Below the pieces are notes generated by a model. It made no database searches. It saw only the letters and a program-made list of their open reading frames with translations, and was not told the origin of the DNA. Below are positions 1 to 64,000 of a DNA stretch of 64,000 bases, one piece after another. Numbering within the stretch: position 1 is the stretch's first letter; each line of letters opens with the position of its first letter. A program made the position numbers and the translations under genes. This stretch comes from Thermoplasmata archaeon (lineage in GTDB: Archaea; Thermoplasmatota; Thermoplasmata; Lutacidiplasmatales; UBA184), in the NCBI GenBank assembly GCA_028864975.1, contig JAGWLG010000007.1, positions 1-64,000 on the forward strand. The letters run 5' to 3'.

Positions 1-47
1 TCTTCCACCCGCTCCGGCTAAATAGGTGAACGAGTTGTAGCTATGAG

Positions 48-1727
48 ATGAGTTGGCACCTGGAGTTCCGCACCATCGATGGGAACCGGTACCTCTACCT
101 CTGCGAGAAGCGGAGGACCGAGAAGGGGCCCCGGAACGTCCAGCAGATCTATGTGGGCACCGCCGAAACCCTCCTCCGCAAGCTCTCGAGCCCCGGCGAG
201 CCCCTGCGATCCTTCGAGTTCGGCAAGATGGCCGCCCTCCTTCACGCAGCCAAGGAGACCGGCCTCCTCGAGGCGTTCCAGCGCCACGTCCCTCGCCGCC
301 CCCTCGACGAGTACGCCGTCGAGCAGCTCCTCTTCCTCCAGCTCGCCGGTCGGGTGGAACGACCCCTGAGCCGGGATGAGATGGCCGACTGGCTCCCCGA
401 CTCGGCCCTCCCGTTCCTTCTCCCTGACCTCGGTCACCCCTCGGCCCGGACCCTCCGCCGTCACCTCAAGCGCCTCTACGGGAACGGGGAGAAGGAGGAG
501 CGAGGGAGGGGCTTGCTCACCCGCGCCGTCGTCCACCGGATCGAGGAGGACGTCTTCCGGACCCTGGTGAAGAAGGGGATCGATCCGCGCCTCCTCCTCT
601 TCGACACCACGAACTTCTTCGTCGACCACCAAGCCGGACTCTTCCCCGCCCGAGGGCACTCGAAGGAGAAACGGTACGACAAGCGGCTCGTCGGTCTCGG
701 GCTGGTCACGGTGGGCACCATGCCGGTCCTCACCGAGGTCTACCCGGGCAACGAGGGGGACGCCAAGGTGTTCGCCCGGGTGTTCGACGCCCTGGTGAAG
801 CGTCTGGTCGACCTGGAGGTGGCCACGGAGAAGATGATCGTGGTCTTCGACCGGGGGATCAACTCCGAACCCAACTTCGAGATGGTGCGAGGGGCGATGC
901 ACGTCATCGCTGCCCTGAACCGCCAGCAGGCGGCGAAGCTCTTCCGGCTCGAGCTCTCCGAGTTCCAGGAGGTGGCCAAGGACGCGGAGGGGAACCCCGT
1001 CCTGGGGTTCTCTACGCGATGGTTCGGGTTCGAGCAGGACTGGCGGGTGCTCGTAACCTACCGAAGAGCGAGCGCCGAACACCAGCAGAAGACCTGGGAG
1101 GATGTGCGGGCTCGGGTCCTTGCGCGAGCCCAGGAGTGGCGGGACCACCCCGCGGCAAAGGAGAAGACGCTCTGGCGGAAGATCGCCCAAGTCATCCCGC
1201 GGGGCTTCCAGTCGGAGTTTGAGGTGAAGGTGGAGGAGGTCCCGGTGACCCGACGTGGGAGGCCCGCCACGGCTTACCGACCCCACATCCGAGTCCTACC
1301 GAGGGCGGAGGCCCGTCTGCGGGCCTCCTTCGGCAAGACGGCCATCATCTCCGACCTGAACGTCGAGGAGCTCTCGCACCGAGCGCTGGTGGAGGGGTTC
1401 GTGGCCCGGGACCAGATCGAGCAGGACTTCCGGTGGCTGAAGGACCGGTATGTGGTCTCGGCCAAGCCGTTCCACGTCTGGCACGACGCGACGGTGCCCG
1501 GCCACCTGTTCCTGTGCGCGATGGGGCTCCTGCTGCTCCGCTACCTTCAGTGGGAGATGCGGGCCCAGGACCTGTCGATGAAGGAGCTGGTGGAGGCGCT
1601 CGAAGCGATCAAGGTGGTCTTGGTGAGAACCACGGAGGGGAAGCCGCGGCTGGTCCTCGAGAAGATGGGACGGGAGGAGGCCCAGGTGTTCACCGGGCTC
1701 AAGCTGGACCAGATGATTCCCGCGTAA
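48..1727 (+). mobile_element. IS1634-family DDE transposase
   Basis: 559 aa. N-terminus (FRTIDGNRYLYLCEKRR...QQIYVG) is typical of IS1634. DDE motifs are FDTT, FDRG and IEQDFRWLK. A weak imperfect inverted repeat pairs 24-42 with 1762-1778; the true ends are uncertain. Confidence 0.9.
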
Positions 1728-1798
1728 CTCCCCGGAGGGACCCCGAAATCCGCGGTCCTACAGCTACACGATTTACCTCGAGAACTCGCCTAGCATGA

Positions 1799-2293
1799 CC
1801 AAGTTCCGCTGACTGCCTCCCTTCGAATGCCAGCTCGCTGACATGTACATCCTCAGTCCCCGGTGTCTACGCAGTTCAAGTTGGAGTGAAAGACCACAAC
1901 AACTTTACGGCAGTCAGCGACTTCCTTGTCTTCACACTTTTCCAGAACGGGTTGAGCCTGTTCTTGAATCTTACAGGGACGAAAGGCGCTAGCGTCAACC
2001 TAACTCTCCTTGACGATGGCGCCCCCTCGGGTTCCTTGGTTCTGACCCGGTCGGAAGGTCCACCTAATTCCTTTGTCCTGCCTGGACACGGGCTCGAAGC
2101 CGGTCATTCCTACACTCTCCTCTTGAGCTACTTGCCAAGTTCCATCGGTGGGGGTAAGGGTGGGGCGAATCCAGCCAGTTTGGAGCTGCGTTGGTGGGGG
2201 AACTCGAGTGGGTCCATCATGCTCTCCCACGCATTCGTCTCGAGGCAACCCGACACCTACGTTTGGAGCATCGCTCTCAGCAGTCTGGTCTGA
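1799..2293 (+). pseudogene. 3' remnant of a PKD-like surface protein gene, truncated next to the IS
   Basis: Frame is open from 1799 with no ATG: ...DCLPSNASSLTCTSSVPGVYAVQVGVKDHNNF. This resembles the Cys-pair PKD repeat at about 48000-48140 (PCEGADAPSVSCAPSSAGHFAVRVVVTDSRG). Confidence 0.5.
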
Positions 2294-2345
2294 ACCGAAT
2301 CAGGGGAAGTACTGACCCTTCGTGAGTGAGCCTGAACCCTCGACG

Positions 2346-2651
2346 TCACCCCCGAGCGGGTTCACAGGTCCGCATCGGGCACCCGCGCCCCCTCGCGTCC
2401 CACCTGTCCCCCTCCCTGACGCACCCGCAGGGCGTCCTCGCCGCGTCTCCCCCTTCTGCGAACGACTCGAGCGTCACCGCGGGCTTGGGCCATCGGTAGT
2501 GGGGCCCCAGAAGGGCCCGGTGCGCCGGGCAGGTGCACTCGCTGATGTTCCAACCCCCTCCCACCTTCTCGCAGCCACAGGGGGCCCTCTTGGGGGCGCA
2601 GACGCCCCCGCTCGCGGTCCGAAGAACCTCCAGGACGGGCTGGCCCACCAC
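2346..2651 (-). CDS. Small Cys-rich protein; N-terminus is a Cdc6 wHTH remnant (QPVLEVLRTASG), followed by two PCGC-x-W-x-C motifs
   Basis: Motifs APCGCEKVGGGWNISECTCPAH and TPCGCVREGDRWDARGRGCPMRTC. DNA at 2613-2646 closely matches 7571-7603. Confidence 0.5.
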   Translation of the reverse strand: MVGQPVLEVLRTASGGVCAPKRAPCGCEKVGGGWNISECTCPAHRALLGPHYRWPKPAVTLESFAEGGDAARTPCGCVREGDRWDARGRGCPMRTCEPARG

Positions 2652-2654
2652 CCA

Positions 2655-3431
2655 CTATCGCGCCGTCGCCTGGGCGCGCTCGACCGCGGCTTTCACCCGG
2701 GGTGGGAGACCCTCCGTGGACACCCGCTGGAGGAAGACCGTCCCATCGGGTCGCAGGAGTTCGTCGGGCCTGGCGCTCTTTCGTACCTGCTGGGCAACGG
2801 CCAGCATGACCTCCAAGGCGGAATCGGGCCGCGGGGGGTGGAGCTGTTTCCGCTGCCACTCGCGGTAGCTCTTGAGATCCCAGGCGAGGAACCCGAGGGC
2901 GGCAACCACCAGGGCCAGCCCTAGGGGGAGCGCGAACCCGCCCGTGGCCTTCCCAGCAGCCCCAGGATGGACGAGGGCGTCCGCGGAGATCGCCGCGCCC
3001 GTAGCCAGGATGCCGAGGCTCCAGGCCATCTGCCCCAGGTGGCCCGCCCGGGACTTCGTAATGAGACCCGTCGCCCCGATGGCTTGCGAGAGCTTCAGGA
3101 CGTCCGCCATCGTGGGGGCGTCCCCGCCGAGCAGGCCCAAGTAGAGGGTCCGAGCACAGGCATCCGAGAATTCGTCCGCGCGGACAAGTCGGCGCAACCG
3201 CTTCCTCTCGCGGGGGGTGAGAGGAGTCTCTTGGGGGCCCGCGGCTTGGGCGATCTCGCGGACGCGCCCCGGGGTGAATACCAGCTCGACCGCGTGGAGC
3301 ATGCGGGGTGCGGTGCGGTCGGTGTCCACGTAGCTCCCGAAGATGCACTGGGCGACGCGGTGCTCGTCCGTCCGCGATTGGAGGAGCGGGCGGCGAGCAT
3401 CGAGGAAGGACTTGGCGGCAGGGAGAGCCAT
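2655..3431 (-). CDS. Hypothetical membrane protein (about 2 TM helices)
   Basis: 258 aa with hydrophobic stretches (MAWSLGILATGAAI; LPLGLALVVAALGFLAW). Confidence 0.6.
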   Translation of the reverse strand: MALPAAKSFLDARRPLLQSRTDEHRVAQCIFGSYVDTDRTAPRMLHAVELVFTPGRVREIAQAAGPQETPLTPRERKRLRRLVRADEFSDACARTLYLGLLGGDAPTMADVLKLSQAIGATGLITKSRAGHLGQMAWSLGILATGAAISADALVHPGAAGKATGGFALPLGLALVVAALGFLAWDLKSYREWQRKQLHPPRPDSALEVMLAVAQQVRKSARPDELLRPDGTVFLQRVSTEGLPPRVKAAVERAQATAR

Positions 3432-3551
3432 GCGCCATCAGCAATGACGCGCCTCAAGCATGAGCGTATGGGAGAACGGTGCTCGCCTCCCCGCGCCCCG
3501 GCAAGCCTCACCCCGATAGGGAGATGTTCCGGGACGGCGATTCCCCGAGCG

Positions 3552-4118
3552 ATGTCCCTCTTCGGGAGGCCCACACCCCCGCCACTGAGCTTCCGCGAGC
3601 GGGAGGCGGAGATCGAGCGTTGCGCGAAGGAGGCGCTCCTCCTGGAGGCGCGCTTCAATCGCCCCATCGCGAAGAACGACCTCTTCTTGAAGCTCCACAT
3701 CCCGTTCGAGCTCCTCGACCGCGTCACTCGGGCTATCTCGAGGGATGTCCGGGTGGACCTCGCACTCCTCGGCTCCTCAGAGCGCGACCGCTTGGAGCGG
3801 GAGAGCCACGACGTGATCGTTCGCGCTCTCGCGGAGCGGGCGAAGCCAATCGAGAAGAGGGGGCTCACGCTGGCCGACGTGGCGGTGCTGAGTCCACCGA
3901 ACCGCTCGTTGGTGGACCTTCAGCGCCTCTTCGGTTACATGCGGGCTGTGCTGGAACTCAAGGAACTCCCTCCCCGCATCGCGATGCCGTCGGAGGTCTC
4001 TCGGCTACTTCCGAGGGCGGCCGCCCTCCCCGCCGATGAACGGACCCCGTTCCGCCTCGTCAGGGACCTCGACGTCGGAATCTACACGGCGAGGCTCGTG
4101 AAGGCGGCCCTGGGGTGA
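3552..4118 (+). CDS. Hypothetical helical protein, first gene of a 3-gene operon
   Basis: ATG at 3552 (MSLFGRP). Composition is protein-like only from here within the longer ORF. The stop lies 3 nt before the next ATG. Confidence 0.6.
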   Translation: MSLFGRPTPPPLSFREREAEIERCAKEALLLEARFNRPIAKNDLFLKLHIPFELLDRVTRAISRDVRVDLALLGSSERDRLERESHDVIVRALAERAKPIEKRGLTLADVAVLSPPNRSLVDLQRLFGYMRAVLELKELPPRIAMPSEVSRLLPRAAALPADERTPFRLVRDLDVGIYTARLVKAALG

Positions 4119-4121
4119 CCC

Positions 4122-4892
4122 ATGACGGAGCAATTCAAGTTCGGATGGCGACCGACGGTCGAGGGGCTACTTGCCCACGCCGAGGGGCACTTCATCCACG
4201 TACGGGCAGCTTACGCAGTGCGGCCGGTCACGAAGATTGTCAGCGAGGGGGATAGTGGGGCCTTCCCGGTCACGATCTCTGAACCGGAGGTGCCTCCTCG
4301 GAGCATCCAGCTCTCTACCGCCATCGAGACGAAACACATTCTAGAGGACTTGAGGTCGGTCTTCGACCATTCGGCGGTCTACCTGGCGAGGGAAGTTCTC
4401 CTGCAGCCGGTGATCGCCAAGACGAACTCGATGTTGGGTACCGATGGGGCGAGCTTCCCTATCTCAGCCGACGAAGAGGGGTGGAAGAGCGAGATCGGCC
4501 GGATTCCCTGGAACGTGGCCGGCCCGAAGACGTTGGCCTTCCTCCAATCCTTCCAGCCCTTCGTGGACCCCCCGAAGAACGGCTGGCTCCGGGTGCTACA
4601 CAACTTGGTCAACGAGAACAAACACAGTTCACTGACGGAGTTCTTTGTCCAGCCTTCGGACGATCGGCTGTCGTTCCGACGGGGCGAGTACACTTACAGC
4701 TTGGAGGTCCTCTCGTTGACGATCCCTAGCGCGAAGCTCGCTCGGGATGGAGCGACCAGGAATCCCGTCCCGGACGCGTGGACCTTTTTCGACGAGGCGT
4801 TCGCGGGGACCAGGAAGTTCATCGAAGCGGTCGCGGCCGCCGTGCCTGAGCTTCGGAAGGAGAGCCGGGCGAATGGCGGGAAGGCAGTCTGA
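4122..4892 (+). CDS. Putative HEPN-like protein
   Basis: Motif series LEDLRSVFDH...FPI...QPF...LHNLVNENKH resembles HEPN-like helical families with an N-x-x-KH variant of the R-x4-6-H motif. Confidence 0.5.
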   Translation: MTEQFKFGWRPTVEGLLAHAEGHFIHVRAAYAVRPVTKIVSEGDSGAFPVTISEPEVPPRSIQLSTAIETKHILEDLRSVFDHSAVYLAREVLLQPVIAKTNSMLGTDGASFPISADEEGWKSEIGRIPWNVAGPKTLAFLQSFQPFVDPPKNGWLRVLHNLVNENKHSSLTEFFVQPSDDRLSFRRGEYTYSLEVLSLTIPSAKLARDGATRNPVPDAWTFFDEAFAGTRKFIEAVAAAVPELRKESRANGGKAV

Positions 4893-4903
4893 GCCGGTTC
4901 TCG

Positions 4904-5641
4904 GTGGGGCGGCGTCGGGGTGGGTCGGTGAAGGTCACTCCGGAGGCTGACGGGCTGCACCTCGTCGGCGGGCTCTTGTCGAAGAAGGAAAAGGTCGTTC
5001 CCTGGAGCTGGCTCGCGGTGGTCCGCGACGAGGGCGGGCCGCTCTCGAGCCTCCGAATGTTCTACGTCGACCCCGCGGACCCGGGGGACAAGAAGGAGAT
5101 TGAACCCCCGCGAGGGGAGATCGCCGGAATCCTGGGACACTCGAGCTTCCCGCGTGAGCTCGTCTTGCCCGCGACGGCGAAGCGGTTCGGACTGGAGCCT
5201 GGACGCGTGGAGGGGTACGGGCCACCCCTCGGGACCCCATGGCTCGCGGGACCTAAGGTCGGACTCGGCAGGAATAGCCCGGATGACCAGCTGGTGGCCC
5301 TCGTGCTCAAGTCCTTCCCGAAGGTCCTCCAGGGTGGTTTCATCGGAACGACGGATGTCGCTCCGTTCGATCGCGGGGTCGCGTTTCAGAACGGAAGTGA
5401 CAACAACGAAGTGGCCCGTTGGGAGGCCATATCCCCCTCGCGGCTCCCTGCCCCGAACTGTGTCTACTGGATCTCGCTATTCGGACCCGCCGATACGGAC
5501 GAGATGTACGGATTCGCGCTCACCTTGGACCAAGCGCGGGCGCTCGTCTCGCACCCTTCGGCGGCGGTCTGGGACCTCCCTGACACGGTCTACTCCGTGC
5601 TCAACGCGAGCCGACCGGAGAAGCCGCTACGCTCAGGCTGA
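4904..5641 (+). CDS. Hypothetical protein (alternative GTG start at 4928)
   Basis: 245-aa ORF in operon. No family recognised. Confidence 0.55.
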   Translation: MGRRRGGSVKVTPEADGLHLVGGLLSKKEKVVPWSWLAVVRDEGGPLSSLRMFYVDPADPGDKKEIEPPRGEIAGILGHSSFPRELVLPATAKRFGLEPGRVEGYGPPLGTPWLAGPKVGLGRNSPDDQLVALVLKSFPKVLQGGFIGTTDVAPFDRGVAFQNGSDNNEVARWEAISPSRLPAPNCVYWISLFGPADTDEMYGFALTLDQARALVSHPSAAVWDLPDTVYSVLNASRPEKPLRSG

Positions 5642-5830
5642 TGAGGGTCGAGCTCCCGCCCGCTCCGCCGAGGCGGACCGCGTGGCGGAGGAGGCCCTTG
5701 CTCTCAAACGGGCGATGCGCCATGGGGGACGAAGGACCACGTCGGGCGGTGTGGCCTTCGAGCCGCACGTCCACCAGGTGGACAGGTGTTCGGGAAGGAC
5801 CCGAGCCTCTCCAGCACAGCTGAAGAGGAC
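5600..5830 (-). pseudogene. Frameshifted remnant of the Cdc6 C-terminal winged helix
   Basis: Minus strand encodes FESKGLLRHAVRLGGAGGSSTLISLS, and AVLERLGSFP in another frame. DNA 5634-5665 aligns with 8511-8541. Confidence 0.7.
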
Positions 5831-5869
5831 GCGAACGGAGATATCCAGGGTCCGCGCTAGCTCTCTCTC

Positions 5870-7258
5870 ATGATGGATGGCCCCCGGCTCCGGACGGGCG
5901 CCGCCGTGGTCGTCGTGGGCGCGCTGATCGTGGCGGGGTTCAGCACACTCCTCTATGGTGAGTGGGTCTCCGCACAACCTGACCCCTGGGCAGAGGTCGT
6001 CGGTAGCGTCAACGTGCAGGGATGGGGAAGTTTCGGGAACGTGGTCTACGACCCTGTGAACCGGCAAGTCTACGTGGACAGCGCTAGGCCCGGCTCCTGG
6101 TACCCCGGACAGAACGTCACCATCTTGAACCCGGCCACAGGGAGGATTGTGGGATCGGTCCCCGCCGGGCCGGAGCCCGCCGCAATGACGGTGGACACGC
6201 GGAACGGAAACGTCCTCGTCGCGGACTCAAGCTCGGCCTACGGCGGCTGGGCCGAACGTTTCAACATCACGGAGCTGAGCGGAAGCAACAACACTCCGCT
6301 CTGGAGCACGCCCCTGGACTTCATCCCCAGTGCACTGGCCTTCGACCCGGTCAACGGGCTCGTTTACGTGGGGGGGTATGGTAATCCTTCGTTCGCGAAC
6401 CTGACGGTCCTGGACCCGGCGACGGGGGAGATCGTAGCCGAGACGCGAGGGGAAGCGAGCGCGGTCGCCGTCGACCCGGCGATGGGGTTGGTCCTCTTCG
6501 CGAACACGACGCGCGGGCCCCCCACGGTCATGGTCATGGACGGGAACACTCAGCGGCTTGTGAAGAATGTCACGACCGGGACCGAACCTTGGGGGTATGC
6601 CTCGCCGTCGATGGCGTACGACCCCCAGACGGGCGAGATTTTCGAATCCGGCGTCTCCCTTTCGAACGTGCGGAGGGCATCCTTCTCGGTCTTCAATGCG
6701 ACCTCGGGGTTTGTCGCGGCCTCGGACGTTCCTCTGCCCGGGGAAGACGGGATAGGAGCGAGCATCGTGTACGATGGACAGAACGGACGACTGTACGCCC
6801 TGGGGTGGGAATGCGGTGGGGGTTCGTCCGGGAGTGGGTGCGTGATCGCGATCGATGGAAGGACGCACGCGATCTTGGGCACGGTACCGGTGGGCTCTGA
6901 ACCCAACAGTATCGCCTTCGACCCCCAGAACGGGGACCTCTACCTCTCCGACTCCGGAGGGGCGAGAGTTTGGTTCGTCTCGACGCAGGCGGCGGCCCCG
7001 CCTCCCCTGACCTCTCTTCCGAACGCTTCGGGGCTCCTCCTGGGACTGGCGTTGGGTGTCGTGCTCGTCGCTGTCGGCGCGCGAGAGATGTGGGCGGGTC
7101 GCCAGGGCGGGGAGCACCGAGTCCCCGAATGGGTCCGTGCCGCCGAGCGGGCGGAAGAGCGTGCGAGCCGGACGCTCTTCGAGAAGCCCTCGACGTGGTT
7201 TTTGATGACGCTCACGGTCCTGGGTGCGATCCTGCTCCTGGCCCTCCTCGCGGGATGA
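5870..7258 (+). CDS. Membrane-anchored YVTN/YncE-type beta-propeller surface protein
   Basis: N-terminal hydrophobic segment, repeated (A/V)(F/Y)DPxNGxxYV blades (VPAGPEP, VPVGSEP), and C-terminal TM helices. Confidence 0.85.
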   Translation: MMDGPRLRTGAAVVVVGALIVAGFSTLLYGEWVSAQPDPWAEVVGSVNVQGWGSFGNVVYDPVNRQVYVDSARPGSWYPGQNVTILNPATGRIVGSVPAGPEPAAMTVDTRNGNVLVADSSSAYGGWAERFNITELSGSNNTPLWSTPLDFIPSALAFDPVNGLVYVGGYGNPSFANLTVLDPATGEIVAETRGEASAVAVDPAMGLVLFANTTRGPPTVMVMDGNTQRLVKNVTTGTEPWGYASPSMAYDPQTGEIFESGVSLSNVRRASFSVFNATSGFVAASDVPLPGEDGIGASIVYDGQNGRLYALGWECGGGSSGSGCVIAIDGRTHAILGTVPVGSEPNSIAFDPQNGDLYLSDSGGARVWFVSTQAAAPPPLTSLPNASGLLLGLALGVVLVAVGAREMWAGRQGGEHRVPEWVRAAERAEERASRTLFEKPSTWFLMTLTVLGAILLLALLAG

Positions 7259-7260
7259 CC

Positions 7261-7283
7261 GAGGTCGACCGGTGGTCGGCCTC
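7261..7283 (+). terminator. GC hairpin immediately after the beta-propeller stop
   Basis: gaggtcgacc-ggt-ggtcggcctc, 9 of 10 stem positions complementary. No U-tract. Confidence 0.3.
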
Positions 7284-7354
7284 CATGTAGTCGTCCTGAA
7301 CGCCTAGTTTCCGCCCCCCTTGTCGCCTTTGGAGGGTATGGAGCGCCATCCCAG

Positions 7355-7654
7355 TCATGGGTCACCGGGTTGAGGCCACCGCCTCGCCAGAAAGATCTGC
7401 GTCCCACGTCCCCCTGTTCCACCGACGCGGACTTCACGGGTGACCCTCCCGAACCTTTCGACGCGAACCAGGTGCCGCCACAGGCGGGCCTGGGTCGGGG
7501 CGCGCATCCCCGAAGACGTGCATTCCTCGCCGACGCGGCGGCGGAGCTCCCCCGCCGTGATGCTGCCGGTCGCGGTCCGCAGAACCTCGAGGATGGCCTG
7601 GCCAAAGCCCTCGGCGTTCGGGCCGTGCTTCGTGAGGTTCGGCGGGACCGCCAC
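7355..7654 (-). CDS. Stand-alone Cdc6-type winged-helix module (copy)
   Basis: AILEVLRTATG...ARLWRHLVRVERFGRVTREVRVGGTGG matches the C-terminus of 9565-10836. Homology continues in frame to about 7700 (RAEARGG). Confidence 0.7.
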   Translation of the reverse strand: MAVPPNLTKHGPNAEGFGQAILEVLRTATGSITAGELRRRVGEECTSSGMRAPTQARLWRHLVRVERFGRVTREVRVGGTGGRGTQIFLARRWPQPGDP

Positions 7655-7726
7655 GTCCTCGGCCTCGTGCCAGCCGCCCCCGCGGGCCTCGGCCCGCGGG
7701 GTGTCCTCGGGGGGGGCCGGGGGGGT

Positions 7727-8461
7727 CTATCCGGCCTCTGACGGTAGCGGTGGCCCGGCCCCTTCGAGAAGCTCCGTCGGGACCTTCTCGATCCCCGGGA
7801 CGCGCTCTGGCCCCAGCACCTCGAGGTCGCCGAGATCGACCGACTCCACTTGGACGCCCCACTTCCGGGCCTCCGGGCGGGCGAGGTCCCGCACGCGCTC
7901 ACCGAGCCGCCCCCGGTCCTTGACGACCTCACGGATGGGGGTCCGTTTCAGCTCCTCTTCGAGGCGAGAGGCGACCAGCGCGGCCGTGGCGAGCCGGTAT
8001 TCCTGGACCTTGATTATGGCGGCGACGGGGTCGGCGACCTTGAAGTAGAGCTTCCCCCCGAGGAGGGCGCGGATACCATCGGAGGTCCGGCCCTCGTACT
8101 TCGTGAGTGGTCGCTCTTGCGTCCGCAGGTCCACACGGATGACGTGGGCGAGAGGGTTCACGATGCGGAACCCCGGAGCGACGGCGCCCTGGAACTTCCC
8201 CAGGACGAAGACGAGCCCCGTCTCGTACGGGTGGATCGCCTGCATCCCGTGGAAGAACGTCACGACGAGGAGGAGGGCGAAGAGCCAGGAGAGCACCGCG
8301 AAGGTCGATAGGCTGGGCGTGAGGAGGAGCACCAAGACCCCGAGCGCGAGGAGCATGAGGATCGACACGACGAGGGCGATGGCGCCCCCGCGCCACGTAT
8401 AGGCGGGAGGACCGGACAGGGTCGGGGGAGCCGTCAAAGGGGAAAGGGCTCCCGCGACCAC
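7727..8461 (-). CDS. SPFH/band-7 (stomatin-like) membrane protein
   Basis: Two TM helices, then IHPYETGLVFVLGKF...PGFRIVNP...VDLRTQ...VADP...WGVQVESV. Likely GTG start at 8461 after GAGGGA. Confidence 0.85.
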   Translation of the reverse strand: MVAGALSPLTAPPTLSGPPAYTWRGGAIALVVSILMLLALGVLVLLLTPSLSTFAVLSWLFALLLVVTFFHGMQAIHPYETGLVFVLGKFQGAVAPGFRIVNPLAHVIRVDLRTQERPLTKYEGRTSDGIRALLGGKLYFKVADPVAAIIKVQEYRLATAALVASRLEEELKRTPIREVVKDRGRLGERVRDLARPEARKWGVQVESVDLGDLEVLGPERVPGIEKVPTELLEGAGPPLPSEAG

Positions 8462-8469
8462 GTGTCCCT

Positions 8470-8850
8470 CTACGGCGGAGGGGAGACAAAGCCTTGCCGT
8501 CCGCTGGTGAGGCTGACGAGGGCCGAGCTCCCGCCCGCTCCTCCCATCCTGACCTCCCGGCGAACGACACCTTTCCGCTCGAGCCCTACGAGGTGCCGCC
8601 AGAGCCGCGCCTGCGTCGGGGGGCGGAGTCCGAGCGCCGCGCAGCGGGCTTCGACTCGTCGGCGAACTTCCCCGACGGCCAAGGGTCCGTTGGAGTTTCG
8701 AAGGACTTCCAGGATGGTCGCGCCGAACCCCTCGGCGTCGACGCCGTGGCGCGGGACGTGGGGCGGGAGCGCTACGTCGTCGACTTCGACTCGGGAGGCT
8801 CCCCGAGCCTCCGCCCGCCGGCCCGCCTCGCCGAGCAGCTCGCCGACCAT
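8470..8850 (-). CDS. Cdc6 C-terminal fragment (lid end plus winged helix; copy)
   Basis: MVGELLGEAGRRAEARG...ARLWRHLVGLERKGVVRREVRMGGAGGSS. Upstream in-frame SVAHGWGLS matches Cdc6 SVARGWGLS. Confidence 0.75.
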   Translation of the reverse strand: MVGELLGEAGRRAEARGASRVEVDDVALPPHVPRHGVDAEGFGATILEVLRNSNGPLAVGEVRRRVEARCAALGLRPPTQARLWRHLVGLERKGVVRREVRMGGAGGSSALVSLTSGRQGFVSPPP

Positions 8851-9010
8851 CGAGAGGCCCCAGCCGTGGGCGACGGAGGCGAGGGGACCCCGATCCGAGA
8901 GAACTGACCGAGAGACTGAGGCCCGGGTCCCCGAGCGAGGACCCGTCGGCGGTCTGGAGGACCAGCCGCATGGGTCCGAAAGGCGGGCGATGGCCGCGCC
9001 CTTGAGCCGC

Positions 9011-9562
9011 TCAGGCGAGGGGCAGTGAGGACTTGGGGGAGGTCTTCCACTGCTCGTAACTCTCCTGGAACCGCTGCATGTTTTCGCGGGTCAGGACCGT
9101 CGAACTCGTTGGCATGGTCCTGCTCCCCTTCGGAGGTGCAGGCTCGACCTTCCAGCTCACGAGAGGTGGCAGGAACCCGCCGTGGCGGACCTGCTGTATC
9201 CGCTCGAAAGGTACCTCCACCGCCTCCCGGGGGGCCCTACTGCCCTTGGAGAGCGGGTGGAGCCACACGGTCATCGACCGAGGGCCGAACTCCACTGGAT
9301 CGGCACTTGCCGCTACGAAGGCGGGCGCCATCACGCGGCGCGTGAGCACCGGACCCCCGAGGATGCCGAGAACACTAAGAATTGCCAGGTCCGCCAGCCA
9401 CCCGAGGAGGGGGCTCAGGGGGGGAGTCAGCAGAGGCTCGACTACGCCGGAGAAGAGGACGGGAAGAACCACGAGGAGGAACGCCAGCAATGGAACCCCC
9501 ATGAGGTCCGCCCGGTCAAAGAAGCGGAGCACAATTGGACGAATGTCGTTCGGGTGGGGCAT
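9011..9562 (-). CDS. Hypothetical 2-TM membrane protein with soluble C-domain
   Basis: ATG lies 2 nt after the Cdc6 stop. TM segments LMGVPLLAFLLVVLPVLF and LLGWLADLAILSVLGIL. Confidence 0.7.
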   Translation of the reverse strand: MPHPNDIRPIVLRFFDRADLMGVPLLAFLLVVLPVLFSGVVEPLLTPPLSPLLGWLADLAILSVLGILGGPVLTRRVMAPAFVAASADPVEFGPRSMTVWLHPLSKGSRAPREAVEVPFERIQQVRHGGFLPPLVSWKVEPAPPKGSRTMPTSSTVLTRENMQRFQESYEQWKTSPKSSLPLA

Positions 9563-9564
9563 GA

Positions 9565-10836
9565 TCAGGCGAACGAATGATTGGCCATGAGAGTTCTGTC
9601 CTCCGAACGGCCTTCGGGAGTGAGCGAGACCTGGGTTGAGCTCCCACCTGCTCCGCCAACGCGGACCTCCCGTCGGACGATGCCCTTCCGTTCCAGGCCG
9701 ACCAAGTGCCGCCAAAGGCGCGCGGGGCTCGGCGCTGAGACCCCCTCGGCATGGCAACGCACTCTCAGGAGACGACCCAGTACTCCGACGGAAAGAGGCC
9801 CGGGAGACGCCCGTAGGGACTCGAGGACGAGGGGATCGAGCGGTCCACCCTCTCGGGCGGCGACCCGAAGGCCTGCCGGGACCCCGACATCCTGAGCTTC
9901 CACTCGGCTTGACCCGCGCGATTCCGCACGGCGCCCGGCCTCGAGAAGGAGGTCCCCTACGGCGGAAAGCCCCCAGCCTCTCGCCACGCTCAGGTCCGCG
10001 AAGGCATGAATGGCCGTGGGGTCCGGCTCTTGCCGGAATGCGAGGTTCGCGCGAACCTGGGTGGCTTGGCAGAGGTCGTGGTGATTGAGGGGGGACAGAC
10101 GGGACCGGACGGCCTCCACGTCCTCGGGAAAGGCATCGCGTTCACCAGCAGCCACCACGAGGAGCGGGGGGAGACCCGCGGCGCCCTCGGGCATCAGGCG
10201 CTCGGGCCGAGCGAGGGGCCGGACCACACGGGCGAGGTCAGCTTTCGCACCAACTTGGTCAAGTAGGAGGATGGCGGGCCGGCCCATCGTCCTCAAGCGC
10301 CGGAGGAAGAGGAGCAGGCCGAACTCGGCCGAGGCTCCTCGGCCGTCGTACGACGGGTCGAGCTCGCGGAAGAGGGCGGTGGCGAGGGACGCAGGCGACC
10401 TACCGCAACCCGAGCCCCCTGCGTCCCGAGCGAGGCCCGTGCCCGAGGGGATGACCCGAGGGGCAGGGCCGGCAACCAGGGCGCTCGGAGTGCGGTGGGT
10501 GGAGGCGTCGACATGGATGACCAGAGGTGCCCCCTTCGCCCCCGGCCGGGTCAGCCGGTCCTTCGCGGTGGCGACAAGGTGGGCGGCCATCGCCGAGGTC
10601 CCCGAGCCCTTCGGGCCGAAGATGGAGACAGCGACGCGTCCCTCGTGGGCCAGGCCCCGAAGGACTCGGGTCTCGACCTCGGAGAGGACCTCGTCGCGGC
10701 CGATGAGGGCGGGCGGCGTCCAGGAGCGCTCGAGGACCTGGAGGTCGCGCCAGAGCCCGGGGGTCGCTTCCTGGGAGACTCCCAGGTTGTGGTCGTTCTC
10801 GGTCTGGGCGTGGCTGATGGTAGGCGTTGCGGACAT
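9565..10836 (-). CDS. Divergent Cdc6/Orc1-like AAA+ protein with degenerate Walker motifs
   Basis: LQVLERSWTPPALIGRDE (Cdc6 N-terminal pattern), Walker A GPKGSGTS, Walker B LLLDQV, and a C-terminal wHTH. Confidence 0.8.
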   Translation of the reverse strand: MSATPTISHAQTENDHNLGVSQEATPGLWRDLQVLERSWTPPALIGRDEVLSEVETRVLRGLAHEGRVAVSIFGPKGSGTSAMAAHLVATAKDRLTRPGAKGAPLVIHVDASTHRTPSALVAGPAPRVIPSGTGLARDAGGSGCGRSPASLATALFRELDPSYDGRGASAEFGLLLFLRRLRTMGRPAILLLDQVGAKADLARVVRPLARPERLMPEGAAGLPPLLVVAAGERDAFPEDVEAVRSRLSPLNHHDLCQATQVRANLAFRQEPDPTAIHAFADLSVARGWGLSAVGDLLLEAGRRAESRGSSRVEAQDVGVPAGLRVAAREGGPLDPLVLESLRASPGPLSVGVLGRLLRVRCHAEGVSAPSPARLWRHLVGLERKGIVRREVRVGGAGGSSTQVSLTPEGRSEDRTLMANHSFA

Positions 10837-10892
10837 CGGTCCCTCTCACGGAGCGAGAGGGACCGGGGCCTCCGGTGCACAGTCCGAAACGC

Positions 10893-11216
10893 TCAGTCGT
10901 CGTACGCGTTCTCTCTTAGCCTGAGAGTCCAGAGCAGCACGGAATCATCCGGGCGTCCAGGGCATCGTCCGCATCCCAGGGAATCTGGGCAGCTCCCTGT
11001 TCGACAAACCTTGCAGATGGTGAACCGGATTCTCCAATCGCCGACGCGAAGGCGCCGATAACAAGAAAGGGACCCTTTGAGTTGAATGGTGTTTCTGAAC
11101 GGGTCTGCGGCGAAGTCTCCTCGAATCTTTCCCTCAATCCGCTTTCGCTCGCCGACGTCGACCTTGGCGAGGGTGCGGTCGAAAGTCTCGGTAGAGAAAA
11201 CTTGGTAGGCCATCAC
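10893..11216 (-). CDS. RelE/ParE-family toxin with Cys-rich insertion
   Basis: LKGSLSCYRRLRVGDWRIRF motif. Insert CKVCRTGSCPDSLGCGRC. Overlaps the upstream antitoxin by 4 nt. Confidence 0.85.
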   Translation of the reverse strand: MMAYQVFSTETFDRTLAKVDVGERKRIEGKIRGDFAADPFRNTIQLKGSLSCYRRLRVGDWRIRFTICKVCRTGSCPDSLGCGRCPGRPDDSVLLWTLRLRENAYDD

Positions 11217-11854
11217 CCATCCGAAGGGAGCAACCGCACTCGCCCTCGTTGGATGTCCTCACGAGCTGATGCCAAGTCGGCGGAGGACTCGGGGTCGAGA
11301 AGAATCTCAAACGTTTCGAGCCAGTCCTCACCGATGTTCAAGTGAGTGGCAACCGGGCGGTCAGCGGGAGACAGTAGGCGGACTCCCATAGGTACCGAGT
11401 CTATGGACACCATCTTGTCATCTTGGGGCACCTTCAGGCTGTGGACGAAGTCAACCAGCCTGACACGACTGTAAGCGCCATACTTCCGGGCAACTTGATC
11501 AACGATCTGGGTCAATCCGGAGTTCGCTTCGAAGAACTCCTTAGCCGTCTCAAGGAACTCTCTTCCCCTCGGTGTTACGGAGTGGTCCTCAGTGATAAGC
11601 CCCGAGGCTGCCAGTCGACCCAAATCGGAGTAGACCTGTTGAGACACCGGGCCCAACTTGTCCTTAACGAACGAGTAACGGAATGCCTGGACTCCGTCCT
11701 CGGCACAGCTGCGGTTCACCAGGTACGTCCACTTGTTAGGCTTCACCGCGCCCACCGGGTGATTCTTGGGATTGGCTTCCGCCAGAAGTCGCAGGAGGAA
11801 GATTGAGTCCACGGCAGCAGTAGGGGACGGCTGTGCTCTCAGATTCTCAGGCAT
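11213..11854 (-). CDS. Panacea (DUF4065/SocA-like) antitoxin with RelB/Phd-like C-terminal peptide
   Basis: KWTYL...YSFVKDKLGPVSQQVYSDLGRLAASGLI pattern. C-tail ETFEILLDPESSADLASAREDIQRGRV. Confidence 0.7.
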   Translation of the reverse strand: MPENLRAQPSPTAAVDSIFLLRLLAEANPKNHPVGAVKPNKWTYLVNRSCAEDGVQAFRYSFVKDKLGPVSQQVYSDLGRLAASGLITEDHSVTPRGREFLETAKEFFEANSGLTQIVDQVARKYGAYSRVRLVDFVHSLKVPQDDKMVSIDSVPMGVRLLSPADRPVATHLNIGEDWLETFEILLDPESSADLASAREDIQRGRVRLLPSDG

Positions 11855-12263
11855 GCAAATTCATCGGTCCGGCGCTCTGGGGTTCGCAGTCAGGCCGCTA
11901 GAATAGGGCATGGTCGCCTGGGGGTAGGTCTGAGGAGAGGCCCTCATCCTCGGGAGGCGCTCACGCACGGATATAGTCCCCCTCAAGCCCGGAGGCACCC
12001 TGAACGAGTCGTTGCTTAAATACGTCGATGCCGCCCGTTTGGAGGGTCATACCGATATCGTCACCCGTGAATCGGTGCAGACTCGCCCGAACCGGCAAAC
12101 CCGGCGCTCCCCCGGCCTCGGCCCCGCCTCTCCAATGTAGAGGCTCACGTGCCGCGCTAGCCCCGCGAGGATTCCGCGCGGGCTGGCGTCTAGCTTGCGA
12201 TAGAGAAACTCCTCACGTATCGGCAGCCGGAAACCCCTCAGGGGGACGCGTCGGGTTCCCTCA

Positions 12264-13247
12264 TTGTCCCGCCGTCACTCCTCGACGGCAGAAGCTCCCT
12301 CAACGCTCTTGAGTCCGTGGGTTGTCGACCTCGCGAGCGGGGTAGGAGGAAGAGACTTGCCAAGGTTGCGGGGGGCCGCACGGTCGAAACTTGCCCAGCG
12401 CGCTGAGGTGGTGCTCGACCGGAAGGGGATTCGACTCCTAAACGCGGATGTCCTCAGCGTGGGGCTGGAGCCCTCCAGCGTGGACCTGATCGTCACCTCT
12501 CCCCCCTATGGCGTGGATATCAAGTACGCCACGTTCGCCGACGACCTCCCCTACGAGGCTTACCTCGACTTCACCCGGAAGTGGCTCTCGAGCTGCCTGG
12601 GGTTCCTGAAGTCGGATGGGAGACTCTGTCTCAACCTCCCTCTCGACAAGAACAAAGGGGGTCAGCAGAGCGTCTACTCTGACGTGCTCCAGGTCGCGAA
12701 GACGGCGGGCTGGAAGTACTTCAGCACGATCATCTGGAACGAGCAGAACATCTCCCGTCGGACGGCCTGGGGGTCCTGGCTGAGCGCCTCCGCTCCCTAC
12801 GTGATCGCCCCGGTGGAGGTGGTGGTCCTTCTCTACAAGGGGACCTGGGAGAAGGCCTCGAAGGGAGAGTCCGACGTCGCCCGCGACGACTTCATCGCGT
12901 GGACGAACGGGATGTGGACGTTCGGAGGGGAGACGCGGGATCTGGGTCATCCCGCCCCGTTTCCCATCGAACTCCCCCGTCGCTGCATCACGCTCTTCAG
13001 CTACGTTGGGGACACGGTCCTCGACCCCTTCGCGGGCTCCGGTTCCACCCTCCTCGCCTGCCTCGAGACACGTAGGAGGGGCATCGGCGTCGAGATCTCC
13101 AAGACCTACTGTGACCTAATCAAGAAACGCCTGACCCAGGCGCACCTCTTCGAGCGACGCCTCGACGAGGCTCCGGGAGACCCCGCCAGCGACGTTCAGG
13201 CGGGGCCGAGCTCGTCAGCCCACCGAACGAGGTCCGGGGGGAGCTGA
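12264..13247 (+). CDS. Beta-class amino (N4-C/N6-A) DNA methyltransferase; true start probably downstream
   Basis: Motif IV DLIVTSPPY precedes motif I DPFAGSGST. HPAPFP is present. Confidence 0.92.
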   Translation: MSRRHSSTAEAPSTLLSPWVVDLASGVGGRDLPRLRGAARSKLAQRAEVVLDRKGIRLLNADVLSVGLEPSSVDLIVTSPPYGVDIKYATFADDLPYEAYLDFTRKWLSSCLGFLKSDGRLCLNLPLDKNKGGQQSVYSDVLQVAKTAGWKYFSTIIWNEQNISRRTAWGSWLSASAPYVIAPVEVVVLLYKGTWEKASKGESDVARDDFIAWTNGMWTFGGETRDLGHPAPFPIELPRRCITLFSYVGDTVLDPFAGSGSTLLACLETRRRGIGVEISKTYCDLIKKRLTQAHLFERRLDEAPGDPASDVQAGPSSSAHRTRSGGS

Positions 13248-13939
13248 CGCAGGGGACGAACGATGCCCCCCAGGGTTGTGACCCCATCCCGCGACGGGAT
13301 GTAGTTCTTCCTGAACTCGGCGGCGTCCTCGACGTACAGACCGGCTAGGAAGCCCTCCGCAAGCTTTCTCGCGATGAGCGCCGTTTCCCAGGTCGGCCCC
13401 CCGAGCTCGGACTTCCAGCGACCCTTCGTTGAAGTCCCCGCATCCGGAGTTGCGACCACCACCCGGAGGTTCTTGATAGTCCGGTAGAGAAGACTGTAGA
13501 ACAGCGTCTCCGTCATTCGGGCGTGGAAGCTTGTCTTGCAGCTGATGATGGCCACCGGATAATCGTCCCTTGCGGCGATGAGGTCGATGTCGCCCCAGAC
13601 GCCCAAGTCCGCCTTCGCAAAGTTCCGGCTCACGACGGGAATTTTCAACAGCCGGTAAAGTTCGGGATGCCCTTCTTCGAGGCGCCTTGCCTTCTTCCCA
13701 TCGAGGATCTCGACACCCTCTCTTCCCAGGCGAGAGCGATCGAAGGACTCGAGACACGCCTTGACGTGAAGCTCCCAAGCGCGCCCGGATCTCGAGGCTC
13801 GCGATTGCCGTGCCCGTACCTCGGTAGCGATATCGAACGCGTCGTCCTTCAACGGTCCTAGACAAGGGACAAGCTCTACGAAAGCCCTCCCGTCGTCGCA
13901 CGGCTCGGCCGGACCGGGGAACCCACCTGCCTCGCTCAC
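13196..13939 (-). CDS. Type II restriction endonuclease, BsaWI-like PD-(D/E)XK
   Basis: GDIDLI...IISCKTSFHAR catalytic core. Convergent with the MTase. Confidence 0.7.
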   Translation of the reverse strand: MSEAGGFPGPAEPCDDGRAFVELVPCLGPLKDDAFDIATEVRARQSRASRSGRAWELHVKACLESFDRSRLGREGVEILDGKKARRLEEGHPELYRLLKIPVVSRNFAKADLGVWGDIDLIAARDDYPVAIISCKTSFHARMTETLFYSLLYRTIKNLRVVVATPDAGTSTKGRWKSELGGPTWETALIARKLAEGFLAGLYVEDAAEFRKNYIPSRDGVTTLGGIVRPLRQLPPDLVRWADELGPA

Positions 13940-14002
13940 ACTCCTCGAGAGGGCGCGCCGCCGACCCCGGGCTGGTCCGTCCGAAAACGTGGCCCGTTCG
14001 CG

Positions 14003-14566
14003 TCAGCTGAGCCCGGCAGAGCGCGCCCCCGCGCACACCGCGCCGAACGCGCACGTCCGGCACTTCCCCGGAGCGGGGTCCATCGCCCCTCGGTAGGGCT
14101 GCCGCCACTCCTCAAGCACACCGAGCACCTCGGCCCGCGCCTCATCGTCCCACCGGACGGGGATCTCCGTCCCGTCGCCGAAGGAGAGGACGCCGAAGGG
14201 CGGTGGGGCGCCGGTCGCTTCCTCCAGGAGCAGGCAGTAGGCGAGCAACTGGATCCGGTGGGAGGGGTAGGGCACCCCGCTTCGCGGCGCCCGGGTCGAT
14301 TTGATCTCGACGGGAACCAGCCGGCCGTCCCGCGAGCGGCGGAGCTCGTCGGGACGGCCTGAGAGGCGATAGCGGGGGGAGGAGAGTGTGCGCATGCCGC
14401 CGCCGAGGGACGGTTGGTCGACCGCGAGGGCGCGGGCGGGGGTGAGGACGGGAGGGTTGAAGAGGCGGTAGAGCGCCCATGCGGCGACGCCGACGAGCCC
14501 CAGGAAGAGCGCCGCGTAGACAACGTCGACCATGTCGACATTGTCGACAAAGTGGGCAATGTCCAC
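14003..14566 (-). CDS. Cas4-like PD-(D/E)XK nuclease, C-terminal half with N-terminal TM helix
   Basis: TM (VVYAALFLGLVGVAAWALY), then LSGRPDEL, VEIKS, QLLAYCLLLEE and CRTCAFGAVC. GTG at 14566 overlaps the upstream TAG. Confidence 0.85.
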   Translation of the reverse strand: MDIAHFVDNVDMVDVVYAALFLGLVGVAAWALYRLFNPPVLTPARALAVDQPSLGGGMRTLSSPRYRLSGRPDELRRSRDGRLVPVEIKSTRAPRSGVPYPSHRIQLLAYCLLLEEATGAPPPFGVLSFGDGTEIPVRWDDEARAEVLGVLEEWRQPYRGAMDPAPGKCRTCAFGAVCAGARSAGLS

Positions 14567-14856
14567 TAGAGCCACCCCAGGACGTAGGCGAGGCCCGCCC
14601 CGAGCGCGAGCGCGACCAGTAGCGCCGCCGCGTACGGCGCTCGCGACGCCTTGACCGGCATCGCGTCGACCGTCTCGATGCGCGCGTGGACCTCCTCCCC
14701 CCTGTAGAACGCCTCGACGGGGGGTCGATATTCCGCCCCCTCGGGGACGTCCTCGGGGTGGCGCTTCCAGTACCAGGCTCGCCTACAGTAGGCGAAGTCG
14801 CCGAGCTCCGAGGCGGTGGCCCAGGGGCCACCGCCGGGCCGGCCGTCCGTCTGCAC
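14566..14856 (-). CDS. Cas4-like N-terminal half with C-terminal TM helix
   Basis: TASELGDFAYCRRAWYW...RGEEVH matches the Cas4 N-terminus, followed by YAAALLVALALGAGLAYVLGWL-stop. Confidence 0.8.
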   Translation of the reverse strand: MQTDGRPGGGPWATASELGDFAYCRRAWYWKRHPEDVPEGAEYRPPVEAFYRGEEVHARIETVDAMPVKASRAPYAAALLVALALGAGLAYVLGWL

Positions 14857-14992
14857 GACCTCAAGGCTCGCGGTCCGAGTATTTCACCGTGGGGGGGATG
14901 GTGAAACCGGGGGAGGGGTGCGAAGCCGCCCCAACCGGGAGGGGGCGAGGTGGCTTAGGCAGTTGAAATAGGGGTTCCGCCGATGCCTGCCC

Positions 14993-15328
14993 ATGAGCGA
15001 GGCCGCATCAGAAGCGTGTTGCCGAGAGTGCCGAGCGAGCTCGCCTGCTTATAAGCTCGGTAGCGTCGGAAAATCAACGGAGCGCGCCCCCATGAACCCA
15101 GCGAACGAGAACCTAGACCTGTGCCCGAGCTGCCAAGAGACATTCGCACAATTGGATCCGTGCCAAGGAAAGTCGTGGTTGGGCAAGCGGATCTGCAGGC
15201 TCACTGATGCTGTAGAGGAGGTCCGAGCATTTGGGATTGGCGTCAGGTTCCGGGATCCGCGCCGCACGGCGATGCTTCCGAAAGGGCCCGGAGGAATGCC
15301 ATCATCGGCCCAACCTGACCGAGCCTAA
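14993..15328 (+). CDS. Possible small Cys-rich protein
   Basis: CCREC and CPSC motifs; AT-rich element ttgaaata just upstream. Confidence 0.3.
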   Translation: MSEAASEACCRECRASSPAYKLGSVGKSTERAPMNPANENLDLCPSCQETFAQLDPCQGKSWLGKRICRLTDAVEEVRAFGIGVRFRDPRRTAMLPKGPGGMPSSAQPDRA

Positions 15329-15365
15329 TCGGCGGCCCCGACATCTTTCCAACTTTGCCGACGCC

Positions 15366-15389
15366 GACTGGGCGTAGCTACGCCCAGTC
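15366..15389. repeat. Perfect 24-bp palindrome
   Basis: gactgggcgtag|ctacgcccagtc, with no spacer. Confidence 0.95.
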
Positions 15390-15510
15390 CGCGCAGAGGA
15401 GCTCGGCCTGCTGGAGAAGCCCGAAGTCAATCGCCCCGATAGCGAAATGGTTCGCCGTCGCGCTTCGTGGACTTCCCCCGGTTCTCCAGAGAAGCCGAGT
15501 GAACGAACCC

Positions 15511-16179
15511 CTAGCGACTCGCTCGAGATCTCCTGCCGTACACCGGGCGCCACACCCCTGGTCGATGCTCGTATTTCCAGAAGTCCCGCCCGTTTACCTT
15601 GTACGGGCACACCCACTGTGCCGCCTCGGTCATGCTACTGAAGTACGTACCGTTGAGCAGCACTCGCCCGTCCTGGAGCAGTAGGGCACCGATCCTCCGT
15701 TTCCGCGTTTGGCCCACGAGTATGCCCCCGCTCCGAAGAATCCTCTTTCGGAGTCTGGCTGGGAGCTCCCTCCCCCTCGCAGAGACGTCGCGGCGCAGCA
15801 GCGCCCGGGCATCCGCGCGGTGGGATGCCTGGTCGAGCAAGTGGTTGAGATCCAGCGCTCGCACGAGTTTACCTCGCTGGCGTATTCCCGGCACGTCAGG
15901 ACTGACGTGGTGTAGGAGAGCCTCAAGCCCTCGCACATTGATGAGCGGGGGAGAGGAGTACACGCTGAATCTGTTCCAACTGCTGCGATGGCGGTCCTTC
16001 CCATGCTGATTGAGGCGCGTCCAGAGATTCGTGGCCATCCCCACGTAATAGAGAGACTTGCCGGAGTAGAGCGCGTAGATCCCGGGTCTTCGGCTCAGGA
16101 ACTTCTGAAGAGTTCGACTGTCCAGGAGCGCGCGGTCTAGCTTCTCAGCGTAGGTGTCGACGATTGCCTTCGTCGTCAT
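15511..16179 (-). CDS. GIY-YIG nuclease fused to a RAMA-like domain
   Basis: GIYALY...YYVGMATNLWTRLNQH...LEALL. C-terminal LLQDGRVLLNGTYFSSMTEAA...NGRDFWK. Confidence 0.75.
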   Translation of the reverse strand: MTTKAIVDTYAEKLDRALLDSRTLQKFLSRRPGIYALYSGKSLYYVGMATNLWTRLNQHGKDRHRSSWNRFSVYSSPPLINVRGLEALLHHVSPDVPGIRQRGKLVRALDLNHLLDQASHRADARALLRRDVSARGRELPARLRKRILRSGGILVGQTRKRRIGALLLQDGRVLLNGTYFSSMTEAAQWVCPYKVNGRDFWKYEHRPGVWRPVYGRRSRASR

Positions 16180-16297
16180 TGTTTGAGAGGATGACTGTTC
16201 GGCGCTCTTAGACCATTCGAGAGCAGGGTCGGGTGGGATTGAGAAACCAACCTACTCAAGTGGTTGCGCGACGCCCCGCGGGACTGGGCCTAAATCG

Positions 16298-16501
16298 TTA
16301 CGACCAGTCTGCTGACAGCAACTCCGCTTGGTGCAGAACGATGCGGGTCGCCTTCTCCTTCTTGTCGGCCGGGTAACCGTGCGCCTTGAGGACGCGTTTC
16401 AACATGATGCGGAGCTTCGCTCGGACGCTCTCGCGGCTCGTCGGGTCGATGGAGACGTTCTTGCGGACGATCTCGACGAGCTCAAACCGGGACGACTCCA
16501 A
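16298..16501 (-). pseudogene. C-terminal remnant of a type I HsdR (DUF3387-like)
   Basis: [50 protein letters not shown] matches the extreme C-terminus of HsdR. Confidence 0.75.
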
Positions 16502-17552
16502 AGGACTTCGCAGCTCTGACCGCCGCGCTCGACGAACCCAATCGGTCGCTGACGGTGGTCACCTTTGGTTTCTCGTCTCGATCAAGCCAGCCTAGGATGT
16601 CCGAAGGGTGTGGATGCAAAACGACCATTCGCTTCGGACCGGAGTGCAAAGCCTCCTTGATGACCGTCCTGATGAACTCGTCCTGGAACGAATAACCGAT
16701 GAAGAGCCAACAGTCCCGCTGACTCAGGTCCAACTTGAACTGTGCCAGCAGGTCCATCCAAGGACGTAGATAGAGGTCCTTCTGTTGGATCGGGTAGAGC
16801 ATCACTTGGGCGTCTATTGGAACATCCCCAACGTGCCCTCCCCCCTTCGGGTGCTCAACCACCCTTCCGTCCCGGAGGAGGTACCAGTCGAAGGATCCGT
16901 GAAGCTTCACGAGCCGTGGATCGTTTGCGTTGAGTTGTGAAACATGGAAGACCGGGGTTCGTGTCTCGTCGAGCATGAAGGGAGTGTTCAGCAGGCCCCT
17001 CCCATGGAAGAGGCGCTCTACCACGAAGTCATAGTTCGTCGTGAAGATTGGAAACTGAACTCGTGTGAACGGTCCCTTTCGGGAGTCCGAAGGAGGGGCA
17101 AAGGCACCCTGCACAGTTTCGAGCTCTTGGAACAGATTGAGAAAGGGACGGAACAGTTCTGGCCCGCCAGTGTCGAGCGTTTCGGGAGAGCAGAGGGCTC
17201 GAACCCTTTCCTTCAAAGTGGTCAGCAGGTTCTCCGCGAGTTGGCTTTCGCGCTTACCACTCGAGAGCGAGGACCTTGGGCTCTCCTGCAATACTTCGGA
17301 CACGAGATACCAACTTGGGTACCCGAGATCTTCCGCGGTAAGGTCCTTCGCAATTGCGTCAACGATACTGAAGATTGACTCAATGTCCGGGGTCACCCTG
17401 TGGCGCTTGAAACCACCCATGATCTCGTCGAATAGATCTCGCTCTCGACCCTCCTCGATCTCGTCGAAAATCGCGGGAACCAGCTCCCTCATCGTAGGGA
17501 CGCCAAGCGCTCGCGAGGCCCCCGCTCCAAGGAAAACCAGGAATCGACTCAC
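16482..17552 (-). CDS. SIR2-like (SIR2_2) defence-type protein
   Basis: FLGAGAS, IFTTNYD, LVKLHGS and FIGYSFQD motifs. Confidence 0.9.
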
Positions 17553-17755
17553 CCTCAGAGACCTCGGCCGAACGTGTCAAGAGGTAAGAGTATAGAATCG
17601 CTTGGACCCACCAGCTTTCTGCGTTGGGGGTGGTCTGCAGTCATGGTCCGCACTCGCCCCGTCCCTTCCTGACCGGAGAGCTGATGGCCGCCCCCCGGGG
17701 GTTCCTGGTCCGGGAAGTTCACCCTGATATCCTGCCACGGCGCTCCATACCCGCC

Positions 17756-18226
17756 CTACTCGCGATAGAGCTCGAACTCAATCTCCCGGTCGTTCTGCTT
17801 TCCCCTCGCATCGAATACGAAATGCCAGTTCCCGGTAGTTGGGATATCGATATCGACGTGGGCCGCTGCGACTTCCGTTTCTCGCTCGGCCGCGGTGAAC
17901 GACTCCTCCCGATACAAGGCTGCGTAGTTCCGAGAGTCCACAATCCACAGCGTAAATCTCTGGCCGGTGGTCTCGGTTGCGACCCCAGTAACTCGATCAC
18001 CCTCTGACAGCCTTCGGGAGAAGTCGCGTAGCGCCCCCGCATCGAGAACGAAGGTCTTCTTGAACAACCGTTCCGCTGCCGCGTTTAAGGCACCACCCTT
18101 GCTATCTTCGGCGGTCCGGTGCCTGCGCTGCAGATAGGGGAGCAGGGCGAAGAAGACCAGGAGAAACGTCCCAATGGCGGTCGCGACGACCGCCACAAAC
18201 TCGACCCAGAATGTCCAGTCAGGCAC
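17756..18226 (-). CDS. Single-TM protein with small beta-sandwich (GOLD-like) domain
   Basis: N-terminal TM and a beta-rich C-domain. Start overlaps the hsdM stop. Confidence 0.55.
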   Translation of the reverse strand: MPDWTFWVEFVAVVATAIGTFLLVFFALLPYLQRRHRTAEDSKGGALNAAAERLFKKTFVLDAGALRDFSRRLSEGDRVTGVATETTGQRFTLWIVDSRNYAALYREESFTAAERETEVAAAHVDIDIPTTGNWHFVFDARGKQNDREIEFELYRE

Positions 18227-19805
18227 CGGCCCCGCGCTCCTCGGACCTCACTTCACCTTGGGATTCTGCCCCCTTTCCCGTGCCCTGCGCGGGGACGAGG
18301 TTGACGCGCGCCGCGAGATCGTTCGCGATCGCCGCGAACTGCTCCGCGGCATCCTCGAGGTCCTCCGCGATCTCGGCCGCGAGGACGTGGGGCTCGGGGA
18401 GGTTCGCGGAGTCCTCCAGCGACTCGTCCTTGACCCAGGTCAGGTCCAGGCTCGCCTTGTCCCGAGCAAGCAGCTCCTTGAGGTCGTACGACCGCCAGCG
18501 ACCCTGCGGGTTCGACTTGGGATCGTAAGTGGCCCTGCGCGCATGACGGTTCACGGGGTTGTAGAGCTGGACGAACTCGTCCAGGTCTTCGCGTTTGAGC
18601 GGGTTCGTCCTCAGCGTGAAGTGCTGGTTCGTGCGCAGGTCGTAGACCCAGAGCTTCGTGGTCCAAGGCTTGGGGCTTCCCGGCTTCTTCTCGAAGAAGA
18701 GGACGTTCGCCTTGACGCCCTTGGCGTAGAAGATCCCTGTGGGGAGGCGGAGCAGCGTGTGGACGTCGCACGTCTCGAGGAGCTTGCGGCGAATGGTCTC
18801 CCCCGCGCCCCCCTCGAAGAGGACGTTGTCAGGGACCACGATGGCGGCGCGCCCGCCCATCTCCAGGAGGCTCTTCACGTGCTGAAGGAAGTTGAGCTGC
18901 TTGTTGCTCGTCTCGGCCCAGAAGTCCTCGCGGATTATGAGCAGGGCCTGCCTGTCAGCGCCCGCTTCCTCGTTGGTAATGGTGAACGCTGCTTTCCTCC
19001 CAAACGGCGGGTTCGTCAGGACGACATTGAAGTGATCGCTTGGAGCGGCCCGCAGGCTGTCATCAGTCCTCACGGGGGGTTCCGCCTCGTCAGCCTGAGG
19101 GCCGATCCCGTGGAGCAGGAAGTTCATGGCGCACAACCGAGTGACCCCATCGACCAACTCAACTCCCTGGAGCGTGTTGAGCTTCAGGCGCTTCTTCTGG
19201 GCCCGGTCGAGGTTCGGATTGTTGCGAACGACGTAGTCGTGCGCCGCGAGAAGGAAGCCCCCCGTTCCACACGCCGGGTCGCAGATGGTTTCTCGAGGTT
19301 GTGGGTTGACCACTTCGACAATAGCTCGGATCAAGGGTCGCGGGGTGAAGTACTGTCCAGCTCCTCCTCTCACGTCCTCGGCATTCCGCTCCAGTAGCTC
19401 TTCGTACGCCGCGCCTTTGACGTCCACGTCCAAGCTCATCCAGGATTCGTGGTCAATCAGATCCTTAACAAGTCGTTCCAAGAGTGCGGGGTCCTGAATC
19501 TTGTTCTGGGCCTTTCGGAAGATGAGGCCTAGCATCCCCTTCTCCTTCCCGAGTGACTCGAGGACATGGCGGTAGTGGGTCTCGAGGTCGTCCCCGGAGC
19601 GCCTGAGTAGTGAAGGCCAGGCGAATTGCGCGGGTACGGGAGAAGAGCGATTCCAGGGAGCATGGGTCTGCTCGTCGGCCATCTTGAGGAATAGAAGAAA
19701 CGTCAACTGCTCCAGATAGTCCCCGTACGAGAGACCCACGTCGCGAAGATTGTGGCAGTAGTCCCAGAGTCTTCGGCCTATCTGTTGGGAGTGATTGGTT
19801 GCCAT
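18219..19805 (-). CDS. hsdM: Type I RM methyltransferase subunit M
   Basis: LWDYCHNLRD...YLEQLTFLLFLKM, GQYFTPR, DPACGTGGFL and NPPFG. Confidence 0.95.
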   Translation of the reverse strand: MATNHSQQIGRRLWDYCHNLRDVGLSYGDYLEQLTFLLFLKMADEQTHAPWNRSSPVPAQFAWPSLLRRSGDDLETHYRHVLESLGKEKGMLGLIFRKAQNKIQDPALLERLVKDLIDHESWMSLDVDVKGAAYEELLERNAEDVRGGAGQYFTPRPLIRAIVEVVNPQPRETICDPACGTGGFLLAAHDYVVRNNPNLDRAQKKRLKLNTLQGVELVDGVTRLCAMNFLLHGIGPQADEAEPPVRTDDSLRAAPSDHFNVVLTNPPFGRKAAFTITNEEAGADRQALLIIREDFWAETSNKQLNFLQHVKSLLEMGGRAAIVVPDNVLFEGGAGETIRRKLLETCDVHTLLRLPTGIFYAKGVKANVLFFEKKPGSPKPWTTKLWVYDLRTNQHFTLRTNPLKREDLDEFVQLYNPVNRHARRATYDPKSNPQGRWRSYDLKELLARDKASLDLTWVKDESLEDSANLPEPHVLAAEIAEDLEDAAEQFAAIANDLAARVNLVPAQGTGKGAESQGEVRSEERGAGA

Positions 19806-19814
19806 TGGTTCACC

Positions 19815-21149
19815 TCATCCCGCGACCGGCTTCTTTCGGTTTCGTCCCGAGGGAGATGAGGCTGCCGGGGCACGGCCATGCCTGACTCGCTCGAGGAGCG
19901 CGCTCGCGGACTCGTCGCGGGGGTCCTGGGCGGCGAGGCGGCCCTCGAACGCGGTCTTGAGAATGGACTGTCGTAGTGCACTGCTGCGAGTCAGCGCCCC
20001 GCAGATTCCCAGGAGGGATTCCCGTGAGTCTTTGAGAAGGAGAGACACTTCTCGAACAAGAGACGCCTGTACCTTCAGATCTGGCAGAGGAACTAGAATC
20101 GTCTCCATCTGAGGGTGAGAGATCTTGAAGATCCCAGCCGTGGTCTTCACCCTTGCTTCGATTTGTCTTCGCACTCCGCGTGACGCCCACATGAGAGCAA
20201 CCCAGCGCGGGTCTACCCGTGATCTATCCAGTCGAACTCGAGTCATCGTGTCGGGATAGACTATCTGCCGAGGGGGGGTTTGGGCTACGGTGCCCCGCCC
20301 GACCAGATGCAGACTCCCGTTTCCGCGAGAAATGAAGAACTCATCAGCTCGGATTGCTAGGTCCCTAGCTGTCTCACTGTCTAACGGCAGATACCGAACA
20401 TCGGTGTAGTCGAAGCCGTTCTCGCCCATCGCTGAGAGGCGTAGCGCAGGAGTACCAGGGGGGGTATCGGAGCCTTTGATTGAGATTCCATTACAGAGGT
20501 GCTCAGTAACCAGCGACCCAAGCTGAGTCGTGGTCGTTCCCCCAATCATCCAGACGCTTTCGAGAACGCTCGCTCGGTAGCGCTCTAGTTTCGATCGCGC
20601 CAACTCCAGCGCCGCCACCCCCGCCTCCAACCTCGCGAAGTTAGCCTCGATGGCCTCCACGATGCGGCGCTGCTCGGGGAGGGGGGGGACAGGGAGGGGG
20701 AACTCCCGAACGTCTTTCTGACGGATCGCGGGATAGAGCGCCCCTTGAACCTTAGCTGACATGGCCTGCACAAAGCCAGGAGTCTGAGTGAAGTAGTAGA
20801 TCCAACGAGGGTCGAGTACGCGTGTTCGGAGTACGTCGAATCCAGTCGATCCCACTGCGCCGTCAAGCGCGAGTGGTACAAGCGCTACAGCATTGAGATT
20901 CGGTCGTGTCATCGAAACAAGCACGTCACCCGCTTTCAGATTCTGCCGAGCCCGGCTAGGGGCCTCCGTATCACTGAGTGTCCTCGGCGATTCGATTCGT
21001 TTGGTCGCATTGTCTACACTGCTGATGTCGACGTAGGCGAACTCCCCTCGCTCGGTGGGACCCTCTTGCGATACCTTCGATTCAACCATCTCCCCGATGG
21101 TCGCAGCGCCCCAGCCTTCCGGAAGATTGGCGACTCCCACGAATCTCAT
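19815..21149 (-). CDS. hsdS: Type I RM specificity subunit S
   Basis: LPEGW, two TRDs, PVPPLPEQRRIVE and LRQSILKTAFEGRL...DPRDESASALLER. ATG at 21149 overlaps the upstream TGA. Confidence 0.93.
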   Translation of the reverse strand: MRFVGVANLPEGWGAATIGEMVESKVSQEGPTERGEFAYVDISSVDNATKRIESPRTLSDTEAPSRARQNLKAGDVLVSMTRPNLNAVALVPLALDGAVGSTGFDVLRTRVLDPRWIYYFTQTPGFVQAMSAKVQGALYPAIRQKDVREFPLPVPPLPEQRRIVEAIEANFARLEAGVAALELARSKLERYRASVLESVWMIGGTTTTQLGSLVTEHLCNGISIKGSDTPPGTPALRLSAMGENGFDYTDVRYLPLDSETARDLAIRADEFFISRGNGSLHLVGRGTVAQTPPRQIVYPDTMTRVRLDRSRVDPRWVALMWASRGVRRQIEARVKTTAGIFKISHPQMETILVPLPDLKVQASLVREVSLLLKDSRESLLGICGALTRSSALRQSILKTAFEGRLAAQDPRDESASALLERVRHGRAPAASSPSGRNRKKPVAG

Positions 21150-22864
21150 TCCGCCAGCACCCCATTCAACTCCTCGATCACCTTCGTCAGCTCCTTCCCG
21201 AACACCACGCTCGCTTTCCCCAAGCCACCCTTCTGATTGAACGGCGGCAGGTCGAAGTCGTCCGCCTCGATCTGGAGGCTCGACGCGACGTGGTCCCGCA
21301 TCATCTCGAGCCAGACTCGTTGCTCCGGTGTGAAAGGCTTCCCTCGTCGCTCCTGCCCCTTCACCCACTCCTCGAACCGTTCCTGAACGTGTTGAGGGAA
21401 CGGCTCTAGCACCTGTTCTTGTTTGAGCGCAAACCGTACCAAGCTCACGATATCCGTCAGGAGCCTCTTCTGCCCTGCCCCCCGCACGCGGTCCTTCTCC
21501 AATGTCTCGTAGGCCCGCCACAAGACTTCCGGCGTCCACTGCCTGGGTGGCGCGCTGATCGTATCGGCGAGAGCCTTCACGTCCTCGAACGTGAGGTGCA
21601 TCCCGCGCGGCTTCGAGTAGAGGACCTGCAGCGCCGTGATCTCGTCCCTGTGTTTCTCGATGAACTCCTCGAAGCTCCTCACGAGCGCACGCGCCTTCTC
21701 CTTGGCCTCCGCCGAGAACCCGGCCTCGAGCAACTGGTCCTGGCTCACGGAGTCGATGGTCTGGTCGGCCCGCTTCTTGACCTCCAGGATCTTCGCCCGC
21801 AGCGCGGGGTTCGCCGCGAGAGGCTTCACCGCCTCCCGCAGCATCTCCTCCTTCACCTTCGCGACCGCGTCCTCGGGAGGGGTCGCTCCTGAGGCTAGCT
21901 GGAGCGCCGCCCTCGCCCTCTCCGCATGCACCTGCGGGTCGAGAGCCCTCACCAGCCCGCCGGCGAGGTCCTGAAGGCTGGCACCTCCGCTCACCTCCTT
22001 GACCGCGACCCTCTGCTCATCGGTGAGTCGTCGGTCGAGCCTCGCTAGCTTTCCCGCGAGCGTGCTCGCCACGCGCTCCCCTTCAGCCCCGAAGGCGACC
22101 TTCTTCAGAAGCGCGGGGAGGCTTTCGAATACCCGCTCCAGCTCCACCCCCGGACGCTGGTCCAGCGAGAACGTGTCACTCAGGTCCGAGTTGCAGACCC
22201 CGACACAATCGACAATGACGAAGTGGTCCTTCGAGACCGCGTCGGGTCCCGAGACCGCGATCAGGTCCGTCGGCGAGATGACCCGGACCGCGCGCCCCTT
22301 CATCTGTTCGAAGTAGGTGCGCGACTTGACCCCTCGCAGGAACATCACGATCTCGAGCGGCTTGATGTCGGTCCCCGTCGCGATCATGTCGACGGTCACC
22401 ACGATGCGTGGCTGGAAGGTGGTCCTGAACGACTGGAGGAGGTCCTCCGGTTTCGCCCCCGTCGTGCGATACGTGATCTTCTGGCAGAACTCGTTGCCTT
22501 TGTCGAAGACCTCCCGGATGGTCCGCACGATGTCGTCGGCGTGCGAATCATCCTTTGCATAGACAAGGGTCTTGGGGACCTCGGCGCGTCCTGGAAAGAT
22601 CTCGGTCGGGAGCTTCTGCTTGAACGTCTCGAAGACCAGGCGAAGCTGGTCCTTCACCACGACCATCCGGTCCAGCTCTTGGGGGGTGTACGTGAGGTCT
22701 TCGTCGAGGTGGTAGGACCGCACTCGACGCGAGATGCGGTCACGCTTCTCCACCCACGCCCCCTTGTCGATGGTTCCACCGTGAACCGTCCGGTCGGTCC
22801 GGATGCGGTAGACGTCGAAGTCGACGTTGACGCCGTCAGCGACAGCCTGGGCGTGGGTGTACTC
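21146..22864 (-). CDS. hsdR: C-terminal half of type I HsdR (second RecA domain plus EcoEI_R_C-like tail), fused in frame to the upstream ATPase
   Basis: AVADGVNVDFDVYRI, KTLVYAKDDSHA, IVVTVDMIATGTDIKP, FEQMKGRAVR and PFNQKGGLGKA. The nuclease and DEAH motifs are absent. Confidence 0.85.
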   Translation of the reverse strand, partial: EYTHAQAVADGVNVDFDVYRIRTDRTVHGGTIDKGAWVEKRDRISRRVRSYHLDEDLTYTPQELDRMVVVKDQLRLVFETFKQKLPTEIFPGRAEVPKTLVYAKDDSHADDIVRTIREVFDKGNEFCQKITYRTTGAKPEDLLQSFRTTFQPRIVVTVDMIATGTDIKPLEIVMFLRGVKSRTYFEQMKGRAVRVISPTDLIAVSGPDAVSKDHFVIVDCVGVCNSDLSDTFSLDQRPGVELERVFESLPALLKKVAFGAEGERVASTLAGKLARLDRRLTDEQRVAVKEVSGGASLQDLAGGLVRALDPQVHAERARAALQLASGATPPEDAVAKVKEEMLREAVKPLAANPALRAKILEVKKRADQTIDSVSQDQLLEAGFSAEAKEKARALVRSFEEFIEKHRDEITALQVLYSKPRGMHLTFEDVKALADTISAPPRQWTPEVLWRAYETLEKDRVRGAGQKRLLTDIVSLVRFALKQEQVLEPFPQHVQERFEEWVKGQERRGKPFTPEQRVWLEMMRDHVASSLQIEADDFDLPPFNQKGGLGKASVVFGKELTKVIEELNGVLAE

Positions 22865-24676
22865 CTGGACTTCGTCCAGGATGAGCAGCACCTTGCCGCG
22901 GTCCTTGCGCGCGAGCAGGAAGGACCAGAGCAGGGAGAGAAGGGCCGCCCCCAGGTAGGAGGAGGCGCGGACCCCGATCGCCGTTCGCTCCAGGTCAAAG
23001 AAGGTCACCGCACCCGGCTCGAGCGCCCGGGAGAGCGACCACCGGGGGGCGCGGGTGGCGAGAAGACGAGAGATGGCGGACGAGAGCGCGACCTCCTGAA
23101 CGATGCGGAGGGCTCCTTGCCGCTCCTCGGGGCCCTCCCTTCGGATCGACTCCCAGAGCGCGAGGGCCTCCTTCCCCCCTTCGTCCTCCGAGGAGAGCGG
23201 GCCGACCCACCGGTCGGGCTCGGAAAGGAGCTCATGAGCGTCGCGCAGGGTCGAGCCCGGGCAGGCCGAGAGCACGAGGAACGTCCGCGTGAGAAGGTCC
23301 TCGATCCGGGGCCCCCAGTAGAAGGTCTCCCCGTAGCGTTCCGCCCGCACACGCCGAAGTGCGGTCACGAGCTCGCTTACCCTTCGCTCTCGTTCCGCGC
23401 GGGCATTCGCCCCGGTGAGGCCGGTTGGAAGCTCCAGAGCGTTGATCCCTACAGGTGAACGGAGCGGGGCGACCCAGACCGATCGAGATCGCGCTGCCGG
23501 GGAGAGCAGGTGCAGGACCCCTTGAGCGGTCTCCCCCAGGGGATCGACCACGATCAGCGACGTTCGCCCGTCTCCCATGGCGTCGGCGGCCAGACGCTGT
23601 AGGAGCGTGCTCTTGCCCATTCCTGTCTCCCCCGCCACGGTCAGGTGATGTCCCTCGCCCCGCGTCAGCGACCAGCCAACGCGCTCCCCTGCGGGATCCG
23701 TTCCCACGTGGAGGTCCCTTGTTCCGGTGGAGGGGAGGGACCGAAGCCCAGGGGTCCGCCGGGCGTCCCAGGGGGGCAGCCAGAGCATCAGTTCGGCGGG
23801 AGTGACCAGCGCGGGGGCTTGCCCGAAGCCCAACACGCGAAACCAGTCCTTCGGCAGATCGAGGCGGGTCGTCGCCTCCCACTTTCGAAGCCCGCCCTCG
23901 CCGCGGACCCAACGAACTTGGAAACTCCCTCCCCCAGGGACCCCCGAGATGGCGCCCCAGAGTGAACTGACCGCGTGCTGCTCCTCCTTCGTGGGAGTGT
24001 TTCCCCCAGGCCCCGTGATGGCCAGGGCCCCACCGCACTCCCAGTAGGGACCGGGAGCGCGCTCCCCCCGGAGGTCCTCCATCTCTCGTTCCAGTCGATG
24101 CGCAGGGGGCAACGGTAGCGGCGTGTCGCGGTCGCCACGGGGGAGATGCAAAGCCCGAGGGGTCGCAGCAGGGGCCGAAGGGCCCACCGGGCGCGCCACG
24201 AACCGTATGCGCACCTCTCGCCGAGGCCCCCGGAGCGAAGGAAGGAGCAAGGTCCAGGGAGAGATCGAGCGCTCGCTTCGCGAGGACCGCATCGGGGCCG
24301 AGGTCGCTCGTGCCGTGGCCCCACCTATCGTTCCGATGAGCGAGCCCGGCGGGGGCGGACTCGGGGCCGACGGGCTCAAGGACCACGACCACGGAAGGAT
24401 GCGAGGCCCCCATAGGGCCATGACGGCCGCGCGGTGCTCGAGGCGGGTGAGAAGCGAGAGCGTCCCGGCCCCGGACCTGTCGAGATGCACCTCCAACGCG
24501 AGCGTCGCGCCTCGTGCGTGCAGGGCCCGGAGCGCCTCCTCTCTTTCGAGCGCGTGTGCCCACGCGAGCTCCCGGTCTTGCCGGGCGAGGGCCCCTGGGA
24601 AGAGTCGGAACGTGGCCAGTTCCCGCGAGGGGTCCGAAGGTCGGGGACGGGAGGTGGATAGGATCCTGGGTCGCAT
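22859..24676 (-). CDS. HerA/FtsK-superfamily (TraG/VirD4-like) ATPase, N-terminal part, ending just after Walker B
   Basis: VAGETGMGKST, IVVDPLGE, YWGPRIEDLL and LLILDEVQE. The ORF continues without a stop into HsdR sequence. Confidence 0.8.
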
Positions 24677-24731
24677 CTGGCGGATGGGCGTCGCAGAGGA
24701 TTAAAGGGCGCAGGGGACCGCGACCTTCCCT

Positions 24732-24834
24732 GCTAGTTGCTGGGCGCACCGATACATCCTCGAGAGATGGGTGGAGGGGGGCCACCCATGGGGGCCATCC
24801 AAGTCCAGGTCGCGGAGATCGAAGACGAGGTCCG
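24732..24834 (+). repeat. Degenerate duplicate of the drg promoter and first 16 codons
   Basis: tgctgggcgcaccgata-x-atcctcgagaga is shared with 26203-26232. MGAIQVQVAEIEDEVR compares with MGVIEDQIAEIEDEIR. Confidence 0.85.
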
Positions 24835-25231
24835 AGAGGGTCGAGGAGGTCGTCCTGGCGGTCGAGAACGGCCAACTCACGGTCGATCAGACCGCGGACG
24901 CGGTCGCGAAACTGTTCCGTGCCTACCGCGCCAAGCGGCGGTAAAGCCCCTCGCGGTCCTGCATGTGGGTCCTGGGCCGGTCCATCATGGAAGCCCAGAC
25001 GAGGCTCGATAGGGCCGGAGGCGCCGGGACGATCTCACGTCTACGACCTTCCGCCGAGGGCGGTGGCTTTCGGGCCTTCGCCACGGCGCTCATGACACCA
25101 GGATACGGCCGCGCGTCCATAGGCAGGAACGGGGCGCCGCGCCCCGGGACTCGACGTCGGCCTCGCTCCCGTCACTCTCCCCCTCCACTCGAACCCCACC
25201 CTTCATACTCTCCCGTCTCGAACTCCTAGCC

Positions 25232-25513
25232 ATGCGCGACCTCGAGATCCCTCACGCAGGGGAGGTCCTCGAGGGCCCCCTCTTCACCGAGCCCATGCGA
25301 GTGGAGGCCGTTCGCTGGAACGGCCTCGATGCGTGGCTCCTGGACCTCATCGGCACCCAGACCCAGAAGTTTCGCCGTTGCCGCGTAACCTACGCCCATC
25401 TGGAGCAGCTCCAACCGGCCCACCCGCCCTCGAGGCTATCTGCGGCTGCGCCGTGGGCGAAGGAAGAGGCGACAGGACCACGCCCATCGACCGGGAGCGA
25501 AGGCACGCGGTGA
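25232..25513 (+). pseudogene. N-terminal remnant of a defence-associated SNF2-type helicase
   Basis: GEVLEGPLFTEPMRVEAVRWNG...LIGTQTQKFR resembles the N-terminus of SNF2/DUF3883 helicases of RM-like loci. No helicase motifs follow. Confidence 0.55.
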
Positions 25514-25747
25514 CCCCCTCCTCCGCGGGAGTGGGGTTCCAGCTGGAGGGGGTCATGCCGACCATGGCCTGCCTGACCTGGGAGCAGGCCAAGCTGCTCG
25601 GCGCCGACCTGGACCGAGCCTGCGAGGACCACGAGAAGGAACTGTCGAGCGAGCCGTCCGCGAAGTAGACCGGACAACCCCCCCCACCATCAGGTCGAGC
25701 TGAGCCAAGACTTATGACGGCTGACTTTCGATAACCGGGAGACGCTC

Positions 25748-26113
25748 ATGGGCCTAGCCCTGCCCTTCCCCACCTATCTCGCTTCGCCGCGGGCAGCGAA
25801 GACCCACGAAGAGTACGTCGTGAGCTTGACGATCCTGTTCATCGGGCTCTTTCTCTACATCCTCACCGCCGTATGCGAGGGACTGGGACACGGGACGGGA
25901 AGTGGTCTTACCTCATTCTATTACGAAGTGGTCGGGGGCACCGGGTCCTCGATGATCCTCGTCGGGGCGATCTTCGCGTGGGTACGTCACGCCGAACTGC
26001 GACGGCTCAAGTCCGCGACGTTGATCTTTGCCCCCTGGCCCGCGACCGTCCCTCCTCCCCCGCCCCCACCTCCTCCGCCTCCCGCTGCGGTCTTCCCCCA
26101 ACCTCGTGGCTGA
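25748..26113 (+). CDS. 2-TM membrane protein with poly-Pro tail
   Basis: Two hydrophobic helices, then PPPPPPPPPP. Confidence 0.65.
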   Translation: MGLALPFPTYLASPRAAKTHEEYVVSLTILFIGLFLYILTAVCEGLGHGTGSGLTSFYYEVVGGTGSSMILVGAIFAWVRHAELRRLKSATLIFAPWPATVPPPPPPPPPPPAAVFPQPRG

Positions 26114-26249
26114 GCGCGGTGCGTCCCAGGGTCCTTGCCGCGGGGGCCCCCGCCCTTTGCCTCTCCCCTCCGCCCTGGTGGGGACCCACGTTCGCAGCTA
26201 GCTGCTGGGCGCACCGATAAATCCTCGAGAGAGAGCTGGAGGGGGGCGC

Positions 26250-27359
26250 ATGGGGGTTATCGAGGACCAGATCGCGGAGATCGAGGACGAGATCCGCAGG
26301 ACTCAGAAGAACAAGGCGACCAACGCCCACATCGGCCGGCTCAAGGCCAAGATCGCCTTGCTCCGGATCGCTCGGGAGAAGGCGGGGAAGGGCGGAGGAG
26401 GTGGTGGGCTCGGCTATGCGGTCCGCAAGAGCGGGCACGCGACCGTGGCCCTCGTCGGCTATCCCTCGGTCGGGAAGTCCACGCTCCTGACCCACCTCAC
26501 CGGGGCGGAGAGCGCGGCGGCGGCCTACGAGTTCACGACGACCACGATCATCCCCGGCATGCTCAGCTGGCGAGGGGCAGCCGTCCAGATCCTGGACATG
26601 CCCGGGCTGATCCCCGGGGCGAGCAAGGGTCGTGGGCGAGGCCGCGAGGTCATCTCGGTCGCTCGCGGAGCCGACCTCATCTTCTTCCTCCTCGACAAGG
26701 ACCACCTCGAGTTCCGCTCCCTGCTCGCCGAGCTCGAGCAGGCCGGCATACGGGTGAACGGGCGCCCTCCGAAGATCGTTGTGACCGCCTTGGAGCGAGG
26801 AGGCGTCGAGGTCCACAGCACCGTGAAACTGACCAAGATCGACATCGAAACGGCCCAGGGCATCGCGAAGGAGTTCCGGGTGCACAACGGTTCCATCGTG
26901 TTCCGGCAGGACGCGACCCCAGACGAGCTCATCGACGTCCTCGCCGGCAACCGGGTCTACATCCCCGGGATCCTCGTCATGAACAAGGCGGACCTCATTC
27001 CCGCCTCGGAGCGGCCTGCGATCGTCGCCAGGCTCTCGCCCTGGAAGCCGGTCTTTGTTTCGGCCCAGAAGGAGTCCGGGTTCTTAGAGCTCAAGGAGGC
27101 GATGTCCGAGGCGCTGGCCTTCATCCGGGTCTACGTGAAGCCGCCGGGGCAACCCCCCGACATGGCCGAGCCGGTCATCCTTCGCAAGGGCGACTCCGTC
27201 GATTCGCTTCTGAAGCGTCTCCCTCCGGAGCTGGGCCTTTCGTTCAAGTCCGCGCTGGTGTGGGGGAAGAGCGCGCGGTTCCCTGGTCAGACGGTCGGTC
27301 GTGAGCACTCCCTCGCGGACCAGGACATCGTAACCGTAACGATCCAACGCGGCGCGTAG
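26250..27359 (+). CDS. drg: DRG/Rbg1-family GTPase with TGS domain
   Basis: TQKNKAT, GYPSVGKST, YEFTT, DMPG and NKAD; C-terminal TGS. Confidence 0.95.
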   Translation: MGVIEDQIAEIEDEIRRTQKNKATNAHIGRLKAKIALLRIAREKAGKGGGGGGLGYAVRKSGHATVALVGYPSVGKSTLLTHLTGAESAAAAYEFTTTTIIPGMLSWRGAAVQILDMPGLIPGASKGRGRGREVISVARGADLIFFLLDKDHLEFRSLLAELEQAGIRVNGRPPKIVVTALERGGVEVHSTVKLTKIDIETAQGIAKEFRVHNGSIVFRQDATPDELIDVLAGNRVYIPGILVMNKADLIPASERPAIVARLSPWKPVFVSAQKESGFLELKEAMSEALAFIRVYVKPPGQPPDMAEPVILRKGDSVDSLLKRLPPELGLSFKSALVWGKSARFPGQTVGREHSLADQDIVTVTIQRGA

Positions 27360-27577
27360 ACCAGATCCCAGGCTCCTGCGCCCTTCACGGGGCCGAGCAA
27401 CGGTTTTGCGAACCGACACCCCCGTGCTCACCCATCTCTCCTACTGGGACGAGCGACACGGGAAGGTGAACTTTGGGTAGGTCCGCAGGGAAGAGGCCGA
27501 GGCCCTGTTCGACCGATGTGATGTAACACCTGGGGGCTGGATCCGCTCGTGGCTGTCGGGCCGTTCTGCGGAGTGAC

Positions 27578-28306
27578 CTACGCCTCTCGACCGGTCCCTC
27601 GGTAATGTCCGGTGATGACGAAGTGGCCCCGGTGAAACGGTTCCAGCGAGACGGAAGGCCCAAGGTCGAAGGACCTCGACAGAGAGCGGGAGGCCTCCTC
27701 CGCGGGCGAGAGGGGTCCCCGACCGCCCCCCTTCCGAAGGCTCGGGACCTTGAGGGCAAGGACCAGTCCTCCTCCACTTCGAAGGAAGAGCCGAGCGTGG
27801 TCGGTCGCGATCTCGGCCTGCTCGGGCTGGGAGATGTCCAGGTAGAGGGCGTCCACAGGAGGGACCCACGAAAGGTAGGTCCGAGGCTCCCGGGCGTCTC
27901 CCAGGATGGGGAAGAGGTTCGGCCATCGTCGTGCCACGTCAAGAAGTCGCTGGAACGGTCGGGGACTCTTCTCCACCACGTAGACACCGCCTCGGCGCCC
28001 CACCAGGTCCGCCACGTGGGACGCCGTGGTTCCGGTCGCACCCCCCAAGTAGAGGACCCTTCCTCGGGGAGGGACCGGAAGCTCGCGGAGGCCCTTGCAC
28101 AGGGCGGCTCCAAGCTTGCTTCGCGTGGGGTCGATCGCCCTCCACGTCGCGTCGTCCTGCTCGCGCAACCGCTCCCCGTAGACCTCCGGGGTCTCTCCGA
28201 GGGCCCGGGTCCAGAACGTCGGTCGGTCGTCGGGAGGGGACCGCGCGAGCGACAGGCCAGGGAACGGGAAGGTCCAGCTCCCGCGGGACCGCTCGAAGGG
28301 GGTCAT
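27578..28306 (-). CDS. flpA: Fibrillarin-like rRNA/tRNA 2'-O-methyltransferase
   Basis: VYGER, WRAIDPTRSKL, VLYLGGATGTTASHVAD and DISQPEQA. Confidence 0.95.
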   Translation of the reverse strand: MTPFERSRGSWTFPFPGLSLARSPPDDRPTFWTRALGETPEVYGERLREQDDATWRAIDPTRSKLGAALCKGLRELPVPPRGRVLYLGGATGTTASHVADLVGRRGGVYVVEKSPRPFQRLLDVARRWPNLFPILGDAREPRTYLSWVPPVDALYLDISQPEQAEIATDHARLFLRSGGGLVLALKVPSLRKGGGRGPLSPAEEASRSLSRSFDLGPSVSLEPFHRGHFVITGHYRGTGREA

Positions 28307-29430
28307 GGACGCCCTCCCGCCCATCGCCCCCGGCGAGGCCGCGTGCGTGGTCGAGCTCTTCGGTCGGAGGGTTCCGGCCCACGGTGCCGAGTCGGTCCGA
28401 GGCGTGCGATCGCCACCCGGACCCTTCGCGGCTCGGCCAAGCGGGCCGGCCCGGAGGGTGGGGAGAAGGGAGCGCGACGCCGTGGGCGCCCCTTCGCCAG
28501 GGCGGCGATGCGCCGTTCCCTCCGCTCCACGAGGTCCGCCCCGACCGACCCCTGGGTCTGGAGGTCCGCTCGGACCGCGACCACAAGCAGGGAGGCCAAC
28601 GAGCGGGCGAGCGCTCCTCTCCGATGCGGCGGAACGCGGTCCATCCCCTCGGCCCCGACCATGACCCCGTGCCGAGGGCCTGGGGTCCCAGGTCTGCGCC
28701 GTCGTGCCCCCAGGACCTGCAGTCGCGAAGAGTTGAGCCGCAGGAGGGCCGAGGTGGAACCCGCGAGGGCGAGGAGCCGGGCGGCGGTCCGGCTTCCCAC
28801 CACCGCTGAGGAGTTGGGCAAGGTCCTGACCGCGACCTCGTTCAGCGCACGATCGAGCTCCTGCATCCGCCCATCGAGCGATCGAAGGTGTTCCTCGGCC
28901 TTGCCGGCGTAGGTCGAAACGGGGGTGCCAGGGGCAGCCGCTCCCGATAGCGCACTCAGGGCCTCACGTTCTTTTCGCAGAAGGCGCTGGAGCCGGTCTC
29001 CCTCTCGGCTCAGGGTGATGATGACCTCTTCGGGGGACGCGAGCCGCTGCTCGAGGGCGGCTGCCGCGACGCCAAGGAGCAATTCTCGGTCCGGCTCCCA
29101 GGTCGCGGGTGGAAGGGCCTCTCGCAACGAGGCCACCTCGCGAGAGGAGGCCTCGGAGACGCGAAGCTTCGCCGCCTCGGCGAGGGCCCTCGCAGTTCGG
29201 TCCCCGACACGGACGGGGGGACCTTCGCGGTACGAGGAGAGGGCGCCCACCGCGTTCCCCAGACCGCGGGAAGGCAGTTCTCCACGGGCGAGCGACGCGA
29301 GCGCTTCGAAGAGCTCCTGGCCCTCGTGCGACCCCCCTGGCGAGAGGGTAACCCGACGAGGTTGGCGGCTCCCCGGGGTGAAGACGAGCAGCTCGCGTCC
29401 CACGACCAGGAGGAGGGGCCCGACGCTCAC
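28303..29430 (-). CDS. nop5: Nop5/Nop56-58 box C/D sRNP protein (divergent)
   Basis: LPNSSAVVG...AARLLALAGS...LQVLGA...HG...ALARSLA...RAD Nop domain. ATGA-coupled to fibrillarin. Confidence 0.85.
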   Translation of the reverse strand: MSVGPLLLVVGRELLVFTPGSRQPRRVTLSPGGSHEGQELFEALASLARGELPSRGLGNAVGALSSYREGPPVRVGDRTARALAEAAKLRVSEASSREVASLREALPPATWEPDRELLLGVAAAALEQRLASPEEVIITLSREGDRLQRLLRKEREALSALSGAAAPGTPVSTYAGKAEEHLRSLDGRMQELDRALNEVAVRTLPNSSAVVGSRTAARLLALAGSTSALLRLNSSRLQVLGARRRRPGTPGPRHGVMVGAEGMDRVPPHRRGALARSLASLLVVAVRADLQTQGSVGADLVERRERRIAALAKGRPRRRAPFSPPSGPARLAEPRRVRVAIARLGPTRHRGPEPSDRRARPRTRPRRGRWAGGRP

Positions 29431-29448
29431 GGTCGATCCGCTCCGGGA

Positions 29449-31008
29449 TCACGCGCCCGCGAAGTCGGAGAGCTGGCGCTGGAACCTCTGGTGCTCCTGG
29501 GGAATGTCCACCGGGTAACGGCCGGTCAGGCAGCCGACGCAGAGCGAGCGCTCGGAGAGGTCGATCGCCTTGACGAGCCCCCCAATCGAGAGGTAGCGAA
29601 GGCTGTCGGCGCCCAGGAGCTTCGCGACGTCCTCTTCGGTCCTCTGGAAGGCGACCAGCTCTTTCCGCTCCTTCATGTCGATCCCGAAGTAGCATGGGGC
29701 GACGATCGGAGGGCACCCGATCCGCAGGTGGACCTCTTTCGCGCCGTTCTCGCGGACCATGGCGACGATCTCGCGAAGGGTGGTGCCCCGAACGATGCTG
29801 TCGTCCATCAGGACCACGCGCTTGCCCTTGAGGATCCCTGGGAGCGGGTGCAGCTTCACACGGACCTCCTCCTCGCGCCGCTTCTGGTCGGGAAGGATGA
29901 AGGTCCGCTCGACGAAGCGGCTCTTGATGAGCCCCTCGGCGTAGGGGATCCCTGCGACCTCCGAGAACCCTAAGGCCTGGGGCCGGGAGGAGTCGGGAAC
30001 GGGAACGACCACGTCCGCCTGCACCGGCCCCTCCTTCGCGAGCGTGGTCCCGATCCGGTGTCGCACCTCATAGACCAGTTTCCCGTCCATGATCGAGTCG
30101 GGCCGCGAGAAGTAGACCCATTCGAACATGCAGTGCGCGAGCTGCTTGGCCGGTGGAGCGCCTTTCGAGGTGTGGAGGACGTTCCCTCGTTCTACGGCGA
30201 TGAGCTCCCCCGGGGCCACATCGCGCACGAGCTTCCCTCCCATGAGCTCAAGCGCGACGGACTCGCTGGCGAGGGCGTACCCTCCCTCCAGGGTCCCTAG
30301 GCAGAGCGGTCGGATCCCCTGCGGGTCTCGGAACCCGTAGAGTTTGTTCCCGTGGAGGAGCGTGACGGCGTACCCTCCGGACATCTCGACCATCGCTCGG
30401 CGGATCGCCGTGGGCATGTCCCGGCTGCGCGTGAACTCGTGGGCGATAAGCTGCCCCATAGCCTCCGTGTCCGAGCTTCCCAGGAACTCCACGCCCATCG
30501 CGGTGAGACGGGAGCGGAGCCGGCGGAAGTTCACGAGGTCGCCGTTGTGGCCGAGGGCGAGCTCGTCGTCCCCCATGCCGACGTTGAGCGGCTGGACCGT
30601 GTCCTCCTCCATGATGCCCGTCGTCCCGTATCGGACGTGGCCGATACCGATGGAGCCCCGCAGGGTCTCCAGCGCATCGCGGTCGAACACCTCGTGGACG
30701 AGGCCCCGGGACTTGCGGGTGTAGAGCTGGCCGTGGGAGGCTGTCACGATGCCAGCGGACTCCTGCCCCCGATGCTGGAGCGCGCGGAGCCCTCGGTAAA
30801 GGTACGGCGACGCCCCCTTGCCGGGGACCGAGACCCCGACCACGCCGCATTTCTCGCGGACGTCCACGTCGGACGGAGCGTCCGGTGGCTTAAGGCGTAC
30901 GACCTCGCCTCCGACCGGAGGTTCGGCAACCTTCTCGTACTCCGAGGTCCACTCGTCGCGCCGTCCTCTCCCCCATGTCGTCGGATCCGATCGCCTCTCG
31001 CATTCCAC
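29449..31008 (-). CDS. purF: Amidophosphoribosyltransferase (start uncertain, possibly GTG 30867)
   Basis: REK-CGVVG, LQHRGQESAG, HNGDLVN, MDDSIVRGTT and the Fe-S cysteines. Confidence 0.95.
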   Translation of the reverse strand: MECERRSDPTTWGRGRRDEWTSEYEKVAEPPVGGEVVRLKPPDAPSDVDVREKCGVVGVSVPGKGASPYLYRGLRALQHRGQESAGIVTASHGQLYTRKSRGLVHEVFDRDALETLRGSIGIGHVRYGTTGIMEEDTVQPLNVGMGDDELALGHNGDLVNFRRLRSRLTAMGVEFLGSSDTEAMGQLIAHEFTRSRDMPTAIRRAMVEMSGGYAVTLLHGNKLYGFRDPQGIRPLCLGTLEGGYALASESVALELMGGKLVRDVAPGELIAVERGNVLHTSKGAPPAKQLAHCMFEWVYFSRPDSIMDGKLVYEVRHRIGTTLAKEGPVQADVVVPVPDSSRPQALGFSEVAGIPYAEGLIKSRFVERTFILPDQKRREEEVRVKLHPLPGILKGKRVVLMDDSIVRGTTLREIVAMVRENGAKEVHLRIGCPPIVAPCYFGIDMKERKELVAFQRTEEDVAKLLGADSLRYLSIGGLVKAIDLSERSLCVGCLTGRYPVDIPQEHQRFQRQLSDFAGA

Positions 31009-31292
31009 GAATCCCTCTCGCCGTCCACCGTTGGTGCGGTCGTGCCCTCGTGGTCACAGGGCTCGTCATCGCGCTCGTAGGCGTGGCGACCTTCCATCCT
31101 CCGACCTGCACGGGGGGAGGTCCGGGATCCCCGTCGGCATGTACCTCGTGGGAGGACTCCCAGTGGTTGATGATCGGCGGGGTCTTCCTCGCGGTGACCG
31201 CGATGCTCTATCTGGCCGCTTTGCTGAGGGAGGAAAGGCGCCCGGCGGAACCGGCGCGAGGGTCGTCCGTCGTCCGCCCAGGTTCCCCCTGA
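30975..31292 (+). CDS. Small 2-TM protein with Cys-pair loop
   Basis: Two hydrophobic helices flanking TCTGGGPGSPSACT. Confidence 0.55.
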   Translation: MSSDPIASRIPRIPLAVHRWCGRALVVTGLVIALVGVATFHPPTCTGGGPGSPSACTSWEDSQWLMIGGVFLAVTAMLYLAALLREERRPAEPARGSSVVRPGSP

Positions 31293-31295
31293 CCG

Positions 31296-31940
31296 GTGGG
31301 GGTCTCAAGGGCGGACATGCCCTTGGTGTCCGGCCAAAGTTCCTTAGGCGGACTTGAGTGTCGGGGGGTCGTGGTTACACGCTACCCGTTCCCACCGCCG
31401 TGGAAACTACGGGACCTCGCAATCCAGGAAAACTGGTGGCTGGGAGAGATCCACCGGCGATACGCGGCCGCGCGTTGGAAGTGGGTGGCGGCGTGGGCGG
31501 CCGGCCTCGGATGGGCTCTCGTCATCACGATCTGGATCGGTTTCTACCTCTTTGGCGGCCCCTTGATCTGTGTCAGTCCACCCCTCGCGTGCTCCGGGCC
31601 CCTATCGACCGCGTTGGAACTTCTCGGGCTGGTCCTGATCTTCGAGGCGTTCCTGGCGAGCGAGGTCCAGCTGACCACGTGGGCCGGCAACATGGGCGAG
31701 GCGATCTTGGAGGCCGCCCGCAACGCCGTCGACGAGCACTTCGCGGCGGCTGAAGACTCAGCGATGGCCGACGCGCTCCGGAAGGAGCTTCAGCGCTTGC
31801 GACCCATCGTAATGGACCGGTACCGGCTCGGCGCTGGGGGCAGCAGTACGTACCTGTTTCGTGGCTCGGTCATGAACGTCGCACGCGCGCTCGCCGACCA
31901 GTGTCGGTCCGCGGCGCCGCCGCTCCCTCCCTCTTCGTGA
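31296..31940 (+). CDS. 2-TM membrane protein
   Basis: Hydrophobic helices flanking ICVSPPLACS. Confidence 0.55.
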   Translation: MGVSRADMPLVSGQSSLGGLECRGVVVTRYPFPPPWKLRDLAIQENWWLGEIHRRYAAARWKWVAAWAAGLGWALVITIWIGFYLFGGPLICVSPPLACSGPLSTALELLGLVLIFEAFLASEVQLTTWAGNMGEAILEAARNAVDEHFAAAEDSAMADALRKELQRLRPIVMDRYRLGAGGSSTYLFRGSVMNVARALADQCRSAAPPLPPSS

Positions 31941-32065
31941 GGGGCCGCGGTAGTGGGGGCCCACGAGGACCCACGGATAGGCTCGGGACCGCGGAAGGCA
32001 ACGTACAACAGGAACAGGTTTCGGGCCCCCGATGACTCGGGGGCCCGGAGGGTTGCGAAGAGGTG

Positions 32066-32383
32066 TCAGCCGAAGAGGGCCGAGAGACCCGCGGACGCCT
32101 CCTCCTCGGAGACGGCCGGCTTCTCTTCTTCCTTCTTCTTCTCTTCCTTCTTCTCGCCGCCCGCGTGGGCCGCAGGCGCCGCCGCGGCCGGAGCTGCGAC
32201 GGCCATGGTCTCGGCTTTCGCCAGGACGTCCTTGATGTTCACTCCCTCTAGGGAGGCCACCAGGGCTTTCACCCGGGCCGCGTCGCTCTGCACCCCGGCG
32301 GCCGTGAGGACGCCGTTGATGCCCTTTTCGTCGATGGGTTTCCCTGCCGCGTGGAGCAGCATTGCGCCGTAGACGTACTGCAT
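32066..32383 (-). CDS. rpl12: 50S ribosomal protein L12 (aP1)
   Basis: [11 protein letters not shown]...[13 protein letters not shown]. Confidence 0.97.
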
Positions 32384-32401
32384 GTCTCTCTCCCTCCGAA
32401 T

Positions 32402-33304
32402 TCACTTCGTGTGGAGCGTCTCGACCGCCCGGGCCTGCCGTTCGGCCTTCATGAGAAGGGCCTCGACGGTCTCGGGCGTGGGGAAGGCCGTGTCCAAGGC
32501 GAGGGCTCTGGCCTCGCGGTAGGCACGGGCGAGCAGGTGGGGAATCGTCTCGGGCGAGGCCCAAGCGAGCTCCACGGCGAGCTTCAATGCCTGGCGGTGC
32601 GCGACACCGAAGTCCGCGCGCAGCACGTCCAGGTCGACCGCGAGCGAATCGCGGGGGTAGAAGAAGTCCGCTTCGACCGCCCCGCGGAGCATGAGCCCCA
32701 CCTCGAGCGGGAGGATCTCGAGCCGGGTGAGCATCGTCGCGACCTCGCGAGAGATGACCGCCCCTTGCTTCACGATGGTCGTGTCCTTCTTCATCACGAC
32801 CTTCCCCTTCTCGATCGCCGCGGGGAAACCGGCGTGCTGGAGCTCGCCCACGATCGGGCCGGGCTTGAAGGACGTCTCACCGGCCTGGACGACGATGTCC
32901 TTGGGCGCGTGCTCGCCCCCGCGGGCGGCGGCCGGCTGACGGGTCTTGTCCAGCGACCCGTAGACCACGAAGGGATTCGCCTTGGACATCAGGAGCGCGG
33001 TCTGGTCCGAGACCAGCGGGAGGAGCTGCTTCAACGCCGGGCGCGACTTCGCCGCCTGCTCGAGCGCGTGGCCGATCTGCGAGTTCGGGGCCACACGGAT
33101 CGGGCTCCCCTTGGCCGCCAGGTCGCGTCGCATCGACTGCAGCGCGGCGGCAGGGACCCCCCGGATGGCGACCACCGCGACAACGGGGTGATCGGCGATC
33201 TCCTTGGCCAGCCGCTTGACGGCGTCCTTCTTGCGCTGGCGGGTGGGGCTCGTCTCAACAGCGTGGTGGGCGGCAGAAGAGGTCGAGTGAGCGGCAGCGG
33301 CCAT
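32402..33304 (-). CDS. rplP0: 50S ribosomal protein L10 (aP0)
   Basis: AARGGEHAPKDIVVQAGETSFKPGPIVGELQ. Confidence 0.95.
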   Translation of the reverse strand: MAAAAHSTSSAAHHAVETSPTRQRKKDAVKRLAKEIADHPVVAVVAIRGVPAAALQSMRRDLAAKGSPIRVAPNSQIGHALEQAAKSRPALKQLLPLVSDQTALLMSKANPFVVYGSLDKTRQPAAARGGEHAPKDIVVQAGETSFKPGPIVGELQHAGFPAAIEKGKVVMKKDTTIVKQGAVISREVATMLTRLEILPLEVGLMLRGAVEADFFYPRDSLAVDLDVLRADFGVAHRQALKLAVELAWASPETIPHLLARAYREARALALDTAFPTPETVEALLMKAERQARAVETLHTK

Positions 33305-33332
33305 CGGTTCCCCTTCCTCCCTTACGTCCGGT

Positions 33333-33971
33333 TCACCAGAGTCGAACGGCCGGTCCCATCGAGGTCTTCACGTAGACGCTCGCGATGTTGTGCCGTCCCC
33401 TCTCGAGCTTGCCCACGACGCGGTTGAGGACCAACTGCAGGTTCTCCGCGAGCTGCTCAGGGGGCATGCTTCGGATCCCGAGCGGGGCGTGGAAGGTGCG
33501 CTTCCCTTTGTTGCGGACCCGGATCCCTTGCTTCAAGTTCTTGATGATGGAGGTCGGGTCGCTGCCGGGGGGGATGGGCCGCGGCACCTTGCCTCGCGGG
33601 CCCATCACGGGACCGAGCTTCTTTCCGATGAGGGGCATCATCGGGGCTTCGGCCAGGAAGAAATCGATCGCGTTCACCTGCTTGCGGGAGATGCGCTTGG
33701 TCTTGAACAGCTCATCCATCTGGTCGGGGGTGATCACGAGATCCGCGACGCTGCGGACCTTCTGGGCCATCTCGTTGCTGCCGAAGACCCCGACCTTGAT
33801 CGTCTTGCCCCGGCCCTTCGGGAGGATGACCTCCTCCTCGACACGGTTCTTCGGGAGGGTGAGGTCCAGCTCCTTGAGGTTGATCGCGACCTCGACCGTC
33901 TCCGTGAACTTGCGTTCCGGGGCGGCCTTGAGGGCCTCCTGGATGGCCTCGACGGGGGTCTTTTCCGCCAT
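33333..33971 (-). CDS. rpl1: 50S ribosomal protein L1
   Basis: RKFTETVEVAINLK, LPKGRG, MGPRGK and YVKTSMGP. Confidence 0.97.
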   Translation of the reverse strand: MAEKTPVEAIQEALKAAPERKFTETVEVAINLKELDLTLPKNRVEEEVILPKGRGKTIKVGVFGSNEMAQKVRSVADLVITPDQMDELFKTKRISRKQVNAIDFFLAEAPMMPLIGKKLGPVMGPRGKVPRPIPPGSDPTSIIKNLKQGIRVRNKGKRTFHAPLGIRSMPPEQLAENLQLVLNRVVGKLERGRHNIASVYVKTSMGPAVRLW

Positions 33972-34006
33972 GGGAGTTCCGAGCGGCGGCGCCAGAAGAA
34001 GGTGCA

Positions 34007-34014
34007 TATAAAAG
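34007..34014 (-). promoter_or_regulatory. TATA box of the rpl1-rplP0-rpl12 operon
   Basis: TTTTATAT on the minus strand, about 36 nt upstream of the rpl1 ATG, in GC-rich context. Confidence 0.6.
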
Positions 34015-34069
34015 GGTAGGGACGCGGCCCTCGGCGCCGGGTGGTGCTGCGAGCTGCCCCGCGCGGTCC

Positions 34070-35458
34070 CTAGCAGTTCGCCGAGGAGGGGGGCTCGACG
34101 GGAATCTGTCCGCTCCCTTGGGTGGTAGTCCCCCCCGAGCTGTACGTTGCCGAGACGACAAGGAGTCCCCCCGCCGCGTCATTGGCCGGCACGGTCCCGG
34201 TGACCGAGGTCCAGATGACATCGCCCGAGCCTCCTCCCGCGGACTGGCCCGTGATGAGGACATCTCCGGGGAGGCCCGAGACCATCACCGTTTGCCCGGC
34301 CAAGGTTACCGTGGCGCCCGACAAGGGGTACCTGTTCTTGTCCGACACTGAAACCTTGAGCGCGACGTTGGCGTGGGCGTTCACGGCGAAGCTGCAGCTT
34401 CCATCGGGGCGGGTCGTGAAACAGGCGCTGTCGCCGCCGACCGCCGTATTGCATGAGGGATAGTCCGGTTGAGAGATGGTCGTGCTGCCATCCCCCGCCA
34501 CATCGTATGTCATCGACCCGATCGAGGGGGCCACGTACCCTCCGCAGGTCTGCGAAAGCGACTGAGAGAGGGCGATGGCGCCAGTGGTCGCGTTGAAGAT
34601 CACTTCGAACTCGGGATAGGTTCCTCGCGGCTCACCGGGAGATGAGGTGAGACAGACCCCGACCAGCATCGCCCAGTAGGTCCCTGCGGCAAAACCGCCT
34701 CCGTATGACTGCGTGAACCGTATCACTCCAAGCTCCACGCTCGCGTTCGGGTAGGACTTGAAGGTCTGGGCCGCTCCTGCGGCCATACCGTCGCTGGCGG
34801 CCTGCGTACTGTCCATGATCCCGGTCGGGATGGCTCCAAGGGAGCCCACGGGGATGGACGTGCACGTCGACAGGCTGGCTGCGGAGCCGTTCTCGACCAC
34901 CACAGCGAGGGAGGCATAGGAGTTCGGCGCCACGAGCTTCTCGTAGAAGAACGCCCAGTCCGGAGCGAGCCCCCCGGTCGTGGACCCGATCATCGCCGGG
35001 ACCCACATGGTACTGCAGCTTCCCTGGCCGCCTTCGCGGTAGGCCTGGGGAGAGGAGATCGCGATGGCCTCGTAGAGCATCCAACCTCCGCCCTGGTCGC
35101 CTTGGGCATAGGGGTCGGCCATGGCACGGGCCTGGGCAAACGACATGCCGTTCGTCGTCGGTCCCGGAGGGTGCCCGAGCCCGAGGGGATTGCCGAGCGG
35201 GGCGGAGCCCAGGGAGGGTGCCACGACGAAGAGGACCAGGAGCGCGGCGACGACCACAACAACGAGGACACCCACGAGGCGGAGCGAGTGGGTTGAAGGA
35301 CGAGGGGCGTAGGCAGGGGCTGGACCATAGCCGAGCCCTCCCGCGGGAGGAGGATAGACGACGCTTCCGCATTGGGGACAGGGGGTCGGTGAGGCGGCCG
35401 GCGTGAAGGCGCCGCACCGAGGGCACGGGAGCCAAGGAACCGTGCCAGGGGTCGCCAA
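34070..35458 (-). CDS. Zn-ribbon plus TM plus Cys-containing extracellular protein
   Basis: CPRC..CPQC, then a TM helix, then Ser/Gly/Thr-rich beta domains. Confidence 0.75.
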   Translation of the reverse strand: MATPGTVPWLPCPRCGAFTPAASPTPCPQCGSVVYPPPAGGLGYGPAPAYAPRPSTHSLRLVGVLVVVVVAALLVLFVVAPSLGSAPLGNPLGLGHPPGPTTNGMSFAQARAMADPYAQGDQGGGWMLYEAIAISSPQAYREGGQGSCSTMWVPAMIGSTTGGLAPDWAFFYEKLVAPNSYASLAVVVENGSAASLSTCTSIPVGSLGAIPTGIMDSTQAASDGMAAGAAQTFKSYPNASVELGVIRFTQSYGGGFAAGTYWAMLVGVCLTSSPGEPRGTYPEFEVIFNATTGAIALSQSLSQTCGGYVAPSIGSMTYDVAGDGSTTISQPDYPSCNTAVGGDSACFTTRPDGSCSFAVNAHANVALKVSVSDKNRYPLSGATVTLAGQTVMVSGLPGDVLITGQSAGGGSGDVIWTSVTGTVPANDAAGGLLVVSATYSSGGTTTQGSGQIPVEPPSSANC

Positions 35459-35531
35459 AGAGCCTCCGGGCTGGACTATGCGTCCAGGTCGCAGAAATAC
35501 CTCTCGTTGTCGCGAGGAGGGGCTCCCGAAG

Positions 35532-35825
35532 TCAGGGAGCTGGCGTCTCGCGCTCGGCGACAGGAAGCCCTCGGTGGTCCTCCTGCCCGCAGCAGGCGAG
35601 CGGGTTCAGTCCGTGCCGGCAGACCCCGACCGTTCCCGAGCTCTCGTGGACGAAGCCCATCCCATCGACGAACCTCAGCGTCCCCTCGCACCAGTGGCAG
35701 ATCTTCGGGGCGGCGTACGAGGCTTGCCTCGCCTTCGAGCAGGCAGGGCAAAGGTCGCTCGGTCGCTCTTCCCCGTCCTCGTTCCCGACGACGATCCCGC
35801 AGTTCCAGCAACGGTAGAACGGCAT
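35532..35825 (-). CDS. Small multi-Cys zinc-finger protein
   Basis: MPFYRCWNCG...CPAC...CHWC...CRH..CC. Confidence 0.6.
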   Translation of the reverse strand: MPFYRCWNCGIVVGNEDGEERPSDLCPACSKARQASYAAPKICHWCEGTLRFVDGMGFVHESSGTVGVCRHGLNPLACCGQEDHRGLPVAERETPAP

Positions 35826-36029
35826 GCGACCTCGTGCGAACGCTCTTCCTGCGATAGGTGCGCGGCGACTTAAGGAAGTTCGGGGCTCGGCGCGTGACCC
35901 CGCGGGTCCCCACCGCGGGGTGCTCGACAACCTAAACCAAATAATACGAACAGAATGTGGCTCCAGCCCAAGCGGGGCCCGAGGGTTCGTGCCAGAACGA
36001 GCCTTGGGCTTTGCCCTGACAGGGAGACG

Positions 36030-37733
36030 ATGACCGAGCTGCTAACCGAGGTCCGAAAGCTCGGGTCCTCCTGGGCGCAGTTCGATGCCTATTGGGCCCA
36101 ACCCGCGAAGCACGCGAAGTCGGCGCCCGGGCTCGTGATCATCCACACGATCCTCGGGCTCACGGAGCACGAGAAGGCGCTCGCACGGACCTTCGCCGAG
36201 CTGGGGTTCGTCTGCGTGGCTCCGGACCTGTACAGCCACCAACGGATGCAGGTCCCCCCTGAAGACGCCCAGGAGGTCGAACGAATCCTCCGGGACGTTC
36301 CCTTCAATGGGACCTTCGTTCCGGGATTCGAGAAGGCGATCGCCTCCAGGTCGCGACAGGACCAGGAGCGCCTCCGCAAGGCTGCCCGCGTCGGGGTCTT
36401 CGCGCCGGACCCGAACGCCCTCTCGGACCTCAAGGTGTGCGTCTCGACGCTCTGCGCCACCCCGGGGGTCGATCACCGGGGGGTCACCTGCATCGGGCTC
36501 AGCATGGGGGGAGGTTACGCATGGACGCTGGCGACCGTGGAGCCCCGGGTCCTAGCGACGGTCGTCTACTACGGTCGGCCGCTCCTCCCGTACGACCAGC
36601 TCCAGAAGCTCAAGGGACCGGTCCTCGCCGTCCACGCGGGGGAGGACACTCGCCTCCTCGAACTGCTCCCCGAGATCGAGGCGGAGATGTCCTCCCAGGG
36701 GCGCTCTTTCACGCACATCACCTACCCCAAGGTGCACCACGGATTCCTGAACCCCGAGGTCTCGGCCTACCACCAGGGATGCGCTCAGGACGCGATCCTT
36801 CAGGCCCTGGCCTTCTTGAAAGAGGTCGAAGGGTCGATCCCCAAGGAGGCCGAGAAGGCCCTGGAGAGCCGGCTCCTGCCCGCCGACGCCGCCCCGCCCG
36901 GGCGCGCGGTTCCCTCCCTCGCGGAGGCGCCCCCGGTCCAAGTTCCTCGCCCCTCTGCGGAGGCCGAAGCGGTCCCGGTCGCGGCAGTGGCCGCGACGTC
37001 CGTGGCCCCTCCTACCGAACCTGAGGGGGAGGCCGCCTCGGAGGAGGTCGCAGCAGAGGTGCCTGCGGAGGTGGATGTGGAGGCCTCGGCGGAGGCGCCA
37101 GAGCTCGAATCCTCGGAGGAGCTCCAAGCCGAGCTCTCGGAGGAGGAAGAGACCAACGAGGTGGAAGAGGAGGCGGAGGAACAGGAAGCGCCGAAGGTGG
37201 AGGCGGCCCCGGAACCTTCCACTCCCGAACCCTCGAAGCCGGTCGCGGAAGGGCCGGCCCAAGAGGAGCTCCCCGCGGACCCGGTCGCCGCCTCGACAAC
37301 CCGCCCCAGCCCTCCTGTTCGCCCGTCGGCCGCTTCAGCTCCCCCGGCGACACGATCGAAGGCCGCCGTTAGTGCCGCCGAGGTCGAACTGCTTCTGAAA
37401 GGGGTCGCCCCGGTAGGCGCGTCGAGGAAGGGGTCCCCTCGAGCTCATGAGGAGCCTCCGGCGAAGCCCACCCTGGCCGCGGAGGGCTCCAAGGCGCGTT
37501 CAACCCCCGCCCCCAAGCCCGCGCGCCCGTCCGCCCGCGAAAAGGAACGCGAGCGGGAACGGGAGAAGGAGCGGGAGCGGGAAAGGCAGAAGGAGAAGGA
37601 AAGGGAAAAGGAGCGCTTGGCCCAGCGTGAGCGGGAGAAGGCTCGCGAGAAGGCCAAGGAGAAGCCCAAAGAGAAGCCGGGGAAGGGCAAGGAACCCGAG
37701 AGGACGAAGGCCGCTTCCCGCAAGGCTAAATAG
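36030..37733 (+). CDS. Dienelactone-hydrolase-family enzyme with long A/E/P-rich linker and E/R/K-rich tail
   Basis: APDLY, GLSMGG nucleophile elbow and YPKVHHGF. Low-complexity C-terminal half. Confidence 0.85.
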   Translation: MTELLTEVRKLGSSWAQFDAYWAQPAKHAKSAPGLVIIHTILGLTEHEKALARTFAELGFVCVAPDLYSHQRMQVPPEDAQEVERILRDVPFNGTFVPGFEKAIASRSRQDQERLRKAARVGVFAPDPNALSDLKVCVSTLCATPGVDHRGVTCIGLSMGGGYAWTLATVEPRVLATVVYYGRPLLPYDQLQKLKGPVLAVHAGEDTRLLELLPEIEAEMSSQGRSFTHITYPKVHHGFLNPEVSAYHQGCAQDAILQALAFLKEVEGSIPKEAEKALESRLLPADAAPPGRAVPSLAEAPPVQVPRPSAEAEAVPVAAVAATSVAPPTEPEGEAASEEVAAEVPAEVDVEASAEAPELESSEELQAELSEEEETNEVEEEAEEQEAPKVEAAPEPSTPEPSKPVAEGPAQEELPADPVAASTTRPSPPVRPSAASAPPATRSKAAVSAAEVELLLKGVAPVGASRKGSPRAHEEPPAKPTLAAEGSKARSTPAPKPARPSAREKEREREREKERERERQKEKEREKERLAQREREKAREKAKEKPKEKPGKGKEPERTKAASRKAK

Positions 37734-37757
37734 AGCATCTCGCTCGGCGGCCCGCCC

Positions 37758-38045
37758 ATGCATTTCCCGAAGGAGATCAAGACGTACTGCCCGAAGTGCA
37801 AGACGCACACGGACCACGACGTCGAGAAGGGCAAGAAGCGGACCGCGAGCGAGCTCGCCTGGGGTCAGCGACGCTTCCGCCGCGCCCAGCGGGGGTACGG
37901 AGGGTTCCCCCGACCGAAGCCGGAGGGCCGCGCGAAAGCCGTCCGCCGGGTCTACCTCAAGTACCGTTGTCAGAAGTGCAAGTACGTGGTCCAGCCCAGG
38001 TCGTTCCGCTCGAGCCAGCTCGAGCTCACGGACAAGGGGAAGTGA
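37758..38045 (+). CDS. rpl44e: 50S ribosomal protein L44e
   Basis: TYCPKCKTHTDH...GFPRPKP...CQKC. Confidence 0.97.
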   Translation: MHFPKEIKTYCPKCKTHTDHDVEKGKKRTASELAWGQRRFRRAQRGYGGFPRPKPEGRAKAVRRVYLKYRCQKCKYVVQPRSFRSSQLELTDKGK

Positions 38046-38257
38046 TGGCGCCGGAAGAAGAGGGCCTCCCGCCCGAGAACGCGCCCCGCCCACGCGCACC
38101 GTTCGTCGTCGTGAAGTGCAAGGACTGCTCGAAGGAGCATGTCGTCTTCTCCCGACCCGCGACCTCGGTCAACTGCAGCATCTGCGGGGCTCCGCTCGCG
38201 CGCCCCACGGGGGGCCGCGGCAACTTCCTGGGCGAGGTCGTCCGGACGGTGGCGTGA
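38045..38257 (+). CDS. rps27e: 30S ribosomal protein S27e
   Basis: FVVVKCKDC...CSICG...PTGGRG. Confidence 0.95.
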   Translation: MAPEEEGLPPENAPRPRAPFVVVKCKDCSKEHVVFSRPATSVNCSICGAPLARPTGGRGNFLGEVVRTVA

Positions 38258-38296
38258 GCCCTTCCCTCCGGAGGGGGAAGGGACGGGGGTCGGAGG

Positions 38297-39073
38297 ATGC
38301 CACTACGAGGAGAGTTCCCCGAAGAGGGGGAACATGTGGTCGCGACCGTCCAGTCCGTGCGCAATTTCGGGGCGTTCGTCGCCCTCGACGAGTACGAGAG
38401 CCGGGAGGCGTTCATCCATCTTTCCGAGGTCGCGACGGGGTGGGTCAAGTACATCCGTGACTACATCCGGGAAGGTCAGAAGATCGTCGCGCGGGTCATC
38501 CACGTGGACCGGGACAGCAAGCAGATCGACCTGTCCTTGAAGCGCATCAACGAGCACCAGCGCCGGGAGAAGCTTCAGACCTGGAAGAACGAACAGCGGG
38601 CGGACCGTCTCCTGACCGTGGTCGCCCAGTCGCTCAAGCTCGACCTTCCGCAGGCCTACCAGCAGTTCGGGGAGGGGCTCGTCGAGAAGTACGGCTCCCT
38701 GTTCAAGGCCTTCGAGGTCGCGTCGCTCGAGCCCAAGAAGGTCGCCCAGGACGGGTTCAAGGGGGCCTGGGTCCAGGCTTTCACCAAGGTCGCCCGGGAG
38801 AACATCTCCCCTCCCAAGGTCTCGGTCTCCGGCATCCTGGAGGTCGCCCACCCCGGGTCGGACGGGGTCGTCCACGTGCGCCAGGCTCTGGCCGAGGCGG
38901 AAGCGGTCTCGCCCGAGACCGTCGAGGTCCAGTACGTGGGAGCGCCGAAGTACCGCGTTGTCGTCTCCGGCACCCAGTACAAGCAGGCGGAGGAGATCCT
39001 CCGGAAGGCCAGCGACGCCGCCCTCTCGACCATCAAGTCCTCCGGGGGCCGAGGGAACTTCACCCACGCGTGA
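38297..39073 (+). CDS. eif2a: Translation initiation factor 2 alpha subunit
   Basis: S1 domain (FIHLSEVATGWVKYIRD) and YVGAPKY. Confidence 0.97.
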   Translation: MPLRGEFPEEGEHVVATVQSVRNFGAFVALDEYESREAFIHLSEVATGWVKYIRDYIREGQKIVARVIHVDRDSKQIDLSLKRINEHQRREKLQTWKNEQRADRLLTVVAQSLKLDLPQAYQQFGEGLVEKYGSLFKAFEVASLEPKKVAQDGFKGAWVQAFTKVARENISPPKVSVSGILEVAHPGSDGVVHVRQALAEAEAVSPETVEVQYVGAPKYRVVVSGTQYKQAEEILRKASDAALSTIKSSGGRGNFTHA

Positions 39074-39089
39074 GGTCTTCTGCCCGGCC

Positions 39090-39323
39090 ATGACCATGAC
39101 GAACGCGGAGCTGCGCCGCTGCCGCGCCTGCCACCGCTACACCTTCCAGGAGACCTGCCCTCAGTGCAAGGCCACCACCGGGAACCCACACCCCGCCCGT
39201 TGGTCGCCCGAGGACCGCTACGCACGCTACCGGCGTGCGCTGCTCGCCGAGGTCGCGGCCCGGGCCGTCTCCCCTGAGCCGGGGGGCACCGTCGAGGGCT
39301 CCCCGCCCTCCGAGCAGCATTAA
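39090..39323 (+). CDS. nop10: H/ACA RNP protein Nop10
   Basis: CRAC..YT..CPQC...HPARWSPEDRYARYR. Confidence 0.93.
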   Translation: MTMTNAELRRCRACHRYTFQETCPQCKATTGNPHPARWSPEDRYARYRRALLAEVAARAVSPEPGGTVEGSPPSEQH

Positions 39324-39350
39324 GAGGCGCGGAGCCTTTCGGGGGCTCTG

Positions 39351-39863
39351 ATGCAGCAGCGGATCAAGGTCGTGAACGAGATTAGCGACCTCGTGCCGGT
39401 GCTCCGGGCAGTCGACTCTCCCCTCAAGCTCCAGCTCTTCCAGCGGCTGGCCGAGACCTGGCTCACGCTCCAGGACATCGAGACCGAGTTCGGGAAGGAG
39501 GGCGTGAAGGTCCTGGGCTTCTTCGAGAAGTTGAAGCTCGTCGACTCCCGGTGGGTCTCTCGAGAGGGAAGGAAGACCCCGGACAAGAGCTTCCACAGCT
39601 ACTACTCCACGGTCAACATCAACACGACGGCGCCCCTCTCGGAGATCTCGGAGATCCTCTCCGTCGCCTCGATGGCCGACAAGGACTACGGGCGACTGGA
39701 GAAGCAGATCATGGATTGTGTCGGAGACCAGGGCCGGTTCTTCTCCGACGTCGCGGAGGAGCTCAAGATGAGCCCGACCCGCCTCAAAGGCCTCATCAAG
39801 AGGTCCGAACGGCTCGAGTTCCGGGGCCACCGGATCGAGCGCTTGAACGGCTCCCGCGACTGA
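39351..39863 (+). CDS. ArsR-like HTH transcriptional regulator (conserved archaeal)
   Basis: Predicted tandem HTH; sits in the nop10-trm56 gene neighbourhood. Confidence 0.65.
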   Translation: MQQRIKVVNEISDLVPVLRAVDSPLKLQLFQRLAETWLTLQDIETEFGKEGVKVLGFFEKLKLVDSRWVSREGRKTPDKSFHSYYSTVNINTTAPLSEISEILSVASMADKDYGRLEKQIMDCVGDQGRFFSDVAEELKMSPTRLKGLIKRSERLEFRGHRIERLNGSRD

Positions 39864-39867
39864 CCCG

Positions 39868-40485
39868 ATGGGCGAAGGCGATCGCCGACCCCGCGTCGAG
39901 GTGCTGCGTCTGGGTCATCGCCCCTCTCGCGACCCCCGGCTCACGACCCACCTCGCGCTCACGGCCCGGGCCTTCGGCGCCGGCGCGATCCATGTCGAGC
40001 CTCCGGACCTCTCCCTTGCCGAACGGGTGAGGTCGGCGACCGAGCGGTTCGGAGGGGAGTTCCGCGTCGAAGGGGTCCGTGCGTGGCGACCCTTCCTCAA
40101 GGGATGGGCGGGGACCACCGTCCATCTGACGATGTACGGAGAGGACCTGGACGAGGTAGCTCCTCGTCTCAAGGTCGCTCCCGGGCCGTTCCTGGTCATT
40201 GTCGGGGGCCCGAAGGTCCCTCGGGAGGTCTACGAGCTCTCCACGTTCAACGTCGCGGTCACCCATCAGCCCCACAGCGAAGTGGCCGCGCTCGCGCTCA
40301 CGCTGGACCGGCTCCTCGGGACGCCCCGGGAGGAGCTTCGGCCGCGGGCGAGGCTCCAGGTCCTTCCTCACCCGAGGGGCAAGAAGGTGGTCGACCACGA
40401 AGGCCGCGCCGTGGACGGGTCGTCGGCCGACACGGAAGATCTCGAGGACGAGCCCGCTCCTCCCCCGGCTCTGGGGTCTCCATGA
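39868..40485 (+). CDS. trm56: tRNA (cytidine56-2'-O)-methyltransferase
   Basis: LRLGHRPSRDPRLTTHLALTARAFGA, HLTMYG and QPHSEVAALA. Confidence 0.95.
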   Translation: MGEGDRRPRVEVLRLGHRPSRDPRLTTHLALTARAFGAGAIHVEPPDLSLAERVRSATERFGGEFRVEGVRAWRPFLKGWAGTTVHLTMYGEDLDEVAPRLKVAPGPFLVIVGGPKVPREVYELSTFNVAVTHQPHSEVAALALTLDRLLGTPREELRPRARLQVLPHPRGKKVVDHEGRAVDGSSADTEDLEDEPAPPPALGSP

Positions 40486-41462
40486 ACGACGCGATCCCCC
40501 CGGCCCGAGCTCCCCTGCGGGCTCGGGCCCCCGGCAAGGCGATTCTTTTCGGAGAGCACGCGGTCGTCTTCGGAAGGACCGCGGTGGTCCTCGCCTTGGA
40601 GCTGGGCACTGAGGTTGCGATCGACGAGGGCGCGCCTGGCGGTGAGAGCACGTACAACGGATCCGCGGAGGCAGCGCGTTCGAACCCCTACCTGCAGGAG
40701 GCCCTTCGGTCCCACTCCGCGGGCCACGCTTTGGCGCTGAACGTCCGTTCGGATATCCCGAAGGCCTCGGGGCTCGGTTCCTCCGCCGCTTTCACGGCGG
40801 CCTTGATGGCGGGACTGCTCTCCCTTCAGGGAGGGTCTTCCCGAGCTCGACTGGCCGAAGAGAGCTTCCGAACGGAGCGGGGCGCCCAAGGGGTGGGCTC
40901 GCCTGTCGACACGAGCGCGGCCGTGGCGGGCGGGGTGCTCACCGTCGGGCATCAGGGACTCCCCGGCGCCACCGCCCTCTGGTCGCTACCTGCGGTCGAC
41001 GGAGGCCCACCTTGGAGCGTGGGGCGGGTCCCGGACCCCGGCTGGACCTGGGTCGTGGGCTACACGGGCGTGCCCAAGGATACGGCGACGGTCGTGCGGC
41101 GCGTGGGCGAGCGCGTGAAGCGCCCCGACGGGGAGCGTCTCCTCGACGAGATCGCGCACGTCGCGGTCGAGGGCGTCGAGGCTCTTCGAGCAAAGGACCG
41201 CGCGGCGGTGGGACGGGCGATGAAGGAGAATCAACGGCTCCTCGTGGACCTCGGCATCTCCCACCCGCGTCTCGAAGAGCTGCTCGCGAGCATCGACCGC
41301 TACGCTTTGGGGGCCAAGATCACAGGGGCAGGCGGAGGGGGGTCGGTGGTCGCCCTCCCTCGGGAGGGAGAGGAAGTGCTCGTCGGACGGGCGATCTCCC
41401 ATGCGGGCGGCGTGCCGTTCCTCGTACGAGTTGCCCCCAGCGGAGCCGCCCTGGAGGCCTGA
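40482..41462 (+). CDS. mvk: Mevalonate kinase (GHMP)
   Basis: APGKAILFGEHAVVFG, PKASGLGSSAA, SPVDT and KITGAGGGG. Confidence 0.85.
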   Translation: MNDAIPPARAPLRARAPGKAILFGEHAVVFGRTAVVLALELGTEVAIDEGAPGGESTYNGSAEAARSNPYLQEALRSHSAGHALALNVRSDIPKASGLGSSAAFTAALMAGLLSLQGGSSRARLAEESFRTERGAQGVGSPVDTSAAVAGGVLTVGHQGLPGATALWSLPAVDGGPPWSVGRVPDPGWTWVVGYTGVPKDTATVVRRVGERVKRPDGERLLDEIAHVAVEGVEALRAKDRAAVGRAMKENQRLLVDLGISHPRLEELLASIDRYALGAKITGAGGGGSVVALPREGEEVLVGRAISHAGGVPFLVRVAPSGAALEA

Positions 41463-41621
41463 CCGGTCCCTGAGCGGCCACTCGCTGTGGAGTTGATGGC
41501 GAGCGGCCCTTTGAGATGAGGAACGCATCTCCTGGCGCCGAGCTTTCGTCGATCGCCTGCGTACCCGCAGATTGAAGACCCTTGGAGGACTTCTCCCGCG
41601 CAGCGGAGTGGCGGCCCCGCC

Positions 41622-42167
41622 TTGCGAATGCGACTTTCACACCTGCGCGCGGTCGGGCCTGGAGGAGAGGCCATCCCTGCGCCGACACCGTCGGTGACGG
41701 AAGCCAGGGTCCTCGCGAGCCTCCGTCGGGTCCTCCACGACACATCCTTGTGCTCTCTCGCGACGGTCGCGGACGATGGGGGACCCCATATCTGCCACGT
41801 CTACTTCGCTTTCGACCAGGAGTTACGGGTCCACTTCCTCTCGCACCCCGATTCGGCCCACTGCCGACACATTCGTCGGTCGGGTCGTGCCTCGATCTCG
41901 GTCTACGATTCCCACCAGAGTTGGGGGGGGCAAGATGCGGGGATCGCGATGGACGGCGTGGCCAAAGAGTGTCGCGGTACGGACGAGACCGCCGCTGAGT
42001 CGACCTATGCTCGCAGGTTCAAAGGATACCGAACGTGGACCCGGAGCAGTGAGTTCTCTCGATTCGGCCGCAGGTATCGCTTCTACACTTTCACCCCCAC
42101 CAGTCTGAAGGTGTTCGACGAGCGGAGGCTGGGTCCCGGCCTCTTCCTCACCGCCCGGGTCCGCTAG
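41622..42167 (+). CDS. Pyridoxamine 5'-phosphate oxidase-like FMN-binding protein
   Basis: SLATV...PHICHVYF...FLSHPDSAHCRHI split-barrel pattern. Confidence 0.75.
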   Translation: MRMRLSHLRAVGPGGEAIPAPTPSVTEARVLASLRRVLHDTSLCSLATVADDGGPHICHVYFAFDQELRVHFLSHPDSAHCRHIRRSGRASISVYDSHQSWGGQDAGIAMDGVAKECRGTDETAAESTYARRFKGYRTWTRSSEFSRFGRRYRFYTFTPTSLKVFDERRLGPGLFLTARVR

Positions 42168-42296
42168 GACGGTTGACGACTGGGGCGGGTCGTGTCCTTC
42201 TGAGCCCCGAGCTCCTGACCAGGTTCTTGAGAGGCACGGGTCGTGCCCTGATCCACCTCTGGGGAACGGTGGGTCCAAAGCCCCGAAGTCGAGTCC

Positions 42297-43493
42297 CTAT
42301 CGCTTCGCGACGATGCGAAGGACCTCGCCCCCTTGCAGGGGATGGTCTGCACCCAGAGCCCGGCGCGTGCGCCCATCGATGGCCCGTACGAAGTGCTCGC
42401 CGAGGTCCGTGTGGACGCGATACGCGAGCTGGCGCGCCGAGGTCCCCTGCGGGACCAGGTGGGCGTCGGGGAGCACGCGGCCCTGCTTGTCCGTCCACCG
42501 GTTCTCGTCCTCGACGGGGAAGACGACGATCTGCTTCATCGCCCCGAAGACCAGGGACTCGAGGGCCTCGATCACTCCGGTCGTCCCCCATCGCTGGAGG
42601 TAGGACCCCACGTCGTCGAGCGCCTTCTGCTGTCCCCCCGAGAGCCTCGAGCCCTCGACGACCTGGAACTTGCCCTCCCCGGGTCGATAGGAGATGAGAC
42701 CGGCCTTGGCGGCGCGTCGGAGCAAGAGCTCGAGGTCCGCGCTCGTCGCTCGGACCGGTACCGGAGCGACCTTCCCCTCGAGGTCCTTGAGCGCCTCCTG
42801 CGCGACCCGGTCCGCCTTGTTGGCGACGACCAGGCGCGGTCGCGCGATCCGCAGGAGGTCGCGCGCGAGGTGCAGCAGGTCCTCCTCCGTCCACTTGGAA
42901 GGGCGTGCGTGGTCGAGAGGGACGTCGCGCAGCGCGTGCTGCACGTTTCCCACATTGATGCCCATCCCCGTGAGCCGACCCGCGATCGCCTCGTCGAGCT
43001 TGGCGCCGGAGAGCTCCCATCCCCGGGAGGCCTTGTCCCACTGTTTCCCGAGCGCCCCCGCGACCCAGAGGTCGAGCTCCTCCTGGACGAACGCCACCTC
43101 TTCCTCTGGTCGGAAGCTCCCGGGCTCCGCGAGGACCCCCTCGGGCGTGGTCCCTCCCGACAGGTCGACCACGTGGAGGTATCCGTCGGCCTGACGGAGG
43201 TCGTCCAGGAACTTGTTCCCCTTCCCCTTGCCCGCGTGCGCCCCCGGGACCAAGCCCGCGACGTCGACAAGATGCACGGGGACCTGGCGGGTCCCCGCGT
43301 CGCAGGGGGCGTTCCCGGGGGTGCAGGGGGTGCCCTTCTCCCCATGCGGACACGGGAAGCGGACGAAGGAGACCCCCTTGTTCGCCTCGATGGTGGTGAA
43401 GGGATACGGCCCGACCGGGACGTTCAGCAGCGTGAGCGCGTTGAAGAGCGTGGACTTCCCGACGTTCGGCTTTCCGATGAGACCGACCTCCAT
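42297..43493 (-). CDS. ychF: YchF/Obg-family translation-associated ATPase/GTPase with TGS
   Basis: GKPNVGKST, YPFTTI, DVAGLVPGAH.GKG.GN.FLDDLR and HTDL. Confidence 0.95.
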   Translation of the reverse strand: MEVGLIGKPNVGKSTLFNALTLLNVPVGPYPFTTIEANKGVSFVRFPCPHGEKGTPCTPGNAPCDAGTRQVPVHLVDVAGLVPGAHAGKGKGNKFLDDLRQADGYLHVVDLSGGTTPEGVLAEPGSFRPEEEVAFVQEELDLWVAGALGKQWDKASRGWELSGAKLDEAIAGRLTGMGINVGNVQHALRDVPLDHARPSKWTEEDLLHLARDLLRIARPRLVVANKADRVAQEALKDLEGKVAPVPVRATSADLELLLRRAAKAGLISYRPGEGKFQVVEGSRLSGGQQKALDDVGSYLQRWGTTGVIEALESLVFGAMKQIVVFPVEDENRWTDKQGRVLPDAHLVPQGTSARQLAYRVHTDLGEHFVRAIDGRTRRALGADHPLQGGEVLRIVAKR

Positions 43494-43519
43494 GGAACGA
43501 ACCTCGTGTGGAACCCTTC

Positions 43520-44071
43520 CTACGTGCCGTAGTGGGGCGCGACCTCGCGGAACCCGGATTGACGGTTGACCGTGAGGGCCATGGCGAACAGCAATCCCGA
43601 GAGTCGGTTCGCGTAGGCCAGGACCACCGGGCGCTGGGGCTGCCCCCGGTGAAGCCGCACCACTTCTCGCTCGGCGCGCCGCGCCACGGCTCGAGCGACG
43701 TGGAGGCGGGCCGCGGCGGTCGTGCCACGGGGAAGGACGAACGCGTGCCGCTCCTCGAAGCTCTCGGAGAAGGTGTCGATCTCCTTCTCGAGCCTCTGGA
43801 GGTGCCGCTCCTCCAATCGGTGGGGTGGAGGAGGCTGTCCTGCGGGGGTCGCGAGCTCCGCATTGAGGATGAAGATCTCGTGTTGCAGCCGTTCGAGGAT
43901 CTCCCGGAGGGGACCCAGCTCTGCCGGGAGCTCCGCCTGGGCGAGGCCGAGGTGGCAGCAGAGCTCGTCCATGGCCCCGCAAGCCTCCACGTGAAGGTCC
44001 TCCTTCGGGACGCGGCGGCCGCCGATGAGACCCGTGTCGCCCTTGTCCCCGCCCCGCGTGTAGAGCTTCAG
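43520..44071 (-). CDS. pduO: PduO-type cob(I)alamin adenosyltransferase (probable CTG start)
   Basis: KLYTRGGDKGDT upstream of the tracked ORF; DELCCHLG, RRAERE and YANRLSGLLF. Confidence 0.9.
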   Translation of the reverse strand: MKLYTRGGDKGDTGLIGGRRVPKEDLHVEACGAMDELCCHLGLAQAELPAELGPLREILERLQHEIFILNAELATPAGQPPPPHRLEERHLQRLEKEIDTFSESFEERHAFVLPRGTTAAARLHVARAVARRAEREVVRLHRGQPQRPVVLAYANRLSGLLFAMALTVNRQSGFREVAPHYGT

Positions 44072-44150
44072 AGCCCCCCCTCTTTCGCGGGACAGGGGCT
44101 GGACGATATAGTCCTCGGCCCGTTCGCGGGTGGCGCAAAGCTAACTTCCC

Positions 44151-47100
44151 ATGCCCGCTCGACTCCACGTGGGCGGACGTCCAGCTCGATCCACCGAGGG
44201 GCTCGCCGACCGTGCCGACGTGGTCCCTTCCCGGGATCCGGCGAGACACGGGGGAGCGCTGGCCGCTCTTCTCCTGAGTTCACTTTTCCTGCTTTCCAGC
44301 ATCGTTCCGATGTCCCACTTCGAGGTCGGAGGGGCCCCCAAGACCGCTCAGGCCACGTCCTCTCCTGTCCTCGCAGCCTCCGCCTCTCCCGCCCCCTCTC
44401 CCCTCGCTTCTCCCTCACGGTCGGAAGGGGCCTCTCCGATCGTTCCCGGCGCGCAGGGAGCTTCGCAGCCCTCACCCACCCCGGGGGGGACCTCTGGGAC
44501 CGCGTGCCCTGCGGCCCAATTCGTGTTGAACGGGACCGAGTCGGACACCACCGTTGCGGCAGGCAGCACGGACTACTGGGCGGCGAGCTACCCTTCGAGC
44601 GAGGCGGGGGAGTGGCTCACAGGTTTCGAGGTCACCTCTTCGGTGGCGTTCGTGAACGCGGGGACCGGCCCCGGGAGCGCGACCGCGCTCGTAGAGCTCG
44701 AGCTCACCCCGGTCGCGTACGCCCCCTGGGGAGGCACCGCGACCTCGCTCCTCGCCCCTCCCCCCGGCGTCGCGGTCGCCAGTTGGACCCTGTACCTGGG
44801 TGGCGGGAACGACGCCTCCGGGCAGACGGGGTCGCAGTCCTGTCTGACCGACACCGTCCCGAGCGCGGACCCCTACGTCACGGTGGTCGTTAGCGCGGGA
44901 TCATCGACCCTTTCGAAGATGGTGACCACGGCCGCCATGTCGGTCGACATGGTGGCCCCGGGCGCCGCGGGCGACTGTCGGACGGGGCAGGGGATCGAGT
45001 ATGGAGGGCAGACGGACAGCTCCCCGGCCGCCGCCGGGGTCGAGTCCTGGGCCTCGAGCGACCCCTCGGCCCTCGTCGGAGAGGCGGTCTCGGGGTTCGA
45101 GGTGAGCCTCTCCGGGGCCTACTCGGTCGCCCCGACGGCCACCGCGGCCTACGCCTCGGTCGAGGCGATGCTGGTGCTCGCTCCCCGGCCGTTCACGGCT
45201 TGGAACAGCAGCGGTCAGGCCGTACCAGGTCTACCCGCGGGCGCGGAGGTCGTGGGGGTCTTCGAGGTCCCGGTCGCGACCACGCAGGGGAGCGGCGCCG
45301 TCGCCGTCTCCACCTCCTGTCTCGACCTCGTGGTCCCTTCCACGCTCCCCTACCTATCTCTGCTCCTGGTCGTGAACAGTAGTTCGACCAACGTCCTGAG
45401 CGCTCAGGTGGAGACGACGACGTTCGTGTCCGCCGCGGGCATCGTTCCCTCGGGGTGCGAGGCGGGGGGCATGCCCCAGTACGGGGGAGAGTCCGACGTG
45501 ATCTCCAGCGGAAGCGGTGGGTCGGGGTTGTGGGCCGCGAGCGACCCCACGGACCTCTCGGGGGACTACCTCAACAGTTTCCAGACGAGCGTGGTCGAGT
45601 CCTATGCGGGAGCCCCCTCCGCTGTTCCGTCCTTTGGAACGACGCTCTTCTGGCTCTTCCTGAGCCCGGTCGCCTACTCCGGGTGGAACTCGGGCGGGCA
45701 GTCGGTCCCTTCCCTTCCGTCGGGGTCTCTGGTGCTCGGGGCTTGGTCCCTCTCGACAGGATCCGGGGGCGACCAGGAGGGGACGGCCCTGTACGTGAGC
45801 TGCCTCCATCTCGTGGTGCCGAACGGCCAGCCGTACCTCAGCCTCCTGGTCGACGAGCGGGGTGCGGTCGGACTCACGTCCGAGGTGCAATCGGTCACGT
45901 ATGCCACGGTGACAACGCATTCGACTCCGTGCTCGATCGAGCGCAACGCGACCGCCCAGCTCGGGCAGGAGGACAGCGTGACGCCGGCGAGCACGACCGC
46001 GTGGTGGGCCGCGAGCGCTCCAGGGACCTTCGGGGGCGACCGCGTGTCCGGCCTGACCCTCAGCACCTCGATCGCCCCCAACCCTGGGGTCGCGGCCCTC
46101 CCTGGTGACGCGTACTCGCTGGTCTGGCTCCTGTCGACGAGCACCCTCTATGCGGGGAACAACGGTCCGGGCACGTCCCTGACGGGCTTCCCCGCGGGCA
46201 CCGTTCTCGCTTCCCTCAAGCTCGCGACGGGTTCGGGGTTCGGTTCCCTCGACGAGTCCGTCTCGCTATCATGCCTGGACGCGATCGTCCCGTCCGGCGA
46301 GCCCTACCTCACGACGATGATCCAGATTGTCTCGGGGCCCGGGGGGAACCTTGACGCTGAAGTGCAATCGATGGTGCGGGCAGAGCCCCCGAGCGAGGCC
46401 AGCCCCTGCCTCGCCCCGGCGTCGCTCCGTGGCCCGTCGATCCAGGCCGGGGGCGAAGCGGACACGCTTTCGTCCTCGGGGATCGGTTGGTTCGTCGCGA
46501 GCGATCCCACGAACCTCTCCGGTGAGGTGGTGACCTCCGTCGCGTTCTCCGCCTCGCTCACGTTCGGGACGGCGAGCGCGACGCCGACCTTCGGAGAGGC
46601 CCTCTTCGCCCTCTTCTTCTCACGGACGCCCTACACGCCGTGGGACTCCGCCGGGCAGTCCTTGGGGAGCTTTCCCCCGGAGACCGCGCCCGTCGGGCAG
46701 TGGATCCTCAAGACCGGCTCGGCCAACGAGAGCGCCGCGGAGTCGAGCGATGCGACCTGTCTCGTGGTACCGGTTCCCCGGGGCGCGCCCTACCTATCGC
46801 TGATGGTCGACCCTCTGGCGGCTTCCACTCCCTCCCTCGCCGCGGAGATGCAGGTCGCGGTCGGGACCGCGACGCCGACCCCGCTGACCTCGGTCGCCAC
46901 GGTCTACCCTCCTTCGGGGGGAGACGCGGGTCGCACCTCCTTCTTCCTCTCGGCCGCTCCGACCGGCGGGGTCGCACCCTATCAAGCGACCTGGTCGCTG
47001 GGGGATGGGACCTGGCTCCAAGGCCACTCCCAGAACCACACGTACACGTCGCCGGGCAACTACGCGGTGAACGTGTGGACCAACGACTCGCTCGGGAACT

Positions 47101-48470
47101 CGACGCTCGCCCGGCTCCTGGTCCCGGTGAGCGCGCTCCCCCGCGCCTCCATCTCGGCGAGCCCCTCAGGGGCGGTCGACGCCGGGGAGAACGTAGCGTT
47201 CTCGGCCAACGTGAGCGGGGGCGCTCCGCCCGTCACGTTCCTCTGGAAGTTCGGGGATGGGGGCGCGGGGATCTTTGAGAACACGAGCCACGTCTATCGC
47301 TTCGCGGGAAGCTACGCGGTCCGGTTCTTCGCGAACGACTCGACCGGGGACTCGGTGAACTCGACGCTCCTGCTCGCGGTCCACCCCGCTCCCACGGCTT
47401 CCCCCTCGGTCCAGCCTTCGGTCGGGGAGGCCGGGACCGCGCTCTCCTTCTTGGCGAACGCGTCGGGAGGGACGGCGCCGATCACCTGGACCTGGACCTT
47501 CGGAGATGGAGGCCGCTCCACCCAGGAGAACACCACGCACACCTACGCGAGCGAAGGGACCTTCCTCACGACGCTCTACGTGAACGACTCCGCCGGGACC
47601 GAGCTCGTGCGGTCCCTCCCGGTGGTCGTCGACCCCCCGCTCAGCACCTCGCTCGGCTTCTCGGCCAACGATGTGCGCGTCGGAGGTCCGAACGGCATCA
47701 CGGTCTCGGCCGGCCCATCGGGAGGCACGGGGACCTACCGCTTCGCCTGGGACCTCAACGGAAGCTCGCTCCCCGAGAGCACGCCGTCGTTCAGCTTCGG
47801 GCCGCGAGGGGCGGGGAACTTCACCTTCTCGCTGGTGGTCACGGACAGCGCGGGCTACTCCACCTCGGCGAACGGGGTCCTGACGATGCTTCCCCCCCTC
47901 GTCGTCCTCGCGACAGCTTCCCCGGAGAACTCGACCCTCGGGAGCACCGTCCAGCTGGTCGCCGAGGTCTACGCCCCCGAAGGACCGATCTCCTACGCCT
48001 GGTCCTTCTTGCCCGCCCCGTGTGAGGGCGCCGACGCCCCCTCGGTGAGCTGCGCGCCCTCGTCCGCGGGGCACTTCGCGGTGAGGGTGGTGGTCACGGA
48101 CTCGCGCGGCGTCCAGGCGGCGGGGTACGTCGGCTTCACGATCAATGGGCCCCCCTCGCGAGGTCCGAGCTTCCTCTCTTCCCCGTTCCTTCTCGAGGTG
48201 GCGGCGCTGTTGGGTGCGGCCGTCCTTATCGCGGTCGTGGTCATCATCGGCCACCGCCGGAACCGTAGGGCCGCAGAGCCTCCCGCGGAGACGGGAGCGC
48301 CAGCGTCGGAGGCTGCCGCGTTCGTCCCCGTACCCCTGACCTCGGCTCCGGCCGTGCCCCCCTCCACCTCTTCCACGCCGAAGCTCCCTGCCGCCGCAGT
48401 CGGTGCGGCGCCCGGACCCTCCGCTTCGGCGAAGCTGGGCGGGCCTCCCCCGCTACCCTTGAAGAAGTGA
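44151..48470 (+). CDS. Large surface protein: 5 unrecognised ~160-aa repeats plus PKD domains and C-terminal TM anchor
   Basis: Signal-like segment; repeats about every 480 nt; WxFGDG PKD motifs; TM at about 48180-48250. Confidence 0.85.
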   Translation: MPARLHVGGRPARSTEGLADRADVVPSRDPARHGGALAALLLSSLFLLSSIVPMSHFEVGGAPKTAQATSSPVLAASASPAPSPLASPSRSEGASPIVPGAQGASQPSPTPGGTSGTACPAAQFVLNGTESDTTVAAGSTDYWAASYPSSEAGEWLTGFEVTSSVAFVNAGTGPGSATALVELELTPVAYAPWGGTATSLLAPPPGVAVASWTLYLGGGNDASGQTGSQSCLTDTVPSADPYVTVVVSAGSSTLSKMVTTAAMSVDMVAPGAAGDCRTGQGIEYGGQTDSSPAAAGVESWASSDPSALVGEAVSGFEVSLSGAYSVAPTATAAYASVEAMLVLAPRPFTAWNSSGQAVPGLPAGAEVVGVFEVPVATTQGSGAVAVSTSCLDLVVPSTLPYLSLLLVVNSSSTNVLSAQVETTTFVSAAGIVPSGCEAGGMPQYGGESDVISSGSGGSGLWAASDPTDLSGDYLNSFQTSVVESYAGAPSAVPSFGTTLFWLFLSPVAYSGWNSGGQSVPSLPSGSLVLGAWSLSTGSGGDQEGTALYVSCLHLVVPNGQPYLSLLVDERGAVGLTSEVQSVTYATVTTHSTPCSIERNATAQLGQEDSVTPASTTAWWAASAPGTFGGDRVSGLTLSTSIAPNPGVAALPGDAYSLVWLLSTSTLYAGNNGPGTSLTGFPAGTVLASLKLATGSGFGSLDESVSLSCLDAIVPSGEPYLTTMIQIVSGPGGNLDAEVQSMVRAEPPSEASPCLAPASLRGPSIQAGGEADTLSSSGIGWFVASDPTNLSGEVVTSVAFSASLTFGTASATPTFGEALFALFFSRTPYTPWDSAGQSLGSFPPETAPVGQWILKTGSANESAAESSDATCLVVPVPRGAPYLSLMVDPLAASTPSLAAEMQVAVGTATPTPLTSVATVYPPSGGDAGRTSFFLSAAPTGGVAPYQATWSLGDGTWLQGHSQNHTYTSPGNYAVNVWTNDSLGNSTLARLLVPVSALPRASISASPSGAVDAGENVAFSANVSGGAPPVTFLWKFGDGGAGIFENTSHVYRFAGSYAVRFFANDSTGDSVNSTLLLAVHPAPTASPSVQPSVGEAGTALSFLANASGGTAPITWTWTFGDGGRSTQENTTHTYASEGTFLTTLYVNDSAGTELVRSLPVVVDPPLSTSLGFSANDVRVGGPNGITVSAGPSGGTGTYRFAWDLNGSSLPESTPSFSFGPRGAGNFTFSLVVTDSAGYSTSANGVLTMLPPLVVLATASPENSTLGSTVQLVAEVYAPEGPISYAWSFLPAPCEGADAPSVSCAPSSAGHFAVRVVVTDSRGVQAAGYVGFTINGPPSRGPSFLSSPFLLEVAALLGAAVLIAVVVIIGHRRNRRAAEPPAETGAPASEAAAFVPVPLTSAPAVPPSTSSTPKLPAAAVGAAPGPSASAKLGGPPPLPLKK

Positions 48471-48534
48471 GCGGGGGCGGAAGGGGAACTGCCCTTCCGT
48501 CCGCCCGCAGTTCGGCCCCAGGGTCTGGCCGAGC

Positions 48535-48792
48535 CTAGCCCGCAGGGATCGCCCAGGAGCCGCTGCCGTAGAGCGCCCCCGTGGGATAGACCCGGGTCTC
48601 CCGCACGAACTCCGGCCTCTCCCGACGGACGACCGGGAGGTCCGCGGGGTCGAGCGGGCTCTCCAGGCCGTGGACCGGGCAGAAGGTGATCCGGAGCTTG
48701 CGGTTGAGCTCGGCCTTCGTACCGCACCAACGGCAGACCATGGGTCGGCCTCGACTGTCGGCAAGGGCTTCCAACGTAGCGTTCTCGATCAT
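48535..48792 (-). CDS. Small CxxC/CxxH Zn-finger protein (paralog of 60339-60629)
   Basis: MVCRWCG...ITFCPVHG...GSWAIPAG. Confidence 0.75.
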   Translation of the reverse strand: MIENATLEALADSRGRPMVCRWCGTKAELNRKLRITFCPVHGLESPLDPADLPVVRRERPEFVRETRVYPTGALYGSGSWAIPAG

Positions 48793-48835
48793 GTTTGTGT
48801 CCCCTCCTCCTTCCTGTTGCACCGTGGGTTCACCC

Positions 48836-49261
48836 TCAGACCCCCCCGCGTCGCTCGCCCTCCTGGGCAGCGCCGTGCTGGGCCTCCTCGTCCTTCGAGA
48901 GCTGCTCGGCCGTCCGCCGGTCCGTCTCCATCCGTCGAGCTCGTTGCTGGGCGACCTCGCCGAGTCCGAGCTCGAGCGCCTTCTCGAGCGCCGCTTCGAG
49001 GCTCCCGGAGAACCCGTTCGCGATCGACCGCTCGAGCTCGCGGCAAAGGCTCACGGGGACATCGACGAGCCGTCCGCGTGGGGCCTGTTCCCCGGGGGCC
49101 CGCTGGGGGACGCCCGCTTCGCCGGCCTCGCGTAGAACGTGACGGACCGCCTCCGAGCGGTTCGCGAACCCTCGCTCCTCGACGATCGTGTCGAGGTGAG
49201 CGAGCTCTTCCTGGCTCAACCGCACGCCGAGGTAGCGTTCCTCGTTCGCGCGGGATTTCAC
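48836..49261 (-). CDS. Ribbon-helix-helix (CopG/NikR-like) protein, probably two RHH units
   Basis: LGVRLSQEELAHLD...GFANRSEAVR; second unit VDVPVSL...GFSGSLEAAL. Confidence 0.75.
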   Translation of the reverse strand: MKSRANEERYLGVRLSQEELAHLDTIVEERGFANRSEAVRHVLREAGEAGVPQRAPGEQAPRGRLVDVPVSLCRELERSIANGFSGSLEAALEKALELGLGEVAQQRARRMETDRRTAEQLSKDEEAQHGAAQEGERRGGV

Positions 49262-49449
49262 AAAAAATCACATGGTCAAACTAGTATATGAATTATGGTT
49301 AAACGCCTCCCAATCCTGAGGGCCCTCCGCGATCCCGAACTCCCCTCGCGCAGAACGCTCGCGTCCTTCCGCACAACCCTGCGACGGCTCCGACGGAGCA
49401 CACATCTTTTTGAGGGCAGGTCACTGCGGACGCCGAACGAGGTCATGCC

Positions 49450-49836
49450 ATGGCGTGGACACAAGCGGAGGTTCGCGAGCTCAAAGAGGGCCGCTACATG
49501 CTGATCGACAACGAGCCGTGCAAGATCCTCTCGATCCAGACCTCGAAACCTGGGAAGCATGGCGAAGCGAAGGCCCGCATCGACGCCGTCGGGATCTTCA
49601 ACGGGAACAAGACCTCGGTCGTCTATCCCGTGAAGCACAAGGTCCAGGTCCCGATCATCAACAAGCGGACCGCGCAGGTGCTCTCGCTCTCCGGCTCGGA
49701 GGCCCAGCTCATGGACCTCGAGACCTACGAGACCTTCAACATCAACCTGGAAGCGGAACAGCAGGGGATCTTGCCTGGGCAAGAGGTGGGCTACATCTCC
49801 GCCATGGGCAAACGCAAGCTCCAGGTCAACCCGTGA
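49450..49836 (+). CDS. eif5a: Translation initiation/elongation factor 5A
   Basis: [13 protein letters not shown] hypusination loop. Confidence 0.97.
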
Positions 49837-49992
49837 GCGGGACCCTCGCGCGACGGGACCCCTGAGGTCGGTCGGATGCGACCGGGCGAGGGCGCCCGGA
49901 GCCCCCCCTCCGACTATGCCGTTTATAACGTAGCCCGGTATGATTTCCTCGGTCGCGTGCGGGCCGGTTAGGCGAGGCAGGAGGGTAAACCT

Positions 49993-52900
49993 ACGGCCAT
50001 TGGGGGAGGGTTCGGGGCCGGCCGCGCCAAGGACCTCGCCAAGGCTGCGGAGGCCCTTCGCAAGCAGAAGTCCGGCGCGGACGAGGCAAGGAAACGGGCC
50101 GACGAGGCGGTCCAGACGCTGAAGGCGGTGGGGGTAGCCCCCACTTCCGAGGTGAGCGAGCTCGAGGGCCAGCTCCGCGACGCCGTCAAAGCGATCCAGT
50201 GGGAGAAGGCCGAGAAGGTCGCGAACGAACTGAAGGAGCACGCGGAGAAGGCCACCCGCGAGGCGCTCTCCTCCCGACTCTCCCCGCTCCGCACGCGCTC
50301 GGACCACCTCGCGCGCGCGCTAGGCGTGTTGCCTCCAGAGGTGGAGTCGGCCGCCAAGTCGGCCGAGGAGGCGCTCAAGGAGGGGAAGTTCCGCGAGGCA
50401 GCGGAAGGAGAGCAGACCTGGGAGCGGGAGCTCAAGAAGTCCGAGGAAGGGCTGACCCGTGCCACACGCGAGCGTGTGCGCGAGGTCGTCGCCTGGGCGG
50501 GCGAGGGCTCCCGCCTGGAGGAGGTCGAGAAGAAGCTCGAACCCTGCTTCCAAGCGCTCTCCGAAGGTGACGCGAAGACCGCGGGCCCGTGCTTCGAAAA
50601 GAACCTCGCCGCCGCGTTGCCCGAGGGCCCCAAGAAGCTCCAGCAGAAGGCGCAGGAGGTCCAGGGGTTGGTGAAGCTCGCGAAGGAGCTCGAGATCGAC
50701 GCCCCAGGGCTCTCGAAGGCCCTCGAGGCCGCGCGCGACGCGACGATCCTCTCCATGGACCGCGCCGCAGCCGCGATCGAGGAGGCGAAGCACTCGACCG
50801 AGCGAGAGCTACGCGACCGCTCGCTCCAGCGCGTGAAGGAGCTCCGTGCCTTCTCCGAGACCCTCAAGGAAGAGGGGGCGGAGTTCTCCGAGGGGGCCGC
50901 GACGTTGGAGGAGGTCCTGAGCCAACTTCCGAAGGCGCAGCTCGAGGACTTGAAGGGGCTCGTCACGAAGGCGACCGAGGCGGTGGAAGGGCCGGCGATG
51001 AGCGTCGTTGCCGCCTACATCGATGAGGTGCGTCCACGGCTCGTCGAGGCCCGTCAGCTCGGGAGGAACGCGCTCCCGGCGATCGAGGAGGTGAACAAGG
51101 CCCGGGACGCCTACCGGAAGAAGGACTTCCGCACAGCGGTCGCGAGCGCGCAGCGGGCGCTCGAGATGGTGAGCGAGCTCGTGGCCGACATGGAGGCCGG
51201 TCACGAGGAGGTCAGCGAGTTCAAGCACCTCTTGACACGGCTCGGTACGGGTGGCCTCAGCTCCCCCGCGTACGACCAGTTCGTCGAACGCGCGGAGGCC
51301 GCGCTCCGGCACAACGAGCTCGACAAGATGCGCTCAGAGCTGCAGGAGGGGCTCCGCGTGGTCGGGCGGGAGAGCCTGCCGTTCTTTCGCGGACAGTTGG
51401 ACTCCTGCCGCAGGGTCATTTCCATGGTCGAGGACCGGGGATGGTCGGTCCCTGAGCTTCCCGAGAAGCTGAAGTCGGTACGCGCCAACTTCCAGGAGGG
51501 TCGCTTCGCTGAGACCGCGGAAGCCCTCTCGAACTTCCGGGCGCTGCTCCGTTCCACCGTCGCGCCCCACCTCTCCCAGCGCCTGGAGGAGCTCGGGAAG
51601 GCGCTCGAGGAGATCCAGGACCCGGATTCCGTCGCCGGCGTCCGTCGCCTCATGGCCGAGACCGACATCGCGCTGAAGGTCAAGGAGGACGTCGAGCAAG
51701 CCCTCGACAAGCTCGCCCAGACCGAGAAGGAGCTCGCGGTCACGTTCGCTGCCCGGGCCTCCAGCCTGGTCGACGAGCTGGACGAGGAGGTCCGCGGCCT
51801 CGGGGACATGGGGCTCGAGACGTCGAACCTCCGCCGCGAGATCCAGCAGATCCACCAGATCTTCGACATGGGGGACTTCGTCAAGGCCTCCCGCGCGAGC
51901 CGGGAGCTCAAGGCCCGGCTGCTCCAGCAGCAGCTCCTCCGCGCGGAGGCGGAGGTCTCCAAGGCGAAGTTCTCCCTGGTCGAGCTGGCGAAGATGGGGC
52001 TCGAGCCGGCGGACCTCAGGGCGGGCCTCGTCGATGCGACGGAGCGGGTCCGCTCGGGGCGCTACCCCGGGGCGTACGCGCGTGCCTCCCAGGTCCGTGG
52101 TGACGTCGAGAGGATCAAGACCACCGCGCAGAAGGTCCGCGAGGAGATCGGATCGCTCGCGGAGATCGTCTCGGGCCTTCGGAAGGGCGGCGTGGGTCAG
52201 GAGGAGCTCCAACCGATCCTCCCCCGCGCCAAGCAGGCCTCCGAGGCCTACCAGGCCATGGACTTCGACAAGGCCCTGACCCTGGTCTCGGACCTCAAGA
52301 CCTCCCTGCGGGCCGTCGCCCAGCGCCGAGAGGCGCTCAAGACCCTCGCGGAGCTGGACGCCCTCTTGGCCAGCAGCCGGCAGGTCCTGGCGAGCGAGGC
52401 GGGGTGGGAGAAGGACCTGCGAGAGGCGCAGTCCAAGGTCGCCAGTGGGGAGTCCGCCGAGGGGCTGGAGGCGTTGAAGACCCTACGTCCGCGCATCGTC
52501 GACGGCGTCCGCTCGGGACTCGATGCGCAGCTCAAGATGCTGGAGGCCGACCTTCGTTCCGCACGGTCGGCGGGGCTCGACACTTCGCAGGTGGAAGGCC
52601 CGCTCTCTGAGGCCCGTCGCAAGCTCTCGGAGCCGATCCCCACGGGGGTGGCCGAGCTCATCGACCGCTCTCGCCGGGAGTTCTTCCAGGGGAGGGCCTA
52701 CCTCGAACAGGCGCAAAAGTCGGTGGCCCTCGCCCGCGAGGCCGTGAACCAAGGCGAATTGGTCCGAGCGGACGTGACCGACCTCAAGCCCCGTCTCGCC
52801 GAGATGGAGGGTCGCTTCGCCGCCGGCGAATCGTCGGTCGCCCTGGAGCTAGCCCAGCGCCTGCACGCGGAGGCGACGGAGCGCGTGCGAACGCAGGTGA

Positions 52901-54459
52901 CGAAGACCCTCGCCAGCTTCCAAGCGATGATCAACCGGGCGAAGATGGAGGGGGCGATCACGGCGGTCGCGGAGAACCTCCTCGTTCAGGCTCGGAACCT
53001 GCTCATCGCGGGCAAGCCCCTCGAAGCGCTTCGCCTCGCCACCCGAAGCGAGACGGAGCTCGAGCGGGTGGAGCTCCAGCACTCGCTCGCGACGAACGCG
53101 CTCATCACCCTCAAGGCGAAGCTCGACGATGCGCGCGACCAGGGGGTGAAGGCCCCCGACGCCGAGCGAGAGGTCGCCCGGGCCGAGGATATGATGGCGC
53201 GCGGGGACTACGCCACGGTCCTCGAAAGGACCATGGACGGGGGAGACTTCCTCCTCCGAGCCTCGGAGCAGCTCCGGCGGGCGAAGGAGGCCGTTGAAGG
53301 GACGAGCAAGCTGCTGGCCACTTTGAGCGGTGTGGAGGCCGACCTCTCGGTCCCGAAGAACGACCTGGACCAGGCCCGCGCCCTCCTGGCGGAAGGTAAG
53401 TACTCCGAGTCCCAGACCCTCGCTCGCACCGCGGGGGAGACCGCCCGTGGGGTGGTGGAGGCCCTGATCGCCCAAAGGATGACGGACGTGAAGGGCCGCT
53501 TCGCGGCCGTCCAGTCTCTGGACGCGACAGCGGCCCAGAACTTCGCTCCCCTGGTCTCCCGCGCCGACGAGTCCCTCAAGGTGCGGGACTGGAAGGGCGC
53601 CTTGGACGGGCTCTCGGCGGCCAAGACGAAGCTGGAGGAGGGCCTCGCATCCCTGCTCTCGGGCGAACAGGAGAAACTGAAGGGACTTTGGAAGGAGGTC
53701 CCCCCGGTCGACGAGGCGGACGCTGCTGCCCGGGCGAAGGTCACCGACGAGCTTCGTGCCGCGCGAGACAAGGCGGACTACGCTCGCTTCAGGGAACTTC
53801 TCGACCAAGCGGTCAAGGACGCGCAATCGCTCCGCCGCAAGCACCTCGAGCGCGAGGTGGCCGACATGGAGTCGCGGGTGCTCCTGGGCGAGCGTCTGGG
53901 CGTGGACATGACCCCCGTCATGGAGTCCTTCAGCGAGGTGAAGATGAACCTCAAGAGCGGACCGATCGAGCCGATGATGGTCCAGCTCGCGAAGTGCGAG
54001 GAGTCGTTATCGAAGCTCCTGGGCACACGGCTCACCGACCGGTCGACCGAGCTCGCGGGGGAGACCGCCTTCGCCCGAGACGGCCTCAGCATGGAGGTCG
54101 CGCCGGTCGAGAGGATGCTCCGGGAGGTGGAGACGCTCCAGGGCTCGGGCGATGTGGTGGGCGCCGCGCGCCGCTTGGTCGAGGCGGAGACCGAGCTCGC
54201 GAAGCGCAAGGAGCTGCACTGGCAGTTGACCAACACCCAGTACATGATCGACCAGAAGCTCGCGACCCTGACCGACCGGAAGGTCGATGTCGGGGCCGTT
54301 CGGGACCTCCTGGGCGAGGCGCTCAAGGCTCGGCAGACCGACTATGCCAAGGCGCTGGAGCTCTCGCAGAAGGCGCTGGACGAACTTCGCAAGCTCCTCA
54401 ACGAGGGTTCCCCCGCGGGGTCGTCCTCGAGCGGGCGCGAGAAGGCGACCTCGAGTTAG
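49993..54459 (+). CDS. Giant all-helical coiled-coil repeat protein (probable ACG start; track start 50128)
   Basis: About 1490 aa, A/E/L/K/R-rich, with no TM and no NTPase motif. Frame is open to 49975; GGAGG precedes ACG at 49993. Confidence 0.85.
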   Translation, partial: TAIGGGFGAGRAKDLAKAAEALRKQKSGADEARKRADEAVQTLKAVGVAPTSEVSELEGQLRDAVKAIQWEKAEKVANELKEHAEKATREALSSRLSPLRTRSDHLARALGVLPPEVESAAKSAEEALKEGKFREAAEGEQTWERELKKSEEGLTRATRERVREVVAWAGEGSRLEEVEKKLEPCFQALSEGDAKTAGPCFEKNLAAALPEGPKKLQQKAQEVQGLVKLAKELEIDAPGLSKALEAARDATILSMDRAAAAIEEAKHSTERELRDRSLQRVKELRAFSETLKEEGAEFSEGAATLEEVLSQLPKAQLEDLKGLVTKATEAVEGPAMSVVAAYIDEVRPRLVEARQLGRNALPAIEEVNKARDAYRKKDFRTAVASAQRALEMVSELVADMEAGHEEVSEFKHLLTRLGTGGLSSPAYDQFVERAEAALRHNELDKMRSELQEGLRVVGRESLPFFRGQLDSCRRVISMVEDRGWSVPELPEKLKSVRANFQEGRFAETAEALSNFRALLRSTVAPHLSQRLEELGKALEEIQDPDSVAGVRRLMAETDIALKVKEDVEQALDKLAQTEKELAVTFAARASSLVDELDEEVRGLGDMGLETSNLRREIQQIHQIFDMGDFVKASRASRELKARLLQQQLLRAEAEVSKAKFSLVELAKMGLEPADLRAGLVDATERVRSGRYPGAYARASQVRGDVERIKTTAQKVREEIGSLAEIVSGLRKGGVGQEELQPILPRAKQASEAYQAMDFDKALTLVSDLKTSLRAVAQRREALKTLAELDALLASSRQVLASEAGWEKDLREAQSKVASGESAEGLEALKTLRPRIVDGVRSGLDAQLKMLEADLRSARSAGLDTSQVEGPLSEARRKLSEPIPTGVAELIDRSRREFFQGRAYLEQAQKSVALAREAVNQGELVRADVTDLKPRLAEMEGRFAAGESSVALELAQRLHAEATERVRTQVTKTLASFQAMINRAKMEGAITAVAENLLVQARNLLIAGKPLEALRLATRSETELERVELQHSLATNALITLKAKLDDARDQGVKAPDAEREVARAEDMMARGDYATVLERTMDGGDFLLRASEQLRRAKEAVEGTSKLLATLSGVEADLSVPKNDLDQARALLAEGKYSESQTLARTAGETARGVVEALIAQRMTDVKGRFAAVQSLDATAAQNFAPLVSRADESLKVRDWKGALDGLSAAKTKLEEGLASLLSGEQEKLKGLWKEVPPVDEADAAARAKVTDELRAARDKADYARFRELLDQAVKDAQSLRRKHLEREVADMESRVLLGERLGVDMTPVMESFSEVKMNLKSGPIEPMMVQLAKCEESLSKLLGTRLTDRSTELAGETAFARDGLSMEVAPVERMLREVETLQGSGDVVGAARRLVEAETELAKRKELHWQLTNTQYMIDQKLATLTDRKVDVGAVRDLLGEALKARQTDYAKALELSQKALDELRKLLNEGSPAGSSSSGREKATSS

Positions 54460-54474
54460 GGGCCGAGCCCTCCG

Positions 54475-54831
54475 CTACTTTCCTAGACCTCGCTCGGCCT
54501 GGGGCAGATGGGGCCCTTCGACCTGGAAGGCGGCGAACCCGTCCTCCACCACGTGGTCGATGGTCGCCCCGGCGAACGCCGCCTGGCTCTCCGGGTCGAC
54601 CACGAAGGGAAGCCCCTCCACCTCGAAGACCACCTCTCCGCGTGTCGCGGGCCGCAGCGCGAGATGGGGGTGGGGGGGGTCCCCCGGCACCATCGTAAGA
54701 TGGACGACGCTTCCTCGGGGGCGGATCCGCAGGAGGTCGGTGAGCGCCTCCCTTGCCGGCGCCGTGAGCCTGAGGGAGATGAGGGGCGGCGAGAGCGCGA
54801 ATTCACGTCGTCCCTTTTGAGGCTCGTCCAT
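54475..54831 (-). CDS. HesB/IscA-like fold protein lacking cysteines
   Basis: LRLTAPAREAL...VFEVEGLPFVVDPES...GATIDHV...FQVEGP. Confidence 0.6.
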   Translation of the reverse strand: MDEPQKGRREFALSPPLISLRLTAPAREALTDLLRIRPRGSVVHLTMVPGDPPHPHLALRPATRGEVVFEVEGLPFVVDPESQAAFAGATIDHVVEDGFAAFQVEGPHLPQAERGLGK

Positions 54832-54937
54832 GGAGCACATCCGCTCGTCCAGGGGTCGCAGGACCTCCCTTCGATGGGAGGATATAACCTTCGCAAGACC
54901 GCTTGGTAGATAAGTAGGGATGCGCATACACTGACCG

Positions 54938-55105
54938 ATGGTCGTCGTGGCCCAGGTTCATCGGGCCCTGCCCGAGGAGCAGGCCGAGCGGCAGCTGGCC
55001 CTGAGCCGCGCGGTGGACCGTGCCTCGGCCTGGTCCAGCTTGATGGAGCGGCTCCGGTCGAGCGTGAAGGAGCGCGAGGAGCGCCATCGCACGGCGACCC
55101 CTTGA
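54938..55105 (+). CDS. Possible 55-aa helical protein (below the ORF-track cut-off)
   Basis: MVVVAQVHRALPEEQAERQLALSRAVDRASAWSSLMERLRSSVKEREERHRTATP; AT-rich element about 25 nt upstream. Confidence 0.4.
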   Translation: MVVVAQVHRALPEEQAERQLALSRAVDRASAWSSLMERLRSSVKEREERHRTATP

Positions 55106-55145
55106 CCCCGATCGGAGAAGGCTCGTCCTCCGCGACTTCCCCCAG

Positions 55146-55664
55146 GTGTGCGACGAGCCGACGGGCTCGGCTCACTGGCCATCGGTCTTGGCGAACTTGA
55201 TGTATCGGGCAGTCCGTGCGCAACTTGGAGAGCCGAGGTTGACCGCCAACGCAGGTCTCCCGCCGCGGGGCAAGTCCCCCGCTCAGCAGATCGACAAGAT
55301 GATCCGGGACACGCCGGACTGGAGAGGGAAGACCCTGTCCGCGCTTCGAACGGTGATCCTTCGCGCGGACCCCAAGATCGTCGAAGAGGTGAAGTGGAGG
55401 AAACCGAGCAACCCGGATGGGGTCCCCGTCTGGTCGCACGATGGGATCGTCTGCGTCGCGAACATCCTCAAGGGCGCGGTCCGGCTGACCTTTCCCCACG
55501 GTCCCGAGATCAGGGACCCGAAGCGGTTGTTCAACACTCGGCTAGACAGCAAGGTGGTCCGCGCGATAGACGTACAGGAGGGCGGGAGGGTCAACGAACC
55601 GGCGCTGCGGGCAATCGTTCGCGACGCCGTCCGGCTGAACACCTCGAAGGCCCGTGAGCGCTAG
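55146..55664 (+). CDS. DUF1801/YdhG-like protein (true start likely downstream)
   Basis: IVEEVKWRKP..GVPVWSHDG...VRLTFPHG...DPKRLFN. Confidence 0.85.
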   Translation: MCDEPTGSAHWPSVLANLMYRAVRAQLGEPRLTANAGLPPRGKSPAQQIDKMIRDTPDWRGKTLSALRTVILRADPKIVEEVKWRKPSNPDGVPVWSHDGIVCVANILKGAVRLTFPHGPEIRDPKRLFNTRLDSKVVRAIDVQEGGRVNEPALRAIVRDAVRLNTSKARER

Positions 55665-55758
55665 AGGCGCGGTCGTTCGTTCCTCACGGTGCGCGGCCCG
55701 ACGGGGCGTCCCGGCCCCCCTGTGAGATTCGAGGCCTTTCCGCCCCTGGGAGACGGTC

Positions 55759-57057
55759 TCAGTTGGCGGTCGGACCCTTCTTTGCGCTCCCCTCAGGGTC
55801 GCGACGAGCGGAGGGGGGCGCCGTGGGTTCCTCCATCCCGTCGACATACGCGAGCTCGCCGTGGATGGACTCGTCCAGGCCCATCTCCTCCACGGAGCTC
55901 GAGACCCTCACCGGGGTGATCTTGTCGATGATCCAGAGCATGGCGTAGGTGAAACCGACCGCCCAGACGATGCCGATGGCGGTCGCGGCCACTTGAGCCG
56001 CGAAGAAGTGGGTATCCCCCAGGAGCAGGCCGTTCGGGCCGACCCCGGGGTGATTGAAGGCCGCGTTCGCGAAGACCCCCAGGGCGATGGCCCCGACGGC
56101 GCCGCCGATACCGTGGACCCCCCACACGTCGAGGGCGTCATCCCACCCCCGACGGTTCTTGAGCCATATGGCACCGTAGCAGACGGTGCCCGCCAGGACG
56201 CCCACGACCATCGACGCGCCAGGACTGATGTACCCGGCGCAGGGCGTGATCATGGCGAGGCCCGCCACGGCCCCGGTGAGCAACCCCAGGAATTTCGGTT
56301 TCTTCTCGAAGATCCAGGCCATCGCGAGCCAGACCGTCGCGGCCACCGAGGCGGCAAGGTCGGTGTTGATGAACGCCGTCACCGTGACCGTGTCCACCGT
56401 GAGCTCGCTGCCCGCGTTGAAACCGTACCACCCGAACCAGAGGAGACCTGTCCCCAGGGCGACCAGGGGGACGTTGTGGGGCGCACTGTCCTTGATCCTT
56501 CGAGCTCCCACGAAGAAGACCGCGGCCAGCGCGGCGAAACCCGCGAGGGTATGGACGACGATGCCTCCCGCGAAGTCGCGGACCCCCCAGGTCGCGAGCA
56601 GGCCGCCTCCCCAGATCATGTGGACGAAGGGGATGTAAACGAAGAGAGACCAGGCGACCAGGAAGATGATGTAGGCCTTGAACGAGACTCGGTTGGTGAA
56701 GGCCCCTGAGATGAGGGCGGGGGTGATGATCGCGAACATCATCTGGTAGACGAAGAACGCGTAGAGCGGGATGCTGGGGTCCCCCGCGAACGGGGTGCCG
56801 GGCCCCATGTTCTGCATGAAGGCGTAGTGGAAGTCCCCGTAGACCCCACCCGCCCCGCCGCTGAAGCTCAGCGAGAAGCCCACCGTGAACCACAGGATGT
56901 CCACGATGGCCATCGAGACGAAGCTCTGGATCATGATGGTCAGGACGTTCTTGCGCCCGACCAACCCGCCGTAGAAGAACGCCAGGCCCGGCGTCATCAG
57001 CATCACGAGGCTCGTGGCGATGAGCATGAAGGCGGTGTCGCCGGTGTCGAACGTCAT
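55759..57057 (-). CDS. amtB: Ammonium transporter
   Basis: MTPGLAFFYGG, DFAGGIVVH, WFGWYGFNAGS and DDALDVWGVHG. Confidence 0.97.
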   Translation of the reverse strand: MTFDTGDTAFMLIATSLVMLMTPGLAFFYGGLVGRKNVLTIMIQSFVSMAIVDILWFTVGFSLSFSGGAGGVYGDFHYAFMQNMGPGTPFAGDPSIPLYAFFVYQMMFAIITPALISGAFTNRVSFKAYIIFLVAWSLFVYIPFVHMIWGGGLLATWGVRDFAGGIVVHTLAGFAALAAVFFVGARRIKDSAPHNVPLVALGTGLLWFGWYGFNAGSELTVDTVTVTAFINTDLAASVAATVWLAMAWIFEKKPKFLGLLTGAVAGLAMITPCAGYISPGASMVVGVLAGTVCYGAIWLKNRRGWDDALDVWGVHGIGGAVGAIALGVFANAAFNHPGVGPNGLLLGDTHFFAAQVAATAIGIVWAVGFTYAMLWIIDKITPVRVSSSVEEMGLDESIHGELAYVDGMEEPTAPPSARRDPEGSAKKGPTAN

Positions 57058-57216
57058 GGCCGGTCCTTCGTAGGCTCCCGGGTCGTCCGCCTATGTAATG
57101 CCTGCTGTCGACCGGAACGGGGCCGGACCCTCAGAATTGACCTCGGACGAGCCCCCGTTTCACGACCTCTCCTGCCCTCTTGTAGGGAGGTTTCCTGCTC
57201 TGGGTCAGAAGGGACC

Positions 57217-57672
57217 ATGATCGCGTTGGCGGATGTGGCGGTGTGCGTGAAGGATGCGAGGAAGAGCGCCAAGTGGTGGGTCGAGAAGGTCGGCTTCTCA
57301 ACACACACGCTCGAGGGCCCCGAAGGGCACGCCGTCATGGTCGCTCCTCCCGGGGACCGGTTCGTCGTGCACTTGTGCGAAGGCTTCGACAAGGTCGAGC
57401 CGGGGAACAGCGGGATCGCCTTCGTGACCGACGACCTTGAGGGAACGGTCGATCGGATGACGCGGGCGGGGGTCGAGTTCGTCGAGCCGCTGAAGAAGGT
57501 GGACTGGGGCGGGATGGCGAAGTTCGCCGACCCCGACGGGAACGTCTTCTGGCTCCTGGGAGCTCCGCGGGCCTTCATCGAGCAGGCCACGGCCACTCCC
57601 CCCGTCGTGCCTTCACCACCTCAGGCCGCGACTGCGAAGGGACGAGGTAAGGCTCCCCGTTCCGCATCCTGA
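57217..57672 (+). CDS. VOC/glyoxalase-family protein
   Basis: VCVKDARKSAKWW..GF and FADPDGN. Confidence 0.85.
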   Translation: MIALADVAVCVKDARKSAKWWVEKVGFSTHTLEGPEGHAVMVAPPGDRFVVHLCEGFDKVEPGNSGIAFVTDDLEGTVDRMTRAGVEFVEPLKKVDWGGMAKFADPDGNVFWLLGAPRAFIEQATATPPVVPSPPQAATAKGRGKAPRSAS

Positions 57673-57954
57673 GCTCGAGGGCCCTCAGGAGCCGACCGAC
57701 ACGCTCCGAAGGTGTCAGGCTGGAGAACGGCTCCACCGCCCCTGGAAGCTCCGAAGGGTCTCCGGCCCCAGGGAAGGATTCGCGGCCTACCGTCCGCGCA
57801 TGGAGTCGAGCCGCTGACGGAAGGATCTCACCTGTCGAGCTGACGCCGGTCGGAAAGGAGCTGGTCTCCCCCACTTGGACAATCGCGCAGGGAGATCCTT
57901 GGGCGCACCGGCTCGCGAAATCGCTGAAATAGTTGGAGGGGGCTCTCATTCAGC

Positions 57955-58281
57955 ATGGCGTATCCCCCCAACGTCCCCGTCGCCGTTCCGTCCGGGCCGG
58001 TCCAGTACAAGCGACAGTACTCCCTAGCCCTCTTGGTCATCCTGCTCCTTTTCTGTTGGCCGGCCGCCATCATCTACTACTTCACACGGGAGAAGGTCGC
58101 CGTCCAGGAGTTCGCGCCGGGTCAGGTCGTGATGGTCGCCACGCCGGCGGCGACGGGCTACGCAGCTCCGGCCCCAGGCGTCGCCGGCGCTCCCCCCAGC
58201 TGTTCCCGGTGTGGTCGGCCGACCACTTTCATGCCCCAGTACAGCCGCTACTACTGCTACAGCTGTTCGCAGTACGTCTAG
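57955..58281 (+). CDS. TM protein with C-terminal zinc ribbon
   Basis: One hydrophobic hairpin; CSRC...CYSC. Confidence 0.75.
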   Translation: MAYPPNVPVAVPSGPVQYKRQYSLALLVILLLFCWPAAIIYYFTREKVAVQEFAPGQVVMVATPAATGYAAPAPGVAGAPPSCSRCGRPTTFMPQYSRYYCYSCSQYV

Positions 58282-58349
58282 CGCTGTCCCCAGACCGCTG
58301 GGGCGGACGCTCTCGAACTCCCCGGGGCGTCCACTTGGGTGCGGGCCGG

Positions 58350-59984
58350 TTACGAGGATTCCCGGTCTCCGCCGTGGGTCGGCTCCGCGGCCTCCGCAGC
58401 TTGGCCCCCGTGGGGGGCCGCACCGGTCCCCCCGCCACCATGACGCTTCACATGCTCTCGCAATCCGTGCCCCGCCTCCCTCAGGTTCTTCCGCATCTGA
58501 AGACGTTGTTGCTCGAGCTCTTCGACCTGCGCTTCGTGCTGTTGCAGCGCCTCGGCGTGCTGCACCAACTCGGCCTCGCGCTCCGAGAGCTTGCGGCTCC
58601 TCACGTCAAGCTCATGGGACCTCTTGGCACTGGCCTCCTCTCGGGCCCCTACCTCCTTCTCCCGGGTCTGGAGCGAAGCAGCACGACTCAAGTTCAGTCG
58701 CGTTCTTTGTCCTAGCTCGGCGTCCTGCGCGTTCAGGCGGGCCTGTCTCTCCTCCGCATCTCCGAGCCGCTTCCGGCTCTCCGCGGCAAGCTCGTTCGCC
58801 TCCGCCAGCCTTCGCTGGAGCTCCTCCTCCTGAGTGCTCTTGACCTTCTCCCATTGCTCCTCTTGGGACAACAGCTGCCCCTCTCTCACATTGAGCGAGT
58901 CCTCGTGAGACCTCAGTTGGCCATCTCGCGTCGAGAGCGCCTTCGCTCGCTCGCGCGCGGCAACCTCGCGCTTGTCGAGGTCCTCCTGGGCCGCCTTGAG
59001 CCGAGTTTCGCGCCGTACTAGGTCCTGGGATTGGTGTTTGATCTCCAGTTCCCGTTTCTTGAGCTCGATCTCCTCGAAGGAACCGGCCTTGGGTGCCCCT
59101 GCCGCCTCCGCTCCCCCCGCCGGCGGTCGCCCTGCTGCCTCTTCCTTCTCGGCAAAGGCCTTCTCCCGTGTTGCGAGGCTCTGTTCACGTTCCGTGAGGG
59201 TCTTCTCCGACCGCGTGAGCTCCTCCAACCGGCGCTGCAGCTCCTCCTGCCGCGCCTCGAGGTCACGCTTGACCCCCTCCACCTCTACGATACGGGAGTC
59301 GAGAGTCTGCTCTTTCTGAGAGAACGCGGCTTCCCGCGCCTTGATCGCGTCCTCCCGGGTGGATAGCGCGGACTCGCGGTCCGAACGTCCCTTCTTGCGG
59401 TCCGAGCCTGCGGCTTGAGCTGGCTCAGGGCCCTCGGAGGGAGCTGGGCCCGCTGCGGGAGGGGTCGCCTCGATCGTCCCCACGCCTCCCCGGGGCGGTT
59501 GTGGAGGGGGCTGAGGCCGTGTTGCCGCCCCCGTCGGAGTGGGAGGCGCGGGGGAGGAAGGAGCAGGGGCAGGAACAGGGGCGGCCGAGACGGTAGGGGG
59601 CTGGGAGGGTGGAGGAGGAGGCTGTGACGGGGAGGGTGACGTGGAGTTGGCCCTGGGCGACGGTGGTGGAGGTGGAGGGGGCAAGAAGAGGACCCCGGAG
59701 GTTCCTAGCCGCACCTGCTCCAGTCCCTCCGGGGTGATCCTGGCCTGGAACCCGTCCCCGGCCCTCGCTTCCATCCTGATCAAGCGGTACCCCTGCAGGG
59801 TTTGCAGGGCTCCTTCGATGTCCAGGTCGCGCGCTCCCCGCAAGGACTTCCGGGCATCGCGAAGATACTGGTCCCGTGGGACGGCCAACTGGCCCCCACC
59901 GGAGGCTTCGGCGGTGAACCGCAGGACCATGTACAGAAAGTCCTGCGGAGCGGCGGGGGCAGATTGGACGGATGCCGTCGCCAT
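58350..59984 (-). CDS. wHTH-like N-domain plus Pro-rich linker plus long RE-rich coiled coil
   Basis: LQTLQGYRLI...ARITPEG N-domain; poly-Pro; heptad REx repeats. Confidence 0.7.
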   Translation of the reverse strand: MATASVQSAPAAPQDFLYMVLRFTAEASGGGQLAVPRDQYLRDARKSLRGARDLDIEGALQTLQGYRLIRMEARAGDGFQARITPEGLEQVRLGTSGVLFLPPPPPPPSPRANSTSPSPSQPPPPPSQPPTVSAAPVPAPAPSSPAPPTPTGAATRPQPPPQPPRGGVGTIEATPPAAGPAPSEGPEPAQAAGSDRKKGRSDRESALSTREDAIKAREAAFSQKEQTLDSRIVEVEGVKRDLEARQEELQRRLEELTRSEKTLTEREQSLATREKAFAEKEEAAGRPPAGGAEAAGAPKAGSFEEIELKKRELEIKHQSQDLVRRETRLKAAQEDLDKREVAARERAKALSTRDGQLRSHEDSLNVREGQLLSQEEQWEKVKSTQEEELQRRLAEANELAAESRKRLGDAEERQARLNAQDAELGQRTRLNLSRAASLQTREKEVGAREEASAKRSHELDVRSRKLSEREAELVQHAEALQQHEAQVEELEQQRLQMRKNLREAGHGLREHVKRHGGGGTGAAPHGGQAAEAAEPTHGGDRESS

Positions 59985-60338
59985 GGAGGTGGCGAGCCTG
60001 GCATACCGAATCGAACACTTAGTTGTTGGGAGACGGCAAACAGGCCCGTGGAAGGAGGGTCCCTCCCTAACAGGCGAGGGGGGGCTCTTCTCGGCACCCA
60101 GGGACGACGAGGCGGGATTCCCCGTCCTCCTTCCGCGGGCGGTGGCTCGAAGTTCACGCCCCGAACAGCGCGGAGCGTCACGACCCGTGCGGCTTCCTGG
60201 TGGTCGCAGATGGGGACGCTCTGGTCCGGTGCGGCCCAGTTACGAGATCGGTCGAGCTCAAATACGACGAACGGTGTCCGTTTGTCCGACATGGGTCGGA
60301 CAGTGCTAACCCCGCGAGGGCCCGTAGTCGCGTCCCAG

Positions 60339-60629
60339 ATGGGTCGCCTCCCTCCCTTGGGCCAGCTGTCCAACGAAGTACGCTCGACTCGAGGCCCGGC
60401 GCTCTCGTCACCCTTCTCGTCCGGTAGACCGATGGTCTGCCGTTGGTGTGGCGAGAAGGCCTCCGTCAACCGCATCCTGAGGATCACATTCTGCGCGACC
60501 CATGGATTCGAGGGCCCCCTCGACCCGGGCGATGTCCCGGTCTTCCGGGCGGGGCGCGCGCTGGGCGCGGGGGTCTACCCCGTCTCTGCAGGTCTCGCAA
60601 CGGGCTCGTGGGCGGTTCCGGCAGGGTAG
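60339..60629 (+). CDS. Small Zn-finger protein (paralog of 48535-48792)
   Basis: GRPMVCRWCG...ITFCATHG...GSWAVPAG. Confidence 0.7.
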   Translation: MGRLPPLGQLSNEVRSTRGPALSSPFSSGRPMVCRWCGEKASVNRILRITFCATHGFEGPLDPGDVPVFRAGRALGAGVYPVSAGLATGSWAVPAG

Positions 60630-60692
60630 CGCTGGCGAAATGTTCCCGTGCGATGGGTCGCGCCTGAACGCTCGTGGAGAGGGGCGGCAGCT

Positions 60693-61151
60693 CTACGCGG
60701 GGCAGGCAGGAGGCGAAGATCCTGTTCTTGCGGTTAGAGCCGGCCACTGGCTGGCATCGATGCAGAAGAACGCGGTCGCGTGGTGACCGGTGGAGTCGCG
60801 AGTGATGAGGGAACCGGGGTAGTACCCGGCGGCCGAGTAGACGTGGACCACGTTCGTCAGGGCGGAGCTGGAGCCGTCACCGAAGGACCAGGAGAAAGAG
60901 TAGGGCGGCGTACAGCCCGACGCGCTCGCCCAGAAGACCACGGACCCGTTGAGGTAGTCTGTCGCGTTCGGGCTCTCGTTCCAATCTCCTGGCAGCGGGA
61001 TCTCCATGCCCCAGGGTGTGTTGAACGGGCAGTAGCTCGAGTGACCCAGGAACGCGACCAGGCCCGCCCCCGCGGCCGTCCCGGCTATCGCACCGACCAA
61101 GACGGCAACGAACGGGGTGACCCCCCGCTGGCCGTGGATGCGAGGCGGCAT
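60693..61151 (-). CDS. PKD-domain protein with class III (prepilin-like) signal peptide
   Basis: QRG-VTPFVAVLVG leader; YSFSWSFGDG...HVY...Y. Confidence 0.7.
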   Translation of the reverse strand: MPPRIHGQRGVTPFVAVLVGAIAGTAAGAGLVAFLGHSSYCPFNTPWGMEIPLPGDWNESPNATDYLNGSVVFWASASGCTPPYSFSWSFGDGSSSALTNVVHVYSAAGYYPGSLITRDSTGHHATAFFCIDASQWPALTARTGSSPPACPA

Positions 61152-61321
61152 GCGACACCCCCAAGAAACAAGGCTCGCATGCCTGCTTGAGCCTTCGGTC
61201 GAACCGGATTCATATCGACGCACGACGGGGCCAGGATGCCCTGCTGTACAGGAGTCCCCTTCCTCTCAGGGAAGGAGACGAGGAACATGGGAACTAACCG
61301 GGGGGAAGCATTCCGATGCCG

Positions 61322-61903
61322 CTAGACCCCGTCCCTCTTGGCGAGCATCCTCCGGAAGAGCTCCGCCTGCTCGATCGCGTCATCGAGCGCGTTGTGCGTG
61401 TGCTTGCGACCTGATCGAAGGTGGCTCGGAAGGTTCCCCTTCCGAGTGCCGCGCCAGTCCGTGCCTCCTGCTCCCATCCAGAACGACTTCATGTCAAGGG
61501 AGTTCGGGCCGAAGAGGTTCGCGCCCTCCTCCTCCGTCAGGAACTTGACCATGTACCAGCGAACAAACATCCAGTCGAAGGTCCCGAAGGAGGCGAAGAC
61601 GGGACGTGCGGGCAGGACCTCGCGGACCCACCTTCCGAAACGACGCATCGCCTCGGCCGGCTCGACGCCCTCGGCCTCGAGCTTCGAAAGGTCGAGGCCG
61701 TTCACTCGCATCGCATCGGGGTCCGCCTTGGAACCTGGCAGCGGTTGGAGCTCGACGTAGAAGGTCTTCGAGACCTCGCTCAGCCAACAGGCCCCGAGGG
61801 ACACCATGGAGTACTCCCCGGGGATGGGGCCCGACGCCTCGATGTCGACCGAGATCACCTCCTCTCGATAGCGTTGAGTCGGATCCTTAGGGGTCGCCTG
61901 CAT
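61322..61903 (-). CDS. DEDDh 3'-5' exonuclease
   Basis: VDIEASG, FDW, LDMK and HNALDDA. Confidence 0.9.
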   Translation of the reverse strand: MQATPKDPTQRYREEVISVDIEASGPIPGEYSMVSLGACWLSEVSKTFYVELQPLPGSKADPDAMRVNGLDLSKLEAEGVEPAEAMRRFGRWVREVLPARPVFASFGTFDWMFVRWYMVKFLTEEEGANLFGPNSLDMKSFWMGAGGTDWRGTRKGNLPSHLRSGRKHTHNALDDAIEQAELFRRMLAKRDGV

Positions 61904-62224
61904 GCTCCTCCATTCACCCGCCGCTCGATGAATCCATCGAGGGGCAGCGGGGTGAAGGGGCTTGGACCGCAACCCCTCGGACTCGGTCCGCTCGGCATGT
62001 GATCCGCGGGGAGGGACGAGCGCCGCGGTCAGACACGGAGCGCGACCGAGCGGTGCTCCGGGGCGGTAGAGCGTACCCCAGCCGGTCGCCGGCATTCACG
62101 TGTGGGGCGGACCAACAATGCCCTCTGCGCAGGCTCATTTCATGGATCGCATCGTCTCGCACAGCCCGTCAGACGGAGGAGGCAGCCCATCTCAAGCAGC
62201 GGAAGGTCCGACGCTTGTACGCCG

Positions 62225-62545
62225 TCAAGTTGAGGGAGAGTGTCCAAAGAGCCACGACGCGGCGCCGACGGGCAACGAAGGGATCGCGGGGTTGGACATC
62301 GCGCTGACGACGAGGAGGTACAGGACGACGGCTAGGATGATCGGTACGACAAAGAGGACGTTGAGGATGATCGCGATGACCTTCATGTCGTGGTCATCTC
62401 GGCTTTGGGCCACGGGCATGTAAGTCGGGACAAGAACGTAGGGAGGGGGCCCCGGGGGGGGAGGGTAGCCTAGGGGGGGCCCGGAGGGAAGCGGTGACCC
62501 CGGAGATGGGGGTGGGGGCGGCGGCTGGCTAAAGTTCGAGGCCAT
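62225..62545 (-). CDS. Pro-rich N-terminus plus TM protein
   Basis: Poly-Pro/PY motifs followed by a long hydrophobic segment. Confidence 0.65.
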   Translation of the reverse strand: MASNFSQPPPPPPSPGSPLPSGPPLGYPPPPGPPPYVLVPTYMPVAQSRDDHDMKVIAIILNVLFVVPIILAVVLYLLVVSAMSNPAIPSLPVGAASWLFGHSPST

Positions 62546-62908
62546 GCTCGTCGAAGTACCCCTCTGCCGGTATGTAGAGCTGCTTCCCCGTCTATCACCA
62601 GTTAGTCGCGATGATCGCGAGCACATCGACCGAGTCCACGGATCAGGAGGCCGAGGCACGAACGCACTCTGTCCCGAACGGATTACCCCAGGGGAAGAAC
62701 GTCGTGATCGTGGAGGGGCGTGGAGTCGCTGCGAGTGTTCCGACGACCGCGGAGGCCCTCAGGGCACCTCGCGGAGAGCGCGCGCGAGCAGCGGCCTCCC
62801 TCGTTTCCATCCTCACGGTTACGCCTCTCCCGCCGAGTCGGACGGAGGGGGCAACAGAAGCGCAGTCACGGCCGCGACACTGCTCGTCAGGAGGCCCTCG
62901 TCGTCGGG

Positions 62909-63472
62909 CTAGATCAGAGGTGCGCTCCACGTGCCATGGACCTGGACGGTGTCGGCTTGCGAGTCGGCCGCGCAGACCTCCGGAGAGAGCGACCCGGTCT
63001 GGAAGGAGCCCGACCCGCCCGTGCCGCGGGCTTCGTAGAGCACCCGACCCCCCAGGTCCTCCACGAGGAACGTGGCGTCCGTGCCCCCCTCAGTGGACCA
63101 CGTGAGGTGGTAGGTGGCCCCGGTCCGAAGGACCCCGTTCGTCCCTCCCGGATCGCAGACGCCGCTCCCAGGCGGCCCGTAGTACGGGACGTTGAGGGTG
63201 AAGGAGAAAGCCCGCGTGGTGGGTACCGTCACGCTCACGATCAGTATCGCGGCGAGCACCGCCAAGGCCAGCAGCATTATGATCCTCCCTCTCCCGAGAA
63301 AGTACGCGCTAGAACGGGCGACGCGCTCGCGACCTGGGGTGAGCCGCAGAGGAGTGGTGAGCGTGGATGAGCCGCCCGTGAGCGGAGGCTGGAGCGGCGC
63401 GCCACATGAACGGCAGATCCCCTCGTCACGGAAGTGGAGGAGCCCGCACCGGGCGCACTCTCGTGCGGTCAA
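62909..63472 (-). CDS. Zn-ribbon plus TM plus small extracellular beta domain
   Basis: CARC...CRSC, TM helix, Cys pair. Confidence 0.7.
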   Translation of the reverse strand: MTARECARCGLLHFRDEGICRSCGAPLQPPLTGGSSTLTTPLRLTPGRERVARSSAYFLGRGRIIMLLALAVLAAILIVSVTVPTTRAFSFTLNVPYYGPPGSGVCDPGGTNGVLRTGATYHLTWSTEGGTDATFLVEDLGGRVLYEARGTGGSGSFQTGSLSPEVCAADSQADTVQVHGTWSAPLI

Positions 63473-63667
63473 TGATACCGGCTAGGATGTGAGCTCCCCA
63501 TAGGTCTGCCGATTCGAGCAGCTCCCGGAGATGCGGGGCTGGAGTCGATCGGCGCGCTCGGGAAGATCCCGGTCATCCGTGCCATCACCCTCGAAGGTCA
63601 TTCATCGCCCCGTGCAGCAGGGGAGCTCTTTGTCGGAGAAGGGTCCCCCGCGCCGGCAGTCCCGGAG

Positions 63668-63740
63668 TGCTCCTGGCGGGATTTGAACCCGCGTCAAAGG
63701 CTCGAGAGGCCTCTATCCTTGACCACTAGACTACAGGAGC
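63668..63740 (-). tRNA. tRNA-Glu(CTC), no intron, CCA not encoded
   Basis: GCTCCTG acceptor stem, anticodon arm GAGGC-CTCTCGA-GCCTT and T-arm GGGTTCAAATCCC. Confidence 0.95.
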
Positions 63741-64000
63741 AGCGACGGACGGCCTACGTCCGACCCCTTTTGGCCCTTTCTGCTTCGACCCGACGGCCGG
63801 AGCGGGAGTGCGCGGCCGGTCGCTTCCCCGCCCGCAGAACCCTCCGGATGCTCCGGAATACGCATCTCAGTTCCCGAGAGGGAATCCGGTGTCACATCAT
63901 GTCACGGAGTCAAGAAATACTACGTATCCAGTCCGAAGCCGTATGATGGCGCCGGTCAAGGCCCGCACGGGCCACATTGTCATCGATGGGAAGAAGGATT

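Follow-up and report, generated by a model that had tools for sequence, protein, structure and literature searches.

In archaea, arrays in which integrated elements use a single site repeatedly are documented, as is the presence of Cdc6/Orc1 genes in integrated elements (Krupovic et al. 2019, PMC6563490). The locus described here resembles these arrays in that related elements are arranged head-to-tail in a variable island, that a hallmark gene of the Orc1/Cdc6 type is accompanied by defence cargo, and that the end of a target gene (drg) is duplicated at the border. It differs from them in that no integrase or att repeats are visible, that the catalytic Walker residues are missing from the Cdc6-like protein, and that the older units survive mostly as 3' ends of Cdc6-like genes. 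It also resembles cases in which an element integrates into a tRNA or protein gene at its 3' end and supplies a replacement for that end, because the probable cognate end of the gene (cp1) lies beyond an insert of about 1.1 kb and a different end completes the gene. However, the insert is tiny, integrase and identical core are both missing, and the replacement end is a diverged family member from an old event, which is shared with the metagenome contig L036.

The window, i.e. the whole stretch of DNA analysed, is the first 64,000 nucleotides of a 124.8-kb contig from a Thermoplasmata archaeon (MAG of 124 contigs, 90% complete). In this window, a full Cdc6-like gene is followed on the same strand by four 3' copies encoding the winged helix (wH), cp1-cp4.

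9565-10836, minus strand: Cdc6/Orc1-like gene of full length, encoding 423 aa, whose ATPase site is degenerate (ORF; AAA_16, E=3.7e-4; TIGR02928, E=3.6e-7)
9727-10086, minus strand: divergent patch within this gene, residues 251-370 (lid end and wH helices 1-2), unlike the relatives of the gene's N-terminal part (drop in nucleotide identity; dS)
8851-9020, minus strand: leader of cp1, a decayed lid-coding remnant (AAIARLS) with an insert of ~110 nt (conserved with L036 and L056; matches the body of family genes)
8470-8850, minus strand: cp1, intact 126-aa ORF with the last lid helix and a complete winged helix (Pfam Cdc6_C, E=4.2e-7, above cut-off; AF2; nucleotide identity to L066)
7355-7696, minus strand: cp2, intact 99-aa wH ORF (7355-7654) with homology up to 7696, 'type II' (Cdc6_C, E=1.4e-5)
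5631-5765 (about), minus strand: cp3, decayed wH 3' end of ~45 codons (DNA identity; contiguous alignment with the intact G010:C71 gene at its 3' end)
2595-2645, minus strand: cp4, 17-codon relic of wH helix 1, type II (ILEVLRTA...; GQPVLEVLRTASGGVCA)

The preliminary description had reported that the Cdc6-like 3' end recurs four more times on the minus strand and that the copies are less intact the farther they are from the full gene. All five copies are confirmed at or near the places where it had put them, and the decay does grow with distance, from a 126-aa ORF to a 99-aa ORF, ~45 broken codons and 17 codons. The motif ARLWRHLV..ER.G.V.REVR.GG.GG is common to the full gene, cp1 and cp2. 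Adjacent family copies are in direct orientation in 10 of 10 pairs (four in the window and those on L036, L037, L038, L039, L066 and L071); the two copies on L066 are intact and 9.7 kb apart. DNA entry would be directional, because every adjacent copy pair seen is head-to-tail.

Canonical archaeal Orc1/Cdc6 proteins (PDB 2qby, 2v1u) share with this family an AAA+-like body, a lid and a C-terminal winged helix, which the cp1 model fits. In contrast to these proteins, every family member has the Walker A Lys and the Walker B Glu replaced. The full gene has GPKGSGTS as Walker A and LLLDQV as Walker B, and its TIGR02928 score is 29 bits against a cut-off of 181 bits. The same degenerate motifs are present in three full-length paralogs of the same genome (four full genes in total), and GxxGxG[TI]S and DQ motifs are present in all 28 full-length family proteins detected among 5.8 billion. 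The canonical orc1/cdc6 genes of this genome are separate from the family and are located on contigs C29 and C119. The Cdc6-like family is small, multi-copy and unannotated. Taken as a whole, the best explanation, to which we give a probability of roughly 0.55, is that this family is specific to this archaeal lineage and mobile or island-borne, and that related mobile elements have piled up directionally and eroded, with recombination in addition. The array region would then be an accretion-and-erosion zone for a family with an Orc1/Cdc6-like hallmark gene. The copies are what is left of several distinct but related genes, which repeated insertion and recombination piled up, and a cassette system is not proven.

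No clade unites the copies with the adjacent Cdc6-like gene. In the tree, cp1 clusters with G024:C314 and L036_frag, cp2 belongs to a clade with 99/97 support that contains C110, G010:C71 and G003:C20, and the adjacent full gene is located outside a 96/90 branch that contains all other wH sequences; cp1 and cp2 thus represent different clades of the family. The amino acid sequences of cp1 and cp2 are 66-77% identical to those of genes in other contigs or genomes, as compared with 46-58% to that of the adjacent gene. At the nucleotide level, cp2 is 79% identical to the paralog C110 and 83% to G010:C71. The relic cp4 is 82-87% identical to cp2 over 38-45 nt and 75% identical to the relic C46, and shows 65% amino acid identity to type II genes. 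All of the distal copies cp2, cp3 and cp4 are of the type II lineage. These results show that at least three different family members, which arrived separately, supplied the 3' ends seen as the five wH copies, and that the copies are not repeated duplicates of one gene.

The history of cp3 is indicated by its neighbour.

3552-5641, plus strand: operon of three genes, which encode 188, 256 and 245 aa and are convergent with cp3 (elsewhere a conserved companion of family genes that are intact)

In G010:C71 and L073, full-length Cdc6-like genes have beside them, in convergent orientation, genes whose products are 76-79% identical to the 188-aa and 245-aa proteins, and DNA homology is unbroken from the 245-aa gene into cp3. 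The DNA of cp3 is 76% identical to cp1 over 71 nt and 80% identical to the full gene over 55 nt, with stops upstream and a 6-codon deletion that removes the LWRHLV core of the recognition helix. The conserved gene order and the unbroken homology show that cp3 was once a full gene, which was truncated in place with its conserved convergent operon still alongside. The earlier designation of the operon as HEPN-like finds no matches in Pfam, NCBIfam or PADLOC.

A history in which the 3' end of this single gene was tandemly duplicated on the spot and the copies then diverged, including a store of silent cassettes like Neisseria pilS or Borrelia vls, is very improbable and is largely contradicted by the trees. 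As in pilS and vls, 5'-truncated copies in one orientation lie beside one complete, expressed-looking gene, and the wH region is a mosaic, in which a variable patch (residues 319-370 of the full gene) has conserved segments on both sides. However, cp1 and cp2 are closer to genes of other contigs and genomes as described above, and the patch in the full gene is unlike every downstream copy (49% nucleotide identity to cp1); a donor-recipient match is missing. Moreover, unrelated genes separate the copies, and cp3 has its own conserved neighbours. In the preferred reading of accretion and erosion, paralogs swap wH segments by recombination, and the region is therefore a mosaic.

The nucleotide identity of the full gene to C92 and L066 is 72-88% up to about residue 251 and only 47-64% beyond it, and dS is 2.3 in the in-gene patch as compared with 0.7 in its flanks. 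Against the close relative L066, the N-terminal part of the full gene is 73-79% identical, and its 3' part is 60/57/47/62% identical, with 47-60% for residues 251-370. For three 3' segments, the identities to L066 are 80/77/71% for cp1 and 57/47/62% for the in-gene end. The comparison with L036 repeats this pattern. Incongruence between the N- and C-terminal parts is not significant when taken alone (AU, p=0.095). To judge from these identities, the adjacent full gene probably had cp1 as its original 3' end, now displaced by ~1.1 kb, because cp1 matches L066 as the N-terminal part does, whereas the in-gene end does not. DNA with a different lid and wH end and a membrane-protein gene probably recombined in near residue 250-268, as the segment identities suggest. 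The likely entry route would be recombination at the resident Cdc6-like gene or within it, with homology or a trans-acting recombinase as the guide, and older units would subsequently have shed their upstream parts.

The genes between the copies are as follows.

9011-9562, minus strand: cargo gene 1, 183-aa protein with two TM helices (ORF; ATG 2 nt past the Cdc6-like stop codon)
7727-8371, minus strand: cargo gene 2, membrane-anchored SPFH/Band-7 protein (Band_7, E=5.8e-21)
5870-7258, plus strand: cargo gene 3, membrane-anchored NHL/YVTN beta-propeller, convergent with cp2 (NHL, E=8.8e-8; NCBIfam beta-propeller matches)
2655-3431, minus strand: cargo gene for a 258-aa membrane protein of no known family (ORF with coding GC3; unique in the genome)

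The SPFH protein and the beta-propeller proposed previously are thus confirmed, and the 2-TM protein is present. Cargo gene 1 is unique in the genome and has no match in Pfam, NCBIfam or PADLOC, with a weak bacterial-PH-like lead only; the 258-aa protein likewise has no family matches in these three collections. The identity of cargo gene 2 to the NfeD-linked SPFH genes on the chromosomes of relatives is only 31-35%. The ORF at 2346-2651, previously listed as a Cys-rich peptide among the cargo, runs over cp4 and does not pass the GC3 coding filter; it is unlikely to be a gene.

This arrangement may be read as an integron-like or att-type cassette system, in which the lid/wH junction is the recombination site, each cassette brings cargo and sometimes a new wH end, and the incoming cassette displaces the prior wH, so that the array is ordered by age. 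We regard this reading as unlikely. It accounts well for the behaviour of cp1 as a displaced original 3' end and for L036, where the layout of gene, cargo and displaced copy is the same, with the same junction but another cargo gene after the stop codon. Five independent fragments begin within ~15 codons of the lid/wH boundary. The direct orientation of all copies and the drop of their integrity with distance are also expected, and integrons (intI, attI, attC) similarly have ordered short cargo units between recurring sequences, with decay rising with distance. Over 189 nt, the identity of L036 and L056 is 100%, and it then falls abruptly to ~70% about 8 codons into the wH ORF, but L056 is a 1.1-kb contig and its mosaic could be a chimeric assembly. 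In contrast to integrons, an IntI-type recombinase and attC-like conserved structured sites are missing here, cargo is present on both strands, and the recurring sequences are diverged gene ends of different lineages. Neither a tyrosine recombinase nor any other recombinase is found in the window or on the whole 124.8-kb contig; an integrase, which the preliminary description did not see in the window, is missing from the contig as well. The recombinase search of the 90%-complete assembly gives no SSV-type integrase and no large serine recombinase; its sole serine-recombinase match is a small resolvase on another contig, C13. Large serine recombinases are carried by two related contigs, which speaks for the preferred reading. 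Alignment of the copies, suggested earlier as a way to find a shared crossover core, reveals neither such a core nor an identical att-like sequence, and neither here nor in L066 are the units bordered by att-like direct repeats. The missing recombinase and repeats count against the preferred reading as well. DNA conservation among the copies is highest where the protein motifs are best conserved and simply reflects this, and the copies begin at varying 5' break points, those of cp2, L041 and L071 being different. In addition, cp3 is explained by in-place truncation of a full gene, and cp2, cp3 and cp4 are of a lineage other than that of the N-terminal part of the resident gene.

Both cp1 and cp2 encode complete wH domains and may be free DNA-binding proteins. 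That such wH-only ORFs (cp1, perhaps cp2) are kept by selection, as regulators, trans partners of the ATPase-like body or decoys on the binding sites of related elements, is a tentative possibility, on the doubtful side. The wH core of cp1 (residues 38-115) is modelled by AF2 with a pLDDT of ~90, with recognition helix and wing intact, and the fold matches of the model include Orc1/Cdc6 wH domains. The cp1 ORF and its orthologs P0001 and P0002 begin at the same MVGELL, but this Met start is conserved inside full genes too, and a promoter-like element is not found upstream of cp1. Likewise, pairwise dN/dS for cp1 is 0.19-0.24, the same as for full genes, but this selection test is confounded by recombination with full-length paralogs, because dS between cp1 and L036_frag differs 4-fold between neighbouring segments. 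The gene packing on one strand is tight from the Cdc6-like gene through cp2, and cp1 has retained an identity level typical of the family, in contrast to the strongly diverged wH patch in the full gene. Against selection, short forms are rare, with 7 proteins among 5.8 billion, and differ in length (70-221 aa) and start, and cp3, cp4, C46 and L039b are plainly decaying. A point against the preferred reading is that the short family ORFs are skewed to 3' ends (about 8 C-terminal as compared with 2 N-terminal); erosion accounts for this skew only in part, and selection or a targeted mechanism could be the cause. Ascertainment is biased too, in that a relic is detectable only where some piece of the gene survives. 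Family homology of cp1 continues upstream to ~9000. Its leader contains perfectly conserved sub-blocks of 29, 24 and ~55 nt, and indels break the reading frame; the fold z-score of the leader is not significant.

The array is part of a defence and mobile island, which contains toxin-antitoxin (SocA/RelE) and restriction-modification genes, a duplicated drg 5' end at its edge (24.7/26.2 kb) and the following genes.

48-1727, plus strand: IS1634-family transposase at the contig end (NF033559, E=7e-60; an identical copy ends contig C116)
14003-14856, minus strand: split Cas4-like PD-(D/E)XK nuclease (PDDEXK_1, E=2e-10; Cas_Cas4, E=2.6e-7)

The Cas4-like nuclease is the usual upstream companion of the Cdc6-like family (C92, L041, L054, L069 and L073). 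Foreign DNA has clearly been acquired repeatedly at the array locus. Thus, of the earlier proposal that cargo was added repeatedly with a wH copy left by each event, the repeated arrival of foreign DNA and the probably displaced end (cp1) are retained, and the serial duplication of the adjacent gene is not. The element boundaries are not delimited, since an IS terminates this contig, and the array may extend past the assembly. That the repeats were made or collapsed by metagenome assembly has hardly any probability, even though the MAG is in 124 contigs and this contig starts in the IS that also ends C116. The same layouts recur in independent assemblies, and assemblers would not confuse the copies, because their DNA is only 66-87% identical and unique genes separate them.

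The full gene has one further feature, which is found only in this copy.

10399-10473, minus strand: in-frame insertion of ~25 codons, residues 122-146 (all relatives align in two pieces, which stop at residue 121 and resume at 146)

As the preliminary description stated, the winged-helix (wH) 3' end of the full-length Cdc6-like gene at 9565-10836 (minus strand, 423 aa; termed the adjacent gene) and its four outlying copies all lie on the minus strand, and the integrity of the copies drops with distance from the full gene.

8470-8850, minus strand: cp1, intact ORF, PF09079 score 30.3 bits (cut-off 25.1)
7355-7654, minus strand: cp2, intact ORF, PF09079 score 25.4 bits (cut-off 25.1)
about 5631-5765, minus strand: cp3, about 45 codons, recognition helix partly deleted
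2595-2645, minus strand: cp4, 17 codons, 82-87% DNA identity to cp2

The supposition that the copies are duplicates of the adjacent gene is not borne out. The amino acid sequence of cp1 is 66% identical to those of the paralogs on contigs C92 and C110 of the same genome and 77% identical to that of the related gene G024:C314, but only 58% identical to that of the adjacent gene. The amino acid sequence of cp2 is 67-72% identical to those of C110 and G003:C20 and 46% identical to that of the adjacent gene. In the trees, cp1 clusters with G024:C314 and its metagenomic orthologs, cp2 is located inside the clade of the type II lineage (support 99/97), and the wH of the adjacent gene is located outside the 96/90 branch that contains every other wH. 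The lineage of cp2, cp3 and cp4 differs from that of the N-terminal part of the resident gene, and this difference favours reading the older junctions as sites at which incoming family-bearing DNA would have abutted an older family gene and truncated it. The 5' ends of the fragments differ, both in the window and in relatives. The NHL homolog in G003:C43, found in the synteny search for cp2, has no neighbouring family gene. cp3 is a gene truncated in place. The genes for 188-aa and 245-aa proteins (within 3552-5641), which are convergent with cp3, are 76-79% identical to genes in G010:C71 and L073 that likewise converge on an intact family gene, and the DNA homology to G010:C71 is unbroken from the 245-aa gene into cp3. 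At the DNA level, the 188-aa gene (3552-4118) is also matched in 100 of 131 genomes from the taxonomic family, at 72-83% across about 120 nt; this tally counts three unpublished genomes (G044, G062 and G074), on which no individual claim depends. A second copy of the gene is present in the window's genome (G000:C32:137356-137862). Its product is a widespread conserved small protein without family assignment.

cp1 probably served originally as the 3' end of the adjacent gene and was then displaced, as suggested by the nucleotide identities of the following segments to the related contig L066.

adjacent gene, N-terminal part, residues 27-250: 73-79%
adjacent gene, 3' part, residues 251-406: 60, 57, 47 and 62%
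cp1, residues 283-406: 80, 77 and 71%

Against C92, the sliding identity profile likewise shows a break near residues 251-266, and the homology of cp1 starts at the same point, with an AAIARLS remnant in the cp1 leader. About 1.1 kb of DNA inserted into the gene would have provided it with a new end, the old wH being left downstream. The preliminary description proposed such an event for every copy, and for cp1 this proposal holds. The incongruence between the N-terminal and C-terminal trees is not significant alone (AU test, p=0.095). The related contig L036 shares both the architecture and the identity numbers of the window, and the displacement is most simply one old event common to the two lineages. 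What separates the stop codon from the displaced copy differs: a 2-TM gene on the same strand in the window, a multi-TM gene on the opposite strand in L036. Protein P0021 on L075, considered as a possible third instance of a divergent wH accompanied by a displaced copy, was rejected: its wH is normal, and no fragment follows downstream. The possibility that the 2-TM and SPFH genes represent an NfeD-SPFH operon split by cp1 was likewise rejected, because the 2-TM protein is not NfeD-like; NfeD-SPFH pairs do occur in relatives. The cp1 leader, considered as a new att or RNA element, is a decayed lid-coding remnant with an insert, and its RNA fold z-scores (-1.6 to -1.9) are not significant. It is unique in the genome, and its matches in 120 family genomes are no more than weak and partial; when JGI metagenomes and GTDB contigs were scanned for its exact pattern, nothing or just a known locus came up.

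In silent-cassette systems, the variable region of the expression site matches the silent copies, whereas the patch within the adjacent gene is 49% identical to cp1 in nucleotide sequence and 33% in amino acid sequence, and is also unlike cp2 and cp3. Between the window and L036, dS is 2.3 for this patch (residues 319-370) and 0.7 for its flanks. For cp1 compared with its L036 ortholog, residues 283-318 give a dS of 0.27 and residues 319-370 a dS of 1.08. L036 and L056 are identical over 189 nt (the leader and about eight codons) and then about 70% identical, although L056 is a contig of 1.1 kb, so that this mosaic could be a chimeric assembly. The dS contrasts and the switch between L036 and L056 indicate that the paralogs exchange wH segments, with the break points falling in the conserved GWGLSMVGELL region. 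Such exchange makes the trees, and likewise the selection tests, less reliable.

It has been proposed as an alternative that the wH modules are retained as regulators, such that cp1 and cp2 are functional wH proteins. For cp1, the odds of function are roughly even. The AF2 model of cp1 contains a complete wH (residues 38-115, pLDDT about 90) with a disordered leftover lid helix, and its Foldseek matches are PadR-type regulators and Orc1/Cdc6 wH domains (2qby, 2v1u and 1fnn) at E of about 3e-3. Three cp1 orthologs share the same start. The dN/dS ratio, which the preliminary description had put forward as a check, is about 0.2, but mosaicism undermines this value as proof of function, because recombination with full genes alone could produce it. 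In addition, short forms are rare and heterogeneous (seven in the C-terminal search), N-terminal pieces exist too, and several copies are visibly decaying. Neither the Cdc6-like protein nor any wH copy or cargo gene matches a defence-system model of PADLOC. The wH-only ORFs should not be annotated as replication proteins.

The adjacent gene is only a remote relative of Orc1/Cdc6. It matches AAA_16 with E=3.7e-4, scores 29.4 bits against TIGR02928, below the family cut-off of 181.3, and its own wH scores only 18 bits against PF09079 (cut-off 25.1). Orc1/Cdc6 initiators have a catalytic Walker A lysine and a Walker B DE, neither of which is present in the adjacent gene: its Walker A motif is GPKGSGTS, which is missing the catalytic lysine of GxxGxGK[ST], and its Walker B motif is LLLDQV, not hhhhDE. 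The C-terminal Cdc6-type wH (PF09079) of these initiators is found in cp1 and cp2. The genome contains three further full-length paralogs (C92, C110 and C51), all with degenerate Walker motifs, as well as another relic (C46) and, elsewhere, two canonical orc1/cdc6 genes. The Walker A motif of the paralogs is GPRGSG[IT]S or GSRGAGTS, and DQ is present in four of four paralogs. Even the 'intact' adjacent gene may be degenerating, because it carries an insertion that is missing from all relatives.

10399-10473, in the adjacent gene (minus strand): in-frame insertion of about 25 codons, peculiar to this gene

This insertion is flanked by the similar segments RTPSALVA and RSPASLAT. The intergenic spaces around the gene are very short (57 nt to RelE and 2 nt to the 2-TM gene).

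The Cdc6-like gene family is present in each of the 24 further genomes examined from the taxonomic family, multi-copy in a few, and was not detected in sister families. Only 28 full-length members are found in a collection of 5.8 billion proteins, none of them meaningfully named. These results define a small, unannotated Orc1/Cdc6-like family of high-GC archaeal MAGs whose members no longer have the catalytic residues of the ATPase and are accompanied by a split Cas4-like nuclease and defence genes. The nuclease is the usual upstream companion (in the window, C92 at 18967-19688, L041, L054, L069 and L073), and may form a conserved two-part module with the Walker-degenerate gene. Downstream, a common companion is an operon of three or four small genes in convergent orientation. 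Large serine recombinases with Resolvase+Recombinase+Zn_ribbon architecture are encoded 2-4 kb from a family gene on two JGI contigs (L068:13082-15022 and L069:14874-16955), and are candidate integrases of this element family. Many family copies are located at contig ends. The companions, the nearby recombinases and the contig-end positions together indicate that the family is a mobile or island-borne element family. The taxonomic labels conflict: a homolog-bearing MAG is assigned to Nitrososphaerota at NCBI, and a contig from a genome of the window's genus to Thermoplasmata.

The array is located in a variable island that spans positions 1 to about 26,000 of contig C121 (124.8 kb), which belongs to a MAG of 3.6 Mb in 124 contigs with 90% completeness. 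The window (G+C 67%) covers the first 64 kb of this contig. The island contains the following genes.

start of the window, at the contig end: IS1634 transposase
beside the array: SocA/RelE pair
in the island: type II and type I restriction-modification genes
in the island: GIY-YIG protein
14003-14856: split Cas4-like PD-(D/E)XK nuclease, two overlapping ORFs

A segment of about 50 nt directly 3' of the transposase (1763-1817) matches three other genomes at 84-88%, and is probably an IS end. The core genes (drg and ribosomal proteins) begin at 26,250. The drg promoter and first codons, about 110 nt, are present twice at the core-side border of the island (about 24,725-24,835 and about 26,190-26,300), with roughly 85% identity and 1.35 kb enclosed. 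This duplication is a classic trace of integration at the 5' end of a gene, indicating that the locus has taken in integrating DNA. Tandem site-specific integrated elements show a partial duplication of the target gene at their junctions, as do the drg 5' end and cp1 here.

The preliminary description interpreted the locus as possibly an integron-like cassette system, in which each cargo insertion at the cdc6 3' end leaves a wH copy. The displaced cognate end (cp1), the mosaic wH and the head-to-tail order in every pair hint at targeted recombination. All ten adjacent pairs of family pieces, from every contig with two or more pieces, are head-to-tail: four in the window and one each in L036, L037, L038, L039, L066 and L071/L072, of which L038 and L039, with the same fragment in both, are perhaps a single case. 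L066, with two intact copies in the same orientation 9.7 kb apart, shows an array before decay. However, integrons have an IntI-type tyrosine recombinase beside the array, and no match to the tyrosine recombinase profile (PF00589) is detected on contig C121, so that the reported lack of a visible integrase in the window extends to the whole contig. Such matches are present on C73, C23 and C6, no SSV-type integrase or large serine recombinase is found in the assembly, and its sole serine-recombinase match is a small resolvase on C13. An integron also has an attC-like site at each cassette boundary, whereas the anticipated crossover core is not shared among the copies here: searches for direct and inverted repeats, pairwise blastn of all copies with flanks, and sliding conservation reveal only diverged coding homology, and the peaks of DNA conservation coincide with the best-conserved protein motifs. 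The tblastx run was dominated by compositional noise, and ORF-level blastp was used in its place. The att direct repeats that flank each unit of tandem integrated elements are found neither in the window nor between the two copies in L066. Integron cassettes are co-oriented behind one promoter, whereas the NHL gene and a three-gene operon are on the opposite strand here. The lineage of cp2-cp4, different from that of the N-terminal part of the resident gene, is also against a cassette system. This interpretation is only partly supported: the part for cp1 holds. A true recombination hot spot at the lid/wH boundary of the ATPase-dead gene, at which a recombinase acting in trans or programmed gene conversion inserts or swaps cargo genes and alternative DNA-binding ends, is unlikely. 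If true, the locus would be an archaeal cassette array with the end of a protein-coding gene serving as the attachment site.

The best reading of the locus is a graveyard of mobile elements, tidy but otherwise ordinary. Related mobile units would have piled up directionally and then eroded, with one or more 3'-end displacements and continuing recombination between paralogs on top. Archaeal integrated elements with Cdc6/Orc1 genes, and element arrays re-using one site, have been documented (PMC6563490). Thus, the kind of locus, arrays or relics of integrated Cdc6-like elements, is already known, but the family itself is new. Its relics mark successive insertion events and can help to define the limits of mobile DNA in archaeal MAGs. 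The fragment common to L038 (G014:C34:23523-23945) and L039 (G010:C46:2505-2927) is a 161-aa open frame with a wH fragment. The two genomes are assigned to different genera, and the identity points to very recent transfer or cross-binning. At L037:8320-9261, about 170 unrelated residues continue the reading frame of a wH fragment, and the whole is called as a 313-aa gene, which may be a chimeric ORF made by truncation.
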